Assembly: GCF_003918875.1 (NCBI RefSeq) | Contig: NW_025767302.1 | Coordinates: 1,922,001-1,986,000, forward strand | Direction: 5' to 3' | From: Haliotis rubra | Taxonomy: Eukaryota | DNA length: 64,000 bases | Shown: positions 1-64,000 of the stretch, piece after piece | Numbering within the stretch: position 1 is the first letter of the stretch | How the letters are laid out: every line of letters begins with the position of its first letter | Position numbers and translations under genes: made by a program | Notes under the pieces: generated by a model | The model's database searches: none | What the model was told of the DNA's origin: nothing | What the model saw: the letters and a program-made list of their open reading frames with translations, nothing else

Positions 1-654
1 TGTTGCATGACACCAACTCATTTGGGATATTATAACTATAATTTAGATAAAAGATGCCTATGACGTACATAATGGTATTATTTAAAAACTTTTTATTTAT
101 GTTTGGATTATGCTCACAAATATTCTGGCATTCCAACACAATGATCGTGTTGTCGGATCAGTTTGACTGTGCAGTTTAAAAGTTTGAGACAGCATTTAAA
201 ACTGATCTGTATTTGAAAGGATACATACGAAAAACTTTATCCATTACTCTGCCTAAGCAGTTAAGCACACTGAATATATCCCAGGAACATCAATGATTTT
301 TCCCGCTGAGACAAGGCGTTTGATCCGATCTTTATTGGTAGATGCGTTAAAGCATGCAGCATACAGGTCAAATGAACGCCTGAAAAGTTTGATGGTAAGA
401 CTCATGGATGACCCTGGCCACTTATGGAGTGTTGAGTTTTAGCTGTAACAGGTGGATCTGATTTACCCTGGTTTTAATCTGACACTCGGGACGGCTATTT
501 GCATACAGAGATAGGTTTTGAGTCAGAGCTAGAGGAAATACACAAAGGAAAGACTTGAACCGTATGGAAGTAGTGTAGGATGAGTCAGAGTGAACCTTCT
601 AACGTGATCTTCTTCAGCACAAGACGGTTTGTACTCTACTCTTACCATTGACAC

Positions 655-835
655 TGCCGCCTTGTATTTCTTCCATCCCTTGTAGGCAGCTCTGTGGTTT
701 CGTTCACAATTACAACATTTGGATATTGTTTCTGCACCAGTTTCTATTTGGTCATTCTCTGCATAGGGATTACAGGCTTTAAGTTTTACATCGAGTTACC
801 ACATGGCACACAATGCATGGAAACAGAGGCCACCT
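655..835 (-). mobile_element. Decayed non-LTR retrotransposon ORF1 (gag-like zinc knuckle) fragment
   Basis: The minus strand translates to ...ISKCCNCERNHRAAYKGWKKYK, matching the C-x-N-C-x3-H-x-A-x-Y-x-G-C knuckle of I/Jockey-type ORF1, with degenerate knuckles upstream (CHVVTRCK). There is no intact ORF. Confidence 0.45.
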
Positions 836-1367
836 GATTGCGAGAAGTCTGTGCGAAAGAATGACCAAAAATAACTGTATGAACAAGTATTTCAAAGTAC
901 TTTACTATGACTAACCTTATCGATAATAAAACCAGCTTATTCGACAATTAATATCAAATATCACACCCTGTACTAAAACTACGTTGTACAAGCTTGAAGA
1001 AGCCCAGCATCTAGGGCATCTCTTCTAGTGGATTCAATAGAAAAAGAGTCATTATTTTCTTCGTCCGGCAGTTAAGATGTTACCTTTTCAGCAGATTGTG
1101 TGAATGACGGGTGCTACCGGAAACACCGGATATGCTTACCCTTCTGAGCGGACACTTGGAACCATCACTGCTTTTCAGTGGTCCATTCATGTGGTTCTCA
1201 CGGCTATTTTGACACTGGTTGGGATCTGTTTTTGAGGATAGTCAAGAATGGGTAAATGACGTTATATATACGCTTTTAACTTTCTTATCTATTTATAGGA
1301 GATGCAGAATTATTTAGTCACCTAAACCTTTTTGGAAACGGATGATGATTAAAGGGGGGTTGCACGT

Positions 1368-1669
1368 CAGTGTAATTAGTGTCCTGTGTGACACTGTGCC
1401 ACTCTGTCAGTATAATTAGTGTCCTGTGTGACACTGCCACTGTGTCAGTATAATTAGTGTCCTGTGAGACACTGCCACTGTGTCAGTATAATTAGTGTCC
1501 TGTGAGACACTACCACTGTGTCAGTATAATTAGTGTCCTGTGTGACACTACCACTGTGTCAGTATAATTAGTGTCCTGTGTGACACTGCCACTGTGTCAG
1601 TATAATTAGTGTCCTGTGTGACACTGCCACTGTGTCAGTATAATTAGTGTCCTGTGACACTGCCACTGT
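1368..1669. repeat. 38-bp minisatellite, left part
   Basis: Tandem copies of GTATAATTAGTGTCCTGTGTGACACTGCCACTGTGTCA. Each unit contains a TGACAC-7nt-GTGTCA inverted repeat. Confidence 0.95.
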
Positions 1670-2669
1670 TGCTGCGGCACCATCAGAACATAGTGGGCTG
1701 CCATTTCGCCGACCGGGCGACATTAAAGAACCATGACGCTTTTTCTTCGTATATGGTATGCCATGGGCGCTGCGCCATATCATGGTGTACTCGTGGGCGC
1801 AGCAATCATCAAAATGATGGTATTAACAATGCGGCATGTCCGGGTGGTATTACCATGGAGCGCTTTTCATCTTCGCGGTGGTATTATTCGAACGCAGGGG
1901 CGTATATTGGGCATAGCGAACGATAAGGTATGGGCCGTATACGGAACTTACGCTGTAATGAACATAATTGAACTTTCGAACGCTGGTGGCGATGAGCAAG
2001 TTGGTACTTTCCGTTTTGAACGCGCCCTTTGTAGTATTAAATGCCTCATTATTATTAATGACGCTTTCGCCGCCAGAACCATAATTGGTAATGCGCTTTA
2101 ACGCTCGTATCAGCGAAAACCAGGTAATGCGGAACGCTGCTTTCCAGCATCGTGGATATTACCGGAACGCAGCTGTGTCAAAGATGCCGTTAGCGTGTTT
2201 CAGCTGAACGCGCCGCTTCATGTCGAACTCATCGATGTAAAGGCGTATGTGGCGGTATCGTGGACGGGCTATTACCATGGAACGCTGGCACATATTCGAA
2301 CCGCATTATTTCATGTCCATGGAAGTGATGCGTACTTACGTGGCGGGCGCATATAACGGTAAAAAGAGTATGCGCCAGGCCGATGCGCATCATCGATGCG
2401 ATGATTAACGCTATCATATGACCGATATTATGGGCGCCGCGCATCAATGGTATGGTGGTAAATGCGGGCGCGTTTAATGGTATAACAAATTGAATGATGC
2501 GGCAATATCAGAGCGCCGATTGGTGCTTTCCGTATTGCTCCATTAATTAATCGCTTATAATTAATACCCTGGTTGAGCCCGCTACCATAATTAATCAAAG
2601 GTATAATTAGTGTTCTATGGCCAGCCCGCACCGCCACTGTATCAATTATAAATTAGATTAATCCTATTG
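1670..2669. other. Anomalous 1000-nt CpG-rich block interrupting the minisatellite (probable sequencing/assembly artefact or synthetic sequence)
   Basis: The repeat breaks at 1670 and resumes at 2670. The block is CpG-rich, has no recognisable protein, shows ACGC at about 38-nt spacing, and degraded repeat units reappear at 2601-2669. Confidence 0.65.
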
Positions 2670-3066
2670 AATTAGTGTCCTGTGTGACACTGCCACTGTG
2701 TCAGTATAATTAGTGCCCTGTGTGACACTGCCACTGTGTCAGTATAATTAGTGTCCTGTGTGACACTGCCACTGTGTCAGTATAATTAGTGTCCTGTGTG
2801 ACACTGCCACTGTGTCAGTATAATTAGTGTCCTGTGTGACACTGCCACTGTGTCAGTATAATTAGTGTCCTGTGTGACACTGCCACTGTGTCAGTATAAT
2901 TAGTGTCCTGTGTGACACTGCCACGGTGTCAGTATAATTAGTGTCCTGTGTGACACTGCTACTGTGTCAGTATAATTAGTGTCCTGTGTGACACTGCTGC
3001 TGTGTCAGTATAATTAGTGTCCTGTGTGACACTGTCACTGTGTACTGTCACTGTGAGTGTGATTAG
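2670..3066. repeat. 38-bp minisatellite, right part
   Basis: About 10 near-perfect copies of the same 38-mer. Confidence 0.95.
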
Positions 3067-3156
3067 TTTCCTGTGTATGAGTTGAGCAGGTGACATGTTA
3101 AAGCATAACCTTTTGCCACCGATAATAATACATGATTTCCGAAAGTCGCCAACAAT

Positions 3157-3173
3157 TTTATTTACATTTTATT
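3157..3173 (-). terminator. Candidate polyadenylation signals of the GH86-like gene
   Basis: Two AATAAA hexamers on the minus strand (3168-3173 and 3157-3162), 50-70 nt downstream of the stop codon. Confidence 0.5.
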
Positions 3174-3224
3174 GAAACTCATTCATCATGGGCTGAAATC
3201 AGTTATTATGGCATCCAAGGGAGT

Positions 3225-4699
3225 TCATTGGCCTTTCCTCAGGGATAAAGCAATTGCAGCAACCCGGCCTTGGTCCTGAGCAAAGCGCATCTGAACAGCA
3301 TTGGCGTTTTGCTTGAGGATGGTCGGTGGAACATTATATTCTATTGTTGCCCAGAGATTGTCGGTGTCGTTGTTGCTTGGGTTGTGGAGAATGTAGTACG
3401 AGTGGAGATTTACTCCATTCATAGTTACAGAAACTGGAATATACTTGGCAGAATGATCAACGAAACTTACTGAAATGCGGAGTTTTGCTACCATAATGTG
3501 ATGAAGATCACTGCTGTGGAGCATGATGTTCATGTGAGCTGCTTTCCTGTTTATTATAACCAACATGTCGTCTCCATAATGCACACTTTCATAGACCAAG
3601 GGAACATGAGAAAATGTGTGACCTGTGGGAAACTGAAAGAAGCATGAAGATTCTGGAGGGACAGTCACCTGATTTCCATTGACATGAATAGGTACTTGCT
3701 TATCCAGTTGAGTGGCCCTCCTGTTATTGAGGTACAGACAGGTTGATGTCCCGTGGGTCAACCTTACCCATCCTTTGTCAAAAGCCAGTGTGACCTTAGC
3801 TTGGGCTGTGTCATAGTTGTGTAGCAGAACGGTTAGCATTTTGGAACTTGGTTCCACAAGGGCATGACTCTGTATCTGCCTCTCTGCCTGGTGGAACTGA
3901 CTCTCGGATCTGAGGAACTTCATACTGCTGGTGATGTTGTCCCACAGGTGGAAGGCCAGAGCTATGTCTCTCTCGTTTTTATTCTTGTCCAGGATACTGT
4001 AGTTGATGCTTTCTTGGCCTTGCCTGTTGCTGTAACTAAGAAGGAAGGACACAGCCCTGTCCACCACGTACCGAAGCTCAAGAAAGGTGAATATATTCGA
4101 GTTGTGAAGGTTGATGTAAGCCCAGTCCAAGAGGGTCGATGGTTTCTGGACATCGATGCCTGTGACCGTTGCTAGACCATGAGCGGAGAATATGATTGGA
4201 ACATCTTTTCCAGTCATCATATTAGCATATGTTTCCACAATGTCCACCGTCCCAACTAGCCTAGCCTCATTTGGGCCATAAAACCGATATCTGTTCCCCT
4301 GGACGACAAAGTGATTGAAAGGATGGAATGAAAAGAAGTCCAATAGGCCAAGGGACATGTTCATGAATTGCGTCATCCAGCTCCATTGACGAAAGTTCTG
4401 TTTATCAAAATAGGTTATTCCACCAGTAAAGGCAGGCCCGCCTATCTTTATTTGGGGATATATGGCTTTCACCTTCTTGGCCACAAGCTCGAATACAGTC
4501 ACTACGGTTGTCCAATTGACATCCAACTTCCACAGTGTGTTTGGCTCATTGATTGGTTCAAAATATGGAGGGACTGCGCCGTTAGAACCGTTGTATATTG
4601 CCTGGACGTGTAGAGATATGGTTTCCGCAGCAGCATCAAGATTGCTTGGAAAGTGACCCTTATGTGCAGATTTGTCCATCCAGTGAGGCCATAAGTTAC
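3225..4699 (-). CDS. GH86 beta-porphyranase/beta-agarase-like glycoside hydrolase, exon 3 (catalytic barrel and C-terminal beta-sandwich domains)
   Basis: Motifs YFEPINEP (acid/base NE), KIGG, LDFFSFHP, D-x-VE-x-Y, and a C-terminal LRIS..V.MNG..IE..N.V...F...GRV pattern resemble Bacteroidetes beta-porphyranase A. The AG acceptor at 4701-4700 is phase 1 and in frame with exon 2. The joined CDS is 1842 nt, 613 aa. Confidence 0.85.
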
Positions 4700-7028
4700 C
4701 TTTGGCAGGAAAACATGATTATGTAAAGAAATTCATTCCCTGAGATACTGATGTTTTGTTGATACCTCACAGGCGCGAGCTTTTTATATGTTATGACAGT
4801 AAATTAACTGTTTATATAATTTCACCACACGTTCTTCTTACCGAGTCACTTTCTCAGTTCGATACTTAAAAGCAATTTATTTAGCGTTGTCACAGACAAA
4901 ACTCAATGTCTTGTTTTATTGACACCTGTGTGTCTGCCTGCCTGTCTGCTAATGACAATATTTAATACACAACTGCGATCACTGACCTCATGCAATTTGA
5001 ACTTAACACCAATCAGGCTATACACCATAAACAAAATGCATTGATTTATGGCCCGAGTTCGGTCTCTGTCACATTATGTAATTACACAGACAGGCAGGTG
5101 TGATAGTTGAACACTTGACATGTTATGATGTCTATTGATTGCAAAATGTTATACACAAAAAATGAGCATGTATTTACAAAACCCAACATCTCTACATATA
5201 CACACACAATAAGCCGTGAGGGCGTACGCAAATGAACCAGCCGTTACACTTGAGTGCACACCCACCCGCTCTGACTGTGTTCGGTATCCCGGCTGCTTCG
5301 TTTCTTGGGAAGTAAACCGAGGTACACAATATTGCACTTTTGATTTGCGATTGTACGCTTATAATTTTGTTTATATGTTTTTTCATAACCAGCAATGTAT
5401 ATTATATGTCACGAATAAGTGATAATTGTGTTTTTAATTATGTTTGATTTTTTGGTTGCATGTGACCTTTAATGAAAGTTAGTGTTATGTGCATTTTAGC
5501 CAGATTTATACAAAATATTCCTGAATACAAAACAAATGTATATTACATCAGGCCATAAATCTTGTCACATTGTAACATCTTTAGATTTTCAACAGAAATA
5601 TATCTTTCTCACTGTCAACTATCCATAATTATTTGTGCCACTATAAGTATCTCCTTTTCAAACTTGCTTCTTATTCGCCGGCCAGAAAACCTCACATTTT
5701 GGACAAGAATGAAACTTAAATGCTTTCCCTCAGGCTGCAGAGCGTTAACGGGCTTGTCTGTTACGCACTGTCCGTTCTGTCCAAGTGTACTCAGTTTAGA
5801 TTATCAAATTATGTTCAGCCATCATGACACCTGAGGATGTTGAAGTATCAGGTGTTTGGATGGAAAGAATTTGAACGATGAAAGAAAAGTTACCACGTCC
5901 GTCTTGGAATCGTTCAGCATACAGTATCCATGAATGCCCCTTGTAGGATTCATTGTAGATGAAGATTTACAAGCTTGTCAGATCACCAAATACAAACATA
6001 CCGAGTCCCTTGGGTTGGCAGTGCCACTTGGGTCTGACAAATCATCATGATATTATTTCACAAGAGGAATATCCAAATACCTAGCTAAACTCCAGTTTCC
6101 ATGCAAATGGACCAGGTAGGACTAATGCATGATTGGTTCAGTCGCACCATCCAGATGTAGTAGATACTTACTGCCTAAAAGATCAGACCAAAAGGATGAT
6201 GATAAGCCAGACTGCAGCACCTCATTTGTTCAATGACTCTCTTGGGAAGGTTTTGGAAGAGTACACTTGGGCACGACGGACAGCTTTAATCATGCTATCA
6301 TCTTGGTAGCCAGATGCCAGAACGTACCAGCCCCTAACGATACATTCTAGCACTGACCTAAAGGAAGTTTTATGTTGCCAGAAGTATATAACAGTTGTTA
6401 TCATTGTTCGTATAACATCAGAAATAGTAACCCACTTATATGCCCCTTAAGTCAAAGTTAAACACCTGTCAGTAATTAAGGAACAGGTGGGTTTTTAGGT
6501 CAGATTATAAGTCAGTAATCCAACTCATCTACGGGTATTCTGCATCAAGCTGTAGATGTTGGAAAGAAGTGTGGTTTAGCCCATGCCCAAGTGGCTTTGG
6601 ATGAGATATGCTATCAGTGGCTCTAGTAAATACTGATTGTTTACACTGAAAATTACTTTTTGTAAAAGAATTTATAGTGCAGCACGTTTGAAATAGAGAC
6701 AAAATTTTGTTTAAGTAATTAGCAATGATAACTATTGTTTTATATTCCCATGTTTGATAAGGGGATTCATGAACCTATCTTTACGTTCATGGTCAGAATT
6801 GTGTAACCTCCTTATGTCATAAAGCTTTTGTCTCGTTAACTTGCATCATATTAGAAAAAAGCAAAGTTATACCTCTTAGTAGTAAATAAGTGAATACCTT
6901 TCTAAGATCTCAGGTTCTCAAGAATTACACCCATTTTGGGTTCACAGAGGAAAATTAGATGTGGAAGCCAAAAAAAAATCAGAAACATTTTGTAAAAGCA
7001 ATGAGATATGTAAGCTTCCTTAACCCAC

Positions 7029-7170
7029 CTTTCAGTTCAAGCATGATTGGTCTCTGTTTTCCATATCTATTCAGATTGTCGAGATATTTCTCAACTAAAT
7101 TGTGTTGAAGCTGCTTGTTTTGGAAGAACGCTGGATTCGGGTACCCTTTTCGGTGTGGATCTTCTGTCAC
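7029..7170 (-). CDS. GH86-like gene exon 2
   Basis: tttcgcatag|GTG ACA GAA...CTG AAA G|gtgggt, 142 nt. Phase 0 in and phase 1 out match both neighbouring exons (VTEDPHRKGYPNP...MLELK). Confidence 0.8.
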
Positions 7171-7345
7171 CTATGCGAAATGCCAACATTAACACAGTTT
7201 ATATACATGATACTGGGAAACTACATTGAAATAACAAAAGTGTAGATTCAGTGTATGACTACGCTAATTGATAGAAAGAACATTTCCGTTTTGAAATGTA
7301 AATTTACCAGGCCGAAAAATCACTGTCATTACGGTTTCTTATCAC

Positions 7346-7861
7346 AGTGAGTGAGTTTTTAGTTTTACTCCGAAGTGTTTAGCAATGTTCCAGCAATATC
7401 ATATATATTGTGTGTGGCCCTGTGCATAGAGCTCAGGTCACAAATCAGGTGAAGTTATGCAACGTTGAGATGGGTGGCGGTGTTTGGCAGTTTGGCTCCT
7501 GAGAGTTTCTGGGACTTAAGTCCCCACAACGAAGCATATGTGATACATGTGGCCTCACCTTAGGCAAATGAGTTTGTTGCCTAAGTTCACCCAGCAGAAA
7601 ATGGGTACCCGGTGGACTATTAACCTTCTAGCGCCTCACAGACAGCTTGAGTTAGCCGGCGTAATCATATCAATCAGATTGTTAACGCTATGAGCATTCA
7701 CCTAGTGAATGGAGTTTAGCGCATTATAAATACACTTAATATTATTATCACGGCGGGGGACACCAGACATGGGCTTCACACATTCTACCCATGTGGGGAA
7801 TTGAACCCGGGTCTTCGGCGTGACGGGCTAACGCTTTAACCACTAAGCTACCCCGCTGCCC
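7346..7861 (-). mobile_element. tRNA-derived SINE with (TCAC)n tail, split by a nested insertion
   Basis: The tail half (7346-7401) and head half (7746-7861) together rebuild the family seen intact at 17222-17386, including A/B-box-like motifs. Confidence 0.8.
7402..7750 (+). mobile_element. Nested SINE with 5S-rRNA-like segment, Deu/Nin-like core and L2-type tail
   Basis: GAAGTTATGCAACGTTGAG..ATGGGTG resembles molluscan 5S rRNA. It has a CACCCAGCAGAAAATGGGTACC core and an AGCGCATTATAAAT..(ATT)n tail, and is flanked by a TATCA duplication. Confidence 0.55.
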
Positions 7862-7910
7862 TGTCTTATCTCAGGGTGAATACTACCATGGTATGGCTGA
7901 AGACACGTAC

Positions 7911-8135
7911 CTTGTCAAAATAGCTTAAATCTGAATTCAGCCATCTTCCAGTGCGGGCTCCCGTTTTTTTCATGCTGTCTATAGTGCTGGGATTATCCAG
8001 GCCCATTTTACCATTCCACCTGTCAGGGTCGAAGTTGGTTCTTCCTCGCTGTACCAAATACTCTGGGTAAATGGTCACTGTATACCCTCTGACACAAGGA
8101 AGGGTACAGAGAGCGAGCACAATGGGTAGCAACAT
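7911..8135 (-). CDS. GH86-like gene exon 1 with signal peptide
   Basis: ATG followed by a hydrophobic signal peptide MLLPIVLALCTLPCVRG|YTV. 225 nt, ending GAC AAG|gtacgt. A TATA-like TTATAGAA lies about 55 nt upstream. Confidence 0.85.
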
Positions 8136-8449
8136 GTCGTCTAGCTGGTAGTTCTATCTTCTGTCAGTAGCTCGTTATGTCTGGGTTCTATAAGGAAGGC
8201 GTTCTGTCCCACTTGGTTTTATTTGCATTGTCACGATAAGATATTAACTTAGATATGCAACTGCATTACAGACTAGCATTCTATGGGCTTGTCAAAGCCA
8301 TATGGTTCCTCACAAAGTGTGTTGTCGTTCCAGCATTGAAAAAAAGCGACAAGACCATTGTTCATAATCAGAGTGAGTGAGTATAGTTTTACGCCGCACT
8401 CTACGGATGCCTATTAGGGCCACGCTACGCTATTATTCAGCGTCTTTTA

Positions 8450-8790
8450 TGTTGAAAATTCAACTCACTATCTTGAAAATTCAACTTGCTATCTTGAAAA
8501 TTCAACTTTCTATGTTAAAAATTCAACTTAGCATCTTGAAAATTCAACTTAGTGTGTTGAACATTCATACGGAAGCCTTTTAGGGCCATGCGTTTTTTTA
8601 ATTTTTTATTGAAATTTCAAGATACTAAGTTGAAATTTCAAGATACTTAGTTGAAATTTCAAGATGCTAAGTTGAAATTTCAAGATGAATAAGTTGAAAT
8701 TTCAAGATAAGTAAGTTGAAATTTCAAGATAATGTGTTTTACCATGCGACATGAAAATATATTTGAAATTAATCATCTTGAAATTTCAAG
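8450..8790. repeat. Subterminal ~21-bp tandem repeats with palindromic TTGAAATTTCAA core
   Basis: Repeated TTGAAAATTCAACT (8450-8560) and TTGAAATTTCAAGA (8608-8790). Confidence 0.85.
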
Positions 8791-8846
8791 ACCATGCGAA
8801 TCATGTGGTAGCTCAGCATTTGGGGAATGTCTCTTCGATAGGAAGG

Positions 8847-11395
8847 ATGGCTAGTCCAGGCAGATCTGAAACTACAGATGCTACTCGCGCAGATGCAGTG
8901 AACATAAGTTTCTCTTTCTCATAAATTTCAGTGACAAGATCGGTTCCCAACATGCATAAATACAGGACAAGATACATGTTAAATACAGGTTTTCCTTTAG
9001 CAGTATTTGACTTTAGAATAAGACGGTAGCCTTATATTCTTTTTGCAGTTAGAACCGTGTTTGCAATTCATTTCCTAAGTACCGGCACGTATCATAATTT
9101 AACAGATATATGTGAGTGTTTAGCCCAGGACGTATAAAGGCGGTATAGAGTTTATTATGATCGTCCCGTCTAAGCAAACCGGTTTGCCACAAGCCCATGT
9201 TAAAGCATTTAGGAAACAACTCATCTAACTATGCCAAAGTGGGCTTTGTTTTAAATAATAACGTCATGACAACTTGTATTTCTCATATCTTGAGCAGGCT
9301 TTTTTATGCCGTCCAAGTGTGAAATATATCGAACCAATTGAACATATGTGACATACGTCTGGCAAAATAGAACCAGACGAGGTGATTGTTATCGCATGGC
9401 CGACTTTGGTATCACTCTAGTAATAAAACATTCATGAATACAATCAATAATTAGCCTTGTATGCACAATGAGAAACGACGTCATTGAATCCAATTTTACC
9501 ATTACAATTCAGGCTGTTTTCATGGGTCACATAAACTTTCAGTGTTTAATCTAAATTGTCTTTTCAGATTGAACAAGCAGAGATGGCTTCTCAGAAGAAA
9601 ATTTCCAAATGGAAGCAGAGTTTATTTGATCGTCTGCGCATCAAACTGAACCGACCATCGACAAGTGACGACCTAACAGATATAGGTCCACAAAGTCGAA
9701 ATGCTGTCAAACTGACAAAACAGGTGGAGACTGGGCTTATGAAATTCGACGAAAAGAAAATGATGTATACTCAAGTCCGAACTAAATCAGGAGGTGGTAC
9801 TCGGAATATATCGGTTCTGAAACAGTCAACTAGTTCAAGCTAAGAAGATCTTATTCGCAGAGGGACATTCCATAAAATTTGGACCCGAAACTGATTATGA
9901 GTTCAATGTCATGGACTATCAGTTTGTCATTCTGAATGAGGATGTCACTGTTCAGGATATGTCTGATCTTACTCGACTGACCAACCTGAGGTTTTATTTG
10001 GCGATGAAGAAGGTACAAGACACCACCACCAAAGATCCTGTTCCTGGTCATTGTGCCCAGAGTACCCATTCAAGACCGCAAACTTGGGGAGAAGCTGATC
10101 AAGATCAACCAGGACAACAAACGTTGGAACAAGGTCAACAGCATCAGCCACCAGGTCAACAGCATCAGCCACCGTGCTGGAATTCTAAACCACAGAATCA
10201 GGGGGATCAGCAGGATCATCAGGCACAAGCTGCAGGAAACACAGATGACCACAGTGATGATAACGATGAGTTACCAAATATCCTGCCTCTACATTCTGAG
10301 GTTGAACCATATTCAGTTGATATTGATCTCCTGGACAACTTCATTGCAGATCTTGAACACCAGACAGCACAAGCCAATGTCAGCCCCCATACCATACGTA
10401 TACACAGAGGACATGTCTTCCAGGAACTCAAAGAAAAATTCAAAGAAAAAACTTTCAATCAAAATAAGGATATTTTCAATTTCCAAATGATTTTGCCAAA
10501 TGGAGAAGTAGAGGTTGCCGAAGACATGCGAGATGCTTTAGTAGAGTTCTAGGATTCTTTCTTTGAACAGTGTTGTGTGGAAAGAGCTTGTAAGGTGCCA
10601 TTTATAAGGCATGATTATGACAGTGATGAATGGCTGGCATTTGCTTCCATTCTCTATTTCGGATGGAAGTGGCAGAACTACTTCCCCGTGAGCATAGCAA
10701 AGTCTTTTATGGCGTGTTGCATTTATGGCATGGATATATTTTCAACAACAGAAGAATCCCTTATACCGGAATACCTTTCCTTCCTTCCATGTTCAGAGGC
10801 TGGCATACTCAAGGCGTCCTTGGAAGGTGATTTTGTGGAGGAGGACGTTATTGATGTCCTCAGTGTCCATGAATGTAGAGGTCTGTCCACAAAAGAAACT
10901 CTCAAGAGGTTGATTGGCGAGATAGCTCACAAGGAGATGGTTCAGCAGCCAATGTATGTAAAGGGAGCATGGTTCGATAAACTGACTTTGTTGGGGTTCA
11001 GTCGTGGAGGAACATCTCTTGATTCACTGTATGACTCCCTCAGGCCAAACAATCGGAAAGTGATGAAGATGCTCTCATTTCCAGACGACATGTCCTTGCA
11101 ACAGAAAAGTACATCGGAGCTCCTCAGAAAATATGTCCGTGAACTGGAGAAAGATTATCTCGCCCGGTTTCTCAGGTTCTGCACTGGAGCCAACTTGTGT
11201 ATCACAGATGGTTATGGTCACCCAAAGCCAATCTACATTCGTTTCACAACACTATCAGGTCTGGCAAGGAGGCCAGTTGCTCACACTTGTGGACAAGTAC
11301 GTGAGCTGCCTGACCAATACGACAACTTCCTTGACTTCGTGAAGGAGTTCAACACGATCCTCGAGAGCGGTGTGTGGGTGATGGATTTTGTTTAG
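8847..11395 (+). pseudogene. G2E3-like HECT E3 ubiquitin ligase pseudogene (transposon cargo)
   Basis: HECT C-lobe FLRFCTGAN...RRPVAHTCG..LP..Y, plus IHRGHVFQEL and KVPFIRHD. Disabled by TAA at 9841-9843, a frameshift before 9911, TAG at 10550-10552 (EF*, normally W), and an apparently mutated donor (AAC|ataagt at 8904) after a putative first exon 8847-8903. Acceptor at 9567. Confidence 0.8.
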
Positions 11396-11989
11396 GAATC
11401 TTTTGTAATAACAAGTTTGACGTTTTGCGTGATATTTCCAAAATCACAGACTTCAATTTATTTTGATACTTTCATAAGTATATTTGATTTTAGTTTACAT
11501 TTCATGAGGTGATTCTGCGACAAATGATTAGCAAAACTCAAATATCGACGAGGACAATAAGAAACTCAGGTATTCCTGATTGAAGAAAAGTGTACAATGA
11601 CGTTTTTACTCATTTGTCAGGTTGACACAATAAAGTAGCTTTTTATGACACCCTGTCATGTATTGCTGCCATTTGCATTAATTGTTCGATCTCATTGTTT
11701 TGATTTCCGTACAATGTTAAATTACAATAAAAATAATGACCAGTTCAAGCACTATTGTGATTATAGTTTGTGTATTCTTTCTGTGTTGTTTGATTTATTA
11801 TGATGGTTGGTACATCTTATCATATCCAATTCTTTGACAAAACCCATGATCTTTGAATACAATGTTCACATTTACACAACAGAAATTGAACTTAAATGTG
11901 ATTTGAACACCTATTTGGATTAGGTATGATGTTCAAAATGTTGTTGCGTAATAATCTCTGGGTCGGTTGTTGATAAGCATAGAATGGTT

Positions 11990-12260
11990 TGGATTGGAAG
12001 GAACTGACGAGACTTTTCCCAGAGTATCCAATTGGCGGTGTTCCTGGAAGCAAACCATTCTCCCAATGTCCGCCAAGAGGTTGGGAGGTAGCAGGTACGA
12101 AACCTAAGACACCAAGAACAATGGGGACTTGATCAACTTGCTACTTAGGTTGTGCAAGCGAGGTCGCCATATTTGCCATGTTTCTCCTGAATCTCGTCAA
12201 ATACATTACTGTCAAAAGGGACAGAAAATTCAATAACAAAATGGATTTCTTTGCTTATTC
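11990..12260 (-). mobile_element. Second, more decayed copy of the restriction-like endonuclease end of an R4/Dong-type retrotransposon
   Basis: The minus strand gives FVIEFSVPFDSNV..IQEKHGKYGDLA..VPIVLGVLGFVP, paralogous to 12540-12720. Confidence 0.7.
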
Positions 12261-12299
12261 TTTATTACGTTTTACAGATTTAGATGAACATGCAGCAGA

Positions 12300-13830
12300 G
12301 AGCGTTTGGGTGATCCTGGCACAGTCATGCCGGTAGGGCTCGTCATCAGCTCAGGACCCTTGCCCCCTCTACACTCAGCCCAGACAGGACATGGGACTTC
12401 TCCCAGGAATCGCTGTCTTGTCAAACTCACCAATAACTTTCTGGAGAATATGAAGGCTCCCCAACCCTGCAGCCTTCCTTCTGCATTACCCACAGCGTCA
12501 GAAGGGCTGTGAGGGCTGGAGAACCCGGGCGCCAAGAGATCAGGAGGTACCAAACCAAGGGGACCGAGAACAATGGGGAGCCTGACGACAGTGTACTTTG
12601 GGTGCAAGCGAGACATTTCAGGGGCGAGGTCCGCACATTTAGCATGCTTTTCCTGAATCTTTCCAATCATATTTGCTGTCAAAAGGGACAGAAAGTTCAA
12701 TGATATAAATATATTCATTGGCCTTATCAAAAAGGACAAAATCAAGTTTGCTGTACATGAGCCAATTCCAAGTTTAAAAGCATCATTTTCCATGACGCCC
12801 TGGACATGTTCAGAGTCGTACCATGGATGCACCTCGGAGTGAAAGCCACAGGCATGGTGGAGACGGTAGTAGCAGCAACTAGCCATACCATCATGTCGTT
12901 TAAGGTATGCTGTTTGTGCCAAGGAAGGGCATCCACTCACAAGGTTTTGGACAGTCTCTGTGAATTGATTGCAAAGTCTACATTTCATGTTAATATTTTC
13001 TTTAAGAATCACATTTTGGCGATTGCGAATGGGAAGTGACTGGTCCTGAGCAGCAAAAGAAAGCCCTGTTTCACATAAAGACCAGGTGACTTCTTCCTGG
13101 CGAAGGAGTCCGCTGGATTGCTATTCTGTTCCCCACACTGCATGTACACACGATGTGATGGTTTCTCAGAAAGCTTATCCGCGAATAACCGACTCTGGAC
13201 AGACTTGGTGAAGGACTTCACCTGGTTTACTACCATTGCTGTACCGTCCAACAATAGATCGCCATCAACAATATCAACCTCAGATTTCAGATTCTGTCCA
13301 GCAACCTTGGCACGCTTAACATGGCTGTGGAATTCCTTGTTCCATCATTGACATACATCATCAGAGGACCATCCGACATAAATAAGTACACACAAAATTC
13401 TACCATGAAAAGCCTCCACTTAATCAAACCCCGACCTCCCGAATTAATTTGCATTATATAAACGACTGAGAGAGGAACGAGGGTAGTGGTCTCTGTTATC
13501 AGATATTATGATTTTCTGGTATTATGATCTTCTGGTCATGCAGCCAAGACTCTGGATGTCATGTTTTATTTAATCAACTACTAGGAATAGGAAAGGACTG
13601 GCACATCAAAAGTATTGGTGACTGTGACCGTGTCTCAAGCATTTAGCTCTGAGCTCCAGATTTCTTTAAGCGAGTTTAATACTCGGCCCGAAGTTTGTCT
13701 TGAAACTGGGCATTCTGAAACTTGTTTCGAACTTGCATTCCAAGATAGATGTAGGCCTGATCTTCCGCAAGATGCTCAATAACTCCTCCCCCCCCTGTAA
13801 CTTGACCAATCCATCATTAATTACCTTGAC
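12300..13830 (-). mobile_element. Decayed R4/Dong-like (RLE-type) non-LTR retrotransposon, RT C-terminus plus CCHC and endonuclease
   Basis: Motifs SELNA..NTF.VPVLSY, RLY..GGRGL, CRLCNQFTETVQNLVSGCPSLAQTAYLKRHD, IQEK..K..DLA.E and PIVLG.LG. Many frameshifts and stops. Confidence 0.8.
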
Positions 13831-15314
13831 TCTTCAAATGAAGAGTATTACATTTGTCGAGTCCAAATGTCCATGGGTAGTAGATGGGACAGTGAAACAA
13901 ATGCAGGTGCTGTACGTGATGAGCGTTAACTTAGACCAACCCAACTTGTTCTCGTTGTTTCATCTTATGTGCATACCCCCTTGTAATACAAACCAATAAT
14001 AGCGATTTGAAACTATTATCGTTTGTTAAACAACTTTTATCCTAAGTTGAATAAAATTCTGAGATTTGAATGTTCGATTGGCAAGGTAAAATTATGAGGA
14101 TTCGCAATCTTAATTTCGCTTAAATCAATTTACTTTTTTATTTAGAGTGAAATTCATCGGTACGTTTTCACTGCAAACAGACTATAGTGATTAACAGTGT
14201 AGATGACTGCATTGTTCTTGTTTTTTTATTTTTACGAAGTATTTCATAGATACTTGTTGTCTACGAACGTGAAGAGGCATCCCTTTTTTTATAAACATAT
14301 TTTATTCATGAAATATAAACATAACATTGAATATGGATTGACACAACAAGCCAACGGCTTATGTGAGTGCTGCTCCATCAAATATAACACAATACAATCA
14401 ATGATTAATTTCAAACAAAGTACAGAAGCAATTATTTCCACAATGGCATGAAATCCATAATCATAGGAAAATGTCTACAAAATTACATTCAATAGTTCAT
14501 AGTCATTGCATACATAAGAGTTTAGAATCATTAGAATCTATTTGAAAGCAGTAAGTATTTATGAACAGAGTCAAGAATAAGCTGATTAATTCTGTTGCTG
14601 GAAGTTTGAATACCTTGAAGAATTGAATTTAAGTCAAAACCATTAGTATAGAAATATTTTTCTGATCTTATTAAGTCATAACAAGGGCAAGAAAAGAAAA
14701 GGCATGTGTTAGCACTAATCTGAAGAGCTAATATCCCACAGACATATTCTCAAAGCTTTACAACCGAGAGGGTCAACCGTATTAAGACAACATTTAGACA
14801 CAAGCGGCCATAGTCAGGTCGAGATGAGATCTAGATCGGGCCTTCAGTGTAGAACAATCACATATTTAATGTATAATCACCTACACTTAACAGCAGAACA
14901 TGACCACCAGGTACTGATTTTACTTATTATTTGAGAGATTCCAAGACATAATGCACTCCAAATTATGTTATGATGATTTGCGATTTCAAGAAAGACTTGC
15001 AACATGCACTCTTGGTGGCAAACAGCTTTCTGTGCTTCAGATTCCAGAAGAACAGCTGATCTCAAGGTAAAACGTCCTTTTCTGGATTCTGACTGGTCTG
15101 GTTAACTACGGTCATAGTTACAGTGAGAAATAAGGGGATTAGGTACGTTCCTCTCTGTGGACGTAGGAAGCGATGATTATGTTTAAAGGAACGGTTTAAA
15201 CCATTATGTTATACCGGATCCACTGTCAATGTGTTCCCTTTGTCATTTTGAGGTTAAAAAAGTATACCTTGGCGAGGTTTTTGCATTGGTGTAGATCCTT
15301 CGCCATACTGCTAT

Positions 15315-15458
15315 GAGTGAGTGAGTTAGTTTAGTTTTACGCCGCTTTTAGAAATATTCCAGCGCGAAACACCAGAAATGGGCTTCACACATTGTACCCA
15401 TGTGGGAATCGAACCAGGACTTTCAGTGTGAACGCATTGAACGCTACCCCAGCGCCCC
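15315..15458 (-). mobile_element. tRNA-derived SINE (internally deleted)
   Basis: Same family as 17222-17386 (GGTTCGATTCCCACATGGGTACAATGTGTGAAGCCCATTTCTGG, TCAC tail). Confidence 0.8.
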
Positions 15459-17221
15459 ATATTGCTATGGCTTGACCCCGGGCCCGTAGTAATTTCAATA
15501 ATGTCTAATACATCAAACATTTGCGATGTACCAGACGAGTTTTCACAGTGTTATATCACGAATATCTACAAAAACTCCTTCATAATAACTCCGATGATTG
15601 TCACTTAAATTCATTCCCTTAGTGACCTCTGTGTTATTGCATTACACTGGCTTATGTATTGAAGAAGCAGCATGTCATATCGACATACCCCCTCCCTTTC
15701 GATACAAAAAATATATATTTATACTGAACAACCACCCAACCCCACCCACCCCTCCCCTTTGCAGCTTGTACAATCAATTCCGTAGTCCTTTTTTGGTTAC
15801 AACTACTGGGACACACTATCACGATGACATGGCTCAGATAGCTAACTGAAAATATAGCGGTACAGTATTTGCTCTCCTTGAAACAGATGTTTGTCCTAAA
15901 TACAGGAGATAAGTATTGCCAGATCGCACTTTACAGCATGTAGCAGCCTACAGATATGCACTAGACTGTGCAGGTATGTGTTTGGGGAGGACTAACAATA
16001 CGCTTCCATCCAGAACAAATATTGCCTAGTTTGTCTATTAACTATTTACTTACAGTATGTGTTTTGTGTATGACAACTTCCTGTACATACTGATGCAACA
16101 TTTCGATACAGATATTTGTACCGATGTTTTAGCAGAAATTAAACAATTATATATAGAACTGTAGGTTACAAACAAAAAACAGATTACAGGTGGACTGGAA
16201 CATGTTATCGAAATATCGCAAAGAATGTATAATTTAATTTTAAGGCGACCACTCCACTATAAACATCACCTTCTAAAATGGAAATGCCATTTTGAAATAT
16301 GTTTATCTGTGGATTACCAGAATATTACCACCATTCAAACTTGCAAACAGAAACACATTTTCTTTAAAGTATCGCTCACCATTTTAATCAAATCACACTG
16401 TAACCGATAACACTTTTGTTATTTGTTCACAAAGGTAAGTGTAGGCAACGGTCTTTTCCCAATATGGCAGCCACACCGCTGAAAACAGACAATGGGTCAA
16501 ATACCATCCAGAAGTAACATGTCGTACAATAGTTGTCATGAATTTCATCGAAATACTTGAATCAAGCCTGTTACAGTTCTTGACTTCAGAATAGTGTTGG
16601 AAATCGTCAGGAATTCCGCACTTGGAAAGCAGACAACGCGTACACCTTATTGTTAAAGGAATCGGCGTTCCTATAACGAAGCTTTCTTGAAACCGGTCGT
16701 TATATTTCTCAGTAATAATGCCAATAAGACGTTAAATTATAATTCATTCACTATCGAAACCGCCCCATCCTCAAATTATGCCATGTTTGTTTACAGAAAC
16801 AAATGAATGGAAACTGAAATCATACTTCCTGGGAATATACTGACCGCTGCAAGATTGTATGAGCACTTCAGTCATACGCTGCACCCGACAGTTACCGCAA
16901 AACTCTCCAACATTCTCCACTTTCACATGAAAATGATTAAAATCGAACAAAAGTCGTTAAATGTATGGACTGATATCTAAAGGTTGAATTTGCTGTCACA
17001 ATAAATTGATTATTGACATCTTATAACGGGAATATTATCATAACGGCGCAGCATATATTATGGGATATAGGCTCCTTCGTTGTTCCGTATTTGCTTGAAC
17101 CAAGAACTGCTATGGTTCACTGGCACAAAGCTAGCTATACTGAATGTTGCTACTATGACTAGCCTATGACAAAGTATGAAACCGTTAAACATTTGAGACA
17201 TACATCACTTTGGGCTTCATA

Positions 17222-17386
17222 GGGGCTGTGGGGTAGCCTAGTGGTTAAAGTGTACGCTCGTCACGCCAAAGACTCGGGTTCGATTCTCCACATGGGTACA
17301 ATGTGTGAAGTCCATTTCTGGTGTCCTCGCCGTGATATTGCTGGACTATTGCTAAAAGCGACGTAAAACTAAACTCACTCACTCAC
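17222..17386 (+). mobile_element. Full-length tRNA-derived SINE with 14-bp target-site duplication
   Basis: A-box TAGCCTAGTGG, B-box GGTTCGATTC and (TCAC)n tail. TCACTTTGGGCTTC is duplicated at 17205-17218 and 17383-17396. Confidence 0.9.
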
Positions 17387-17759
17387 TTTGGGCTTCCCTC
17401 CACATCACGTTGACGTATGTGCAGTTGTGAAACCACTCTTCTCGGGACAGTGAAGACATTCCTAATTTGATGTGTCGCAAAAACTTGTGAATAAGTTAGA
17501 ATACTGGAATATTTGTCGTCAGATTATCGAGGTTTTACTCGCGGTCATTTCGGTAAACTCTTTCAAATGTTACATTGATATTATTCAGTGAAATTTATAT
17601 AACTGTTTGCACATTTTCTGTTGTATGTCAGTCAAAACACGGACGATGATAGTGATACATTTAGAATAGTCATAATCATCATTATAACATCGAGCACATA
17701 TTCCCTATTCCTAAACACTGGGTATAGCGTCACTCTGGGTATAATATATTACCAAACCA

Positions 17760-18149
17760 TATCTCCAAGGTATACGTTCCTATAAATCTCTACTAGTACT
17801 AATCTCCAGGGTATACGTTCCTATAAATCTCTACTAGTACTAATCTCCAGGGTATACGTTCCTATAAATCTCTACTAGTACTAATCTACAGGGTAACGTT
17901 CCTATAAATCTCTACTAGTACTAATCTACAGGGTATACGTTCCTATAAATCTCTACTAGTACTAATCTACAGGGTATACGTTCCTATAAATCTCTACTAG
18001 TACTAATCTGCAGGGTATACGTTCCAATAAATCCTCCACTAGTATACGTTCCTATAAATCTCTACTAGTACTAATCACCAGGGTATACGTTCCAATAAAT
18101 ATCCACTGGTACTAGTGGAGATTTATCGGAACGTATACCCTGGAGATTA
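17760..18149. repeat. 41-bp minisatellite ending in an inverted unit
   Basis: About 8 copies of CAGGGTATACGTTCCTATAAATCTCTACTAGTACTAATCTA. The last unit is followed by its reverse complement (18110-18149). Confidence 0.9.
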
Positions 18150-18312
18150 TGGAGGATGAAACCCAAACTTAATCCTTGTCAATCTTGGCGTAGACTCGTC
18201 CCATTCCCTTTGTAATCTATACTTGACACTGACCAGCTGGTAAAATTCCGCATCAGTTTGCTAAGGTGTTTCCACTTACCTATTATTAGAACAAAGTGGA
18301 TCTCAAATTACC

Positions 18313-19023
18313 GGGAAATCCCAGCGAAGCACTGGGACGATGATCGAGAATTGAATGCTCATGTGAACATGATTAACACCGACACGGTTTTGTCAGCAGG
18401 AGCAAGTAATGAATGAGATTTTAATGTTTACAAGAAAAACATGGAGTGGAATCAAACACACACGATTAGCCGATATTTTCTTCAAACAATCCTTAATTTC
18501 CTAGTCATTCGATTTGTCCCGAAATGTTTCTCAGAAAACAATGGTATTGTCATAACAATTTGAGCGTCGGTGGTTATTGTATTAAACTATTTTAATAGTT
18601 TTGTTCCATTAAGAATATTAAAAATTTGATGTTAAAAAACCTAAGCTGGTTCCCTCTCCCTTTGAGCATAGCCAACTTGCGCCAAAGCTATGAGAGACGG
18701 GGTCTAGCTAAATACATACCCTTCGATTATTACGTGGGTCTTAAAATAGCCGGACCGGTAAAACCCAGGCATAGAAACAAGAATCCATATTACATCCTGT
18801 CATAGAGCTTGAATTATAAATAGCCATGACGGACGCAAGGCTCGATATCAGTGCTACTGCCAAAGCTTTTTTGTTCTTGGTCGCTCGGTCCTTCTGCAAC
18901 TGCATTAGCATAACCTGTTACCCAGGAACAGTACAATGAGCTATGATCTGTACCTAAAAATAGCTACATTTATAACCTGCTTATTGATGTGAGGTGTATA
19001 ACCGGTCGACATAACCGGTAAGT
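18313..19023 (+). promoter_or_regulatory. Candidate promoter and non-coding first exon of IAP paralogue 1
   Basis: kB site GGGAAATCCC 18313-18322, TATA/MEF2-like TTATAAATAG 18814-18823, MEF2 CTAAAAATAG 18954-18963, and donor CG|gtaagt at 19018. Confidence 0.4.
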
Positions 19024-20809
19024 TTTATTCAGGCATAACAACAAAACTAGATAGATAGGATTTCAACCGATTTATTCCACGGACATTAGTCTACATGCAA
19101 CAGATGCACCTTGCTTCTGGTGATAACCTGCTTCTTGAACAGTGTTAGGTGCCACTAACGACGTCAAGGGGTGTCGACAGCCTCCACTGTCAACCTGATA
19201 TCTTTACCGCGGCTGTTCCTCAGGCGAGTACAAATATTTCTATTATTTATCAGAGTAATAGATCTAGTTAGTTTCTCGGAGCACTTCAAACGACACTGAA
19301 CTACTTTCAGGAAACTGTCTAGCTAATATGCAGGTAGAATGTAGGAAGTAAATAAACAAAATAGAAGTTGAGCCCCTCAGCGCATGTTGATTTTAGAAAT
19401 CATTTAGCGTTGCGTCATCCCAGCCTGTACAAGAACTCTGGTTCAATACAGACAGACTTTATTCGGTAATGTAGGCCATGTGGCCTATGTTACAATGGAT
19501 TTTAAGAATAACATTTAAGTCACGATTTTCTTGACATAAACAGTTTTTGTATATAAATAGAAGTGATTTTAATAACAGTTTCATTTTTGCAATTTAGTAT
19601 ATTTGGCGAAGTTAACTGGCCATGGAATACATCTGTGAGTTGAGTAATATAATGCAAACGTAAGTCATTATAATATTCACATACAAAGAAAACATGATCT
19701 TCGGTCTCAATGAGACCCTTAGTGCAGTAATTACAATTACTATTTTGAAAATCTACTTTTTCTTTCGTAACATATTAACTTTGAAATTGTGCAAATTTAT
19801 TCTTAATTTACAAAAAGCACGGTTCAATAACGCCTTGGTGAGATCAACAGGGCTATCATTACACAATGCCATTTAGAAAGTGGTCGAACTCTGAGGGTGT
19901 GAGTTCGAATCCCGGATGGGGCTCAACTCCAAAAGTACTAGAATTTGTATTTTACTAAGAAAGTGTAATCCCAAATATAGCATATGTAACAGGGCTATCG
20001 TATCAATGTCATATGCAGAAAGGATAAGCCTAATTGGAGAAAATCCATTTTAAAACGATAATTTGAAATCCAGTGCACGTTTTGTCACATGACCATGCAA
20101 GTTGTAGGTAGGTAGATTGTGTTAGGTTCGATTTTGGGGCGATATTTAGGCCTAATAAGTCCTGTAAGCGCCCAACACTTCACAAAGTGTTATATTTGTG
20201 TTTTATGTAATTTATGTCAGACTTCCCCGTGTAAATGAATAAGTGACACAGCTCTCAGAATGCAACAATACAGTGAATGTTCCACGTATGTCACAGTCAA
20301 AACTCTTTTTCAAATTATTAACTTTTCTTTTACAAATCATCTCAGAACACTTGGTGTGTACGTTCCTTGGTACGCAAGTTTATACACAGCATTTAACATT
20401 TATGATTACTTAGCTGAATTGGAATAAAACATCTATAGATATGATTAAAAATAAATGAATAACCAATAAATCACATTCTAACACACAGTTTTAGGTTTTC
20501 AATAAAAAGGGCGACACAATATAGGTCAAATACGGGACAGCAGCAATGACTTGAAACAGCCTGTCACTCTTCTTGACTCCAGAATAGTTTTGGATGCTGG
20601 CACGAATTCTGTATTTTAATTCGGCTTCATTGCACACAGCTGTCCGTTTCAAACTTTCAAATAGCTTGTCCCAAGTTCGGTGGGCCCAGAAAGCTCCTCA
20701 TCGGTTGCTCAACTTCCACCACTGTCAAGCTTCTTGGTTGTTTTTTTATCAAAGCTACACGTTAATTTTTAAAAATAAAAGGTAAACCTTCGCTGTGTAA
20801 TAACGTTTA

Positions 20810-21910
20810 ATGTCACGATCCACCGGTGCATCGCCGGCAAGATTTGCACGATACGATGCACGATTCATTTGTATTAGTATCGACATACATCGATTATTAT
20901 TTTGATATAGCACATTATATCACACAACACTTTTGTTGGAAAATACAAACAAAACAGTGAAGTTAACACATTTTCCATTGTATTTTGTTATACAGAACAT
21001 AAGATATGACTTGGTGAGTGTGGTTGATGATACTTGGCTGATACTCAGTCTTCCCTTCTCTAGTAATCTCTTCCACGTATCGTATTGTGACCTCAGTGTC
21101 GCGATACGTAATACTATCGTATTGTTACCTCAGTATCGCGATACGTAATACTATCGTATTGTGACCTCAGTGTCGCGATACGTAATACTATCGTATAGTT
21201 ACCTCAGTATCGCGATACGTAATACTATCGTATTGTTACCTCAGTGTCGCGATACGTCTCGTGTCGTGACCTCAGTATCGCGATACGTATCGTATTGTGA
21301 CCTCAGTGTCGCGATACGTAATACTATCGTATTGTTACCTCAGTGTCGCGATACGTCTCGTGTCGTGACCTCAGTATCGCGATACGTAATACTATCGTAT
21401 TGTTACTTCAGTGTCGCGATACGTAATACTATCGTATTGTTACCTCAGTATCGCGATACGTAAGACTATTGTATTGTTACCTCAGTGTCGCGATACGTCT
21501 CGTGTCGTGACCTCAGTATCGCGATACGTATCGTATTGTGACCTCAGTATCGCGAAACGTATCGTATTGTGACCTCAGTATCGCGATACTTATCGTATTG
21601 TGACATCAGTATCGCGATACTTATCGTATTGTGACATCAGTATCGCGATACGTAATACTATCGTATTGTAACTTCAGTGTCGCGATACGTCTCGTTTCGT
21701 GACCTCAGTATCGCGATACGTATCATAATGTGACCTCAGTATCGCGATACTTATCGTATTGTGACCTCAGTGTCGCGATACGTATCGTGTTGTGACCTCA
21801 GTATCGCGATACGTATCGTGTCGTGACCTCAGTGTCGCGATACGTATCGTGTTGTGACCTCAGTATCACGATACGTATCGTATCGTGAGGCACCTATGTC
21901 GTGACATCCT
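20810..21910. mobile_element. Non-autonomous TIR element whose subterminal repeats expanded into a satellite
   Basis: ATGTCACGA at about 20810 and TCGTGACAT at about 21899-21907 are inverted. CGATAC-type subterminal repeats occur at both ends. Confidence 0.5.
21076..21890. repeat. CpG-rich minisatellite with palindromic GTATCGCGATAC core (about 30/37-bp variants)
   Basis: More than 20 copies of GTGACCTCAGT(A/G)TCGCGATACGT[AATACT]ATCGTATT. Confidence 0.95.
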
Positions 21911-21954
21911 CAGTAATAACTACAGACCGAGTGTTTATGTTCTTCAGATACAAG

Positions 21955-22866
21955 ATGTCAAGTCCCACTGGGTCTTTGCAGCAAAACGTGCCAAGGCACT
22001 CACACTACCAAACATACAACTCCCGAGTTGAATCATTTGTTTCCTGGCCTGGACGGTATGTCCCGAAAACACCCGAGCAACTGGCAACAGCCGGGTTCTT
22101 TTACATCGGGTCAGCTGACCGGGTCACGTGTTTCCAGTGCGGGATAACTCTGAGAGACTGGGGGGAAGAACATGACCCTGCGGCTGAGCATCAGAGATAC
22201 TCGGAACACTGTCCGTTCATCAAGCGGCTAGAGGAGCAGGAAGGCAGGATAGATGACCTGAATTTTGGACCTCCACTGTCTAACATTGACGAAACCAACG
22301 GAGTGAGTCAAAGACCTCCACTGTCTAACACTGACGAAACCAACGGAGTGAGTCAAGGACCTCCACTGTCTAACACTGACGAAACCAACAGAGGTAGTCA
22401 AAGACGAGCAGCGGGTGCACCGAAAACCAACAATATTATCTCCAACTTTAATTGTCTGGACATCAGAAAACAACTTAAGTTGATCGTAGGATTGTTTTTC
22501 TCAGATCCGTTGGTTGATAAACAAGACCAAACACCTCAAGACGTGTCAGCTTTAGAAGTGAAAATTTCGACTTTGAAACGATCGGGCGAAGACAGTGCTA
22601 CTTTCCTTAAGACCACTGACCAAAATGAGAAGGAAAACCCTGAAAGTATGTTTCCTTGCAATGCTAATGCACGGAACAGCGGCACAAGGGAACAATTAGG
22701 AATGTGCAGATTGTGCACAAAGAAGGATGTTTCCGTCATCTTCTTACCTTGTGGTCATTTCGTTACATGCAAGTCCTGCGCAAACAAAGTTGACACATGC
22801 ATGACGTGTAAAATGGACATTCTGGGACGGACAAACGCCGCTGTATGCAAGTCTCCAGTCATGTAG
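21955..22866 (+). CDS. Inhibitor of apoptosis (BIR-RING) paralogue 1
   Basis: BIR (R..SF..WP...LATAGFFYIGSADRVTCFQC...W...EH...CPF) and C3HC4 RING (CRLC..FLPCGH..C..C..C..C). The ATG at 21955 follows a ttcttcag acceptor. A possible in-frame intron ends at 22504. Confidence 0.9.
   Translation: MSSPTGSLQQNVPRHSHYQTYNSRVESFVSWPGRYVPKTPEQLATAGFFYIGSADRVTCFQCGITLRDWGEEHDPAAEHQRYSEHCPFIKRLEEQEGRIDDLNFGPPLSNIDETNGVSQRPPLSNTDETNGVSQGPPLSNTDETNRGSQRRAAGAPKTNNIISNFNCLDIRKQLKLIVGLFFSDPLVDKQDQTPQDVSALEVKISTLKRSGEDSATFLKTTDQNEKENPESMFPCNANARNSGTREQLGMCRLCTKKDVSVIFLPCGHFVTCKSCANKVDTCMTCKMDILGRTNAAVCKSPVM
22270..22404 (+). repeat. Coding 45-nt tandem repeat x3 (PPLSN(I/T)DETNGVSQ(R/G)) in the IAP1 linker
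   Basis: Three 15-aa units are visible in both DNA and translation. Confidence 0.9.
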
Positions 22867-22910
22867 ACGATGGACATGGCAGTTGCGCAGAGTTGTTTCA
22901 TGGACTCGAT

Positions 22911-23128
22911 TGAATGAATGTTATTTAACGCCGCTCTCAGCAATATTCCAGCTATATGGCGGACCAGACAATCCAGTGGATCTGCAGCAAGAGGATCGAT
23001 CTACGCAACTGGGATACGGTGACACGTGTCAACCAAGTCAGCCAGCATGACCACCAGATCCCGTCAGTCACCTCTTACGACAAGCATGGGCTGCTGAAGA
23101 CCAATAGTAACCCGGATTATCATGGACC
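22911..23128 (-). mobile_element. SINE with Meta/MESC-like core
   Basis: Core GCTTGTCGTAAGAGG(C/T)GACT and tail GCTGGAATATTGCTGAG..GGCGTTAAA. Five copies of this family are in the window. Confidence 0.75.
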
Positions 23129-25665
23129 CGGGAACATGAATTAATGGACATTCAACACATATAGTGAACAGTTTGTGTATGAAATCTTTAAATGGCATGT
23201 AATAGTCATACAAAGAGAAGGGAGGGATGTAATTTTCTCAGGATCTACATTCCGTTATCTTATTCCTTAGTAACATGGTGATACCTCAGTACACGCTGAA
23301 ACGCAGTAAAATCAAAAGTCTTTCACAAAGTTAATTTGGCTGCTTTAGATCGGTTGGGACCAAAGTTGTATTCAAATAGTATAGATATTTCATTTATCTT
23401 ATGTCTGACGTTTGATTATGATCAGTGTTGCATTGAGTATTTTATGTTTATTAGTTTTCGAGTTAGATTGCAATTCATCGGTCCGCCTTTGAGCCAAACG
23501 GACTATAACAAACAACCGTTTCCTTCAGTTGCAAGGTAATAACAATCTGTGAAATAACAATAATTGTAGCTCTTGAGATTATCTGTGCAAGTGGAGGAAA
23601 AGGACTAATTGATGGTCACTGCAAATCTGCAATGTTTATTTTAAAGTTATACAATGTTGGCATTAAAATTTACGAAACAGTATTAATGTCATATAGAAAT
23701 CTAGAAGGCTTACCGCTGTCTTTTGTATGTAGGTTGCTATAATAACATTATATCCATATTATACTACTCCTCTGTAGATTTGATAAACCGTCAGTGCAGG
23801 TCGTTTCTGAGCGCCAAGTGCTTCCACAAGGGTATTCAAACCGAAACGTGAGTCTCATTAACCAATTCAGACAATGACCTACTTTTCAGCCGATGCGAAG
23901 TTTCTCGTGTGAAAGTGAAAAGAGACACTACAAACAACTATGGTTACACTGAATTCCACTTCCTTGTTTCATAGGCAAATGGTATTTACAAATTGATTTT
24001 AATTTTAAATTTTTAAACAATCGTATTTCTATTTTTATATCGAGGTTTAGGCAGCATGTCGTTAACTAAGACTTCACATACTGCCCCTGTTTGAAGAGTC
24101 GTACAATGATTCACAATTCACCTGGCTCACTGGTTACACCTGTTATATGTCCTTTGCGCTTAGTAAGTGTATGTTTGTAACGCGTACAATGTGATTGATA
24201 TAATATCAAGTCCGTACAAGACCGCCAAACTTTTCTAACGGCCGAGCCTCGTTTTAAGATTTCCACGATTTCCAGATTTCCGTTTGTCAGAGCAGGCTGT
24301 ACGACACAGCACGCTGCACGACGTGTTTGCAAGGATTAGAAGGAGCGTAGTGTTGCAATATACAAGTGATTAGACGTATCAAATAATACTGATTATTATT
24401 TATATATCCAGCTGAATGAGTTGGTCTCAAAATTCTGGACTTGTTATTGTACTAAGTTGCGCAATAGGACGGAACCCAGTTAGCAGGAAACGAGACTGTT
24501 GAGTAGTCAATGTTTTGACTTGTATGCTGACAAACAATAGCACGTGATCTCTTTCTTTGTGTTCCTTTTTAATCGGTATTTCCGACACGCGGTTGAACTA
24601 ACTTAAACTTTTGATTTAGAAACTAAAACCAGACTGATTCAATAGCATGCACATCCTGCATATAGATAGGAGGTCAAGGTTCAGTCAAGGTCACCGGACC
24701 CGACCTTCAAGGAAGGGGTTGTCAGATCTTCACGCACTGAGGTAAAAGATTTGAGATTAATGAGACTGACACAAACCTCTTCATGATATAACATTAAAGA
24801 AACAACAGAATGGTTGTGATATCATGATAACTATACTTGAGCTTTTATAGATAGATCTTGACTAAACAGTAACTACAATTCCATTGATGCACGGAGTGTA
24901 TTGTTCTTGTTGCTAACACCCACACATGAGGGAATTTGAAAAGCAACCACTATTTTGACATTCTTCATCACAAGTAGAAACTATTACATGTGAAGGTGTG
25001 TTTGCCGTTCTGGCTAAAGAATTATCGACTGTATCGTCCTCGATAAAACGCAGTAATGTATATTTCTTTCAGGTGCTCATTAAACCGGCCTTTAATCGCA
25101 AATATACTCATGGAGACGAATAAGGGAAAACATGAAAGTACAAGTGTTCCTCTATTTATTTCCAGATTTGCACCCACAGTGCAATATAAAGCATGACAAG
25201 AAACCCGGAAAAGCGTATAGGAACACTTGCACTTCAGTGTGTTCCTGTATTCGTTTCCATGACCATGAGTATATATTATTGACGCTATATAAGCAGTAGG
25301 GAAGAAGTGAAGCAAAGTGTTTAGTTCAACAGACTATGTAATCAAAATACATTGCACAAAAAGCCAGGGTATTATGCATGGACCCATCAATTAGTCCTAA
25401 GGAGTGATGTCTTGTTTTGTGATATATTTGTAGATTTCTTTCATTGATTGTTGCTTCTGTGTTTATTGTCTTTGAATACTCTACGCTTTCCCAGAAGTTT
25501 TTCCTTCACGAAGGTTTTTTAACTGGGTTTTAGTGCGGGAGTATCTTTCCCATGCCGATCAAAAGAATAATTACATTCATGTTTGACGGTGTCTGAAATA
25601 AAACAATACATGTCAAATGTTTTCGCGGATGGTGCATCATATAAAGCTATAATGATTGTGTTAAG

Positions 25666-25918
25666 AGTGTGTGGATCAGTTTAGTTTTACGCCACACTCA
25701 GCAATATTCCAGCTACATGTATATGGCGGCGGTCTGTAAATAATCGAGTCTGGACCAGACAATCCAGTGATCAACAGCACGAGCATCGATCTACGCAGTT
25801 GGGATACGATGACATGTGTCAACCAAGTCAGCGAGCCTGACCACCCGATCCCGTTAGTCGCCTCTTACGACAAGCATGGGTTTCTGAAAACCAATTCTAA
25901 CCCAAATCTTCACGAGTC
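25666..25918 (-). mobile_element. SINE with Meta/MESC-like core
   Basis: Near-complete copy of the family at 22911, 41155 and 52727. Confidence 0.8.
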
Positions 25919-26121
25919 AATTGTGTCTAGAGCCTTGCTGAAGTGTTTTGGTCTTGTTAAGTATTGTTCATGTTTGTCATGTCTTGGTTTACAAGTGTAT
26001 ACTTTCTTTTTCCCGTCACATTAAGTTGATAAGTCATCAAATTTCTTTATACAAGCTCATTCAAGGTGTCTCACATAGCATCGATATATATCACATTACC
26101 TTGCATGAATTCCTATATCAC

Positions 26122-26265
26122 AGTGGGTGAGTATGGTTTTACGCCGCCTTTAGCAATATTTTAGCCATATCACGGCTATGGACACCAGAAAAGGGCTTCA
26201 CATATTGTATCCATGTGGAGATTCGAACCAGGAGCGTTAACCATTAGGCTACCTACCGCCGCTCC
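26122..26265 (-). mobile_element. tRNA-derived SINE (deleted copy)
   Basis: Same family as 17222-17386. Confidence 0.75.
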
Positions 26266-26676
26266 TACATCAGGTATACCCTTTAAGTAACATGGTCCAA
26301 TTCATTGGCTTTCTTCACTGCCATCGTTGTCCCGAACCAAGGATAACCCAAACGCATCTATCTGTCTGTCTGTCTGTCCCAGTTTGTCTGGTCCCTGTAT
26401 TTATTGGACTAAACGTCAGTCAGTTATGAAACCAAATATTGCGTTAGGCATTTAGGCAGTGGGTCGCTGGTCTAGCCATAATACCCTGAGGTATAATCTG
26501 AGACCGCTATAAAATAGCGCTAGGTCACTGAAGAGCACGTGGATAAACTGTCAACAGCTTAGCATATCAACAAGGACAGTCTCATAACATAAGCGAAGGT
26601 CAGCAATGGTATTCAAATGTCTTCAGCATAAACGAGGACTAAGAATACAACAACAAAAAATATTCTAACGACTTGT

Positions 26677-26942
26677 ATAAGCCCACATATACCACCTGTA
26701 CCTCTATAAGCCCACACATACCACCTGTACCTCTATAAGGCCATGCGTACCGCTTGTACCTCTATAAGCCCACCCGTACCGCCTGTACCTCTATAAGGCC
26801 ACGCGTACCGCCTGTACCTCTGTAAGCCCACGGGTACCACCTGTACCTCTATAAGCCAACGGGTACCACCTGCACCCCTTATACGCCCACACATACCACT
26901 TTTACTAACTATAAGCCCACACATACTACCTGTACCTCTACA
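26677..26942. repeat. 29-bp minisatellite
   Basis: About 9 copies of TATAAGCCCACACATACCACCTGTACCTC. Confidence 0.9.
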
Positions 26943-27034
26943 AGTCAGCGAGCCTGACCACCCGATCCCGTTAGTCGCCTCTTACGACAAGCATGTACTG
27001 AAGGCCAATATTCTAACCCGGGCCTTCACGGGTC
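26942..27034 (-). mobile_element. Partial Meta/MESC-like SINE
   Basis: CAAGTCAGCGAGCCTGACCACCCGATCCCGTTAGTCGCCTCTTACGACAAGCATG is identical to the 25.8-kb copy. Confidence 0.75.
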
Positions 27035-27584
27035 GTGGAAAGAGTCATGTTCAGTATTAGTTTAGCGGGCACACTGTAGTATAATACTAACCAGTCTATT
27101 TAAAAATATATGTAAATAACACAGGCGTTTATTCTGTCCGTCAACCACGACAAAGATGTTCACAGCCACAAGAAATCTCCACGTAAAGCAGAGTCTGTGG
27201 TCTGATTCCGAATATACCACGAGCATATGCTTATGAATAACAATAAAATAGTACAGTTAACAGGTGTCCAGGAAAAGTTAAGCGAATCCTACCCCAAAAC
27301 CATGCAGCTTCAATACACACGCAAAGGCAAGTCAATTGTTCACCTGACAAAACAACACGGAATCATATATTTCGAAACAAATGGGGAATCGCATGTGGCA
27401 TCAATTTGGTCACTGATGCATGAATGTGTCGAAATGTGTTTCACATGTCTTCTATGACACGTTTTAAATATTTACAGGGGGCTTTACTTGCCAATAATTC
27501 TAGATATTACTACTTTTATTATTGGAGCACCTTTATATGTGAATGTGTCCTTCATATACGACTCGGGCAAGACATTCACGGTCA

Positions 27585-27726
27585 CGAGTATGTGACTTTA
27601 GTTTTACGCAGCTTTTAGCAATATTCAAGCAATATCATGACAGGGGACACCAGAAATGGGCATTACACATTGTGCCCATGTTGGGGAATCGAACCCGAGT
27701 CTTCGGCGTCACGAACGAACGCCTTA
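27585..27726 (-). mobile_element. tRNA-derived SINE (partial)
   Basis: Same family as 17222-17386. Confidence 0.75.
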
Positions 27727-27946
27727 ATATAAATACAAATAAAGAATAACCCATCTTCATATGAGGTGGGGTGTCGCGCAAAATCGTAATAGAATGTTTT
27801 AGAAACGAAAGAACACGCGAACGTCGTTCCGCCAAGTAATTTCTCATTCGTCACCAATCGTCAAAAAAGACTCTGTATTCGGCCTGTCCCCGAATAACAC
27901 GAGTTAAATAACAATGAGTATTTTGTATGAGTGGGGGGAAATAATT

Positions 27947-28326
27947 CTATAAATAGATCAGCAACTCTGGGCATGCAGTTATCGCCCTTTCAGCTTCCGC
28001 ATGTTCCGCTCGTGGATCTATATTTAGATTGGAAATCCCTTCTAGGGCGTTCTACATATATGACTTGGTTACGATAGCAAACTCACACTCATTGCCTCGC
28101 CTAGCTGTTACAAACTGTGAATCACCGGAGTGACTTATACTCCTCTTCTGTTGTAAGGTTCATTCTGTGTAACATCTACAGCGATGCCTGGAGACATTCT
28201 AACAAACTACTCTTCTGGGAGATGGCTTGACACTTCTTTCAGGAATCCGGCACAGGTACAAAAAATCACTCTTCACCTCAGACCGTCTCTCGCTAACATC
28301 TCCGGATTATCACAAGACTGGTGAGT
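27947..28326 (+). promoter_or_regulatory. Candidate promoter and first exon of IAP paralogue 2
   Basis: MEF2 CTATAAATAG 27947-27956, MEF2 CTATATTTAG 28018-28027 adjacent to kB GGAAATCCC 28031-28039, and donor CTG|gtgagt at 28321. Confidence 0.5.
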
Positions 28327-29607
28327 ACAAATAACACTAATTAGGTGTGTACTCCTCTAAAGTGCATACAGAATAATAGTACGATTCGTAAGAGGCTAAA
28401 ACTTAGGCAATAACGTTGATCATGGTTGTTTCTTTGTCACTCCTCCCTACAGGCACTGTAGTCAAACAGACAACAGGGCTGATTTGTCTAACCATGCCTT
28501 GAAGCCACTCGGAGAAAGTTGAAATCAAAGGATTAATCCATGATCAGCGATGATTGCATAGAGATGTTGGGCTTGTGTGAATCTATTAATAGATATACCT
28601 ATGGTGTGTTCAGAATTACTCCCTGTTGGAATATTGTTGAATGTGCCATTTAACAACAAACAAAATATAATATATATAATTGAATGTTAAGGAGGTTACC
28701 AACCTACGATTAGATATCAAATTGTATCAAATATACCGACATATACTGGTAACCACCAGTGATGAGAAGTCTGTGACTCCTCTATTTGATGTTGAGTCAT
28801 TTGTACGTAGGCGAGACTTTGTCGCAACACTATTGATTGCAAACAAAAGGGAGGCAAGTGCTATTTGCCTGGCAAGTCAGCCATTGCGTGAGCATTATTC
28901 TGAATGGCAGCTGTAGCTTGTCAGCAGCTGAATCAGCATTTTCCACATAAAGTCATGTGTAATAATAGCGTCGTAGGTTACTTTATTTCTGGACAAGACA
29001 TAACCTCCACAGTTAGCTAAGACCGACAGTATTTTATAACAAATCACAATGTGAAATAGTTTCAAACAGCAGAACGGTCGGCCGGGTGAGTACAGGTGTC
29101 TGGTTCCGTGTCCAGATCCACAACGTCTGTGATAATCCACAGGGATATTCAGCCTCACATGTCTCATCCACACAAAGTATAAAGACTGAGGTGTTAGTGA
29201 AATACATCCACTTGCTCTCGTAAACTATACTGTAACGACTATACTGTGCTGGGTTACCTCTCTTAGCCGTGCAAGGATCAGCAGACCTGTGGTACAAATA
29301 TTTCTAAATAGTACAGAATACCCTGGCGTCAAACAGTTGTAAACGGCTGAAACACTGTGTGTGTACAGTGTATATTAGCAAAGAATGACCACACCACTTT
29401 CAAAATATGTACACATAACGACTGCAAAAACAGTTTTCTCCATTGACGTATTTTGTGAAGAGCCATTGTCTTCGCTCGTGTCAGTGCAGATTAATTTTTC
29501 ATTCTTTTGCTTCTTCATGAATTTTCACAACCGTCTTTGAGATGATTCTTGAAGGGATCTTGTCGTACAAAGCCTATTTATTTGTTTCAGGTTATCAAAC
29601 ATCGAGC

Positions 29608-30537
29608 ATGGACAAGAACGTGACCATGTCATCGTTTAACCCCTTACAGGCCAAGTCGAATAACCATACAGAAAGCAGGATAGAAGTTTGCACAGTTGCT
29701 CCAAAACATCCAAAGTACCAAACATACATCTCACGACTCGACTCATATGTGGCCTGGCCTATACGGTATGTCCCGAAAACACCCGAGGAGCTTGCATCAG
29801 CCGGGTTCTTTTACATCGGGTCAGCTGACCGGGTGACGTGTTTTCATTGTGGAATAACCTTGAGAGACTGGGAAGCAGAACACAACCCTGTTGCAGAACA
29901 CAAAAGGTATGCCCCGAAGTGCGAATTCACATCATCACATACACGTGTTGAGGTTCTTGGAGGTGATAAGGAACAGGAGGAGAGTGAAGATTCATCTATG
30001 GTAATTGATGAGAATGCCGACTCAAACATTGACCTTCATTTTACGCAAGCATCTAATGACCTTCACCTTGGTGGTGGTGCTTGTGCGGCTTCTGTGGACC
30101 CTAACACTTCTGTTGTGGAAGAAAACCCATCTATAGTCATGGAGGGATGTGATAAATCCGTGGACACTTCAGCCTTATGTGAAAATCTACAGACTCTATC
30201 AATCAAAGTGTGTGACAGAGAGATGGAAAATATACCATCTGAATCTAACATGGATATGGAGATAACATCAGACATCACAGGTTCTCATGGAAGTCAGAAA
30301 GAGGAATCTAAAATCTGTCAGCCCAAACCCGTGAGCAGGAAACTGATGCTCTTGAGGGCCGAGAACAGACGTCTCAAAGAACAAAGCACGTGCAGAATGT
30401 GCAAAAACAACCCCGTGTGCATCCTCTTCTTGCCCTGCGGTCATCTCGTCACGTGTTCTGATTGCGCAGACAAGGTCGACGCGTGTGTGACGTGTGGGAA
30501 GACAATCCTTGGAACAGTAAAAACCTTCATTATTTGA
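29608..30537 (+). CDS. Inhibitor of apoptosis (BIR-RING) paralogue 2
   Basis: BIR (RLDSYVAWP..ASAGFFYIGSADRVTCFHC..EH..CEF), an ENRRLKEQ helix, and a RING ending GTVKTFII. The ATG follows the tttgtttcag acceptor at 29590. 309 aa. Confidence 0.92.
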   Translation: MDKNVTMSSFNPLQAKSNNHTESRIEVCTVAPKHPKYQTYISRLDSYVAWPIRYVPKTPEELASAGFFYIGSADRVTCFHCGITLRDWEAEHNPVAEHKRYAPKCEFTSSHTRVEVLGGDKEQEESEDSSMVIDENADSNIDLHFTQASNDLHLGGGACAASVDPNTSVVEENPSIVMEGCDKSVDTSALCENLQTLSIKVCDREMENIPSESNMDMEITSDITGSHGSQKEESKICQPKPVSRKLMLLRAENRRLKEQSTCRMCKNNPVCILFLPCGHLVTCSDCADKVDACVTCGKTILGTVKTFII

Positions 30538-31069
30538 TCAATGAATCGCTGTGTACTCTAACCGGGTATATATGTTTTCATTGACAACTAAGGAAGATCA
30601 AAAACTCAGTACAACTATACCTTCTGTGATATTACGAACGTCCGTCCATCTGTATGTTGAGGACAACATCCAACAATGGTGAACAATTTGTCCTAGTCAT
30701 CCAACTGTGATAATACACCACGCACCGTGTTCCTTCAAATGGCTTCCACATCGACACAGCAACGTTATTAAGAGTGAAACGACTTCTGTATTGGAAAATG
30801 AAATATTCAGCTCCAGAATCTTGACACGATTCTTGACTATATCAAGAACTATTGAGTGACAGAATAACCAAGCACATATCATATATCGTATCGTTTCTAT
30901 CTTTGTATCCAAAAGACTCTGTATCCTTGTGGTTGAATAAGAAATATATTAAATTATTTTTCATAAAATTATTTTGTTTCTTATGTTTCCCCACAAATAG
31001 TTTGTGACCGACCATTTGAAGTCCTCTGCGGGATAGAAGTGTTATGGCACAGGTCCAGACAACAAGTGA

Positions 31070-31600
31070 GAATACAGGTATTGATAACGGGTATAAACAC
31101 AGGCACAGATAACAGGTATAAATACAGGCACAGATAACAGGTATAAATACAGGTAAACGTAACAAGTATAAATACCTGTACGGATAACAAGTACATATAC
31201 AGGTACAGATATAAACAGGTATAAACACAGGCACAGATAACAGGTATAAATACCGGTACAGATAACGAGTATAAATACAGGTACGGATAACAAGTACATA
31301 TACATGTACAGATAACAGATATAAACACAGGTACAGAAAACAGGTATAACTACCTATACATATACGCATAAATACAGGTGCAGACATTAGGTATGAATAC
31401 GGGTGCAGATAACAGGTATACATACAGGTAAAGATAACAGGTATATATATACAGATAACAGGTGAGAAACAGGTACATATATAAGGTATAAATAAAGGTA
31501 CAGTTTTTAAACACAGGTAGAGATAATAGGCATCAATACAGATACATATAACGTATAAATACAGGTACCGACAACAGATATAAATAACCACAGGTGCAGA
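31070..31600. repeat. Degenerate ~25-bp minisatellite
   Basis: Variants of AGGTATAAATACAGGCACAGATAAC. Confidence 0.85.
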
Positions 31601-32032
31601 CATCTATCTCATTTTCTTTCAAATGAAGACATATGATCATTTCATAACCATATATCAATTACAGGTTACTATAACTTCTGGAGATACGCAGACCCATTGG
31701 TTTCGCCCGCATTCCAGGGCAAAAGTTATGTTTCTGTGTTGCGAAACAGTGTAGCATTCTGGTCTCTGTATAAGAATAAGCATGACGATTCCGCGCAGGT
31801 ACACAGACGAACACCTACAAGAGTCGAGATATCGTGTTGTTAATATATGTGTAGGCATCACACGACACAAATATCGAGTTTCAGATTCCATATCAAATAT
31901 TACACAGTATTATAGTCACAAAAGGTCATACCTCAAAGTAGCCACAAACACACTAGTCAAAATGGCCACTACCAAGAATCAAAATACATCACAAACAAAT
32001 CGAAATGACCACAGTTAGGATGACCACACGAA

Positions 32033-32358
32033 AGGTGAGGTGAGGTGAGGTGAAATTGGGTTTTGCGTCGTGCTTGAGAATATTTCGCTCATATGACGAC
32101 GTGCATGCGTGTGTATGTGTATGTGTGGCTGCTTGTACTAGCCCAGACTTAAGCTGGTTTTATAGTGCTAGCCCACTGAGATACCATGCCGCAGTAAAGC
32201 ATGAATACCCCAGTCAGACACATTATTCTGACTCCGAGCCGAACAGTCCTTGTTGTACCCATTAATGCCGAGCGCCAGACAGGTACCAACAAGTACCATA
32301 TTTTAACGTCTTTTGGTATGACGCGGTCGGGGATCGAACCCGCGACCTTCCGCTCTCC
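32033..32358 (-). mobile_element. tRNA-derived SINE with V-domain-like core (RUDI-like), head truncated
   Basis: B-box GGTTCGATCCC, core GCTCGGAGTCAGAATAATGTGTC and (TCACC)n tail. A second copy is at 52126-52469. Confidence 0.75.
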
Positions 32359-32787
32359 CACGAAAGGTAAACATGGGTACGCTCTTTACATATCCTCGTG
32401 TTGTGGGTTTTCGAATACTTAAATACATGTCTCGATTATAACATGAACAATTGTAAAACACGTCATTAACTGAAGAGAACTTTATCCTAAACACAAGTCA
32501 TTATTAAGAATTTCCAATCTTTGTGTGACGCAACACCCCAGGTTGCCCAGAGCCCAAATCAGCACCTCCGTCCGAAATTCTTGTCCAAAACCATACAAGG
32601 AAACCTTGAGCTTTGTTCATTTCATAACAAATGTCCTAACATCTCTTTAACATCTCTTATGAGCAGGCACTATGGTCCCTGATCACACAAACAATAGCCA
32701 TCAAAATTTGCACGGACAACAATGCATCTGGGCGCCAGGAAGGATGTCCTGGTGGGAAATGGTAGCTGATATGACGTACAGTTGCTG

Positions 32788-33261
32788 GCCATAAGTGAGT
32801 CATCATTAGTGAAATTCCCACAGAGTTGCATGTTGATTAACTCTTGCAAGAATAATTTTCATAAATTTAGTTTCGTTGGAATTGCTTTCAATACTTATCT
32901 ACCAGCTGGGAAATCATGTCAGCTGCATACATATAATTTCCATGAAATTTTCCGATGATTATTAAGAAAATTGCAACTATTTAAACAACATATATTAGAC
33001 ATACCAATCAGGTTTAACATGGCTGTGTATGGGATAGATTAAAAGTCATACCTATATATGGTGCTTAATCAAGTGTCATTCGATAACTAATCAACGGAAT
33101 AACGAAAGAAAATTGTGTACACGTAGCTAAAGATGATTTCCAAGACTTTTTCAAAATATCAAATTAAATGAATTCTACTCAATTTATGAAAATTATTCTT
33201 GCAACAGTTAATTAAGATGTAAGTCTATGGAAATTTCACTAATGATGACTCACTTATGGCC
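32788..33261. mobile_element. MITE with long (~80 bp) terminal inverted repeats
   Basis: GGCCATAAGTGAGTCATCATTAGTGAAATT... at the left end and ...AATTTCACTAATGATGACTCACTTATGGCC at the right end. Confidence 0.85.
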
Positions 33262-33825
33262 AACTACTATAGGTCACGGCTTGCCCGTGACACGCACACA
33301 TGCATTGGCGGATCCGGATGTGGGTGTGTGTGTTTTTTCCAGGGGGTTCGAACCCCCCCTTTTGAAAATGACTTAAGACCACATTGAAGCGGAGCCAGGT
33401 GTGTGTGTGTGGTGGGGGGGGGTGTGGGTGTTGTGTTGTGTTTGTTGTTGTTTCGAAACCACCACACAGACACACACAAGACACACACCACACACACCAG
33501 GATCCGTCCATGGCATGTATATAAATGACCACGTTTTCATAAAAGAGCTTTCGGCTAGTTCTTCATACCAGTTTATGTGTACGATCTGTTTCACTGTTCA
33601 CAACGAATTCCCCTGCAGATAATGTTGAACTGTCATCATAGTCGTTATCAAAGGCCAATCATTACATGTACAGTTCCAAAGTATGTAATAAAAATGAATA
33701 GACGCACAGCTTCCTCTCAAGTTGAAACGTTATTAAAAACCTTTGATTCAATGAACTAAATAAGGTTACAAAGGTGGGTTACAAAGGTGGCTTCCTTATC
33801 ATTAACCACGCTTCCGTCGAGCAAT

Positions 33826-33867
33826 GGAAAACCCCAACACGACACTAAATATAGATGGGGAAAACCC
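33826..33867 (+). promoter_or_regulatory. kB-MEF2-kB cluster upstream of IAP paralogue 3
   Basis: GGAAAACCCC 33826-33835, CTAAATATAG 33845-33854 and GGGAAAACCC 33858-33867, about 130 nt before the ATG. Confidence 0.55.
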
Positions 33868-33994
33868 AACAGTCTGTCTCTAATCTCAGACGTCCGTTGT
33901 GAGTATGCGCAGCGCAGAGGGTAACAGGATACGGACAGATCTCGAAGGGAACGGCCGCTATGATAATCGCTTTTAGTTAACATTTTCCAAAACT

Positions 33995-34172
33995 ATGGAA
34001 GCTGGGGAGTTACAGACGGATGGTCATATCGGGTATGTCCAGGGTGGTGTGGCTGTATTTAGTACAACAGTGCCTGAGAGCGAAAGCTTCAAGGGTAGGT
34101 TGGAAACATTTGCCACGAAACCAAACGAAAAGGAAAACCGCGTCCTTGCCCTGGCTGGGTTTTCATACACAG
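33995..34172 (+). CDS. IAP paralogue 3 exon 1 (N-terminal half of BIR1)
   Basis: RLETF...LALAGFSYT ending ACA G|gtaaga, phase 1. Confidence 0.85.
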
Positions 34173-35774
34173 GTAAGACAACTATTAACTGAAGCACTTG
34201 TTTCTCATGTGATAATTGCCAGTTGTAATACTAGTAAATATGGTAAATATTACCAACAAATCGATTTGATTAAAAAGAGGCAATTGTGTATAAAAAAACA
34301 ACAAAAAGAGCATGACACAAAGACAATGAGACTAACCTAGTCCAGCATATTTTAAGAATCTGTGGTATATGTCTCAACTAATTACGTTAGATGCATAGTT
34401 TTTGTGTTGTTTAATTTGCACGTTACTGTTTTGTGTGTTATCCAGGCACGGAAAGAACAAAACCATAATCGTGTTAGTAATATATTATAAGAATGATTAT
34501 GATATTTGTACTATTGTCCTCATTTACTGCAGTAATGATATTTGTACTGTAGTTATATTTTCTTATGTACAGTGTACGCATGAATGATTATGCAAAGGTG
34601 TTTATGAGTGAATCTGGTTGAGGTCTGAAATATAGTTCACAGTGAACGCAGTTACTGGCGTCAAGACAGATACTAGGATAAAGTTAGGTCTCACGTCACA
34701 CGACCTCATTTAGTGTGTATATGGCCTACACGTGAGGTCTATAAATGTTTCATACATCTTGTAAACATTTCAAATTCTGGCATTCATTTATTTTCAATTT
34801 AGAACCCAAATATATGATGAATGCCAAGCCCTGAAACCAAATCATGGTAAAGTGGCCATAGCTGTATATGTTCGTGAACTTCCAGTTGTGGTGAAGCAGT
34901 GGGGGCAATTTTACTGTCCTGATTTACAATTCTGTTTCGTTCATTTTTATTTTGGATGGACAGACTCTTAAACCATGCTTGTATAGAGAAAGTTAAAATA
35001 CTTGGATAAAACAGATGTAATAAGAATATGAAAGGTTTGTTTCAACCTGAAGCTTTTCAGCCTTTGCTGGTATTGTGTATAAATGAAGTCAGTATTAGCA
35101 GACCAATTTCCTTTAGAGTCAATTACAGTTACAAGATATTTATACTGGGGGACTATTTCCTCCTGACGTTGGGATCGAAAATCTCTTTCTTTGTTTTAGA
35201 ATCAAAGTCAGTAATCTGTTTTGGTGACATTTAGCAGTAGATGATGATATGGACACAAGTCTTTAAATTGGGTATTTCTTTTCCATAGAGGTCATCACAG
35301 TCAGTAATAAGCACTACAAGAGCTGCATCATCAGCGGACTTGATGAGTAAACAACCAGCTTTATGAGCTGTGCAGTCATTTGTATGTGCTGTCAATAACA
35401 TTGAGGATGCCTACAGACAATGACGGAAAACGAAGAACTATTCTAAAACAGAGAGGACAGGACTTTAGCAACGGCAGTGGTGCAGCAATCAAAACAACTG
35501 GTTCAATGTTATTGTGATTTGATAACTTCTGATTGATGCATCAGACTCGAGTACTTTCAAAATTCATGGATGTTTGCTTCATTTTCTACTGCAGTTATTT
35601 TCATGTTTATGAAACCTAACAAGAATCGTCCTCCATTCTCACACATCTTGTTTTGGAGATATTACCCACAGATTACTTCCAAATCCAGTCATGCGAAGCA
35701 GAGATCATATACCGGTATGTGGTCTCTGTGCGAAGGTGCAAGATATGACATTTTTCAGGGATCAAAATCGGTCT

Positions 35775-36180
35775 CAGGGGTTAAAAAATCCCATCTCCCC
35801 GACGCCTGGGACAAGTCAGGTTTCATTTCGGGCAATCAGATAATGGTATCTTACTTGTCTGTGTGCTACTAGATAATTTCCACTTATGGTTTCAAACTGC
35901 AAATAAACTTGGATTTAATTTCATATCTGCTCAAAATGTAGCTATTAAATTTTGCAATTATAATAAAGTAGAGTTATCTTTCTTTGCTGTTTATCACTTT
36001 TCAATAAATAGTCCAGTAAACATTAACATCAAATACCATGTTGTTTTATTCTTTCATAATTACTTCATCATAATTATGTCATAAAATCAGGGCAAGTGGA
36101 AAAGTAGTCAGGACAAGTAACTTTCTTAAAGTCACTTGCCCTGTGGAAAGTGGCTTTTTAAAAAAAAAATTGAACCCCTT
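35775..36180. mobile_element. Probable hAT/P-type MITE in the IAP3 intron
   Basis: Termini CAGGGGTTAAAAAAT and ATTGAACCCCTT, with GG(A/G)CAAGT subterminal motifs. Confidence 0.45.
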
Positions 36181-36649
36181 GGTCTTCATGGTAGGGTATT
36201 GTGATGACAAGAATGAAATATTTTAAATGTGCCCTGGCAACAGGACTAAAATTATAAAAATAATACACAATTCATTTAATGGAAAATGCGATAAGCTTAA
36301 CCAACTGAAATGATTCAAAACCTATTTGTGCACTTCATAAAACTGTTTATCAGTGACACTCAATCTCACAGCTCAACATGGGCATGGGCATTTTGAATGA
36401 CAGTGCACGTAACAGGAAATCCCATTTTGAAATGACATAATTGTTTTGATGTTTTGAGTTCAATTGGATCATCAAAAGGTATGGACATGCTTATTTTCAC
36501 AAAGGAACACCTAAATTATGTCTCTGGTACCCAGTGGTGCCCTGAGAAAAAAATGCATTTGTATCCCTGCCTTTATAATAACTGAGTACTTATTACCTAC
36601 AGTGTCACTATGAAATACTCATGCTAATTCCTTGTTTTTCCACATCCAG

Positions 36650-37665
36650 CTCCTGACACAGTGCAATGTGGCCACTGTGGTCTTCAGCTGCCTCTGACCC
36701 ACCAGCTCGACAATGTCCTGCAGGAGCACCAGAGGTCCAAACCCAATTGCCCTTTCATCAGCAAACTGTCCAACCCTACCCCAAGGACAGCCCCCAAGCA
36801 TCCTGAATACAGGGAGGCTGCTGCTAGGCTTGATTCTTTCACATCATGGCCGACAGCATATGTACCTCAGTCCCCGGAGAGTCTTGTAGCTGCTGGCTTC
36901 TACTACATCGGCTCAGCCGACAGAGTCACATGTTTCCAGTGTGGAATAACCTTGAGGGACTGGGATGTAGGTCACGACCCCATGACTGAGCACCGAGAAT
37001 ATTCTCCCAATTGTGAGTTCATCAATAAACCCGACTTGAACCAACTTGGAGTTGCCCGTAGGGTAATATCTGACCTTGACATTGATGTTGCCGCAAGTGC
37101 ATCAATTGGTAACCTTGACCTTCAAAGTGATAGCAGTGGTGTGCCCAATACAGATGGTAACTTTGATGATGTTGAGAAGGAGGCACGGGAAATGGGGTTC
37201 ACTTCCGATAAGATCCGTAGGGCGAAAGACATATTTTGGAGGAGAAATGGAAGGTCCTGTGGAACGATCTCTGATCTTGTAGACTGTATCTTAACTCTGG
37301 GCAATGACAAGTCTAATAATGAAGAGAAATTAGCCACCAAACTTCCATCTGTTGTTTCAAATTGTCAAAGTACTTTCAGAGATGAAGCTCATTTGTCATC
37401 TCCCGTCAAGGAAATGGTCAAGTCTGATTCTGAAATTAAGCCAACAAAATCTCCAGATACTAAGGTCAAGAATGCTCACCTTTTGTTAGAGAATAAACGT
37501 CTTCGTGAGCAGAGGCTGTGTCGAGTCTGTCGCCAGAGGGACGTCTGTACATTGTTCCTCCCCTGTGGCCATCTTGTTACATGTGAAACATGCGCAGAAG
37601 CAGTTGATGATTGCGTTCTTTGTAACAAGACTATCATGGGAACAGTAAAGACATATCTCACGTAG
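36650..37665 (+). CDS. IAP paralogue 3 exon 2 (BIR1 C-half, BIR2, UBA-like, RING)
   Basis: The ttttccacatccag acceptor is phase 1 and in frame. Contains CGHC..EH..CPF, a second full BIR, an EMGF UBA-like motif and a RING ending GTVKTYLT. The joined CDS is 397 aa. Confidence 0.92.
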
Positions 37666-38861
37666 GCCAAAGCAAGAGATCTTTGAAAGGATTTACAGTT
37701 TGTTTGGGCTTTAGATTGTCACCAACTATCCACAATAACTCCGCCATTACTGATTTTCTCACAAGAACATTCAGTTCATAAAGGAATAAGTGCTTGTGCT
37801 TAAAAACTGGATGTCAAAGATAGCTGAACACTGAGATTACAGAACACGGACTCCTGATATGTGCTGAGGTCCATATATGAATACTGTCAAGTAGTACTGT
37901 TCATATATCATGGAGTTTGACATGTTTTTGACAATTGGTGTGGAAAACCAAATGGACATGTCCTTATATTTGACTTTCAAGCAGTACTGTTCATATGTCA
38001 TGGAGTCGGCCATGTGTTTGACAAGGAAAACCATATACATGTAGACATATCCTATATTTGACTGGGGTGATATGTATGTATCAAACTAATCAAATCAGAT
38101 TCTGTGTGCCAGCATGAGTGAGGTGTGGAACAAAGGTAGTTCCGAAGGTGCTCCTGTACAATCACCTTGTATATAACACAGTACCAGCGAAGTGCGTTGT
38201 AACATTCCTCACAGATGCTTGGACTTCCACAGTGAAACAAAGCCAACATTCAATACATAAGTGAATCCATCAAAACATGTATTGATATCTCAAAGATGAA
38301 ACTATGCATTCTAAAAGAACCCTGTGATATGATTGACATCATGGACTTGCTTCTTTGTCAGTTGTGCTGCCAGTAGTATATCGCATTCCTACACAGAGTT
38401 GTAGAACTTACTGAACCTGGGATACTGGTATTGCTGCCCCAATCAAAGTTATGTGAGTGTTCAGCTGATGTACTCAAAGATTAGGAACAGTATCAGAATC
38501 ATAATATCTGTTCCTGGACTGTTTCAGTGACTTCTTATACACAGTTGAAACATGGATGAAGACTTGTCATACTAACCTAGAGCCTTAGCTTGTTTCATAA
38601 ACATCCAAAAGAAATCTGAGGGTTTGGATGCCTAACATTTTCAAATACTATCTCGACGGGACTACTGATGACTGTTTGATTTGCACGTAGTATCCTGTCC
38701 TACCCTCCTGTCAAGCTAGTTGGTAGCTAGTTGGTTGTGGCTTGCTGGGTGGGAACAGAGTACTCGTACAACTCAACTCAACAGGACTAGTTTAACCATG
38801 GGATTATCACCAAGAAGACACTGACTTGTTTTCCAACTTAGGTTGAAAGTGTGAATATGTA

Positions 38862-40168
38862 TTCCCAACACAATCGGGGACCTCTGGAGGATGTACATAT
38901 TGACAGTTTTGTGTCTGACAGAATGAAGGTCCCTTGGAAGATGTACTGTTAGTGTGTGATCCCAGCACAATCAGGGACCTCTGGAGGATGTACATATTTA
39001 CAATTTTGTGACTCTTGACACAATGAGGGCCCCTTGGAAGATGTACTGTTAGTGTGTGATCCCAGCACAACCAGGGACCTCTGGAGGATGTACCCGGTAC
39101 ATATTTACAGTTTTGTGACTCTGACACAATGAGGGCCCCTTGGAAGATGTACTGTTAGTGTGTGATCCGAACACAATCAGGGACCTCTGGAGGATGTACC
39201 CGGTACATATTTACAGTTTTGTGACTGACACAATGAGGGCCCCTTGGAAGATGTACTGTTAGTGTGTGATCCAGCACAATCAGGGAGCTCAGGAGGATGT
39301 ACATATTTACAGTTTTGTGACTCTTGACACAATGAGGGCCCCTTGGAAGATGTACTGTTAGTTTGTGATCCCAACACAACCAGGGACCTCTGGAGGATGT
39401 ACATATTGGCAGTGTGTGACTCTTACAGTAAGGGCCCCGTGGAAGATGTACTGTTTGTGTGTGATCCCAACACAATCAGGGACCTCTGGAGGATGTACAT
39501 ATTGGCAGTTGTGTGTCTGACACAATGAGGGCCCCTTGGAAGATGTACTGTTAGTGTGTGATCCGAACACAATCAGGGACCTCTGGAGGATGTACCCGGT
39601 ACATATTTACAGTTTTGTGACTGACACAATGAGGGCCCCTTGGAAGATGTACTGTTAGTGTGTGATCCCAGCACAATCAGGGAGCTCAGGAGGATGTACA
39701 TATTTACAGTTTTGTGACTCTTGACACAATGAGGGCCCCTTGGAAGATGTACTGTTAGTGTGTGATCCCAACACAACCAGGGACCTCTGGAGGATGTACA
39801 TATTGGCAGTGTGTGACTCTTACAGTAAGGGCCCCGTGGAAGATGTACTGTTTGTGTGTGATCCCAACACAATCAGGGACCTCTGGAGGATGTACATATT
39901 GGCAGTTGTGTGTCTGACACAATGAGGGCCCCTTGGAAGATGTACTGTTAGTGTGTGATCCCAACACAACCAGGGACCTCTGGAGGATGTACATATTGGC
40001 AGTGTGTGACTCTTACAGTAAGGGCCCCGTGGAAGATGTACTGTTTGTGTGTGATCCCAACACAATCAGGGACCTCTGGAGGATGTACATATTGGCAGTT
40101 GTGTGTCTGACACAATGAGGGCCCCTTGGAAGATGTACTGTTAGTGTGTATTCCCAACACAACCAGGG
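38862..40168. repeat. ~97-bp satellite with higher-order structure
   Basis: About 13 monomers (CACAATCAGGGACCTCTGGAGGATGTACATATT..GAGGGCCCCTTGGAAGATGTACTGTTAGTGTGTGATCC). Variants recur with ~397-bp and ~193-bp periods. Confidence 0.95.
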
Positions 40169-41154
40169 CATTGTGGGATAATGGTTGATCAGTTGTGAGA
40201 AAGGGTGACACTGACTGACAAGAATCATAGCGTATACCTCAGCCTAGGCTGACTTTGCTACAGTAACTGTTCTACTTCTCTGTGCTGTAGCATGAACATA
40301 GTTGTAGGTGTTAGGTATCTAGATACATTCAACAGCCATGTCCAAAACCTTCCTTCTGTAAAGCAGCCATGAATGATTCAAGAATATGACTATCTCATTT
40401 GTTCATGACTGCTTTTTGCATCTAATAGGTGCATTGAAGAACAGAAGGAAGACATTTTCGATAAATATCACATCATTATCTGAACAGACCTGTATAAGTT
40501 TCTGGTTTCATGAGTTTCTGCTTTTATGTTGCAGCTGCAAACAAAAAGAATTAAATTCTGTTTTTAATGGAAAATTTTGAAAAATGACATACTTTGTAAA
40601 AAATATTTTCAAGATTATATTCTTGCTCATTTTAATTCAGCTAATGGTTGATATATGATGGACAAAAATGTTGAATATACTTGTATCTTCTCAGTTAGTG
40701 GACAAACCATAAACATGCATTGTATCATGCTTGCATGTGCTGATTTTTCATCTCTACCAAAGCCAAGGCATGCCTCTCTAACAGTTCTACCAAAGCTGTT
40801 ATTATGGTGTTGACAGATATAACCTGTGGTTGCTCTAGTGAAAAAGCAAAATCTGTACTGAATCTTTCACTCTTTCATGCTTACCTGTATATCACACGTT
40901 TTGAATATTAGTTAAATGTTCAGATACATTTGAATACTTTAGAGTCAGGTGACAAGTTATCAGTAAATGCTATTCAGAGGGTTAAATGTAGGGTTAGTCA
41001 ACCCATCTTAAGAAAAGGATAGTCATTTGTTCTCATAATTTTCACAGCAATCATCATTATTGGTGAAGGCTATATATTCTTTTGTTCTTACTTTAGTTTG
41101 TTTGTGTATTTTTCTTTTGCAAATCTTCTCTTAACATGCTTTATGTTTGTATAC

Positions 41155-41373
41155 AATGGTAACCCACATATCCAGACCCCAGATATCTGTCAACGATGGT
41201 TTTGCAAAATCGGTATGACTTGGTTGACACATGTCATCATATCCCAATTGCATAGATTGATGTTCATGCTGTTGATCACTGGATTGTCTGGTCCAGAGTC
41301 AATTATTTAGAGACTGCCGCCATATAGCTGGAATATTACCGAATGTGGCATAAAACTAAACTCACTCACTCAC
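41155..41373 (+). mobile_element. Meta/MESC-like SINE, decayed
   Basis: GACTTGGTTGACACATGTCATC..GGATTGTCTGGTCCAGA..(TCAC)n. Confidence 0.7.
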
Positions 41374-41405
41374 TACAGAAATCCGTAAACATAATATCAA
41401 ATATC

Positions 41406-41527
41406 CTAGGCCTAGATTTTCAAAGCTCTCTTAGAGCTAAGATAGTCGTAAGTTACTGTTAATTAACTAAGTAATGTAAGTCAATTACGACAATCTTAAC
41501 ACTAAGAGAGCTTCGAAAATCTAGTTT
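41406..41527. mobile_element. Small hairpin MITE
   Basis: CTAGATTTTCAAAGCTCTCTTAG ... CTAAGAGAGCTTCGAAAATCTAG. A second copy is at 53892-53998. Confidence 0.8.
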
Positions 41528-41984
41528 CTGGAATGAAAATTAATCTTTTTAATTGATCATCCTTAGAGAATAGTCTGTTCATTAACAGACTTACTGAAAA
41601 CTATATTATATAAGTATTGGAGTAGTTAAAGCACTAATGTCTGACAGATGCACTATAGGTACATTACGTGGATCAGTAAGTGATCTTGGTAATGCCCTTT
41701 TTTGTGCTACATTCCTTAAAGACCTCCAAATATCCAGAAGTGTTTAATAAATGTTAACTAATGACTTTAATTGATGTTTATGTTACAGTCTGAAATTATA
41801 CGATATATAAACCATTTAGGTTCCACGACATGCTGATTCAGCAGCTCTCAATGTATGCATTGATTTAAATGCTTCTGTATATATGTTATTTCAATAAAAC
41901 AAGAACTACAATAATTCTTGTTGATACATCTATGAATATATGTGGTGAGACTGATCATATCTTAAGAGAGTTGTATGTTTTGTA

Positions 41985-42467
41985 AGTGAAATGATTAAAG
42001 AAATGCGTGGATTTGTGACATGATTGCATGAAATGCACGGATTTGTGAAATGATTGAAGAAATGCACGGATTTGTGAAATGATTGAAGAAATGCACTCGG
42101 ATTTGTGAAATGATTGAAGAAATGCACGGATTTGTGAAATGATTGAAGAAATGCACTCGGATTTGTGAAATGATAGAAGAAATGCACGGATTTGTGAAAT
42201 GATAGAAGAAATGCACGGATTTGTGAAATGATTGAAGAAATGCACTCGGATTTGTGAAATGATTGAAGAAATGCACGGATTTGTGAAATGATTGAAGAAA
42301 TGCACTCGGATTTGTGAAATGATTGAAGAAATGCACGGATTTGTGAAATGATAGAAGAAATGCAGGGATTTGTGAAATGATTGAAGAAATGCACTCGGAT
42401 TTGTGAAATGATTGAAGAAATGCACTCGGATTTGTGAAATGATTGAAGAAATGCACTCTGGATTTGT
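41985..42467. repeat. 29/31-bp minisatellite
   Basis: About 16 copies of GAAATGATTGAAGAAATGCAC[TC]GGATTTGT. Confidence 0.95.
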
Positions 42468-42840
42468 AAGGTGAATGGACTCCGTGTTTGTAAGACTGAT
42501 TTACTCATATATCTTCTAAAACTGAAAATAAAAATAAGCATTTTCTTTCATTATAGTAGTCATGATAATCATTGGCGATTAAGTTAAAGATGGCATTCAA
42601 GATTTGTTGTAAAACTGATTTACCATGTGAACACCTGCAGTTATCATGGTTATAATATGGTATTGAGTAACGGACACTAGTGTTTCTCTACAGTTACTCT
42701 ACATTTGTTGAGTTCTGCCAGATATTACTGTCGGGTGGTTTAAGGAATCCTCTCAATGTCTTGAGCAACTAACTCAATATGAAATCTGAAGCTCGTCAGT
42801 CAGTTCTGATCATCTCACTGATGGTGATCATGGTGATATA

Positions 42841-44320
42841 TACTGAACCACAAAAGAGACATCGCTTTTCAAAACCAAATGCAAGATTTTGTTCTTACAA
42901 ATGGTGTTTTTATTATGGTATTTTTATTATCGTTTTGTTAACATGTTTTTCAATCCATATTGACACTGACAGTAATTACCAACATCAGTGTCTTTCTGAT
43001 GAAAAAGCATATTGACCAAATGCACCTTAAAAGGCAGACTTGGTAAAAGGTTCCGTATGACATTCATGAAAATGCACATGCATATTGTGACAACCCTACC
43101 AATGAAAGCAAGTCCAAAACTCGCCTGAAATCATTTTTGTTTTGACACAATCGTCATGGCACAAATTACAAGAGATCAGAGGAACCAAGTCTTCGGACGA
43201 TTGCAAGTTGGCCAGACTGCCAATCATTTTAATGTTCATGTTAGGACAATCTACCGACTGCAGGAGTGGTATCGGGTCACTAACAGCATCCTAGACCGTC
43301 CACGCAGTGGGCGACCTTCAGTAACATCACAATGTCAAGACCGACAGATTGTGCGCTACCATCTGCAGGATCGCTTCCCCAGAGCGATAGAAAGAGCTCA
43401 CCAGACCATTGGGACTCACAACAGACCCATCAATGCCGATACAGTGCGTCTGCGTTTGCGCGGAAGAAACCTCTGCTGTCACAGACCCTATCGTAGTCCT
43501 GTTCTCACCGCTCATCACCCCCAAAACCGACTGCAATGGGCAACTCAGCATCGAATTGGCGTTATCGACAATGGAGAACTGTTCTTTTTTCTCATGACAG
43601 CCCATATTGTGTTTCGACAGTCGGTGGCAGAGTAAGAGTATGGTAAAGGCGTGGGGAACTGTTTCTAGTGAGTGTATTGTTGAAAGAGACTCGTGGGGTG
43701 GTCCAAGCATCATGGTGTAAGGTGCAATCGGTCTGAACCAGATAGCTGGCAGTGTGATGTTCCAGAATCTCGGTCCAGGATGAGGAAATGACGTGACAGC
43801 TGCTCACTATATTGACCAAGTCATAAAACCCCACGTTGTACCACATTTTAAACGTTACAGAAATCACATCTTCCAGCAAGACAACGCTCGTGCCCACACT
43901 GCCAGAGTAACATTGGACTTCCTAAAACAACATGGCATCCAAACTCTACAATAGCCTGCACTCAGTCTTGATTTGAGTCCAATAGAACACCTTTGAGACG
44001 AGATTCAAAGAAGACCGAATGACCGTCACCCAAGGCCGACAACTCGATCAGGCATTTCACAGAGTATGGACCCTAAGTGCCTATGGCCTTCATCAACCGG
44101 CTAATTGATTCCATGTACATAGGATACACACAATACTGACTTTGGGGTATCTTAATGGTACCATTTTTGGTGATTTTGTTTGTGTGAACTCTAAATGTGA
44201 TTCCCGAAAATGTGTTAACCATAATTGTCAACTCCTCCGTTTTGATTGTTCATTAGAGTGAATTAAAGTGTATGCTTTAAGAAATCACTATCAGTGCAAC
44301 ATTTCTTTTGTGGTTCAGTA
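42841..44320 (+). mobile_element. Full-length decayed Tc1/mariner transposon
   Basis: Inverted ends TACTGAACCACAAAAGA and TCTTTTGTGGTTCAGTA, 1.48 kb apart, enclose a transposase relic. Confidence 0.9.
43156..44125 (+). pseudogene. Tc1-family transposase pseudogene
   Basis: HTH N-terminus with DRPRSGRP, plus GGPSIMV, FQQDNARAHTARVT and LDLSPIEHL motifs. Contains frameshifts and stops. Confidence 0.88.
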
Positions 44321-44947
44321 TTACCTGTTAACACAATGCAACCCAATTGCCAAAAGTAGATACACATGTATATCTTATTTCCTTTTGAAATGTCCTGTAC
44401 TATAGTGTCCTGACTAATGCCCAACACAAAACGCATTATTTTTAATATGGTCCACGATAACAAGTGGAGATAACCCATGTGAGGTTTTAGTTTATATATT
44501 ATAAACAACCACAAACAATTGTTTTAACTTTAAGGCAAGCTCCAGTGTAAGGAATACAATGAAAGGTCACAAATCACTGAAAACTGAAGTGTATGCAAGA
44601 AAGAAAACAAATATATATATCTTTAAAAATGTATTAACAAATGTACCAAATAAACAATGGAAGAAACATGACTTTTAAAAGTAGCACTGGTTGCAAGCTT
44701 CAGGATGTGATTTATCCTGTGTTTGTGAACTTGTAACTCTCATATTCAGATCCTTATCACCATGATCACAGATAGATGTGTTGGATGTGTTGTGTCAGCA
44801 ATGTTTTGACAGTCACACAGTCAAATTCAGTGCCTGATGTCCTAATCCACTGGTTGATCTCTTCTACATATCACATGTATTTGTGTCTTCTACATATCAC
44901 ATATATTTGTGTCTTCTACATATCACATATTTGTGATATATACAGGT

Positions 44948-46786
44948 TGGTATCTCCGGAAGTCACCAGACATCGCACTCCACTTGGTATCTCCAGAAGT
45001 CACCACACATCGCACTCCACTTGGTGTCTCTGGAAGTCACCAGACATCGCACTCTACTTGGTGTCTCCAGAAGTCACTAGACATCGCACTCCACTTGGTG
45101 TCTCCGGAAGTCATCAGACATCGCGCTCCACTTGGTGTCTCCGGAAGTCATCAGACATCGCGCTCCACTTGGTGTCTCCGGAAGTCACCAGACATCACAC
45201 TCCACTTGGTGTCTCCTGAAGTCACCATACATCACACTCCACTTGGTGTCTCCGGAAATCACCAGACATCGCACTCCACTTGGTGTCTCCGGAAGTCACC
45301 AGACATCGCACTCCACTTGGTGTCTCCGGAAGTCACCAGACATCGCACTCCACTTGGTGTCTCCGGAAGTCACCAGACATCACACTCCACTTGGTGTCTC
45401 CGGAAGTCACCACACATCGCACTCCACTTGGTGTCTGCGGAAGTCACCAGACATCGCACTCCACTTGGTGTCTCCCGAAGTCACCAGACATCGCACTCCA
45501 CTTGGTGTCTCCGGAAGTCACCAGACATCACACTCCACTTGGTGTCTCCAGAAGTCACCAGACATCGCACTCCACTTGGTGTCTCCAGAAGTCACCAGAC
45601 ATCGAACTCCACTTGGTGTCTTCCGAAGTCACCAGACATCGAACTCCACTTGGTGTCTTCGGAAGTCACCACACATCGTGCTCCACTTGGTGTCTGCGGA
45701 AGTCACCACACATCACACTCCACTTGGTGTCTCCGGAAGTCACCACACATCGCACTCTACTTGGTGTCTGCGGAAGTCACCACACATCGCACTCCACTTG
45801 GTATCTCTGGAAGTCACCAGACATCGCACTCCACTTGGTGTCTCCGGAAGTCACAAGACATCGCACTCCACTTGGTTTCTCCGGAAGTCACCACACATCG
45901 CACTCCACTTGGTGTCTGCGGAAGTCAACACACATCGCACTCCACTTGGTGTCTCCAGAAGTCACCAGACATCGCACTCCACTTGGTGTCTCCGGAAGTC
46001 ACAAGACATCGCACTCCACTTGGTGTCTCCGGAAGTCACCACACATCGCACTCCACTTGGTGTCTCCGGAAGTCACCAGACATCGCACTCCACTTGGTGT
46101 CTCCGGAAGTCAACAGACATCGCACTCCACTTGGTTTCTCCGGAAGTCACCACACATCGCGCTCCACTTGGTGTCTCCAGAAGTCACCAGACATCGCACT
46201 CCACTTGGTGTCTCCGGAAGTCACCACACATCGCACTCCACTTGGTTTCTCCGGAAGTCACCACACATCGCACTCCACTTGGTGTCTCCAGAAGTCACCA
46301 GACATCGCACTCCAATTGGTGTCTCCGGAAGTCACAAGACATCGCAGTCCACTTGGTGTCTCCAGAAGTCACCAGACATCGCACTCCAATTGGTGTCTCC
46401 GGAAGTCACAAGACATCGCAGTCCACTTGGTGTCTCCAGAAGTCACCAGACATCGCACTCCAATTGGTGTCTCCGGAAGTCACCAGACATCGCACTCCAC
46501 TTGGTGTCTCCAGAAGTCACCAGACATCGCACTCAACTTTGTGTGTTCGGAAGTCACCAGACATCGTGACTCCAATTGGTGTCTCCGAAGTCACAAGACA
46601 TCGCGAGTCCACTTGGTGTCTCCAGAAGTCACAGACAGACAATTGGGTCACCAGACATTGGGCACTCCATGTTTAGGTCTTCTGTCAATCACCAGACATC
46701 GCTCTCCACACGTTGGTGTCTCCGGGAGTCATCAGATATAGTTTCGCTCTAAACGTTTGGGGTTGTCTGTAAATCACCACACATCA
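44948..46786. repeat. 37-bp satellite forming the CTC1 3' flank/UTR
   Basis: About 48 copies of TTGGTGTCTCCGGAAGTCACCAGACATCGCACTCCAC, degenerate at 46530-46786. Confidence 0.97.
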
Positions 46787-46883
46787 TAGCCAACGTCGTT
46801 CAGATCCAGACACTCGACCTGCAGATAGGGTAGACAGCGGGTCTCAAACATGGCATTGGCCTTCACACTGCGATAGGTAAACT
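46774..46883 (-). CDS. CTC1: CTC1 terminal exon
   Basis: gttgcag|AG TTT..., FTYRSVKANAMFETRCLPYLQVECLDLNDVGYDVW*, phase 1. Confidence 0.8.
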
Positions 46884-49800
46884 CTGCAACACAATGTCAC
46901 AATTCCAATAACAACCACAATGATACAGACATACAATAGCTGTTATTAGATATTACTACTTGCCATCTTTCAAATAAGATTTTACTTTGGCTAGTTTAAC
47001 ATATCAAGATTTCTGTATGTGAAACATTGGGTAAGTGTCTTACCATCTTTGTTCATCAGGTTAATGTCAAGGACACCCGACCGCCATGTGTTCTGTTGGC
47101 CATGTTGAAAGACTCGATGTCTGAGGACCATCCGACACTGCCGCTTGACATGCTGGCTGTTGCAGAGTCGCATCAAGAAGTTCTCGAGCACAGACTCACC
47201 CTCACCCACAAACTGGAAAGAAAGGTGGACAGGTTGGAAACTGATCAAGTTATACAATTTTAATGATCCAATTCTTGTGGGGGACTGAGTTGATTCTTTC
47301 TTTGTGAGATCTTCTGCTCAAGAGGAACAGATGGTTGTGACTTTTTCCATAAAACAAACAAACTACTTATACAAATGGCCATCATAAGCTTCTATCTTTC
47401 ACAATACAGAACCAAGAATGGATTCCATTGTCTCCCACTTTAATTTAGAGCCAGCTATAGGCCACGATAGTCACCTGAGCTTTAATTAGAATCATCACAA
47501 CATTTTTATTCAAGACAAAAACAAGCAATTACTCAATTTGTTGTGGCCCTGTTGTAAATGTTTTTCTTAATTTCATTAGCAAGTCTGTTTAATCTTGCAT
47601 GGTCTAAATCAAACCTGAAAACATGTTTCCTACTTTCAACTGACTGAAAACATGAATGAACCAGGATATCATGTTCCATCCTACAATATGGCTTTGAATT
47701 GCAGTGGAAAACATACTTGTCTAACTATAAGAAGTACTGTTGATTTTAAGAAATGTCAGTCTGTATGAATGATCTGTAATGTACCTGCTGCATGAAGACT
47801 TCTCCCTGCTCCTGTGCAGCCACCTCCAGGTGGTGCCACTGTTCCGGTGACAAACGAAGCAAGAGCTGCACATTTTCCGGGGAGTTTGAAAACGAAACCA
47901 CAGCAGGACTTGTTCCATCATCTACCAGGATGCTGGGTGTGTGAAAAACAACAACAACAATAATAATAATAATAATGGCATTTATATATTTATAAATACT
48001 GTCTCCACGTCATGAAGGTATGCTCAAAGCGCAAAACACATCTATTCAGACAACCTACAAATACTACAAAGGGGTTGGTGTAAACAATACACAAAACTTC
48101 ATGGAGAACCTGTAAAGGGTCCACTTGTGAGAAATCTTAAAGAGCAGGCACAGCGATCAATCTTCATGCTATAACTGTCAGGCGCATAGCAAGCAAATTT
48201 TTTCATGTAAGTCTGTAAGCAAAGCTTGATATTTTGATAGGATTGAGGGCTTGCCCAACCTTTTTAGCAACAACCATGTGTAAGCCCAGGCATTTTTATA
48301 TAATGGTAGCTACGCCTCTAACTGTCGTAAGTCTATGTTAAAGTATATGACCACCTTAGCCCTACAACAGCTATGAATAAGGCCACCCTGAATTGCATGA
48401 GTGCACATGGATATAATGTGGACTATATGATGGGATGATTCAGTGTACAGCTGATGTGGCCCACACGTAGGATTTCCATTGTAAAGTTTGCACATACATC
48501 AGTTCACTTCATATGTCACACAAATAATTTCAATATGTTGTTGAATAATGACAAAAGTATGATATTTTATAGCTAAAACACATGGAATTATCATGAAACG
48601 GCCCTCCTATTATCAGAAATTTGTGGGCCACTGCTAATGATATTGGACCACTCAACCTTAACGACGGGCCACTATCAGTTCTGTTGTCAAGTGACGTCAT
48701 AGTGGGTGCGTCGGTTCATTCGACATTGGCTATGGACTGGCAGATATTCTGGGTCAAACAAGTCAAAGCAACACGAATTCCCGCTTTAAATAGCTGTAAT
48801 ATTGGCTTTCTAGCTGGTGCTAACCTCAACAATTGCACTATTAACGTTGTTGTTGGGCCAAAACCGAACACTGACATAGTTTGACATGTTGCAGACTATG
48901 GTCTTGTTAAAGGCCAAGGTCGAATATCGTCACTTTCTGTTGTGCGTAAGTTGAATTGTTCGATGAGGTAATTGCATTCGGGCAGTCAACCCCCTCAGAA
49001 GTTGGTTTTGAGTAAACTTACAGTCAAATTCCTTCATTGTTTCCTTTTTCTTTTCAACACAAATTCCATGTATTTTAGCAATAATAACGGTGATGCTATT
49101 TTTGAGGGCACTATCATTTGCAGAAGCCCTCGGTCTTTTTCAACTGCCGTCCTTCGTCGGGCAGTTAATGGAAGACCACAGGCTTCTGCAAATGATAATG
49201 CCCTCAAAAATAGCATTACCGTTATAATACTAAATATCAATAAAAGTATGATAACTGACTAAATAATGATAAACATGATATTGTACTGAATATACTTTAG
49301 TTGAAAGGACAACTTTACCTTAACATACTACCTGTGACCAGGTGGAGTCAACTTTGTGTGCAGACTCTTTCAGTGGTGTCACAAACCCTAGTGTACAGTA
49401 CACAACCCTGTGCACTTAAAAGAACCCACGAATCCGTTGGTATATAACCAGATGGTGGCCACATGAATATGTGCAAACACCTAGTTGCGGGGTACAGCAA
49501 CGTGCAGTAAACTTGGACAAAGTACTGTGACTATGTGTCCCAGTCCACCCAGCTGTGAATGGGAACCTGGTAAGTATGGGAAAGCCGCAATAACACGGTG
49601 CGCCTTGTGGCAGCAAGAGTTGTATGATCCCCATGGAGCTGAGATTGATAATAAGATGTGCCGTTGAGATTGACATCCAATGATCGAGGGGAAAATACCA
49701 GCGTCTTGAGCATGCAGTAGTGTGTGGATATGTGCGCTATATAAATATCCAATAATAAAAAAATAAATAATAAATAACAACTTGGGCCTACCTGACTTTA

Positions 49801-52800
49801 GCACTGAGATATGTGTCGGTGACAGTACAGGACGGGCTGCTGCAGCCTGTGGTGGTGACGATGCTGCCACAAGTGCTGCACACAGACTTGAGACACAGCT
49901 TCATGAAGTGGCAGATGTAGCAAGTGGAAGTGAACTCAGCACTTGACGTCGGACACCGCCATATGTCTATAATGTACTGGTGGGGGGACTTTCACCGTGT
50001 CTGTGTCCTGTACAGGATGGTCTGTGACGGGTCTGAAACAGAGATGCACTGAAGTGGGATTGACCATCTGGTGTATGTTTTTTCCCACTCACACAGGTTT
50101 CAAACAAAGTTTAACAAAACAGCTACATAACTGTCCCTAATCATGACAAGGATCGACTACTGTAACAGTCTCCTTGTTGGAGCATCTGCTGTGCAGATAA
50201 ATCGTCTCCAGCGTGTACAGAATACGGCCTCCAGGATTGTGTCACTCGCCCGTAAACAAGTTCATATCACTCCAATCCTGAAGGATCTACACTGGCTTCC
50301 AGTGCAGCACAGGATTACTTTCAAGATCCTCTGCTTAACCCACTGGTGTCTGTCCGGCGACGCTCCAGGCTACCTACAGGACCTCCTGCCTGTCTACTCT
50401 CCCCCTTGATCCCTACGCTCTGAGTCCAAGCTTCTGTGTCGCATTCCCAACATCAAGACTGTGAGATATGGCCAGCGTTCCTTCTCATATGCAGCGACAT
50501 CCACGTTGAACAGCCTCCCAGAATCAATCAGAAGATCTCTAAATCTAATGTCTTTCAGACGTCAACTCTAGACCTATCTCTTTCAACAGCTCTGAACTCT
50601 TCTTATTTGACTGTGCGCTTCGAGCATGCATGCGCAATACAAGTGGTCTATTATTATTATTACATTACTTGTTTCTTGTATTATGGTAGGATCGGCAATA
50701 TTCAGCTACATAAACATTGCATCCAGTAAATATCAAACCTGGGTGAGGCAAAGCGATTTGTTGATCATCACAACTGGTTCCATCATTACACTAGGAAGCA
50801 TCACCATCAACTGAATCACTGGTCCTGGCCATAAGCCTAGGTTTGATTTACTTTTGTGAGTTGAAGGACCAAGGACATATTCTGACACAGTTGCCCACTG
50901 GATAATTTTCACATGAATCTGACACCTGAAAAAGTGTACACATTCTCGATGCGAGACACCTTCCTCTCTTGTCCCGGAACTACCTACCTGTGTGAGTCTG
51001 ACACCTGGAAAAGTGTTACAGTAGATACAGCTGTGAACTGACAGTACACATTCTCGATGCGAGACACTGGAAAAGTGTTACTTCCTTCCTCTCTTGTCTC
51101 CGGAACCTACCTACCTGGAAAAGTGTTACAGTAGTGAGTCTGACACCTGGAAAAAGTGTTACAGTAGATATAGCTGTGAACTGACAGTAGACATTCTCGA
51201 TGCGAGACATCTTCCTCTCTTGTCCCGGAACTACCTACCTGTGTGAGTCTGACACCTGGAAAAGTGTTACAGTAGATATAGCTGTGAACTGGCAGTACAC
51301 ATTCTCGATGCGAGACACCTTCCTCTCCAGGACACCTTCCTCGCCGGAACTCTACACCAGCACCAGGCAGGAGTCCCAGGGGATAGGAAGATGTCGGGAG
51401 GTTCATGTAAACGGGTATCTCTGCATCCGACGTGAGACTCCGCACTTGCAGGTATACACACTGGCCATCAAGCACAGATACGCCTGGCAATGAACACAAG
51501 GTGCTCCTTTTATTACCAATATCATATAAACATAAAACATATTACCTAACCATGAGATCTAAATGGCTTATTTGAAAATGATGGTTACACTATAAACCTG
51601 TATGGTAGATTCTTGTGATAATGGGGCAGTGGGGTAGCCTAGTGGTTAAAGTGTTTGCTTATCATCCCGAAGACCGGGTTCGATTCCCCCCATGGGTACA
51701 ATGTGTGAAGCCTATTTCTGATGTCCTCCGCCGTGATATTGCTGGAATATTGCTAAAAGCAGCGTAAAAGCATACTCTATCACTCACTCTTGTGATAAAT
51801 CCTGTCCTAGTCATTTAGAACTGTTTATGTGAAAACCTCAATACATATTCATGTGCTATAAGTCCATTTTTAGGTTTTACTAGATATGCAGCGACTTCTT
51901 TGAGAGACATTGGAGTTGAAATACAACTTCTTTATTTACAATGGAGCAGTGGTTATATAGCAGTAAATCACCTTCTTTTTGTAGGTGATCTGGTTATCAT
52001 GTAACACAAGGAGACAACTACACAGTGATTACTATTTAGTGAGAACAATAGAATTCTAGGTAAGTACATGTGTTTGCCTTTGTCATTTATCTGACAGACA
52101 GGGGTATTCATAAATATGACTTAAAGGTGAGGTGAAATTGGGTTTTACGTCGTGCTTGAGAATATTTCGCTCATATGACGACGTGCATGCGTGTGTATGT
52201 GCGGCTGCTTGTACTAGCCAACCTAAGCTGGTTTTATAGTGCTAGCCCACTGAGATACCATGCCGCAGTGAAGCATGAATACCCCACTCAGACACATTAT
52301 ACTGACTCCGAGCTGACCAGTCCTTGTTGTACCCATTAATGCCGAACGCCAGGCAGGGACCAACAAGTACCATATTTTAATGTATTTTGGTATGACGCGG
52401 TCGGGGATCGAACCCGCAACCTTCCGCTCTCCGGGCGGACGCTCTTACCACTACACCACGGAGGCGGTTTATGACCTAAAGACCAATTGTACAACATGTG
52501 AACAATGATTTTGTCCCTTACTTGCTACCGTATGATGGTCAGATTTTCGTCATTTTAAATAGCAGTGTTAGCAAACAAACTAACGACATTTAAAGAGATG
52601 TCACTCCAAACATAAGACAATTATCAATATATGTAATAACTGGGTTTAAATTAGTAATGTTCAAAAACAAATAGTTCCTAGCTCTACAATGCTAACATGT
52701 GACAGTTTCAGCTTCTCCGAGGTAGTAGTGAGTGATTGAGTTTAGTTTTACGCCACACTCAACAATATTCCAGCTATATGGCAGCGGTCTGTAAATGATT

Positions 52801-55800
52801 CAGTCTGGACCAGACAATCCAGTGATCAACAGCATGAACATGAATCTGAACAATTGGGAACTGTCAACCAAGCCAGCAAGCAAGACCACCCGATCCCGTT
52901 AGTCGCCTCTTACGACAAGCATGGGCTACTGAAGGTTCATTCTAACCCGGACCTTCATGGGTCTCTCAGGGGTAGTATGGTAATTAAAATTTGCTTTCAT
53001 TATCACAGTAAACACCAATTATCAATAAATCAATTCAATAAGCATTTAAAACTACTTGGAATGTTTTTCACATATTTTTGACAATTTTTTTATGAATTTG
53101 TTTGAATGTCATTCTAGAAATTGGTGCGTCAATAAGTAGGCATACGACTTAATGGAAACCAACTTCTTGTTTATTGCATAGAACGATGTTTCGGTGTAGA
53201 TTTTTACACCACTATCAAGTTTAAAGTGAATAGTTTGATAACAGTGTAAGAATCTACACCAAATCATCTCTCTATGCAATAAACACTAAGTTTATATCTA
53301 TTAACACCTATGCTTCATTATTGAGGAATTTGGGTAAAAAGTATTCCAATGGTCAACATGATGGTTTGCATCTGTGCATTTCCTGTAAGCACCTCATCCT
53401 ACCTAGCTGCTGGTTGACTTGCTGTAGAGAGTCACTGGGCTTTGACTGTCGGCGTGAACCTGCTTGGGAGCATGTCTGAGACCGATGGGAGTGGGAGATA
53501 ATTCTACCCCATAGGTTTACCTGGGTTCCACAAAAACTGGAAAAAATATAAGTTTAGGCTTGATCATAATCAATCAAAGTTCACGCTTGTAGGAAAACAT
53601 TTTCACTCTGTGTACTAAATAAGTCCCAGTTTATACATGACAATATTATCAACAGTAATACAGGGTGTTATTGTACACAACAACCTTAGCCCTACGACTG
53701 CCTATGTTAAAGGATGGGAGTTATGATCACCTTAGCACTAACATTGCTTTGTGCATGCACTCAGGTTTCAAGGCTAAGGTGGTTTCACTATAAACCATGC
53801 ATTTTCCATGTCCTAATTGACTAGTATGTTTCTGTAATGGCCTGGACTCATTGTAACCTCTCTCTTAATCATTCTTGAGGGACTTGTAAGCCTGGGCCTA
53901 GATTTTCGAAGCTCTCTTAACGATAAGATAGTCGTAAGTTAATGTATGGCATTTATGACTATCTTAGCACTAAGAGAGCTTCGAAAATCTAGTCCCAGGA
54001 TTTTATAGTAGACTATACTTAAAGTAATCCTGATGAACTAGTAAGGCAGTGTTTCTAGAATAACTGGGTTTCATTGTTTCATTTCATTATAGCGTATTAC
54101 TAGTAAGGTAAGGATGGACTAGTATGGCTGGGTTTCATAGAAGATCATAATTCAATGAATGTTGATGGACTGGATTTCTTTCATTTCAACCAGAACACCT
54201 ACATCATGTACATGTAAGTCCAGCCTAAGGTCCAAATAGTGGTGTTCCGATGATCGAAAAAAATCGAAAATCAATCGAAAGAAGGATTAAAAATGATTAT
54301 CGATTGTAAAAAAAATATTTTGGATTAATCAGAATTTTGTTGTTTTTGTATAACACCCTTGAATTAAGTATACTAACCATTTAATTTGATGAATATTCAC
54401 GAACAAACATGCGCTCAACAGTGTAATGCTATGTGCATTGTAAAATTTTAACCACTTCTATTGTTTATTTACAATTCCAGTGTCTTACTTGCATGCGTGC
54501 ATTTCACTGCATGACAGTATTAGTTATAAAAAAACATTAATTAGAAAAACCTGGGGAAAACCCCTTAAAATTGGTGATTACATTAAAAATGTATATATTT
54601 TGATTATAATCGATAATCAATCACCAAAAGTCCTCCAATAATCGATAATGGATTTGGTTTCCGATTCCCAACACTAGGTCCACACATAGGGGTTCGAAGG
54701 ATGCTGAGCATCATCAACAGTGATACGATGACAGATTTATCTACCACCAAAACAGGTGACCAATTCACTTCATTTAAACTGACTGAAACTCATTTTAAGA
54801 TGTCTGTACTTACTATCCACACAGCATATTTGTCTGATTATGTTTCATTCCCACAAGAGAGTGCTACTAAGACAACAGAACACATCTAATTGATACCTTG
54901 AGAGTTTCACTTTCAATCACTGATTTGCCTTTGTAACGAGGCCAGCAAGATATGTTGCTGAGTAAGTGGGTGAGTTGGGTTTGCTTTGAAGAGTATTTCA
55001 GTTATACTATGGTGTGTTAGTTTGATGTTTGAGGAAAAGGGAAAGTGAAGCAGATCTTATATTAGACATTTACCACCTTGGTGAAACCCACAGCAAAAGT
55101 TTCTGGCACTTAACACAGTGAATTGTGGCACCTTGAACACCACGGCTGGAATACAACTGACTTACCCCATCAACACACACATGTATCATTTATAGTTGAA
55201 GTCAACATACCTGCCTGATAAAACCTCTGAGAGATCTGTAAACTTCACCACATCAAAAATGTTTGGGTCAATCTGAAAGTTCAGACATTATTTACATTAG
55301 ACAAAGAATATTCATGAGTCTTATATACAAAACTCGGGCCTTCAGTTGACTTTGGTAAGATGAAGTACATTCAAAGTGTTTAAAATTTGAACCTGAAATA
55401 CTTAACATATCTAACCTGAATTTCACAGCATTTGAAAGTGAAAAACAAGAAAAGGTTATCTATAAATTCACTGTATCCACAGAGACAAAATTGTGGAGAC
55501 ACAATTATGATTGTGAGTGATACACTTTATTTCATATACTTTGCCAATATGAATATCACTCATAACCTACAGTACATGTTTCAATCCATTACAAATCACC
55601 ATGCCTTCTGAAACAACATTAAACATGTGGCTTTTACACTCACACATTCTGGGCTGAACACACGTGTGACCCTGACATTATGGGGAACCTGCACACACAC
55701 ACGTGAGTGAGATGACTCAATAGCCTTCCTCATCCTGGTTTCCAGGGGCTGGGGCTGGAACCTGCCTCCCTGCCCCGGTGCTGTCAGAGTGTAGAGGGCA

Positions 55801-58800
55801 CCTGTCTGGAGCACACTGTACCACCCCACATTGCCCTGAAACAGCAGCACAGCAGGCTGAGCAGCCCCACTTCCTGGACAACCACCTACAGCTGCTCCTG
55901 TACAACTTCCTCCTCCACTGCTTCCTTCTGAGCAAAATTCTTTATGAACAGGTTGTTGATGAACAGTTCTCTCTATGGAACTATTTCTGGGAGAGGATCC
56001 ACTGTCAGCACTTTTTCTTGACAGAGCTTCAGGCTTTGATGTGTTCAAATCTATCTTACAAGGATGAAGATTCAACGATGATGTATTTACATTTTCAAAG
56101 CCCTGGTTCTCTTTTAGCTTGATATATGCACTGCTCTGGTGGTTTTTTTACAACTTGTGAGATTACCACTCTGCATATTTCTGATTCTGCCTATGTCATC
56201 ATTTCTAGATGAGTTTGCTTGTCCTATCAAATATCCAAGAACACAGAACCTAAGCTTTGGGGACTCCTTCCTGCTGAGAGTAGTCAGAGACTCCTTGTGG
56301 GAGATGTAGACCAACTGAGACTCAGATGATTCTTCAGTATGTGATTCATCCTTAATGTCATATTCATTCTGTCTCTTCCTCTTTGGTGGAGGAGCTGATG
56401 AAGTCCTGTCTTTCCTTTCAAGGAATTCTTTCTCCTGTGCCAGTTGATAAACGGAGCCTTCACCTGACAACCTGGATGGAAGGTCTATCAGCACACAGTC
56501 TGTAAGGGAGATCTGGAGGTACAGAACATGTCTGGATCTGGTCACATATTTGGTGTCAATGTGGTAGGAGTTGGGAACATCAATATTGAGGAACCGCTCA
56601 GCAATCCGCTTGTACCTGGTGACACAAATGATGCTGCCAAGCAGGTTGGGCTGTACCAAGGGACATGTTAAAGCATGCCCCAGCTTAGGGCTGACACAGG
56701 CTGGACAACAAACATGGCCGCTTGGTGGATTGGAGGAGCAGACGGCAAGGTCAACTGATCCTGTAGCATCCTGTAGCTGGAGTCTTCCTGTCACATGACT
56801 GGACTGGAGGTATCCAATCAGAAGCTGGAAAGAAGAAAATGTCACCATCATAACCTTGCCACACATGCCTCGATCCCTTCCTCATTGTATACACACATAG
56901 GGCTACAGTATTATACAACAGTAACAGATGGAATCATCTGCATTATATCACACAACCATCCCTTCACTCTAAAGTTTCACACACACAACAGATATGGATG
57001 GAATATCCAGCTATATCTCACCTTGCCCTGACTCTTCTCCACAGTCTCGGACACAGGGTTCCAGTAGAGTTGCTGGTTCAGATCAGACACAGATAGTTGG
57101 GATCCGTAGTACTTCTGTCGAAGGTCGGTCAGGTCACGTGACTTCTCAGAAAGATCATCAGTTTCTCTGCTGATACTGACAAGGTCAGGGATTCTCGGTT
57201 TTGACTGGAAACAAAGCCCCATTTCATCACAATGCCAAAAATACCCTCATCATCTTCACTAGTGTTTAGTCTCTGAAACACTAAAACTCAGAGAAACAAT
57301 TACAACTGTAATTGAAAAGGACCCTCTGTGGGAGGCTAGTTTGCTTCATTCAAACTTTTTTTTATTACAAGCAGTGATGGGCTGAAGGGAAATAATATGG
57401 TTCTGGGACTGAGGGACAGCTCTTTACAAAGAATTCACAACATCTGGGGTCAATATTGTCAAAAGACAATAATTGCAAATTCTTTAAATTTTGCTGTAAT
57501 TATAAGCTGACTCCTAGACTCTCACCTAGATGCTTGGTTTATCAGGGTCATACCTCAGCTTGTTGGTTTCATCAAAGTGAATGTCACTATAATCAAAATC
57601 ACTTGATATGCTGTGACACCTCTCAAAACGGTGTTAAACCCAAATTACTCACTGTGGAAAAATACATTTAAGCCCCAAATATTAATTGATAATTCTTTAA
57701 TGAGCAGGTTACAGGATATCCAACTTTCTCACTGGATTAGAAGGCAGTTACATGACCATGAAACTGACGCTGAAACTGATGCCCCCCGAACCAACATTCA
57801 TACATTTAGGGCCTCTGTGTCTAAAAGTGAAAGTCAATTTAGAATTATGAAAATACCCCCCCTACCTGCCCTCTACCAACGCAGCAGGCATGTGGAGATT
57901 CCAGGAACTCTTGCAGCAGATTTCTGGGTTCCTCCTGTAGCCATGGGCAACAGCTGCTGTTCAAGATGACAGGGATGAGAGGGATGGTGCCAGACAATGG
58001 CAGGTCACTGCAGACAGAAACATATTCTTTCTGACATAACAAACAGCCAACTTAAGGACCAAACATGCTTAAAGGCAGACAAGGTTTAAGCTCATTGGAA
58101 GTTTGAACAAATATTATTCAACCGGAAAACCTCATTGTCTGACTGAAGACCCATGTTTTCAGACATACAGTATATCCTTTCATAGGAGAAAGAAAACCTG
58201 AAGTACGTGGGGCCATGTGTTAGCTAATTACATGTCTACAACATGGCAGAATATGGAGCTCAACATCACTCAAGTTATTTCCCTTTGATTAAGATATCAT
58301 GTAGTCAACAACTGTAAACTGACTACTGCAACCATTCAACTGCTGAGAGTGGAGTGAGAAGCATTGAGGAGGGGAGGTGCAGGGTAGGGGATGGTGAAGG
58401 CAAGGGAGCAGAGTGAGTGTCGTTAATGGAACACTGAAAGTCTTCCACATCACATGTGAACCATATGAGAGTGTCCTCCAATCTGTTCAATATGGACCTG
58501 AAAGAATGTAGCTCTCCTCAATGTTTTTTAACATAATACTTGATCAGAAAGGTCATAAAAAGTGTAAACAAGTATAAGACAGCAGAAAGTTTCTGTTTGT
58601 CAAATATCATGTCTAGAACCAGATATGATTCTTGTGAGCACCTTACAGAGAGATTATTGTCAAAATCATTTATGCAATATCTACAGAATTTGTGGTTTCA
58701 GAAGAGAAGGCTTACAAAGAACATGTAAAAGTTAATATGGATGACGGATTATGACAACATTACCCAGAATACTTGACCTTTGTCATGAGAAAATAAGCAA

Positions 58801-61800
58801 AACCCATTCAGTGATGATTACTGATAGTATTGGTTTAGAAGATAAAGCTACTCTGTTTTCAATTTTGCGGTCATTTATCGTTGATTTAAGACTGCTAAAT
58901 GTTTAATTTAAAACCTCACACTAACGCGTTTTAAATTAAACATTTAGCGGTCTTAAATCAACGATAAAGGACCGCAAAATTGAAAACAGAGTAGCTTTAT
59001 CTTCATTCTAGCACGACTAATAAGCGTTTTAAAACCGAACTGTTTGGCGCGCAAAAACACAAGGCACGAAGGGGCCTTTTTCCTGGAAATCGCTTGGAAT
59101 CGTCCCGTTGAGTGACAGGTTGTGTAATGAACAAAATAAGACATTTTCAACAACATAAATGCTTTATTTCAGGAACCAGTATTCTGCTTGTATTTGTAAC
59201 AAGTAGCATACATAAATAAAAAAAATACAGTTTATACTGTGAGCAAGTACAATTATTTGATTTTTCTCAAGAGAATTATTGATCCCCTCCTATTGTATGA
59301 CAATTGACTCATCCAAATTCAAGCCGTGAACCCTCAAAGTTTAGTCGCCGCTAACTTTATTCACGGAAAAAATTGTTGAGAACCACCCTACTATTCCCAA
59401 TCTGGAAAAGACCTGACATGCCACGTTTCATGTGGGATACATGGACAGTGGAAGTGGAAGGACTGGGCATTATGGCCGGGACGGAAGCGTTCAGGTTAGG
59501 ACGTGTGGGCAGACGTGTGTTGTCGACGTCAACACATTTAGATCTGGACCCGGTTTGAATATACTGTCGCCTTGCGCTGCTGACGGATTTTCCAGCTTTG
59601 TAGTTTCTTCACTGGGATTAGGGTCAAGAAATTCTTCTTCAAACCATTTGCTTTTTACTTCAAAAACACCAAAGATGCTGCCGAGATAGAAATTGCCAAT
59701 GTCCGACATGTTTGTTTACAAACAATAGGGTCAACGAGTTGTTGTATTCATACGCGGTGAATCGGTCACTTTAATTAGCGGTTTTAAACAGCCATTTAAG
59801 TACGGTTTTGATGAGCTCTTAGCCAATCAGAATCGAGTATCACACAATGTCGTGCTAGAGTAAAGCATTATACCATTGCTGGTTCTGAAGCTTCTGGTTA
59901 AGGACAGACGGCATGTCCAGAAGTGCTGACACATCAGGTGCTGCTAGACTGTAGACAGAGATGGGTTTCAGTAGCAGACTGTGGGCGGAGAACTAGAACA
60001 CAAACACATACATCAGGTGCTGCCAGACTTAGGGTGGAGATATATAACACAAATACACACATCAGTGGCAATCTGTTCATAGGTAATAGATTACCTGTGG
60101 AGCACTCACCTGCTTGTTGGAGGATTGTTCCTGTCCTGTGTCCACAACCCGGATGCAACTGGCCATACAACAGAACAGACGGATCTTGGGAGCCTGGGTA
60201 CATACAACATTGTTAGCCTGATACAGCTGGCCATACAACAGAACAGACGGATCTTGGGAGCCTGGGTACATACAACATTGTTAGCCTGATACAGCTCGCC
60301 ATACAACAGAACGGATAGATCTTGGGAGCCTGGGTACATACAACATTGTTAGCCTGATACAGCTGGCCATACAACAGAACAGACGGATCTTGGGAGCCTG
60401 GGTACATACAACATTGTTAGCCTGATACAGCTCGCCATACAACAGAACAGACGGATCATGGGGTATAAGGTTTCACAGTGACTGGACGGTGACTCAATGT
60501 CAAGAACAGAGAAGCAAATACAAATGAACGTATACGCGTCTGCCTTCACATCTGAGGACCCCTCCATAGAAGGCTGCGTCAGTTGAACAATGAGCTGTAC
60601 AGACAGAACTATACACAGTCACCATGCAGTATGGGCAGATCCAGCATTTGGGAGAAAGGGTGCACATATCATGAAGTCCAAAGGTTATGAATACGTGAAT
60701 ACGTCTTTATTCATACTGGAGGCCACAGGCCCATAGTATACAAGAACATAGAACACAATATAATAAAATATTGGATACGTCTGTTATATATGCCATCTGA
60801 TAGATACCCTAGACAGTGTTATGATATGATGTTAATGTACGATAACAACGGGAAGACTAACTGGGTGACTAACATTCGAGAATTGTTAAATACAATAGGT
60901 TTTGGGGAGGTATGGCAAAGGCAAAATGTTGACTTTCATACAAATTTTGTGAATAATGTTACTCAAAGGCTCAAAGATATATATACACAAGAATGGGTAG
61001 GAGCACTGTCATTCTCAAGTAAATGTTTCTATTATAGAATGTTTAAATCCCATATATACAGAGAGAATTATCTGCTCTCACTAAATATCAAGAAATTTCG
61101 AAAGGCTTTTGCTCGGTTTAGGTGTTCCTCACATGACTTGGCAATCGAAACAGGGAGATATCATAAAATAGAGAGGAAAATAGAATTTGTACATTTTGTG
61201 ATCTTAATTGTGTAGAAGATGAATATCACTTCCTCTTAATTTGCCCATTATATTGTGAGTTAAAAAAAATGTCCCAAGATATCATTCTGTATATCCCGAT
61301 AGGGTGAAATTTTCTTTGTTAATGAGTACTGATGACAATGTTCTTATCCGTAAGTTGTCAACCTTTATCTATCAAGCATTGTCTCTAAGAAATAAACATA
61401 ATAATTCATAGAATGTATGTACTCATATTGTTATTTGTTACGATATGGTATGATGTGGTGCGATATGATATGATATGATATGATACATGGTATGATATGA
61501 CATGATGTAATATGGGGTGTTATGATATGATGTGATACGACAAAGTATGTGTAATGCGATGTTATATGATGTGATACATTTTGATGCGATATGACACATT
61601 GTGATTTGACTATTTTTATTCTTTTTTATTCTTTTCAAAGGTTATGGAGAAATGCTCCTCAGGGAAAACATTTTGGAGGAGAAGTGGGGTCGGACCCCAG
61701 CAACCCCACTCTGGATCTGCCCCTGCCATGATCCCCGATATATTAATGATTGATACCTAATGAAGTCTAATAAAGTCTAATAAAGTATTGGTTTTTACCG

Positions 61801-63424
61801 TTGCAAAGCCTTTCCTGTGAGCATTGTAGACAATGATCTTTGTCCCGAGGGTGAGGGCTGTGAAGTGATGACTGGCTGGCACGCAGGTCACATAGAGACT
61901 GGACAAACAGTGGGAGAGTACAGGGTGAGTCATGAAGGCATCTGCATCACTAGAGGTAGTCCGTGAATAAGAATGGTTTGATGCCTCTCTTCAGTATGTT
62001 TAAGCTGTCCCAATAGGGAACATGAGAATTAATGTTACTCCATGTAGAACTTTCTGCATGACAAGCAAATGCTTTAACCATTGGCTGCCTCAAGAATGCC
62101 TACTGAAGACTACAACATTCCACTTTCAAACTTGATGAATAGCCTGGAATTTCTTCATTACCTGTCAAACTATATACCCACTTATTCATGTGTGGTATAA
62201 CTACATAAGTGTAATGTGTGGTTTCCAGGGTGACAATCATTCTCTTCCCACAGAGGTTCAGAGCTCCAGATAAGATTGAGCTCATGGGTATTATGAATGT
62301 TGAGTGGGTATTTCATTTTCCGTTACCCACTGCTTTCAAATATGTGCGTATTTCAGTCATTTTACTCACCTAAGTATTATGTCATTGAGTAAGTTTACTA
62401 AGCAGGTATGTTCTGCCTTATGTCATACCTAATCAAAACCAACTTAAATATTATGGAAATGATTTCATAAAAAATCACTCATCCTATACTGACAGTACAA
62501 CACTAGTCCTAAACTAACACTACAACTTGATAGCAATCGATGTCTTTTTTCATTACGAAAGCGTTTTTTATAAATATATTCCCTACGCATTTGTTTTAAA
62601 CTTTTTGCGTATCTAACATTTTAAATGCGTAATTGGTACGCAACAATTATTTTTTCAATGCGTTATTGGAAATTTTACACGGATACGCAGCTTATCTGGG
62701 CCTCTGGAGGTTACTTGTCATATCTTCCTATGAACCTCTGTTCTAATACGGCCATATTTCCTGGTTCTCGTAAAATATCCTAGCGGCAAAAAATGGCAAC
62801 ACGAATTATCTCCCTCCTTTCTATCCAATCAAAACATGTGTTACATCGACTTAGATCCAACTGGACTAATACAAACAAATGTGGGGCCACAAATATCCCT
62901 CCTCTGCCAGGCTAGCTTGTCCGTTGTCAATGAGGGCAATGGAGATGCCATTGATCCGCCATTAGGTGACTGAGTTCTGTCTAGAAGAAACGTTTGCACA
63001 ACACCCAGGTGAAAAGGTTCTAGTTTTCCCGAAGCATACGGAAATTACCTAGACCTTGCGAATGATCACTTTTAAAACAACGTCGCTGATTGCACACCTA
63101 AATCTGATTGCAACCACTCACGAATCCTGAACACATGCACCATGAAAGGGCTGTATTGTAGGAAGATATGACAAGTAACCTCTGTGGGAAGAGAATGCGA
63201 TGACAACAAGATCAAATTTTCTGTTAGATCCCCCAAGCTGCAAGTTGGTGTACAAGTACTGCAACCCTGGACACACTCACCCGACTCGATGGTCCAGTTC
63301 AAATATCCCCACACTAGACCGGTCACAGCTGGTCACAACCCCCTGGAACAGATAACCTTCACTTTGCACTGTCCTAAACCCCACTACCAAACAAACCAAC
63401 ATACTTTCACATGATTCATCACAC
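46774..63424 (-). CDS. CTC1: CST complex subunit CTC1, last 14 coding exons (5' end outside the window, three apparent frameshifts)
   Basis: The exon chain has consistent GT-AG phases. Motifs match vertebrate CTC1: GVVT..GIFELD..VGLY, RNLLQEFLESPH.C, LLIGYLQ.S..GRLQLQD.TGS, PLGLLPGA.V.F..LERKVSR..NVYC.F, VC..C.S...C, ILVDDGT and LC.S..V.R. Confidence 0.88.
47044..47212 (-). CDS. CTC1: CTC1 exon
   Basis: ctttccag|FVGEGESVLENFLMRLCNSQHVKR..NKD G|gtaaga. Confidence 0.82.
47785..47932 (-). CDS. CTC1: CTC1 exon
   Basis: ILVDDGTSPAVV..EQWHHL..GEVFMQQ|gtacat, phase 2 in and 0 out. Confidence 0.85.
48553..49253 (+). mobile_element. Non-autonomous Crypton-like element with terminal long hairpin
   Basis: 142-nt hairpin at 49084-49225, residual GANLNNCTINV peptide, and an AAAAGTATGATA direct repeat at both ends. 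The family call is inference. Confidence 0.4.
49370..49778 (+). mobile_element. 5'-truncated SINE with Deu/Nin-like core and L2-type tail
   Basis: Core GTCCACCCAGCTGTGAATGGGAACCTG and tail GCGCTATATAAAT..(AAT)n. Confidence 0.6.
49792..50032 (-). CDS. CTC1: CTC1 exon (zinc-ribbon region; +1 frameshift in G6 run at 49982-49987)
   Basis: PHQYIIDIW..CYICHFMKLCLKSVCSTCGS..GCSSPSC. The exon is 241 nt where the flanking phases require 240. Confidence 0.8.
50130..50665 (+). mobile_element. L2/CR1 LINE 3' fragment
   Basis: RIDYCNSLL.G..LQRVQN.A.R..HITPIL.DLHWLPV..RI.FK with an (ATT)n tail. Confidence 0.88.
50918..51238 (-). repeat. Rearranged tandem copies of the 3' end and donor site of a CTC1 exon
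   Basis: Two to three scrambled copies of GAGAGGAAGGTGTCTCGCATCGAGAAT..TTCCAGGTGTCAGACTCACACAG|GTAGGT. Confidence 0.85.
51239..51483 (-). CDS. CTC1: CTC1 exon (10-nt insertion at 51331-51340 frameshifts it)
   Basis: IPVYMNLPTSSYPLGLLPGAGVEFRR continues in another frame as LERKVSRIENVYCQFTAISTV. Confidence 0.82.
51622..51787 (+). mobile_element. Full-length tRNA-derived SINE with 11-bp TSD
   Basis: A/B boxes and TCAC tail. TCTTGTGATAA occurs at 51611-51621 and 51788-51798. Confidence 0.9.
52126..52469 (-). mobile_element. Full-length tRNA-derived V-domain-like SINE
   Basis: tRNA-like head (GGTGTAGTGGTAAGAGCG..GGTTCGATCCC), same body as 32033-32358. Confidence 0.8.
52727..52963 (-). mobile_element. 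Meta/MESC-like SINE
   Basis: Same family as 25666-25918. Confidence 0.8.
53403..53536 (-). CDS. CTC1: CTC1 exon
   Basis: ttttccag|FCGTQVNLWGRIISH..QQL G|gtagga, phase 2 in and 1 out. Confidence 0.75.
53892..53998. mobile_element. Small hairpin MITE
   Basis: CTAGATTTTCGAAGCTCTCTTA ... TAAGAGAGCTTCGAAAATCTAG. Confidence 0.8.
54237..54676. mobile_element. hAT-type MITE with 8-bp TSD
   Basis: Ends TAGTGGTG and CAACACTA with ATCGA subterminal repeats, flanked by GGTCCAAA and GGTCCACA. Confidence 0.7.
55211..55272 (-). CDS. CTC1: CTC1 exon
   Basis: ctttcag|IDPNIFDVVKFTDLSEVLSG AG|gtatgt. Confidence 0.75.
55644..56824 (-). CDS. CTC1: CTC1 large exon (-1 frameshift in T7 run at 56143-56149)
   Basis: The LLIGYLQSSHVTGRLQLQDATGS ORF and the ..LLFQGNVGWYSVLQTGALYTL ORF join into one frame if the run is 8 nt. 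Donor TGT|gtgagt. Confidence 0.85.
57022..57204 (-). CDS. CTC1: CTC1 exon
   Basis: gtttccag|SKPRIPDL..SQGK|gtgaga, 183 nt, phase 0/0. Confidence 0.78.
57866..58007 (-). CDS. CTC1: CTC1 exon
   Basis: PRNLLQEFLESPHACC, with ctgcag acceptor and CAG|gtaggg donor. Confidence 0.8.
58838..59861. mobile_element. Non-autonomous element with a 77-bp-stem terminal hairpin and internal inverted ends (Crypton-like?)
   Basis: Hairpin at 58838-59004. ATTCTAGCACGAC (59005) and GTCGTGCTAGAGT (59849-59861) are inverted and enclose a short relic ORF. Confidence 0.55.
59874..59992 (-). CDS. CTC1: CTC1 exon
   Basis: tgttctag|FSAHSLLLKPISVYSL..NQQ TG|gtataa, phase 0 in and 2 out. Confidence 0.7.
60110..60193 (-). 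CDS. CTC1: CTC1 exon
   Basis: gtacccag|APKIRLFCCMASCIRVVDTGQEQSSNKQ|gtgagt, 84 nt. Confidence 0.72.
60159..60457. repeat. 68-bp tandem repeat spanning a CTC1 intron/exon boundary
   Basis: About 4.4 copies, each containing the acceptor and the first ~44 nt of the exon. Confidence 0.92.
60770..61410 (+). mobile_element. LINE ORF2 C-terminal fragment (CR1/L2-group-like)
   Basis: GFGEVW..Q, QRLKD.Y.QEW, RFRCSSHDLAIETGRY and a frameshifted EDEYHFLLICP.Y. Confidence 0.8.
61440..61606. repeat. Degenerate (ATATG)n microsatellite
   Basis: ATATG/ATGTG pentamers. Confidence 0.85.
61799..61898 (-). CDS. CTC1: CTC1 exon
   Basis: ttgtccag|LYVTCVPASHHFTALTLGTKIIVYNAHRKGFAT|gtaaaa, phase 2 in and 0 out. 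Confidence 0.78.
62238..63197. mobile_element. TIR element (39-bp inverted ends) with a second MITE (62259-62706) inserted in its left TIR
   Basis: CATTCTCTTCCCACAGAGGTT|ACTTGTCATATCTTCCTA on the left and its reverse complement at 63159-63197. The insert has CAGAG..CCAGATAAG inverted ends and a GAGGTT duplication. Confidence 0.8.
63281..63424 (-). CDS. CTC1: CTC1 exon (most 5' exon confidently seen)
   Basis: ttttcag|..FQGVVTSCDRSSVGIFELDHRV GG|gtgagt. The exact acceptor is less certain. Confidence 0.7.
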
Positions 63425-64000
63425 CTGAAAAATATGCACATATATGGTTGCTGAACAGCAACGTTTAAAAATGACTCCAGATAGGCAATTTCTTTTTACT
63501 TTCTTTGAAACCCAGGCTTCATGCTAGTTGTCTGCTTACACAACCTCCTAATCATTGTTCTTTCAACTGAAATATTTTGCACTGTGAACCCCAAGTGTCG
63601 GACTCTTCAACTACAGTGTACATTGAAACCAAGCTACTGTGTACATGGTGAACACTATTAATGAGATGTTTACAACTATGTACCGTGAGGGTCTGTCAGA
63701 ATCCTGAATGATACTCTTGTCCACCATCAAGGTTGAACGTATAATAATACCTGCCTGTCCCACCATCTCAGGTGGCTGAATTTGTCTCTGTCAACTTTAT
63801 AATATCCACTAGTCTGGTGGATTGTTTTGTAGCCTCAGTTGATTTATACAGCATCTGAATTAACATTATTCTTATCTGTAGTTAATTATCATATTGTATA
63901 AACAAAACCCAGACAACTAATGTATTACACTTGTCAGACTGTTGTGTGGCTGGAAGTCATGTGTAATCTTTAAGATTTCAGTGTATCGCTGTCTGAAGTA

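What the first reader, a model, noticed from the sequence alone, without database searches (positions are those of the whole stretch)
1670..2669. Exactly 1000 nt of bacterial-looking sequence inside a minisatellite, retaining the repeat's 38-nt period
Seen: the 38-mer array first mismatches at 1670 and resumes at 2670, so the block is exactly 1000 nt. It is much richer in CpG than its surroundings, with recurrent GAACGC, ATTACCATGG and TGGGCGC, but has no TSD, TIR or recognisable protein. ACGC starts at 1980, 2020, 2061, 2101, 2134, 2167, 2208 and 2282, a mean spacing of 37.75 nt if one site near 2245 is missing. Half-recognisable repeat units fade back in at 2601-2669. Inference: this is the same minisatellite rendered by a low-quality basecall left unpolished (for example two 500-nt polishing windows), or machine-generated infill. 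It is probably not horizontally acquired DNA. A real hypermutated array or foreign insert is the less likely alternative.
Basis: partly seen in the sequence, partly recalled or inferred. Interest (0 to 1): 0.7.

Follow-up and report, generated by a model that had tools for sequence, protein, structure and literature searches.

The report
Unpolished garbled stretch inside abalone minisatellite
The 1000-letter "bacterial-looking" block inside an abalone tandem repeat is most likely that repeat, badly misread by nanopore sequencing and left uncorrected during assembly, and not real or foreign DNA.

Summary
The block is there as described. It is exactly 1000 nt (1670-2669), lies between two clean parts of a locus-specific 38-nt minisatellite, and has CpG o/e 1.49 against 0.59 for the rest of the window. 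It is unique in the 1.38-Gb genome, which an NCBI protein name and the assembly size identify as the published Haliotis rubra nanopore assembly.

Its oligonucleotide statistics fit enterobacterial models as well as held-out E. coli does. Yet all six frames carry stops, no frame scores as coding, and no credible homologue turned up in any nucleotide or protein search.

A block-wide 38-nt period is not supported. Two traces of the array survive: garbled units at 2556-2669, and a run of GAACGC anchors at 1978-2320, spaced 33-41 nt, whose spacers match the unit in the correct register.

The published pipeline used two rounds of Racon, which splices independent 500-nt windows. The repeat phase breaks at the right boundary.

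Best reading (about 0.6): two unpolished Racon windows of a severely garbled nanopore backbone. Rivals: context-aware machine-generated infill (0.15), another assembly step (0.08), real foreign insert (0.05), real diverged array core (0.04). Read mapping would settle it. Low interest; not a real feature.

The parts
1366..1669 (+). Left, clean part of the 38-nt minisatellite (8 units). The last unit is 36 nt and ends exactly at a unit boundary.
   Evidence: Tandem Repeats Finder: period 38, 8.0 copies, 96% matches. Units printed in register. No CpG.
1670..2669 (.). The 1000-nt block. It is CpG-rich, has an enterobacterial-like oligonucleotide make-up, is non-coding, and is unique in the genome. 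It is interpreted as two unpolished 500-nt polishing windows of garbled nanopore-derived backbone.
   Evidence: No homologue.
1978..2320 (+). Stretch inside the block where GAACGC-type anchors recur every 33-41 nt. The spacers weakly match the array unit in the register GAACGC = GACAC.
   Evidence: Chain of 6 ACGC spacings, above every shuffle and every control window. The correct register ranks 1 of 38, p = 0.002-0.014 with the anchor removed.
2556..2669 (+). About three garbled array units at roughly 66% identity, rich in indels. The last is cut near unit position 25, and the clean array then resumes at unit position 9.
   Evidence: blastn with word size 7 against the array, local alignment scores, wrap-around score 25 against 1.7 for shuffles, junction printed.
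2670..3043 (+). Right, clean part of the same minisatellite (9.8 units).
   Evidence: Tandem Repeats Finder: period 38, 97% matches, no indels. The unit occurs nowhere else in the genome.
3225..4679 (-). Context: last exon of a GH86-like (beta-porphyranase A-like) abalone gene. The array lies about 180 nt beyond its stop codon.
   Evidence: ORF of 484 aa. It is 95% identical to NCBI 'uncharacterized protein LOC124255411 [Haliotis rubra]' and 81% identical to H. rufescens 'beta-porphyranase A-like'.

Best explanation
The block is an assembly artefact, not abalone or bacterial DNA.

The true locus is a 38-nt minisatellite in the 3' flank of a GH86-like gene. In the draft backbone, which came from wtdbg or DBG2OLC and so from raw Albacore-called nanopore reads, the middle of this array was represented by a severely garbled basecall.

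In the last Racon round the draft was cut into independent 500-nt windows. The windows on either side received read chunks anchored in unique flank and were rebuilt as clean 38-mers. Two adjacent central windows received too few usable chunks and were passed through unchanged. That gives exactly 1000 nt of uncorrected backbone, with abrupt edges. Pilon could not repair it because no Illumina read maps there.

Shown here: the exact length, the phase break at the right edge, the in-register traces of the array, the absence of homologues and of coding capacity, and the documented pipeline.

Inferred: that the windows were left unpolished, and that the enterobacterial-like k-mer make-up is the neural basecaller's learned sequence prior showing through where the signal was uninformative. 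One possible source of such signal is a 2D-library complement strand called with a 1D model.
For: Length and pipeline:
- The block is exactly 1000 nt between perfect units.
- The assembly used 2x Racon v1.2.0 and 1x Pilon on wtdbg and DBG2OLC drafts.
- Racon processes non-overlapping windows independently, drops low-quality read chunks and splices the results. The window size is 500.

Boundaries:
- The phase breaks at the right edge: a garbled unit is cut near position 25 and the clean array restarts at position 9.
- Clean units stop abruptly at 1669, at the end of a 36-nt unit.

Traces of the array inside the block:
- Garbled units at 2556-2669.
- A run of ACGC at 33-41 nt spacing, beyond all controls.
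- Spacers that match the unit best in the correct register, 1 of 38.

Not genuine bacterial or other known DNA:
- Only a self-match in the 1.38-Gb genome.
- No blastn hit in 5,426 E. coli genomes, and only 26-34-nt matches at E = 1-4 in plasmids and phages.
- Only 20-58-nt chance hits in 802 gammaproteobacterial genomes.
- No tblastn relative and no credible hit among 1.84 billion protein representatives.
- No Pfam, NCBIfam or Rfam match.

Not coding:
- 12-19 stops in every frame, and a longest open run of 124 codons against a minimum of 143 in E. coli windows.
- Codon log-odds scores near zero or negative in all frames.

Not in a relative: the H. rufescens orthologous locus has a continuous degenerate proto-array and nothing like the block.

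Setting:
- The libraries included five 2D (LSK-208) preparations called with Albacore 2.3.3.
- Other unchecked notes on this genome report noisy fold-back arms and an error-ridden tandem array.
Against: - No reads were available, so the lack of read support is inferred and not observed.
- The block fits enterobacterial Markov models as well as held-out E. coli does. It also has a coherent period-3 signal: P3 ratio 4.7, against about 1.6 for error-laden or Markov-simulated E. coli. I found no paper showing that garbled nanopore calls look like this, so the basecaller-prior step is my conjecture.
- Most of the block (1670-1977 and 2321-2555) shows no detectable similarity to the unit. That is far worse than ordinary nanopore error.
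- Reads spanning the array should normally have supplied chunks to the central windows. This reading therefore needs broken alignments or chunks removed by the quality filter.
Confidence: 0.6

Rival explanations
1. The block is machine-generated infill. A context-aware generative sequence model, trained largely on bacterial genomes, wrote 1000 letters in place of 1000 original letters. This could have happened in some processing step or as a deliberate substitution, working leftwards from the right-hand context.
For: - The length is exactly 1000 and round.
- The composition is a caricature of enterobacterial DNA: CG 1.48, GC 1.61, AT 1.57, and TA 1.17 where real enterobacteria have 0.7-0.8.
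- It is pseudo-coding: period 3 is present, but so are stops in every frame.
- Array copies decay from right to left, and array-period echoes appear mid-block, as a model copying its context might produce.
- The total genome length is unchanged, which is compatible with an in-place swap.
- There is no homologue anywhere.
Against: - No such step exists in the published 2019 pipeline.
- Nothing in the scan's notes mentions infill, and no other note reports a similar block.
- A model given eight perfect copies as context would be expected to continue them in phase. Here the phase is broken at the edge where generation would have begun.
- The documented 500-nt Racon window explains the length equally well.
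Confidence: 0.15
2. The block is an assembly artefact from another step. Garbage may have been produced or retained by wtdbg or DBG2OLC consensus, by QuickMerge splicing or by Pilon, and the length of exactly 1000 is a coincidence.
For: The pipeline has several consensus and merging steps working on raw-read backbones. The evidence against real DNA is the same as for the best explanation.
Against: None of these steps has a 500- or 1000-nt unit that I know of (my own knowledge). An exact 1000 by chance is roughly a one-in-a-thousand coincidence.
Confidence: 0.08
3. The block is a real foreign insert: bacterial DNA (horizontal transfer or a contaminant chimera) or a unique mobile element that landed inside the minisatellite.
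For: It has an enterobacterial-like k-mer make-up and a high CpG content. It sits next to a GH86-like gene family of bacterial type.
Against: - There is no homologue in E. coli, plasmids, phages, 802 gammaproteobacterial genomes or 1.84 billion protein representatives.
- There is no open frame.
- There is no target-site duplication, no terminal repeats and no second copy in the genome.
- The block carries in-register traces of the host array. Foreign DNA would not.
- It is absent from the H. rufescens locus.
Confidence: 0.05
4. The block is a real, old, diverged core of the array, flanked by recently homogenised units.
For: There are traces of the unit in register and degenerate units at the right end. 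Minisatellites can have variant interiors.
Against: - The unit has no CpG, and the genome depletes CpG (o/e 0.59). Divergence cannot create 82 CpGs and an enterobacterial signature.
- The H. rufescens proto-array is CpG-poor and continuous.
- Both edges are abrupt, and the length is exactly 1000.
Confidence: 0.04

Closest known systems
Unpolished windows left by the Racon consensus tool in long-read assemblies
   Same: Racon cuts the backbone into non-overlapping windows, polishes each independently and splices the results. The window size is 500. This assembly used two Racon rounds. The block is 2 x 500 nt, with abrupt edges and a phase break at the right one.
   Different: That a window with too few read chunks is returned unchanged is my own knowledge of the program, not something I read here. 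The content of the unpolished stretch is far more garbled than a usual draft consensus.
Systematic nanopore miscalling of tandem repeats (for example, telomeric repeats called as other repeats)
   Same: A repeat is rendered as different letters by a neural basecaller while keeping some periodicity (my own knowledge, no paper read here). Here GAACGC anchors recur at 33-41 nt and stand in for GACAC of the unit.
   Different: Known cases give a regular wrong repeat. Here only the anchor recurs and the rest varies, and most of the block has no detectable period.
2D (hairpin) nanopore reads base-called as 1D, which give fold-back reads with a noisy complement arm
   Same: Five LSK-208 2D libraries were called with Albacore 2.3.3. 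Unchecked notes on this genome describe noisy, compressed mirror-image arms. This is a plausible source of very poor backbone sequence.
   Different: The block is not a mirror image of anything nearby: there are no reverse-strand matches. The link is conjecture.
Output of generative DNA language models or Markov generators trained on bacterial genomes
   Same: Bacterial-like k-mers, a period-3 signal, no real open frame and no homologue.
   Different: A context-free generator would not reproduce the host array's units and register. No such step is documented for this assembly.

Membership tests
Horizontally acquired or contaminant bacterial DNA | A detectable homologue in bacterial sequence collections | tested here: not met
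   No match in 5,426 E. coli genomes. Only short hits at E of 1 or more in plasmids and phages. Only 20-58-nt chance hits in 802 gammaproteobacterial genomes. No tblastn relative. The three protein hits are tandem-repeat proteins matched in 6-11 weak stretches each.
Horizontally acquired or contaminant bacterial DNA | Gene-dense sequence with long open reading frames | tested here: not met
   Longest open run is 124 codons, against a minimum of 143 and a median of 247 in E. coli 1-kb windows. Every frame has 12-19 stops. Codon log-odds are near zero or negative.
Horizontally acquired or contaminant bacterial DNA | Bacterial oligonucleotide composition | tested here: met
   The order-4 Markov log-odds (E. 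coli against host) is 0.115. Held-out E. coli gives 0.110 +/- 0.035 and host windows give -0.135 +/- 0.045. E. coli, Salmonella and lambda models fit best of seven. TA is not depleted, which makes the signature exaggerated.
Transposable element insertion | Terminal repeats, a target-site duplication, and further copies in the genome | tested here: not met
   No terminal inverted or direct repeats at the ends. No duplication at the junctions. Only a self-match in 1.38 Gb.
Genuine variant-repeat interior of a minisatellite | The unit period and a composition continuous with the array | tested here: not met
   No block-wide 38-nt period. 82 CpGs in the block against 0-1 in the array. The H. rufescens proto-array is continuous and CpG-poor. 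Only local traces of the unit remain.
Unpolished Racon windows | A length that is a multiple of the 500-nt window, in an assembly polished with Racon | tested here: met
   1000 nt exactly. Two rounds of Racon v1.2.0. Non-overlapping windows spliced together. Window size 500.
Unpolished Racon windows | Discontinuity at the edges between polished and unpolished sequence | tested here: met
   Clean units stop abruptly at 1669. On the right, a garbled unit is cut near position 25 and the clean array restarts at position 9.
Unpolished Racon windows | No read support for the stretch, and block edges that fall on window boundaries of the Racon input | not testable with these tools

The most novel reading that the evidence does not exclude
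The 1000 nt are real germline DNA of this abalone: a very recent, single-copy, CpG-rich sequence of bacterial composition created or captured inside a minisatellite, with a partial imprint of the array's period. An example would be template switching during array replication or repair. No known mechanism predicts this.
Probability: 0.05. Interest if true: 0.7.

Novelty: not a real feature. Interest (0 to 1): 0.1.

Why it matters
Biologically it matters little. The locus is an ordinary minisatellite in the 3' flank of a GH86-like gene, and its true length in this animal remains unknown.

It matters for data quality. It is a concrete example of a public nanopore assembly carrying kilobase-scale invented sequence that mimics bacterial DNA. 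Such sequence could be mistaken for horizontal transfer or contamination, especially here, beside a gene family of bacterial type.

It also gives a cheap screen for similar artefacts in Racon-polished assemblies: stretches whose length is a multiple of 500 nt, with foreign k-mer composition, no homologue and abrupt edges inside repeats.

Tried and rejected
- Block-wide 38-nt period: autocorrelation, Rayleigh test, Tandem Repeats Finder and wrap-around alignment were all negative.
- Noisy read of a real bacterial gene: simulated indel errors destroy the coherent period-3 signal that the block keeps, and DNA searches found nothing.
- Simple Markov-chain product: rejected for a context-free generator, because array units and the correct register are present. 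The P3 ratio of 4.7 is also just above the highest of the 120 simulated sequences (4.62).
- Garbled mirror image of nearby sequence: no reverse-strand matches.
Dropped.
- Sibling blocks in the genome, sought with a triple-GAACGC pattern: the search returned only genuine minisatellites.
- Independent copy of the public record through the neighbouring gene's protein: records of the window's own genome are left out of that tool.
- Papers on basecaller "hallucination": nothing relevant found.
- The three hits of the large protein search are tandem-repeat proteins with many weak stretches, not homologues.

Full report
**What is there**

The window is part of a 1.38-Gb, 2855-contig animal genome. 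The neighbouring gene's product is 95% identical to an NCBI protein named for Haliotis rubra. From memory, that is the size of the species' mitochondrial genome.

A 38-nt minisatellite (unit GTCAGTATAATTAGTGTCCTGTGTGACACTGCCACTGT) occupies 1366-1669 and 2670-3043. It lies about 180 nt beyond the stop codon of a GH86-like gene on the minus strand. The unit occurs nowhere else in the genome.

A paralogous gene flank 6.7 kb upstream has a single unit-like sequence and no array. In H. rufescens, both tandem GH86-like genes are followed by a continuous, degenerate proto-array of about 260 nt. The array is therefore an ordinary lineage-specific expansion of an old repeat.

**Check of the observation**

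The first mismatch to the array is at 1670 and perfect units resume at 2670, so the block is exactly 1000 nt.
- It has 82 CpGs (o/e 1.49). The rest of the window has o/e 0.59, and the two array parts have none and one.
- The listed motifs and ACGC positions are correct.
- The half-recognisable units at the right end are real and start earlier than stated, at about 2556. They are about 66% identical to the array, with many indels.
- The last garbled unit is cut near unit position 25, and the clean array restarts at position 9. This is a phase break.
- On the left, the clean array ends abruptly at the end of a 36-nt unit.

A 38-nt period over the whole block is not supported.
- Lag-38 identity is at background, and the strongest lag is 3.
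- The Rayleigh test on ACGC positions is not significant.
- Tandem Repeats Finder sees nothing inside the block.
- A wrap-around alignment of 1670-2555 to the unit is within the range of shuffles.

A local trace is real, however.
- Six consecutive ACGC spacings of 33-41 nt (1980-2208) exceed every one of 200 shuffles and 146 real enterobacterial windows.
- The segments between the GAACGC-type anchors (1978-2320) were aligned to the unit with the anchor removed. They fit best in the register where GAACGC stands for GACAC: rank 1 of 38 registers, p = 0.014 against shuffles and 0.002 or less against random pieces of the block or of E. coli.

**What the block is like**

Under order-2 to order-5 Markov models it fits E. 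coli, Salmonella and phage lambda best. It fits as well as held-out E. coli does, and lies more than five standard deviations from host windows. No other 500-nt stretch of the window, or of a dozen other loci from this genome, behaves this way. The one partial exception is a CpG-bearing minisatellite, at a much lower score.

It is nevertheless not bacterial coding DNA.
- Every frame has 12-19 stops. The longest open run is 124 codons, against a minimum of 143 in E. coli windows.
- Codon log-odds are near zero or negative in all six frames.
- The dinucleotide signature is a caricature: CG 1.48, GC 1.61, AT 1.57, and TA 1.17 where enterobacteria have 0.7-0.8.
- It does keep a coherent period-3 signal (ratio 4.7). 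Simulated indel-laden reads and Markov simulations gave about 1.6, with a maximum of 4.6. This argues against a noisy read of a real gene and against a low-order Markov product.

**Homology**

- Own genome: only a self-match.
- 5,426 complete E. coli genomes: nothing.
- Plasmids and phages: only matches of about 30 nt at E of 1 or more.
- 802 gammaproteobacterial genomes, half of them Enterobacterales: only 20-58-nt hits, at about the number expected by chance.
- The 122-aa ORF: no tblastn relative.
- 1.84 billion protein representatives: three hits, all tandem-repeat proteins matched in 6-11 weak stretches.
- Pfam, NCBIfam and Rfam: nothing.
- H. rufescens locus: nothing like the block.
- No terminal repeats and no target-site duplication.

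**Explanation**

The assembly paper reports Albacore 2.3.3 base-calling of 14 1D and five 2D (LSK-208) libraries. It reports wtdbg and DBG2OLC drafts, two rounds of Racon v1.2.0, one of Pilon, and then QuickMerge. Racon cuts the backbone into non-overlapping windows, drops low-quality read chunks, builds each window's consensus independently and splices them. The window size is 500. From my own knowledge of the program, a window with too few chunks is returned unchanged.

Two adjacent unpolished windows give exactly 1000 nt of raw backbone between polished windows. Such a block would have abrupt edges and need not keep the repeat phase. This also explains why the garbled units on the right stop mid-unit. 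The traces of the array in register say that the backbone was a very poor rendering of the array itself, not unrelated DNA.

The enterobacterial-like make-up would then be the neural basecaller's learned prior showing through. That step is my conjecture, and I found no paper on it.

Unchecked notes from this scan report noisy fold-back arms and an error-ridden tandem array elsewhere in this genome. These fit 2D reads called as 1D and poor polishing inside repeats.

**Rivals**

- A context-aware generative infill of exactly 1000 letters would explain the caricature composition and the right-to-left decay of array copies. But it is not part of the documented pipeline. It would be expected to start in phase. 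No similar note exists in the scan.
- A foreign insert fails on homology, on open frames, and on the presence of array traces.
- A genuinely diverged array core cannot gain 82 CpGs in a CpG-depleting genome.
- Another assembly step is possible, but it leaves the exact 1000 unexplained.

**Verdict**

Not a real feature, with about 0.85 overall probability of being non-biological. The specific mechanism, two unpolished Racon windows, is at about 0.6. The decisive test is read mapping and k-mer support, which these tools cannot do.

I found no earlier report of this kind of block on other DNA in the scan's notes.

Noticed in passing
L124:1861-2119 and L124:11788-12046 (H. rufescens); L013:1500-1560 (H. 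rubra paralogue, 6.7 kb upstream of the block): The 38-nt minisatellite grew from an older degenerate repeat. Both tandem GH86-like genes of H. rufescens carry a proto-array of about 260 nt in their 3' flank. The H. rubra paralogue keeps a single unit.
   Followed up: partly
window 21075-21888: A genuine CpG-rich 31-nt minisatellite (24.5 copies) gives the highest CpG o/e in the window, above 2. High CpG alone does not therefore mark an artefact in this genome.
   Followed up: partly
window 1091-1255: A dispersed repeat of about 165 nt just left of the array has at least 40 copies at 70-80% identity across the genome (157 first-look candidates, 40 scored). It is probably a SINE-like element.
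   Followed up: no
L013:230-300: A tRNA-like stretch (GGGGATCGAACCCGCGACC...) suggests a tRNA-derived SINE upstream of the paralogous GH86-like gene.
   Followed up: no
whole assembly (paper PMC6774278): Five obsolete 2D (LSK-208) nanopore libraries were base-called with Albacore 2.3.3. This would produce template-hairpin-complement reads, and it is a likely cause of the noisy fold-back blocks that other readers noted in this genome.
   Followed up: no
window 1-64000: The window is unusually rich in minisatellites, with 40 Tandem Repeats Finder rows. They include a 37-nt array of 45.7 copies at 44947-46637 and a 97-nt array at 38863-40168.
   Followed up: no

What the first reader, a model, noticed from the sequence alone, without database searches (positions are those of the whole stretch)
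3225..8135. Intron-containing, secreted GH86 porphyranase/agarase-like gene in an animal genome
Seen: three phase-consistent exons give a 613-aa protein with a signal peptide, a clan GH-A barrel (EPINEP, KIGG, DFFSFH) and a C-terminal beta-sandwich. The gene is embedded among animal SINEs, so it is not bacterial contamination. Established: GH86 enzymes that degrade red-algal porphyran/agarose are characterised from marine and gut bacteria such as Bacteroides plebeius. Inference: an endogenous, possibly horizontally acquired and intronised seaweed-digestion gene in an algivorous mollusc.
Basis: partly seen in the sequence, partly recalled or inferred. Interest (0 to 1): 0.8.

Follow-up and report, generated by a model that had tools for sequence, protein, structure and literature searches.

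The report
Abalone GH86-like gene lacking its nucleophile
The blacklip abalone's own genome carries a three-exon gene for a secreted protein built like bacterial enzymes that cut red-seaweed agar and porphyran. This copy has lost the key catalytic residue yet is kept by selection, so it more likely binds the sugar chain than cuts it.

Summary
Window 3225-8135 (minus strand) carries a three-exon, GT-AG, phase-consistent gene for a 613-aa secreted protein. It is identical to RefSeq XP_046545280.1 of Haliotis rubra.

Sequence, Pfam and fold all place it with family GH86; the seven best PDB fold matches are all GH86 structures (TM 0.72-0.82).

It is endogenous:
- The introns hold high-copy host repeats.
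- The exons sit at single-copy depth.
- Neighbours are IAP genes, also beside the H. asinina orthologue.

The family is old in molluscs. Both intron positions and phases are shared by abalone, mussel, pearl oyster and chiton. Any transfer therefore predates crown molluscs. The nearest tree neighbours are three protist-dataset sequences, not a bacterial clade.

The "seaweed-digestion" reading is weak for this copy. The catalytic nucleophile Glu is Ala295, and the conserved beta-6 Tyr is Phe250. The 11 sequences with this pair form one abalone clade; 81 other mollusc sequences keep Tyr and Glu. Selection is still strong (dN/dS 0.11, against 0.12 for an intact paralogue).

Best reading: a non-hydrolytic galactan-binding pseudoenzyme.

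No RNA evidence was obtained and no activity has been tested. The scan had already found this family on other pieces of this genome (s1-320397, s1-335030, s1-335031).

The parts
7911..8135 (-). Exon 1 (codons 1-75), starting at the ATG at 8135. Followed by a GT donor at 7910-7909.
   Evidence: same junction (..YFDK|VTEDP..) as the RefSeq models P0001 and P0052
8085..8135 (-). Signal-peptide-like N-terminus, MLLPIVLALCTLPCVRG (residues 1-17).
   Evidence: Read from the sequence. Low-confidence helix 2-11, then the first strand from residue 17 in the AF2 model. No signal-peptide predictor was available.
7171..7910 (-). Intron 1 (phase 0, GT..AG). Holds a high-copy host repeat with a SINE-like head at 7746-7861.
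   Evidence: depth up to about 2e6 against about 15-30; 4 further copies in the window
7029..7170 (-). Exon 2 (142 nt, codons 76-122 plus the first base of Gly123).
4700..7028 (-). Intron 2 (phase 1, GT..AG). Holds a high-copy repeat at about 4666-5535.
3225..4699 (-). Exon 3 (rest of Gly123 to Gln613, plus stop TGA at 3227-3225). Encodes most of the (beta/alpha)8 barrel and both beta-sandwich domains.
4545..4547 (-). Codon GAG = Glu174, the acid/base position of the conserved NEP motif. Retained.
   Evidence: E in 41/41 Glu-type mollusc and 13/13 bacterial sequences
4317..4319 (-). Codon TTC = Phe250, where all other mollusc and bacterial GH86 sequences examined have Tyr (FSFHxY).
4182..4184 (-). 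Codon GCT = Ala295, at the catalytic nucleophile position. This is the Glu mutated in BuGH86 E322Q (5ta0).
   Evidence: (query FSAHG aligned to 5ta1 ISEYS / 5ta0 ISQYS)
3243..3491 (-). C-terminal beta-sandwich domain, Pfam BPA_C (residues 526-608).
   Evidence: 33.6-34.6 bits against a 26.2 cut-off
3157..3173 (-). Two AATAAA polyadenylation hexamers, 52-68 nt downstream of the stop codon.
   Evidence: Read from the sequence. Usage not tested.

Best explanation
This is an endogenous Haliotis rubra gene (LOC124255410) for a secreted protein of three domains with the GH86 fold. It belongs to a mollusc-wide, intron-bearing GH86-like family that is greatly multiplied in abalone. It sits in a two-copy tandem beside IAP genes.

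This copy belongs to an abalone-specific clade. In that clade's ancestor the catalytic nucleophile Glu became Ala (A295) and the conserved beta-6 Tyr became Phe (F250). The acid/base Glu174, other conserved barrel residues and both beta-sandwich domains were kept.

A retaining GH-A glycosidase cannot form its glycosyl-enzyme intermediate without the nucleophile. The protein is therefore most likely not a hydrolase. It is more likely a neofunctionalised pseudoenzyme that still binds a red-algal-type galactan chain in the old active-site cleft, acting in a lectin-like, carrier or sensor role.

Shown here: gene structure, endogeny, GH86 homology and fold, loss of the nucleophile, a single origin of that loss, and purifying selection.

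Inferred: loss of hydrolysis, glycan binding, and the physiological role.
For: Gene and endogeny: (IAP neighbour in both H. rubra and H. asinina).

GH86 homology:
- The single sequence hits BuGH86 (5ta1) at 1e-10 and beta-agarase 8h97 at 6e-10.
- The family profile scores 2e-40, 1e-38 and 3e-27 against 5ta1, 8h97 and 4aw7, across residues 71-608.
- Foldseek's top 7 matches are all GH86 structures, TM 0.72-0.82. The next family scores TM 0.40.
- Pfam BPA_C passes its cut-off.

Nucleophile loss:
- Ala aligns to the Glu that differs between 5ta1 and the E322Q entry 5ta0.
- That column is E in 41/41 Glu-type molluscs and 13/13 bacteria, and A in 11/11 members of the clade.
- F250 co-occurs with A295 without exception: 11 sequences have F+A and 81 have Y+E.
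- The 11 form one clade (SH-aLRT 99). It has two subclades, each with H. rubra, H. rufescens and H. asinina members.

Selection (exon 3):
- dN/dS is 0.11 against the H. asinina orthologue (dS 0.34).
- It is 0.22-0.23 against the tandem copy and against H. rufescens.
- An intact (Glu-type) orthologue pair of the same two species gives 0.12.

Retained conserved residues: R64, E170, N173, E174, W228, D243, H248 and W375.
Against: - No binding or activity data exist.
- No transcript evidence was obtained. The presumed RNA runs covered only intron repeats, and the exact protein is on record only from the genome assembly.
- The fold model is of the 95%-identical tandem paralogue P0001, not of this protein. 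I could not measure distances in it, so a substitute nucleophile elsewhere in the cleft is not excluded.
- Phe at the beta-6 Tyr position also occurs in two protist relatives that keep the Glu. Y250F alone is therefore not evidence of inactivity.
- The acid/base Glu is still under constraint, which would also fit a residual or altered catalytic role.
- Which of the retained residues contact substrate was not checked against a solved complex.
Confidence: 0.58

Rival explanations
1. One reading: a working digestive beta-porphyranase/agarase secreted into the gut, cutting red-algal galactans by some catalytic solution that does not need Glu295. Candidates are another carboxylate, His296, an exogenous nucleophile, or substrate assistance.
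For: - Full-length GH86 fold, and the acid/base Glu174 is retained.
- Purifying selection is as strong as on an intact paralogue.
- Abalone eat red algae (PMC5870069).
Against: - The nucleophile Glu is invariant in the 41 Glu-type mollusc and 13 bacterial sequences aligned, and all 81 motif-scanned Glu-type mollusc sequences keep Tyr+Glu. It is the residue disabled in the BuGH86 E322Q entry 5ta0.
- No new Asp, Glu or Cys shared by the whole Ala clade was found at barrel positions.
- Further universally conserved residues are changed in this subclade: H192F and D236N.
Confidence: 0.2
2. A GH86-derived pseudoenzyme with a role unrelated to feeding. One option is an innate-immune pattern-recognition protein, as GH16-derived glucan-binding proteins are in arthropods. 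Another is a modulator or inhibitor of the active paralogues.
For: - The same evidence for loss of catalysis plus constraint applies.
- The gene lies in a cluster of IAP (BIR+RING) genes in two species. That placement is only circumstantial.
Against: Nothing here shows tissue, inducibility or ligand. Neighbouring genes need not share a function.
Confidence: 0.15
3. A decaying or unexpressed gene copy: an incipient pseudogene after loss of the catalytic residue.
For: - No RNA evidence.
- H. rufescens has a broken third copy beside two intact ones (L081:3-2756).
- One H. rubra relative (P0003) has an aberrant C-terminus.
Against: - The 613-codon frame is intact, with canonical splice sites.
- dN/dS is 0.11-0.23.
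- The Ala state is shared by 11 intact sequences in two subclades and three species.
Confidence: 0.05
4. Bacterial contamination, or a recent bacterial-to-abalone transfer.
For: Solved and characterised GH86 enzymes are bacterial.
Against: - Two spliceosomal-type introns hold host repeats, at host single-copy depth.
- The contig is 2.9 Mb, with animal neighbours.
- The introns are conserved across three mollusc classes.
- Identity to bacterial proteins is at most 24% over the full length.
Confidence: 0.01

Closest known systems
Bacterial GH86 beta-agarases and beta-porphyranases (BuGH86 5ta1/5ta0/5ta5, Aga86A_Wa 8h97, BpGH86A 4aw7)
   Same: - Three-domain architecture: a (beta/alpha)8 barrel plus two beta-sandwich domains. 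TM is 0.72-0.82 over the whole length.
- Profile E-values run from 2e-40 to 3e-27.
- The NEP acid/base motif, the DFFSFH beta-6 motif and the BPA_C domain are shared.
   Different: - Only about 16-24% identical.
- Encoded in an animal genome, with two introns and a eukaryote-type signal peptide.
- The nucleophile Glu is Ala and the beta-6 Tyr is Phe.
Glu-type 'beta-porphyranase A-like' paralogues of Haliotis, Mytilus, Pinctada and Liolophura (RefSeq automatic names)
   Same: - Same three-exon structure and intron phases.
- 34-46% identity, and the same length and domains.
- One monophyletic mollusc clade.
   Different: Those keep Tyr250 and Glu295 (81 of the 92 sequences in which both motifs could be read). 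They are therefore the plausible enzymes. This copy and 10 relatives do not keep them.
Glycoside-hydrolase-derived pseudoenzymes: GH18 chi-lectins (for example CHI3L1/YKL-40, insect IDGFs) and GH16-derived beta-1,3-glucan recognition proteins (GNBP/betaGRP). Named from general knowledge, not tested here.
   Same: A secreted animal protein that keeps the whole fold of a glycosidase family, has lost a catalytic carboxylate, and is retained under purifying selection.
   Different: - A different GH family and clan.
- Here the nucleophile is lost, rather than the acid.
- Ligand binding has not been shown for this protein.
Endogenous algal-polysaccharide enzymes of abalone already described, for example the host-encoded alginate lyase (PMC6181387)
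   Same: A host-genome-encoded, secreted CAZyme-type protein in an algivorous gastropod.
   Different: - Those are active and target brown-algal polymers.
- No paper in the searched library reports an animal GH86.
- Genomes of abalone-gut bacteria were found to carry red-algal polysaccharide enzymes including GH86 (PMC5870069).

Membership tests
CAZy family GH86 | Significant sequence similarity of the catalytic module to characterised GH86 enzymes, and better than to other clan GH-A families. | tested here: met
   - 5ta1 at 1.2e-10 and 8h97 at 6e-10, against GH39 at 6e-4 or weaker.
- profile scores 2e-40, 1e-38 and 3e-27 against GH86, and 5e-5 against GH39.
- A dbCAN GH86 HMM was not available.
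CAZy family GH86 | A (beta/alpha)8 barrel followed by two beta-sandwich domains, as in BpGH86A and BuGH86. | tested here: met
   - AF2 model of the 95%-identical paralogue, pLDDT 81, pTM 0.82.
- all seven top matches are GH86 structures, TM 0.72-0.82.
- Pfam BPA_C is above its cut-off.
- Porphyrn_cat_1 is below its cut-off in this protein (15.1 against 27) but above it in the chiton paralogue P0038.
CAZy family GH86 | Catalytic acid/base Glu in the N-E-P motif (beta-4). | tested here: met
   Glu174, codon 4547-4545.
CAZy family GH86 | Catalytic nucleophile Glu (beta-7, S-E-[YF]-G). This is the Glu replaced in BuGH86 E322Q. | tested here: not met
   Ala295, codon GCT at 4184-4182.
CAZy family GH86 | Endo-hydrolysis of agarose, porphyran or funoran. 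| not testable with these tools
   Needs recombinant protein and substrates.
Glycosidase-derived pseudoenzyme / lectin | Descent from an active GH lineage, with loss of a catalytic residue at a single point in the tree. | tested here: met
   the 11 Ala-type sequences need one change (SH-aLRT 99). They are sister to a Glu-type Haliotis clade.
Glycosidase-derived pseudoenzyme / lectin | Retention under purifying selection after the loss. | tested here: met
   dN/dS is 0.11-0.31 within the clade, against 0.12 for an intact paralogue pair of the same two species.
Glycosidase-derived pseudoenzyme / lectin | Binds its glycan without cleaving it. | not testable with these tools
   Inferred only from retained conserved barrel residues.
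Horizontally acquired animal CAZyme gene | Patchy distribution: absent from other animal phyla. | tested here: met
   - among 1.84 billion representatives there were 661 hits. The high-scoring group is Haliotis and Mytilus only.
- Pinctada and the chiton Liolophura also carry the family.
- the only eukaryote cluster found is Mollusca.
- Absence rests on what the collections hold.
Horizontally acquired animal CAZyme gene | The animal clade is nested inside a donor (bacterial) clade. | tested here: inconclusive
   - molluscs are monophyletic (100).
- They group (99 SH-aLRT, LG+C20 model) with three long-branch sequences from protist data sets: Bolivina argentea, a Picozoa single-cell assembly, and an unnamed EukProt entry.
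- The tree is unrooted, and long-branch attraction is not excluded.
Horizontally acquired animal CAZyme gene | Integration into the host genome. | tested here: met

The most novel reading that the evidence does not exclude
Molluscs carry an ancient, eukaryote-type branch of GH86, shared with foraminifera and Picozoa rather than recently taken from bacteria. Abalone have expanded it into dozens of genes that let the animal itself attack red-algal galactans. From this digestive family a clade of catalytically dead, strongly conserved GH86 'lectins' arose, of which this gene is one. That would be the first animal galactan-recognition proteins derived from an agarase/porphyranase fold.
Probability: 0.3. 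Interest if true: 0.8.

Novelty: new variant of a known kind. Interest (0 to 1): 0.6.

Why it matters
The one abalone microbiome study read here (PMC5870069) found red-algal polysaccharide enzymes, GH86 among them, in genomes of gut-associated bacteria. No paper in the searched library reports an animal GH86.

A large host-encoded GH86 family would change how algal digestion in marine grazers is partitioned between host and microbiome. That is relevant to abalone aquaculture feeds.

This locus adds a second layer. It is a natural nucleophile-less GH86 kept under strong constraint. It offers a ready-made test of how glycosidases turn into carbohydrate-binding proteins, and a possible natural agar/porphyran-binding reagent.

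The conserved introns across three mollusc classes also date the family to before crown molluscs. That makes it a useful case for the debate on ancient transfer versus vertical descent of animal CAZymes.

Tried and rejected
1. RNA evidence. The look-up of sequencing runs found no run on record as RNA. The three small runs guessed to be RNA laid only on intron repeats, with nothing on the exons. This is uninformative and is not evidence of silence.
2. Transcript contigs. An exact-protein look-up for P0052 found only the genome assembly.
3. tRNA-derived SINE head. ARAGORN called no tRNA in 3000-8400. The repeat is called SINE-like only from its copy number and dispersed copies.
4. Further copies. 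tblastn with the whole family found none in the window. The tandem paralogue lies 791 nt before the window start.
5. GH39 or GH5 membership. Rejected, because these are only sub-threshold or marginal Pfam hits and far weaker PDB hits.
6. NCBIfam gave no hit.
7. A compensating catalytic residue shared by the Ala clade. None was evident from the alignment. No 3-D distances could be computed.
8. The 1000-nt odd block at 1670-2669, as a sign of bacterial DNA beside the gene. It has no match in E. coli genomes and was not pursued.
9. Two rows that involve P0002 picked up the broken H. rufescens copy and are disregarded. One search gives the correct H. rufescens values.
10. One literature search was badly framed and yielded nothing usable.
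Full report
**1. What is there**

On the minus strand of window 3225-8135 there are three open segments that join cleanly.
- Exon 1 is 8135-7911, from ATG to ..GACAAG|gtacgt.
- Exon 2 is 7170-7029, from ..catag|GTGACA.. to ..CTGAAAG|gtgggt.
- Exon 3 is 4699-3225, from ..ccaaag|GTAACT.. to TGA.
- The intron phases are 0 and 1. The CDS is 1842 nt and gives 613 aa with no internal stop.

The spliced product is identical to RefSeq XP_046545280.1, "uncharacterized protein LOC124255410 [Haliotis rubra]" (P0052). Window 1-9210 is 100% identical to H. rubra assembly GCA_003918875.1, contig QXJH01000060.1. The organism is therefore the blacklip abalone.

Two AATAAA hexamers lie 52-68 nt past the stop codon.

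The N-terminus, MLLPIVLALCTLPCVRG|YTV, reads as a signal peptide. No predictor was available. The AF2 model begins its first strand at residue 17.

**2. It is the animal's own gene**

- A genomic run covers the exons and the unique intron sequence at depth 15-31. Intron stretches 4666-5535 and 7276-7971 reach 1e4 to 2e6, so they are dispersed host repeats.
- The 116-nt head of the intron-1 repeat has four more copies in the window.
- A 95%-identical tandem paralogue (P0001) lies 791 nt before the window start, followed by a BIR+RING (IAP) gene.
- The H. asinina orthologue (P0053) also sits beside an IAP gene.
- H. rufescens has two intact tandem copies and a broken third.

Contamination is excluded.

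**3. Family**

- Pfam finds BPA_C, the "beta porphyranase A C-terminal" domain, above its cut-off. GH39, GH5 and Porphyrn_cat_1 appear only below threshold.
- Against PDB sequences, exon 3 alone hits the GH86 agarase BuGH86 (5ta1, 1.2e-10) and Aga86A_Wa (8h97, 6e-10). GH39 xylosidases score 6e-4 or weaker.
- A profile of 18 mollusc family members hits 5ta1 at 2e-40, 8h97 at 1e-38 and the porphyranase BpGH86A (4aw7) at 3e-27, over residues 71-608. GH39 scores 5e-5.
- An AF2 model of the tandem paralogue has pLDDT 81 and pTM 0.82. Foldseek places it with the GH86 structures: the seven best matches are all GH86, with TM 0.72-0.82 and E from 1e-39 to 1e-34. The next family (GH30) reaches TM 0.40.

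**4. The twist: the nucleophile is gone**

In the HMMER alignment, the only residue that differs between wild-type BuGH86 (5ta1) and the E322Q entry (5ta0) is the Glu of ..ISEYS... The window protein aligns ..FSAHG.. to it.

Across 65 aligned sequences, that column is Glu in all 41 Glu-type molluscs and all 13 bacteria. It is Ala in 11 abalone sequences, including this one.

The same 11 sequences, and only they, have Phe in place of the otherwise invariant Tyr of FSFHxY. In a motif scan of 101 mollusc sequences, 81 had Y+E, 11 had F+A, and 9 were fragments or motif variants.

This subclade additionally changes two universally conserved residues, H192F and D236N. It keeps R64, E170, N173, the acid/base E174, W228, D243, H248 and W375. 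No new acidic residue shared by the clade was found.

In the tree the 11 sequences form a single clade (SH-aLRT 99), sister to a Glu-type Haliotis clade. They split into two subclades, each holding H. rubra, H. rufescens and H. asinina members. The change therefore happened once, before these species diverged.

**5. It is maintained, not decaying**

Nei-Gojobori estimates on exon 3:

| Comparison | dN | dS | dN/dS |
|---|---|---|---|
| Window gene vs H. asinina orthologue | 0.039 | 0.342 | 0.11 |
| Window gene vs its tandem copy | – | – | 0.22 |
| Window gene vs H. rufescens | – | – | 0.23 |
| Intact pair P0022/P0023 (same two species) | 0.042 | 0.346 | 0.12 |

The nucleophile-less protein is as constrained as a presumably active paralogue.

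**6. Mechanism proposed**

GH86 enzymes are retaining clan GH-A glycosidases that work through a Glu nucleophile and a Glu acid/base. This is established knowledge, and the BuGH86 E322Q complex, 5ta0, is listed. Without the nucleophile the covalent intermediate cannot form.

The most likely state is therefore a secreted, non-hydrolytic protein that still docks a galactan chain in the conserved cleft. This would be a pseudoenzyme analogous to GH18 chi-lectins or GH16-derived glucan-recognition proteins. That analogy comes from general knowledge and was not tested here.

Loss of hydrolysis and glycan binding are inferences. A residual or alternative catalytic mechanism is the main rival.

**7. 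Age and origin**

The exact-match exon maps show the same two introns in all of these:
- several Haliotis paralogues;
- the mussel Mytilus californianus;
- the pearl oyster Pinctada imbricata;
- the chiton Liolophura sinensis.

Intron 1 is phase 0, immediately before x-P-[EQ]-D-P. Intron 2 is phase 1, inside the Gly codon of ..E[LI]KG. The intron-bearing gene therefore predates the split of chitons from gastropods and bivalves.

Distribution:
- A full HMM scan of 1.84 billion representatives found 661 relatives. The top-scoring group is Haliotis and Mytilus only, followed by a sharp drop from 233 to 201 bits and below.
- Word-based searches add Pinctada and Liolophura, and show dozens of Haliotis paralogues.
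- The ESM Atlas shows one eukaryote cluster (Mollusca), then bacterial agarase clusters.
- Named bacterial relatives are only 20-24% identical over the full length. They include Flammeovirga, Marinoscillum, Fulvivirga, Reichenbachiella agariperforans and Tamlana.

In a tree with 48 further representatives, molluscs are monophyletic (100). They group (99 SH-aLRT, LG+C20 model) with three long-branch sequences from protist data sets:
- the foraminiferan Bolivina argentea;
- a Picozoa single-cell assembly;
- an unnamed EukProt transcript.

The Bolivina sequence and the unnamed EukProt transcript share the N-terminal motifs of the mollusc proteins at 26-27% identity.

"Acquired from bacteria and intronised" is thus possible only as an ancient event, and it is not demonstrated. 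A eukaryote-type GH86 branch is an equally open reading. Long-branch attraction and contamination of the protist data sets are not excluded.

**8. Literature**

No paper in the searched library reports GH86 in an animal.
- PMC5870069 found red-algal polysaccharide enzymes, including GH86, in genomes of abalone gut-associated bacteria.
- PMC6181387 shows that host-encoded alginate lyase is expressed in abalone viscera.

RefSeq's automatic names ("beta-porphyranase A-like", "beta-agarase-like", "funoran endo-beta-hydrolase-like") already flag the paralogues. This gene itself is listed as "uncharacterized".

**9. Earlier notes of this scan**

The family was already found on three other pieces of this genome, with follow-ups reaching the same family-level conclusion (s1-320397, s1-335030, s1-335031). 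I verified these points independently.

New here:
- the single origin of the change;
- the co-varying Y250F;
- the dN/dS comparison;
- the intron conservation across three mollusc classes;
- the protist neighbours.

**10. Limits**

- There is no expression evidence.
- The structural model is of the paralogue, and its coordinates could not be inspected.
- dN/dS comes from pairwise counts on exon 3 only.
- The trees are quick searches with SH-aLRT support only.
- The taxonomic range depends on what the collections hold.

**Verdict**

Endogeny is confirmed. Horizontal origin is unresolved and, if real, ancient. The digestive-enzyme role is unlikely for this particular copy, which is best read as a conserved GH86-derived pseudoenzyme.

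Noticed in passing
window 1670-2669: An exactly 1000-nt block of unrelated, more G+C-rich sequence interrupts a 38-nt minisatellite (1366-1669 and 2670-3043) just downstream of the gene. It is present as such in the public assembly, because window 1-9210 equals the contig. It has no match in E. coli genomes. It may be an assembly or gap-filling artefact. Already noted as s1-323660.
   Followed up: partly
L082:10001-12698 (791 nt before the window start) and L082:15780-19036: A tandem paralogue P0001 lies here: 95% identical, introns much shorter (gene span 2.7 kb against 4.9 kb), also Ala295/Phe250. It is followed by a BIR+RING IAP gene. The same GH86-IAP adjacency occurs in H. asinina (L089).
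   Followed up: yes
L081:3-2756 (H. rufescens): A third, broken copy of the Ala-type gene sits upstream of two intact tandem copies. tblastn shows overlapping, frame-shifted pieces and a missing middle part.
   Followed up: partly
P0065, P0082, P0248 (EukProt entries): GH86-like proteins in protist data sets: an unnamed transcriptome, the foraminiferan Bolivina argentea, and Picozoa sp. COSAG02. P0065 and P0082 share the mollusc-type N-terminal motifs (RW.GH, RWLN.DLN, PQD.N.GY.D). Those two have Phe at the beta-6 Tyr position but keep the nucleophile Glu.
   Followed up: partly
window 8444-8731: Two adjacent 21-nt tandem arrays in opposite orientation (TTGAAAATTCAA-type units) lie about 300-600 nt upstream of the gene's start codon.
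   Followed up: no
P0062 and P0064 (Mytilus edulis, M. coruscus): Gene models that fuse a GH86-like piece to a DDE transposase or a sulfotransferase (CHST1) annotation. They are probably mis-merged predictions next to GH86 genes.
   Followed up: no

What the first reader, a model, noticed from the sequence alone, without database searches (positions are those of the whole stretch)
4176..4200. Presumed catalytic nucleophile Glu replaced by Ala: a pseudo-enzyme or algal-galactan lectin?
Seen: the strand-7 segment reads P-I-I-F-S-A-H-G (Ala codon GCT at 4182-4184). The acid/base NEP is intact and the 1842-nt frame has no lesions. Established: clan GH-A retaining enzymes carry the nucleophile Glu at the end of strand 7, which I recall as P-x-x-(I/V)-(S/T)-E-(Y/F)-G in GH86, and Glu-to-Ala there abolishes normal hydrolysis. 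GCT is two changes from a Glu codon, so a single miscall is unlikely. Inference: a hydrolase-dead secreted binder of sulfated galactans (gut lectin, food or settlement-cue sensor), analogous to chitinase-like lectins, or an enzyme with a non-canonical mechanism.
Basis: partly seen in the sequence, partly recalled or inferred. Interest (0 to 1): 0.8.

Follow-up and report, generated by a model that had tools for sequence, protein, structure and literature searches.

The report
Abalone GH86-like protein lacking its nucleophile
A blacklip abalone gene encodes a secreted protein built like a bacterial red-seaweed agar/porphyran-cutting enzyme (family GH86), but the glutamate that does the cutting is an alanine; one conserved clade of paralogues shares this, so it is probably a sugar-binding or unconventional protein and not a broken gene.

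Summary
A three-exon minus-strand gene (8135..7911, 7170..7029, 4699..3225; 1842 nt, 613 aa) is identical to the H. rubra protein XP_046545280.1. It reads P-I-I-F-S-A-H-G at 4199..4176, with Ala295 encoded by GCT at 4184..4182. Ala295 aligns with Glu322 of BuGH86, the published catalytic nucleophile. The acid/base motif N173-E174-P175 is intact.

The genome holds at least 86 copies of the large exon. Fourteen have Ala, one fragment has Asp, and the rest have Glu. The Ala proteins form one clade (support 100/98) with two deep branches, present in H. rubra, H. asinina and H. rufescens. All of them also change the strand-6 Tyr to Phe.

dN/dS is 0.115 against the H. asinina orthologue, and the clade median is 0.21 against 0.26 for Glu-bearing paralogues. 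This is therefore a selected protein, not decay or a sequencing error. Among representative relatives from 1.84 billion protein clusters, 139 have Glu and only this abalone clade has Ala.

Best reading (0.55): a secreted GH86-derived protein that cannot hydrolyse by the canonical mechanism and probably binds galactan. A non-canonical enzyme remains possible (about 0.2). No biochemistry exists. The scan had already found the abalone GH86 arrays on other contigs of this genome.

The parts
7911..8135 (-). Exon 1 (75 codons). ATG at 8135..8133. Encodes a predicted signal peptide (MLLPIVLALCTLPCVRG) and the start of the barrel.
   Evidence: tblastn of P0001 and P0002; sequence with GT donor after 7911; spliced translation equals P0021
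7029..7170 (-). Exon 2 (142 nt). AG acceptor before 7170 and GT donor after 7029; ends in phase 1.
3225..4699 (-). Exon 3 (1475 nt including the stop at 3227..3225). Encodes residues 123-613: most of the (beta/alpha)8 barrel and two C-terminal beta-sandwich domains.
   Evidence: Pfam BPA_C 2.2e-08; AF2 model
4542..4550 (-). N173-E174-P175, the acid/base motif at the end of strand 4. Intact.
   Evidence: Glu is present in all 160 relatives that cover this column. DSSP strand 168-173.
4317..4325 (-). H248-P249-F250, the strand-6 H-x-Y motif with Tyr replaced by Phe.
   Evidence: Tyr in all 71 Glu-bearing family members and Phe in all 15 Ala-bearing ones. Codon change TAC to TTC.
4176..4199 (-). 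P290-I-I-F-S-A295-H-G297, the strand-7 motif. Ala295 (GCT, 4184..4182) stands where the catalytic nucleophile Glu should be.

Best explanation
The gene encodes a secreted, fully folded GH86-derived protein that has lost the enzymic nucleophile (Glu to Ala295) and the strand-6 Tyr (to Phe250). It keeps the acid/base Glu174 and about 89% of the family's near-invariant residues. Without a carboxylate on strand 7 it cannot form the covalent glycosyl-enzyme intermediate of the retaining clan GH-A mechanism, so it is very probably inactive as a canonical beta-galactanase. It has been kept under purifying selection in several copies since before the abalone species split, so it must do something else. 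The most likely role is binding a red-algal galactan or similar glycan in the retained cleft without cutting it. That would make it a lectin-like pseudo-glycosidase, comparable to chitinase-like lectins or the GH16-derived glucan-recognition proteins of arthropods. Shown here: the substitution, its register, its clade distribution, the selection and the fold. Inferred: loss of hydrolysis, glycan binding and the biological role.
For: The register of Ala295 against the BuGH86 nucleophile comes. PMC5849685 calls E322Q 'an inactive nucleophile mutant'. That mutant still bound agaro-oligosaccharide across subsites -3 to +2. The AF2 model has pLDDT 89 and pTM 0.89, with Ala295 inside strand 291-302 and Glu174 just after strand 168-173. 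The top Foldseek matches are the three solved GH86 enzymes, at TM 0.75-0.81 over the full length. The paralogue table gives 14 Ala, 1 Asp and the rest Glu among 86 copies. The Ala rows form one clade, with SH-aLRT 99 in the quick tree and 100/98 under LG+C20. dN/dS is 0.115 against the H. asinina orthologue (dS 0.34). The A1 subclade median is 0.21 against 0.26 for Glu-bearing paralogues. Of 63 positions at least 97% conserved in the Glu members, each Ala subclade changes 7. Only Y250F, E295A and T495V are changed in both. No acidic residue specific to the Ala clade appears on the active-site face. D360 and E365 are shared with the Glu-bearing sister clade, and D288 sits at the N-terminal start of strand 7. 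Among 146 relatives that cover the column, 139 have Glu and 7 have Ala, and all 7 belong to this clade. The protein starts with a signal-peptide-like N-terminus. One small run covers exons only, and one of its contigs appears to run from exon 1 into exon 2.
Against: No activity or binding data exist for any molluscan GH86-like protein, so even the Glu-bearing paralogues are only presumed enzymes. Glu174 and Asn173 are strictly retained in all 15 Ala members across a deep split (path about 1.25 changes per site). That could equally mean that acid catalysis is still used. I could not superpose coordinates, so a carboxylate reaching the nucleophile position from another loop is not excluded. The strand-6 Tyr is not a strict requirement: five Glu-bearing representative clusters have Phe or Ser there. 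The evidence for expression is thin (one probable RNA run, and its contigs do not cover the Ala codon).
Confidence: 0.55

Rival explanations
1. It is still an enzyme with a non-canonical mechanism. Glu174 would act as the general acid, and the nucleophile would come from elsewhere. One source is the substrate itself, by neighbouring-group participation (for example a 2-acetamido group, as in GH18, GH20, GH84 and GH85, where an Asn/Asp-Glu pair suffices). Other sources are a bound anion or water in the cavity left by Ala (inverting hydrolysis), or an acceptor sugar (transglycosylation).
For: N173-E174 is invariant in all Ala-clade members despite deep divergence. Purifying selection is as strong as in Glu-bearing paralogues. 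56 of 63 near-invariant positions are kept in each subclade. From general knowledge, Glu-to-Ala nucleophile mutants of retaining glycosidases can be chemically rescued by azide or formate and can act as glycosynthases.
Against: No candidate general base or new acidic residue specific to the clade was found on the active-site face. Known GH86 substrates, as far as I know, carry no participating group at C2. The Tyr that normally accompanies the nucleophile is lost as well, as expected if the whole nucleophile apparatus became dispensable. All 139 other representatives keep Glu.
Confidence: 0.22
2. It is a non-catalytic protein whose role does not lie in binding dietary glycans. It could be a partner or regulator of the active paralogues (as alpha-lactalbumin is for galactosyltransferase), a decoy or inhibitor aimed at microbial enzymes, or an immune pattern-recognition protein.
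For: The protein is secreted, conserved and multi-copy. GH-derived pseudoenzymes with roles of this kind are known (general knowledge). The locus lies beside IAP-type immune or apoptosis genes in the window, and an IAP-type gene also flanks the H. asinina orthologue. That proximity is weak evidence.
Against: Nothing here points to a protein partner. The residues that are kept are those of the sugar-binding face (E170, N173, E174, H248, conserved Trp residues).
Confidence: 0.12
3. It is an artefact or a dying gene: a sequencing or assembly error, a misaligned motif, or a recent pseudogene.
For: Some family copies are pseudogenes with stops (L004, L011, L013, L046).
Against: The GCT codon is confirmed by independent contigs. 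It is two changes from GAA or GAG. It is shared by three species and about 14 copies. The CDS is intact and identical to the annotated protein. dN/dS is 0.115-0.23. The motif register is fixed by 139 homologues and by PDB entries.
Confidence: 0.02

Closest known systems
GH86 beta-agarases and beta-porphyranases (BuGH86 5TA1/5TA0, Aga86A_Wa 8H97, BpGH86A 4AW7)
   Same: Full-length homology (profile E 1e-43 to 1e-29). Same three-domain fold at TM 0.75-0.81. Same N-E-P acid/base motif, and the strand-6 His is kept.
   Different: The nucleophile Glu (BuGH86 E322) is Ala, and the strand-6 Tyr is Phe. The gene is animal-encoded with two introns. Sequence identity to the bacterial enzymes is only about 18% in the structural alignment. 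No activity is known.
Glu-bearing GH86-like paralogues of abalone and other molluscs (for example H. rubra L010, H. asinina P0007, Mytilus P0009, chiton P0011)
   Same: Same three-exon gene structure, same length, same signal peptide, 35-47% identity. The nearest Glu-bearing clade is the direct sister of the Ala clade.
   Different: They keep S-E-[YF]-G and H-x-Y. The window's clade has S-A-[HY]-G and H-x-F.
Glycosidase-derived pseudoenzymes: chitinase-like lectins (GH18), arthropod beta-1,3-glucan recognition proteins (GH16 domain), Klotho KL2 domain (GH1 with the nucleophile replaced). Recalled from general knowledge, not tested here.
   Same: The hydrolase fold is intact, one catalytic carboxylate is replaced, and the protein is secreted and kept by selection.
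   Different: A different GH family and fold details. Here the nucleophile is lost and the acid/base is kept, which is the reverse of chi-lectins. A binding function is established for those proteins and unknown for this one.

Membership tests
GH86 (CAZy sequence family; characterised members are retaining beta-agarases and beta-porphyranases) | Significant full-length sequence similarity to characterised GH86 proteins | tested here: met
   phmmer E 1.2e-10 to 5ta1. Family profile E 1.2e-43 (8h97), 2.8e-43 (5ta1) and 9.7e-29 (4aw7). Pfam BPA_C above its cut-off.
GH86 (CAZy sequence family; characterised members are retaining beta-agarases and beta-porphyranases) | (beta/alpha)8 barrel followed by two beta-sandwich domains | tested here: met
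   AF2 pLDDT 89 with the expected pattern of secondary structure. Foldseek's top 7 hits are all GH86 at TM 0.75-0.81.
GH86 (CAZy sequence family; characterised members are retaining beta-agarases and beta-porphyranases) | Acid/base Glu in N-E-P at the end of strand 4 | tested here: met
   N173-E174-P175
GH86 (CAZy sequence family; characterised members are retaining beta-agarases and beta-porphyranases) | Nucleophile Glu in [ST]-E-[YFH]-G on strand 7 (BuGH86 E322) | tested here: not met
   Ala295. By descent and fold this is a GH86 homologue, but it is not a canonical GH86 hydrolase.
GH86 (CAZy sequence family; characterised members are retaining beta-agarases and beta-porphyranases) | Hydrolysis of beta-1,4 links in agarose or porphyran | not testable with these tools
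Glycosidase-derived pseudoenzymes and lectins | A catalytic residue replaced in an otherwise intact fold | tested here: met
Glycosidase-derived pseudoenzymes and lectins | Maintained by purifying selection across species | tested here: met
   dN/dS 0.115-0.23 in subclade A1, including H. asinina and H. rufescens sequences
Glycosidase-derived pseudoenzymes and lectins | Expressed | tested here: inconclusive
   Run X6 covers exons but not the unique parts of the introns, and has a contig that probably joins exon 1 to exon 2. The kind of run is not on record.
Glycosidase-derived pseudoenzymes and lectins | Binds its glycan without cleaving it | not testable with these tools
   Indirect only: the BuGH86 E322Q mutant still binds substrate (PMC5849685).

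The most novel reading that the evidence does not exclude
The Ala clade is a natural nucleophile-less glycosidase that still catalyses chemistry with Asn173 and Glu174 alone. Candidate mechanisms are substrate-assisted cleavage of a glycan with a participating group, anion- or water-mediated inverting hydrolysis, or transglycosylation. This would be the first clan GH-A family member, and an animal one, to have switched mechanism by losing its nucleophile.
Probability: 0.15. Interest if true: 0.85.

Novelty: new variant of a known kind. Interest (0 to 1): 0.6.

Why it matters
All characterised GH86 enzymes are bacterial. An animal-encoded, hugely multiplied GH86-like family in a red-seaweed grazer does not appear in the papers I could search. 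Within that family, one old clade has discarded the catalytic nucleophile yet stays under selection. It is the only such case among about 146 representative relatives from 1.84 billion protein clusters.

If it is a binder, it would be a new animal lectin type for red-algal galactans, of interest for abalone feeding, aquaculture diets and glycan probes. If it still catalyses, it would be a natural experiment in mechanism switching in clan GH-A. Either way it offers a matched set of Glu and Ala paralogues for biochemistry.

Tried and rejected
1. A single 1842-nt open frame. Rejected: the frame upstream of 4718 has stops, and the CDS is spliced from three exons.
2. Miscall or misassembly. Rejected.
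3. Misalignment of the motif. Rejected.
4. Recent pseudogene. Rejected by dN/dS and conservation across species.
5. Two independent Glu-to-Ala losses joined by long-branch attraction. The quick tree raised a warning. The mixture-model tree still gives one clade at 100/98, so I accept a single origin, though A1 and A2 use different Ala codons (GCT and GCC).
6. A compensating acidic residue. I scanned for Asp or Glu conserved in the Ala clade and absent elsewhere. Only D288 is specific to the clade, and it lies at the wrong end of strand 7.
7. The Asp in copy L036 as an evolutionary intermediate. Rejected: L036 is a truncated copy nested inside subclade A2 (91% identical to L011), so Asp (GAC) is derived from Ala (GCC).
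8. RNA evidence. No run on record as RNA holds the stretch. X3-X5 proved to be DNA because their contigs cross the introns. Only X6 looks like RNA.
9. Literature. Searches for GH86, porphyranase or agarase together with abalone, mollusc or Haliotis found only papers on gut bacteria. The PNAS 2012 BpGH86A paper is not held.
10. Copy number inflated by uncollapsed haplotypes. Only 6 pairs of the 66 intact copies are at least 97% identical at nucleotide level, and none reaches 99%.

Full report
OBSERVATION. The finding lies in a minus-strand gene. The only long open frame over it runs 3225..4718. tblastn with the annotated Haliotis proteins P0001 and P0002 shows two more exons upstream. Reading the borders gives exon 1 at 8135..7911, exon 2 at 7170..7029 and exon 3 at 4699..3225, with GT/AG borders. 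Together they make 1842 nt. The spliced translation (613 aa) is identical to P0021 = XP_046545280.1, 'uncharacterized protein LOC124255410' of Haliotis rubra.

The segment 4199..4176 translates to PIIFSAHG, with Ala295 encoded by GCT at 4184..4182. N173-E174-P175 lies at 4550..4542. Contigs from three DNA runs cover 4142-4572 and differ from the window only at 4374 and 4447, so the codon is not an assembly slip. These runs may derive from the assembly's own specimen.

WHICH RESIDUE IS IT? phmmer against PDB sequences aligns 'PIIFSAHG' with 'PLMISEYS' of BuGH86 (5ta1) and with 'PLMISQYS' of 5ta0, the E322Q mutant. Pluvinage et al. 2018 (PMC5849685) call E322Q 'an inactive nucleophile mutant'. 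They also show that it still binds agaro-oligosaccharide across subsites -3 to +2.

A profile of 33 mollusc family members matches the three solved GH86 enzymes over their full length, at E 1.2e-43 (8h97), 2.8e-43 (5ta1) and 9.7e-29 (4aw7), in the same register. In that alignment E-v-i-N-E-p, H-x-Y and i-S-E-y-G line up.

An AlphaFold2 model of P0021 is confident (mean pLDDT 89, pTM 0.89). It places Glu174 just after strand 168-173 and Ala295 within strand 291-302. Its seven best Foldseek matches in the PDB are all GH86 chains (TM 0.75-0.81). The next-best hits are other clan GH-A families such as GH30, GH39, GH51 and GH79, at TM below 0.5. I could not superpose coordinates residue by residue, so the equivalence rests on sequence and profile alignment. 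That alignment is unambiguous at this motif.

HOW UNUSUAL IS IT? The genome is 1.378 Gb, and the best protein hits name Haliotis rubra. A six-frame search finds at least 86 matches to the large exon, mostly in tandem arrays on contigs C2249, C164, C2468, C1213, C415, C968 and C791. I fetched all of them and tabulated the two catalytic motifs.
- Four copies read F-S-A-H-G (subclade A1). These are the window gene; its tandem neighbour L002 = P0001, which lies just before the window; L003; and the broken copy L004.
- Ten copies read C/S-S-A-Y-G with N-E-V (subclade A2).
- One truncated copy reads S-D-Y-G.
- All the others read [ST]-E-[YF]-G.

Sixty-six copies have an intact large exon, and only six pairs are at least 97% identical at nucleotide level. 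The count is therefore not mainly uncollapsed haplotypes.

A full HMMER scan of 1.84 billion cluster representatives found only 177 relatives at E no greater than 1e-3. Aligned to the family profile, 139 have Glu at the nucleophile column and 7 have Ala. All seven are the Haliotis proteins of this clade (P0001-P0004, P0006, P0021, P0022). The acid/base Glu is present in all 160 that cover it.

EVOLUTION. A tree of 86 proteins puts all 15 Ala rows on one side of a branch (SH-aLRT 99) but warned that two long branches meet. A careful search on 40 rows under LG+C20+F+G4 keeps the Ala rows as one clade (100/98). Its sister is a Glu-bearing Haliotis clade (L010, P0005, P0007, P0008; 99/97). The outgroup was Mytilus and chiton sequences.

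Subclades A1 and A2 sit on long stems (0.54 and 0.60, against 0.39 for the sister). The window-to-A2 path is about 1.25 changes per site, against 0.085 to the H. asinina orthologue P0022. The loss is therefore far older than the split of these abalone species. Ala is GCT in A1 and GCC in A2, while Glu is GAA or GAG elsewhere.

The three-exon structure is shared by the H. asinina and H. rufescens genes of the Ala and Glu clades.

Nei-Gojobori dN/dS on the large exon is 0.115 for the window gene against its H. asinina orthologue (dS 0.34), and 0.13-0.23 across A1 in the family-wide alignment (0.115-0.23 in the A1-only alignment). For comparison, one Glu-bearing orthologue pair gives 0.135. The medians are 0.21 for A1, 0.35 for A2 and 0.26 for 118 Glu-bearing paralogue pairs. 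The protein is thus as constrained as its presumably catalytic relatives.

WHAT ELSE CHANGED? Of 63 positions at least 97% conserved among the 71 Glu-bearing members (exon 3 part), A1 changes seven and A2 changes seven. Only three are changed in both: E295A, Y250F and T495V.

Tyr250 belongs to the strand-6 H-x-Y motif, which is conserved in the bacterial enzymes as well. In clan GH-A enzymes generally, this Tyr hydrogen-bonds the nucleophile. That is established knowledge of the clan and was not tested for GH86 here. Its joint loss suggests that the whole nucleophile apparatus became dispensable. The caveat is that five Glu-bearing representative clusters also have Phe or Ser there.

E170, N173, E174, H248 and the conserved Trp residues are kept.

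I looked for a replacement carboxylate. D360 and E365 (strand 8 to helix 8 loop) are also present in the Glu-bearing sister clade. The only acidic residue specific to the Ala clade, D288, lies seven residues before Ala295 at the start of strand 7, which is the far face of the barrel.

EXPRESSION. No run on record as RNA holds the stretch. Runs X3-X5 are DNA, because their contigs cross the introns. The small run X6 has contigs on exon 3 (3193-3762, 3984-4158, 4205-4407) and exon 1 (7909-8037), and none on the unique intron sequence 5534-6981. Its 163-nt exon 1 contig has 34 letters left over. At the same depth (3.9), a difference is reported at 7155 inside exon 2. I read this as a spliced exon 1-exon 2 contig, and so as transcription. 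That is an inference: the joint itself was not among the rows shown, and X6 does not cover the Ala codon.

INTERPRETATION. A retaining clan GH-A glycosidase needs the strand-7 carboxylate to form the glycosyl-enzyme intermediate. With Ala there, canonical hydrolysis should be lost or reduced by orders of magnitude. That follows from established enzymology, and the BuGH86 E322Q mutant is inactive (PMC5849685).

Long-term purifying selection, several intact copies, a signal peptide and a preserved sugar-binding face point to a working secreted protein. My best reading (0.55) is a lectin-like GH86 pseudo-glycosidase that binds red-algal galactan or a related glycan.

The strict retention of Asn173 and Glu174 keeps a non-canonical catalytic mechanism alive (about 0.2). 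A role through protein partners or immunity is possible (about 0.1). Error or decay is excluded.

In evolutionary terms the protein belongs to GH86. As a functional member, a retaining beta-galactanase, it fails one defining feature.

NOVELTY AND CONTEXT. Pseudoenzymes derived from glycosidases are a known kind. A GH86-derived one, in an animal, is not known in the papers I could search. Earlier follow-ups in this scan had already described the abalone GH86 arrays on other contigs (s1-320397, s1-335031). A first-stage note had flagged the same Ala in the neighbouring paralogue (s1-339781). I confirmed the neighbour's Ala independently.

What this report adds is the clade-wide picture:
- a single ancient origin;
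- the paired Tyr-to-Phe change;
- selection as strong as in the Glu-bearing paralogues;
- uniqueness among all detectable relatives.

Noticed in passing
G000 contigs C2249, C164, C2468, C1213, C415, C968, C791 and others (loci L005-L086): At least 86 matches to the large GH86-like exon occur in this 1.38-Gb genome, mostly in tandem arrays. Sixty-six are intact. The search tool states that its counts are lower bounds. This is a very large expansion for a family otherwise known from bacteria.
   Followed up: partly
L036 (G000:C968:52840-53880): A truncated copy nested in Ala subclade A2 (91% identical to L011) carries Asp (GAC) at the nucleophile column where its relatives have Ala (GCC). It is a derived single-base change in a fragment, not an intermediate.
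   Followed up: yes
L003 (C2002) and L004 (C2278): L004 reads identically to L003 for its first 399 residues, including upstream non-coding sequence. It then loses the frame and has 2 stops. It is either a broken duplicate or an assembly duplicate of the A1b gene. It is annotated as the 514-aa protein P0003.
   Followed up: partly
window 21901-22866, 29542-30537, 36661-37665 (+): Three single-exon IAP-type genes (BIR domain plus C3HC4 RING). A BIR+RING gene also flanks the H. asinina orthologue of the window gene (L087 18958-19908).
   Followed up: partly
window 4629-5533, 7344-7886, 8249-8400: The introns and the 5' flank of the gene hold very high-copy repeats. Summed contig depth there is 1e4 to 6e5, against 15-60 in unique sequence in the same DNA runs.
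   Followed up: no
window 10577-11392 (+), 41933-42541 (-), 56117-56866 (-), 44909-46741 (+): Exon-like pieces with weak HECT, HECW1-helix and CTC1 (telomere CST subunit, 1.2e-08) matches. There is also a 610-codon frame with overlapping long frames on the same strand, probably low-complexity sequence, whose Pfam hits have no stretch that is significant on its own.
   Followed up: no
P0028, P0031, P0032, P0033, P0091 (representative relatives, origin unknown): These Glu-bearing GH86 relatives have Phe or Ser in place of the strand-6 Tyr, so that Tyr is not indispensable in the wider family.
   Followed up: no
window 3480-3648, 4374, 4447, and the intron 5599-7183: The contigs of the public DNA runs differ from the window at many single bases (about 38 in 2 kb of intron). 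This level fits allelic heterozygosity or a different individual.
   Followed up: no
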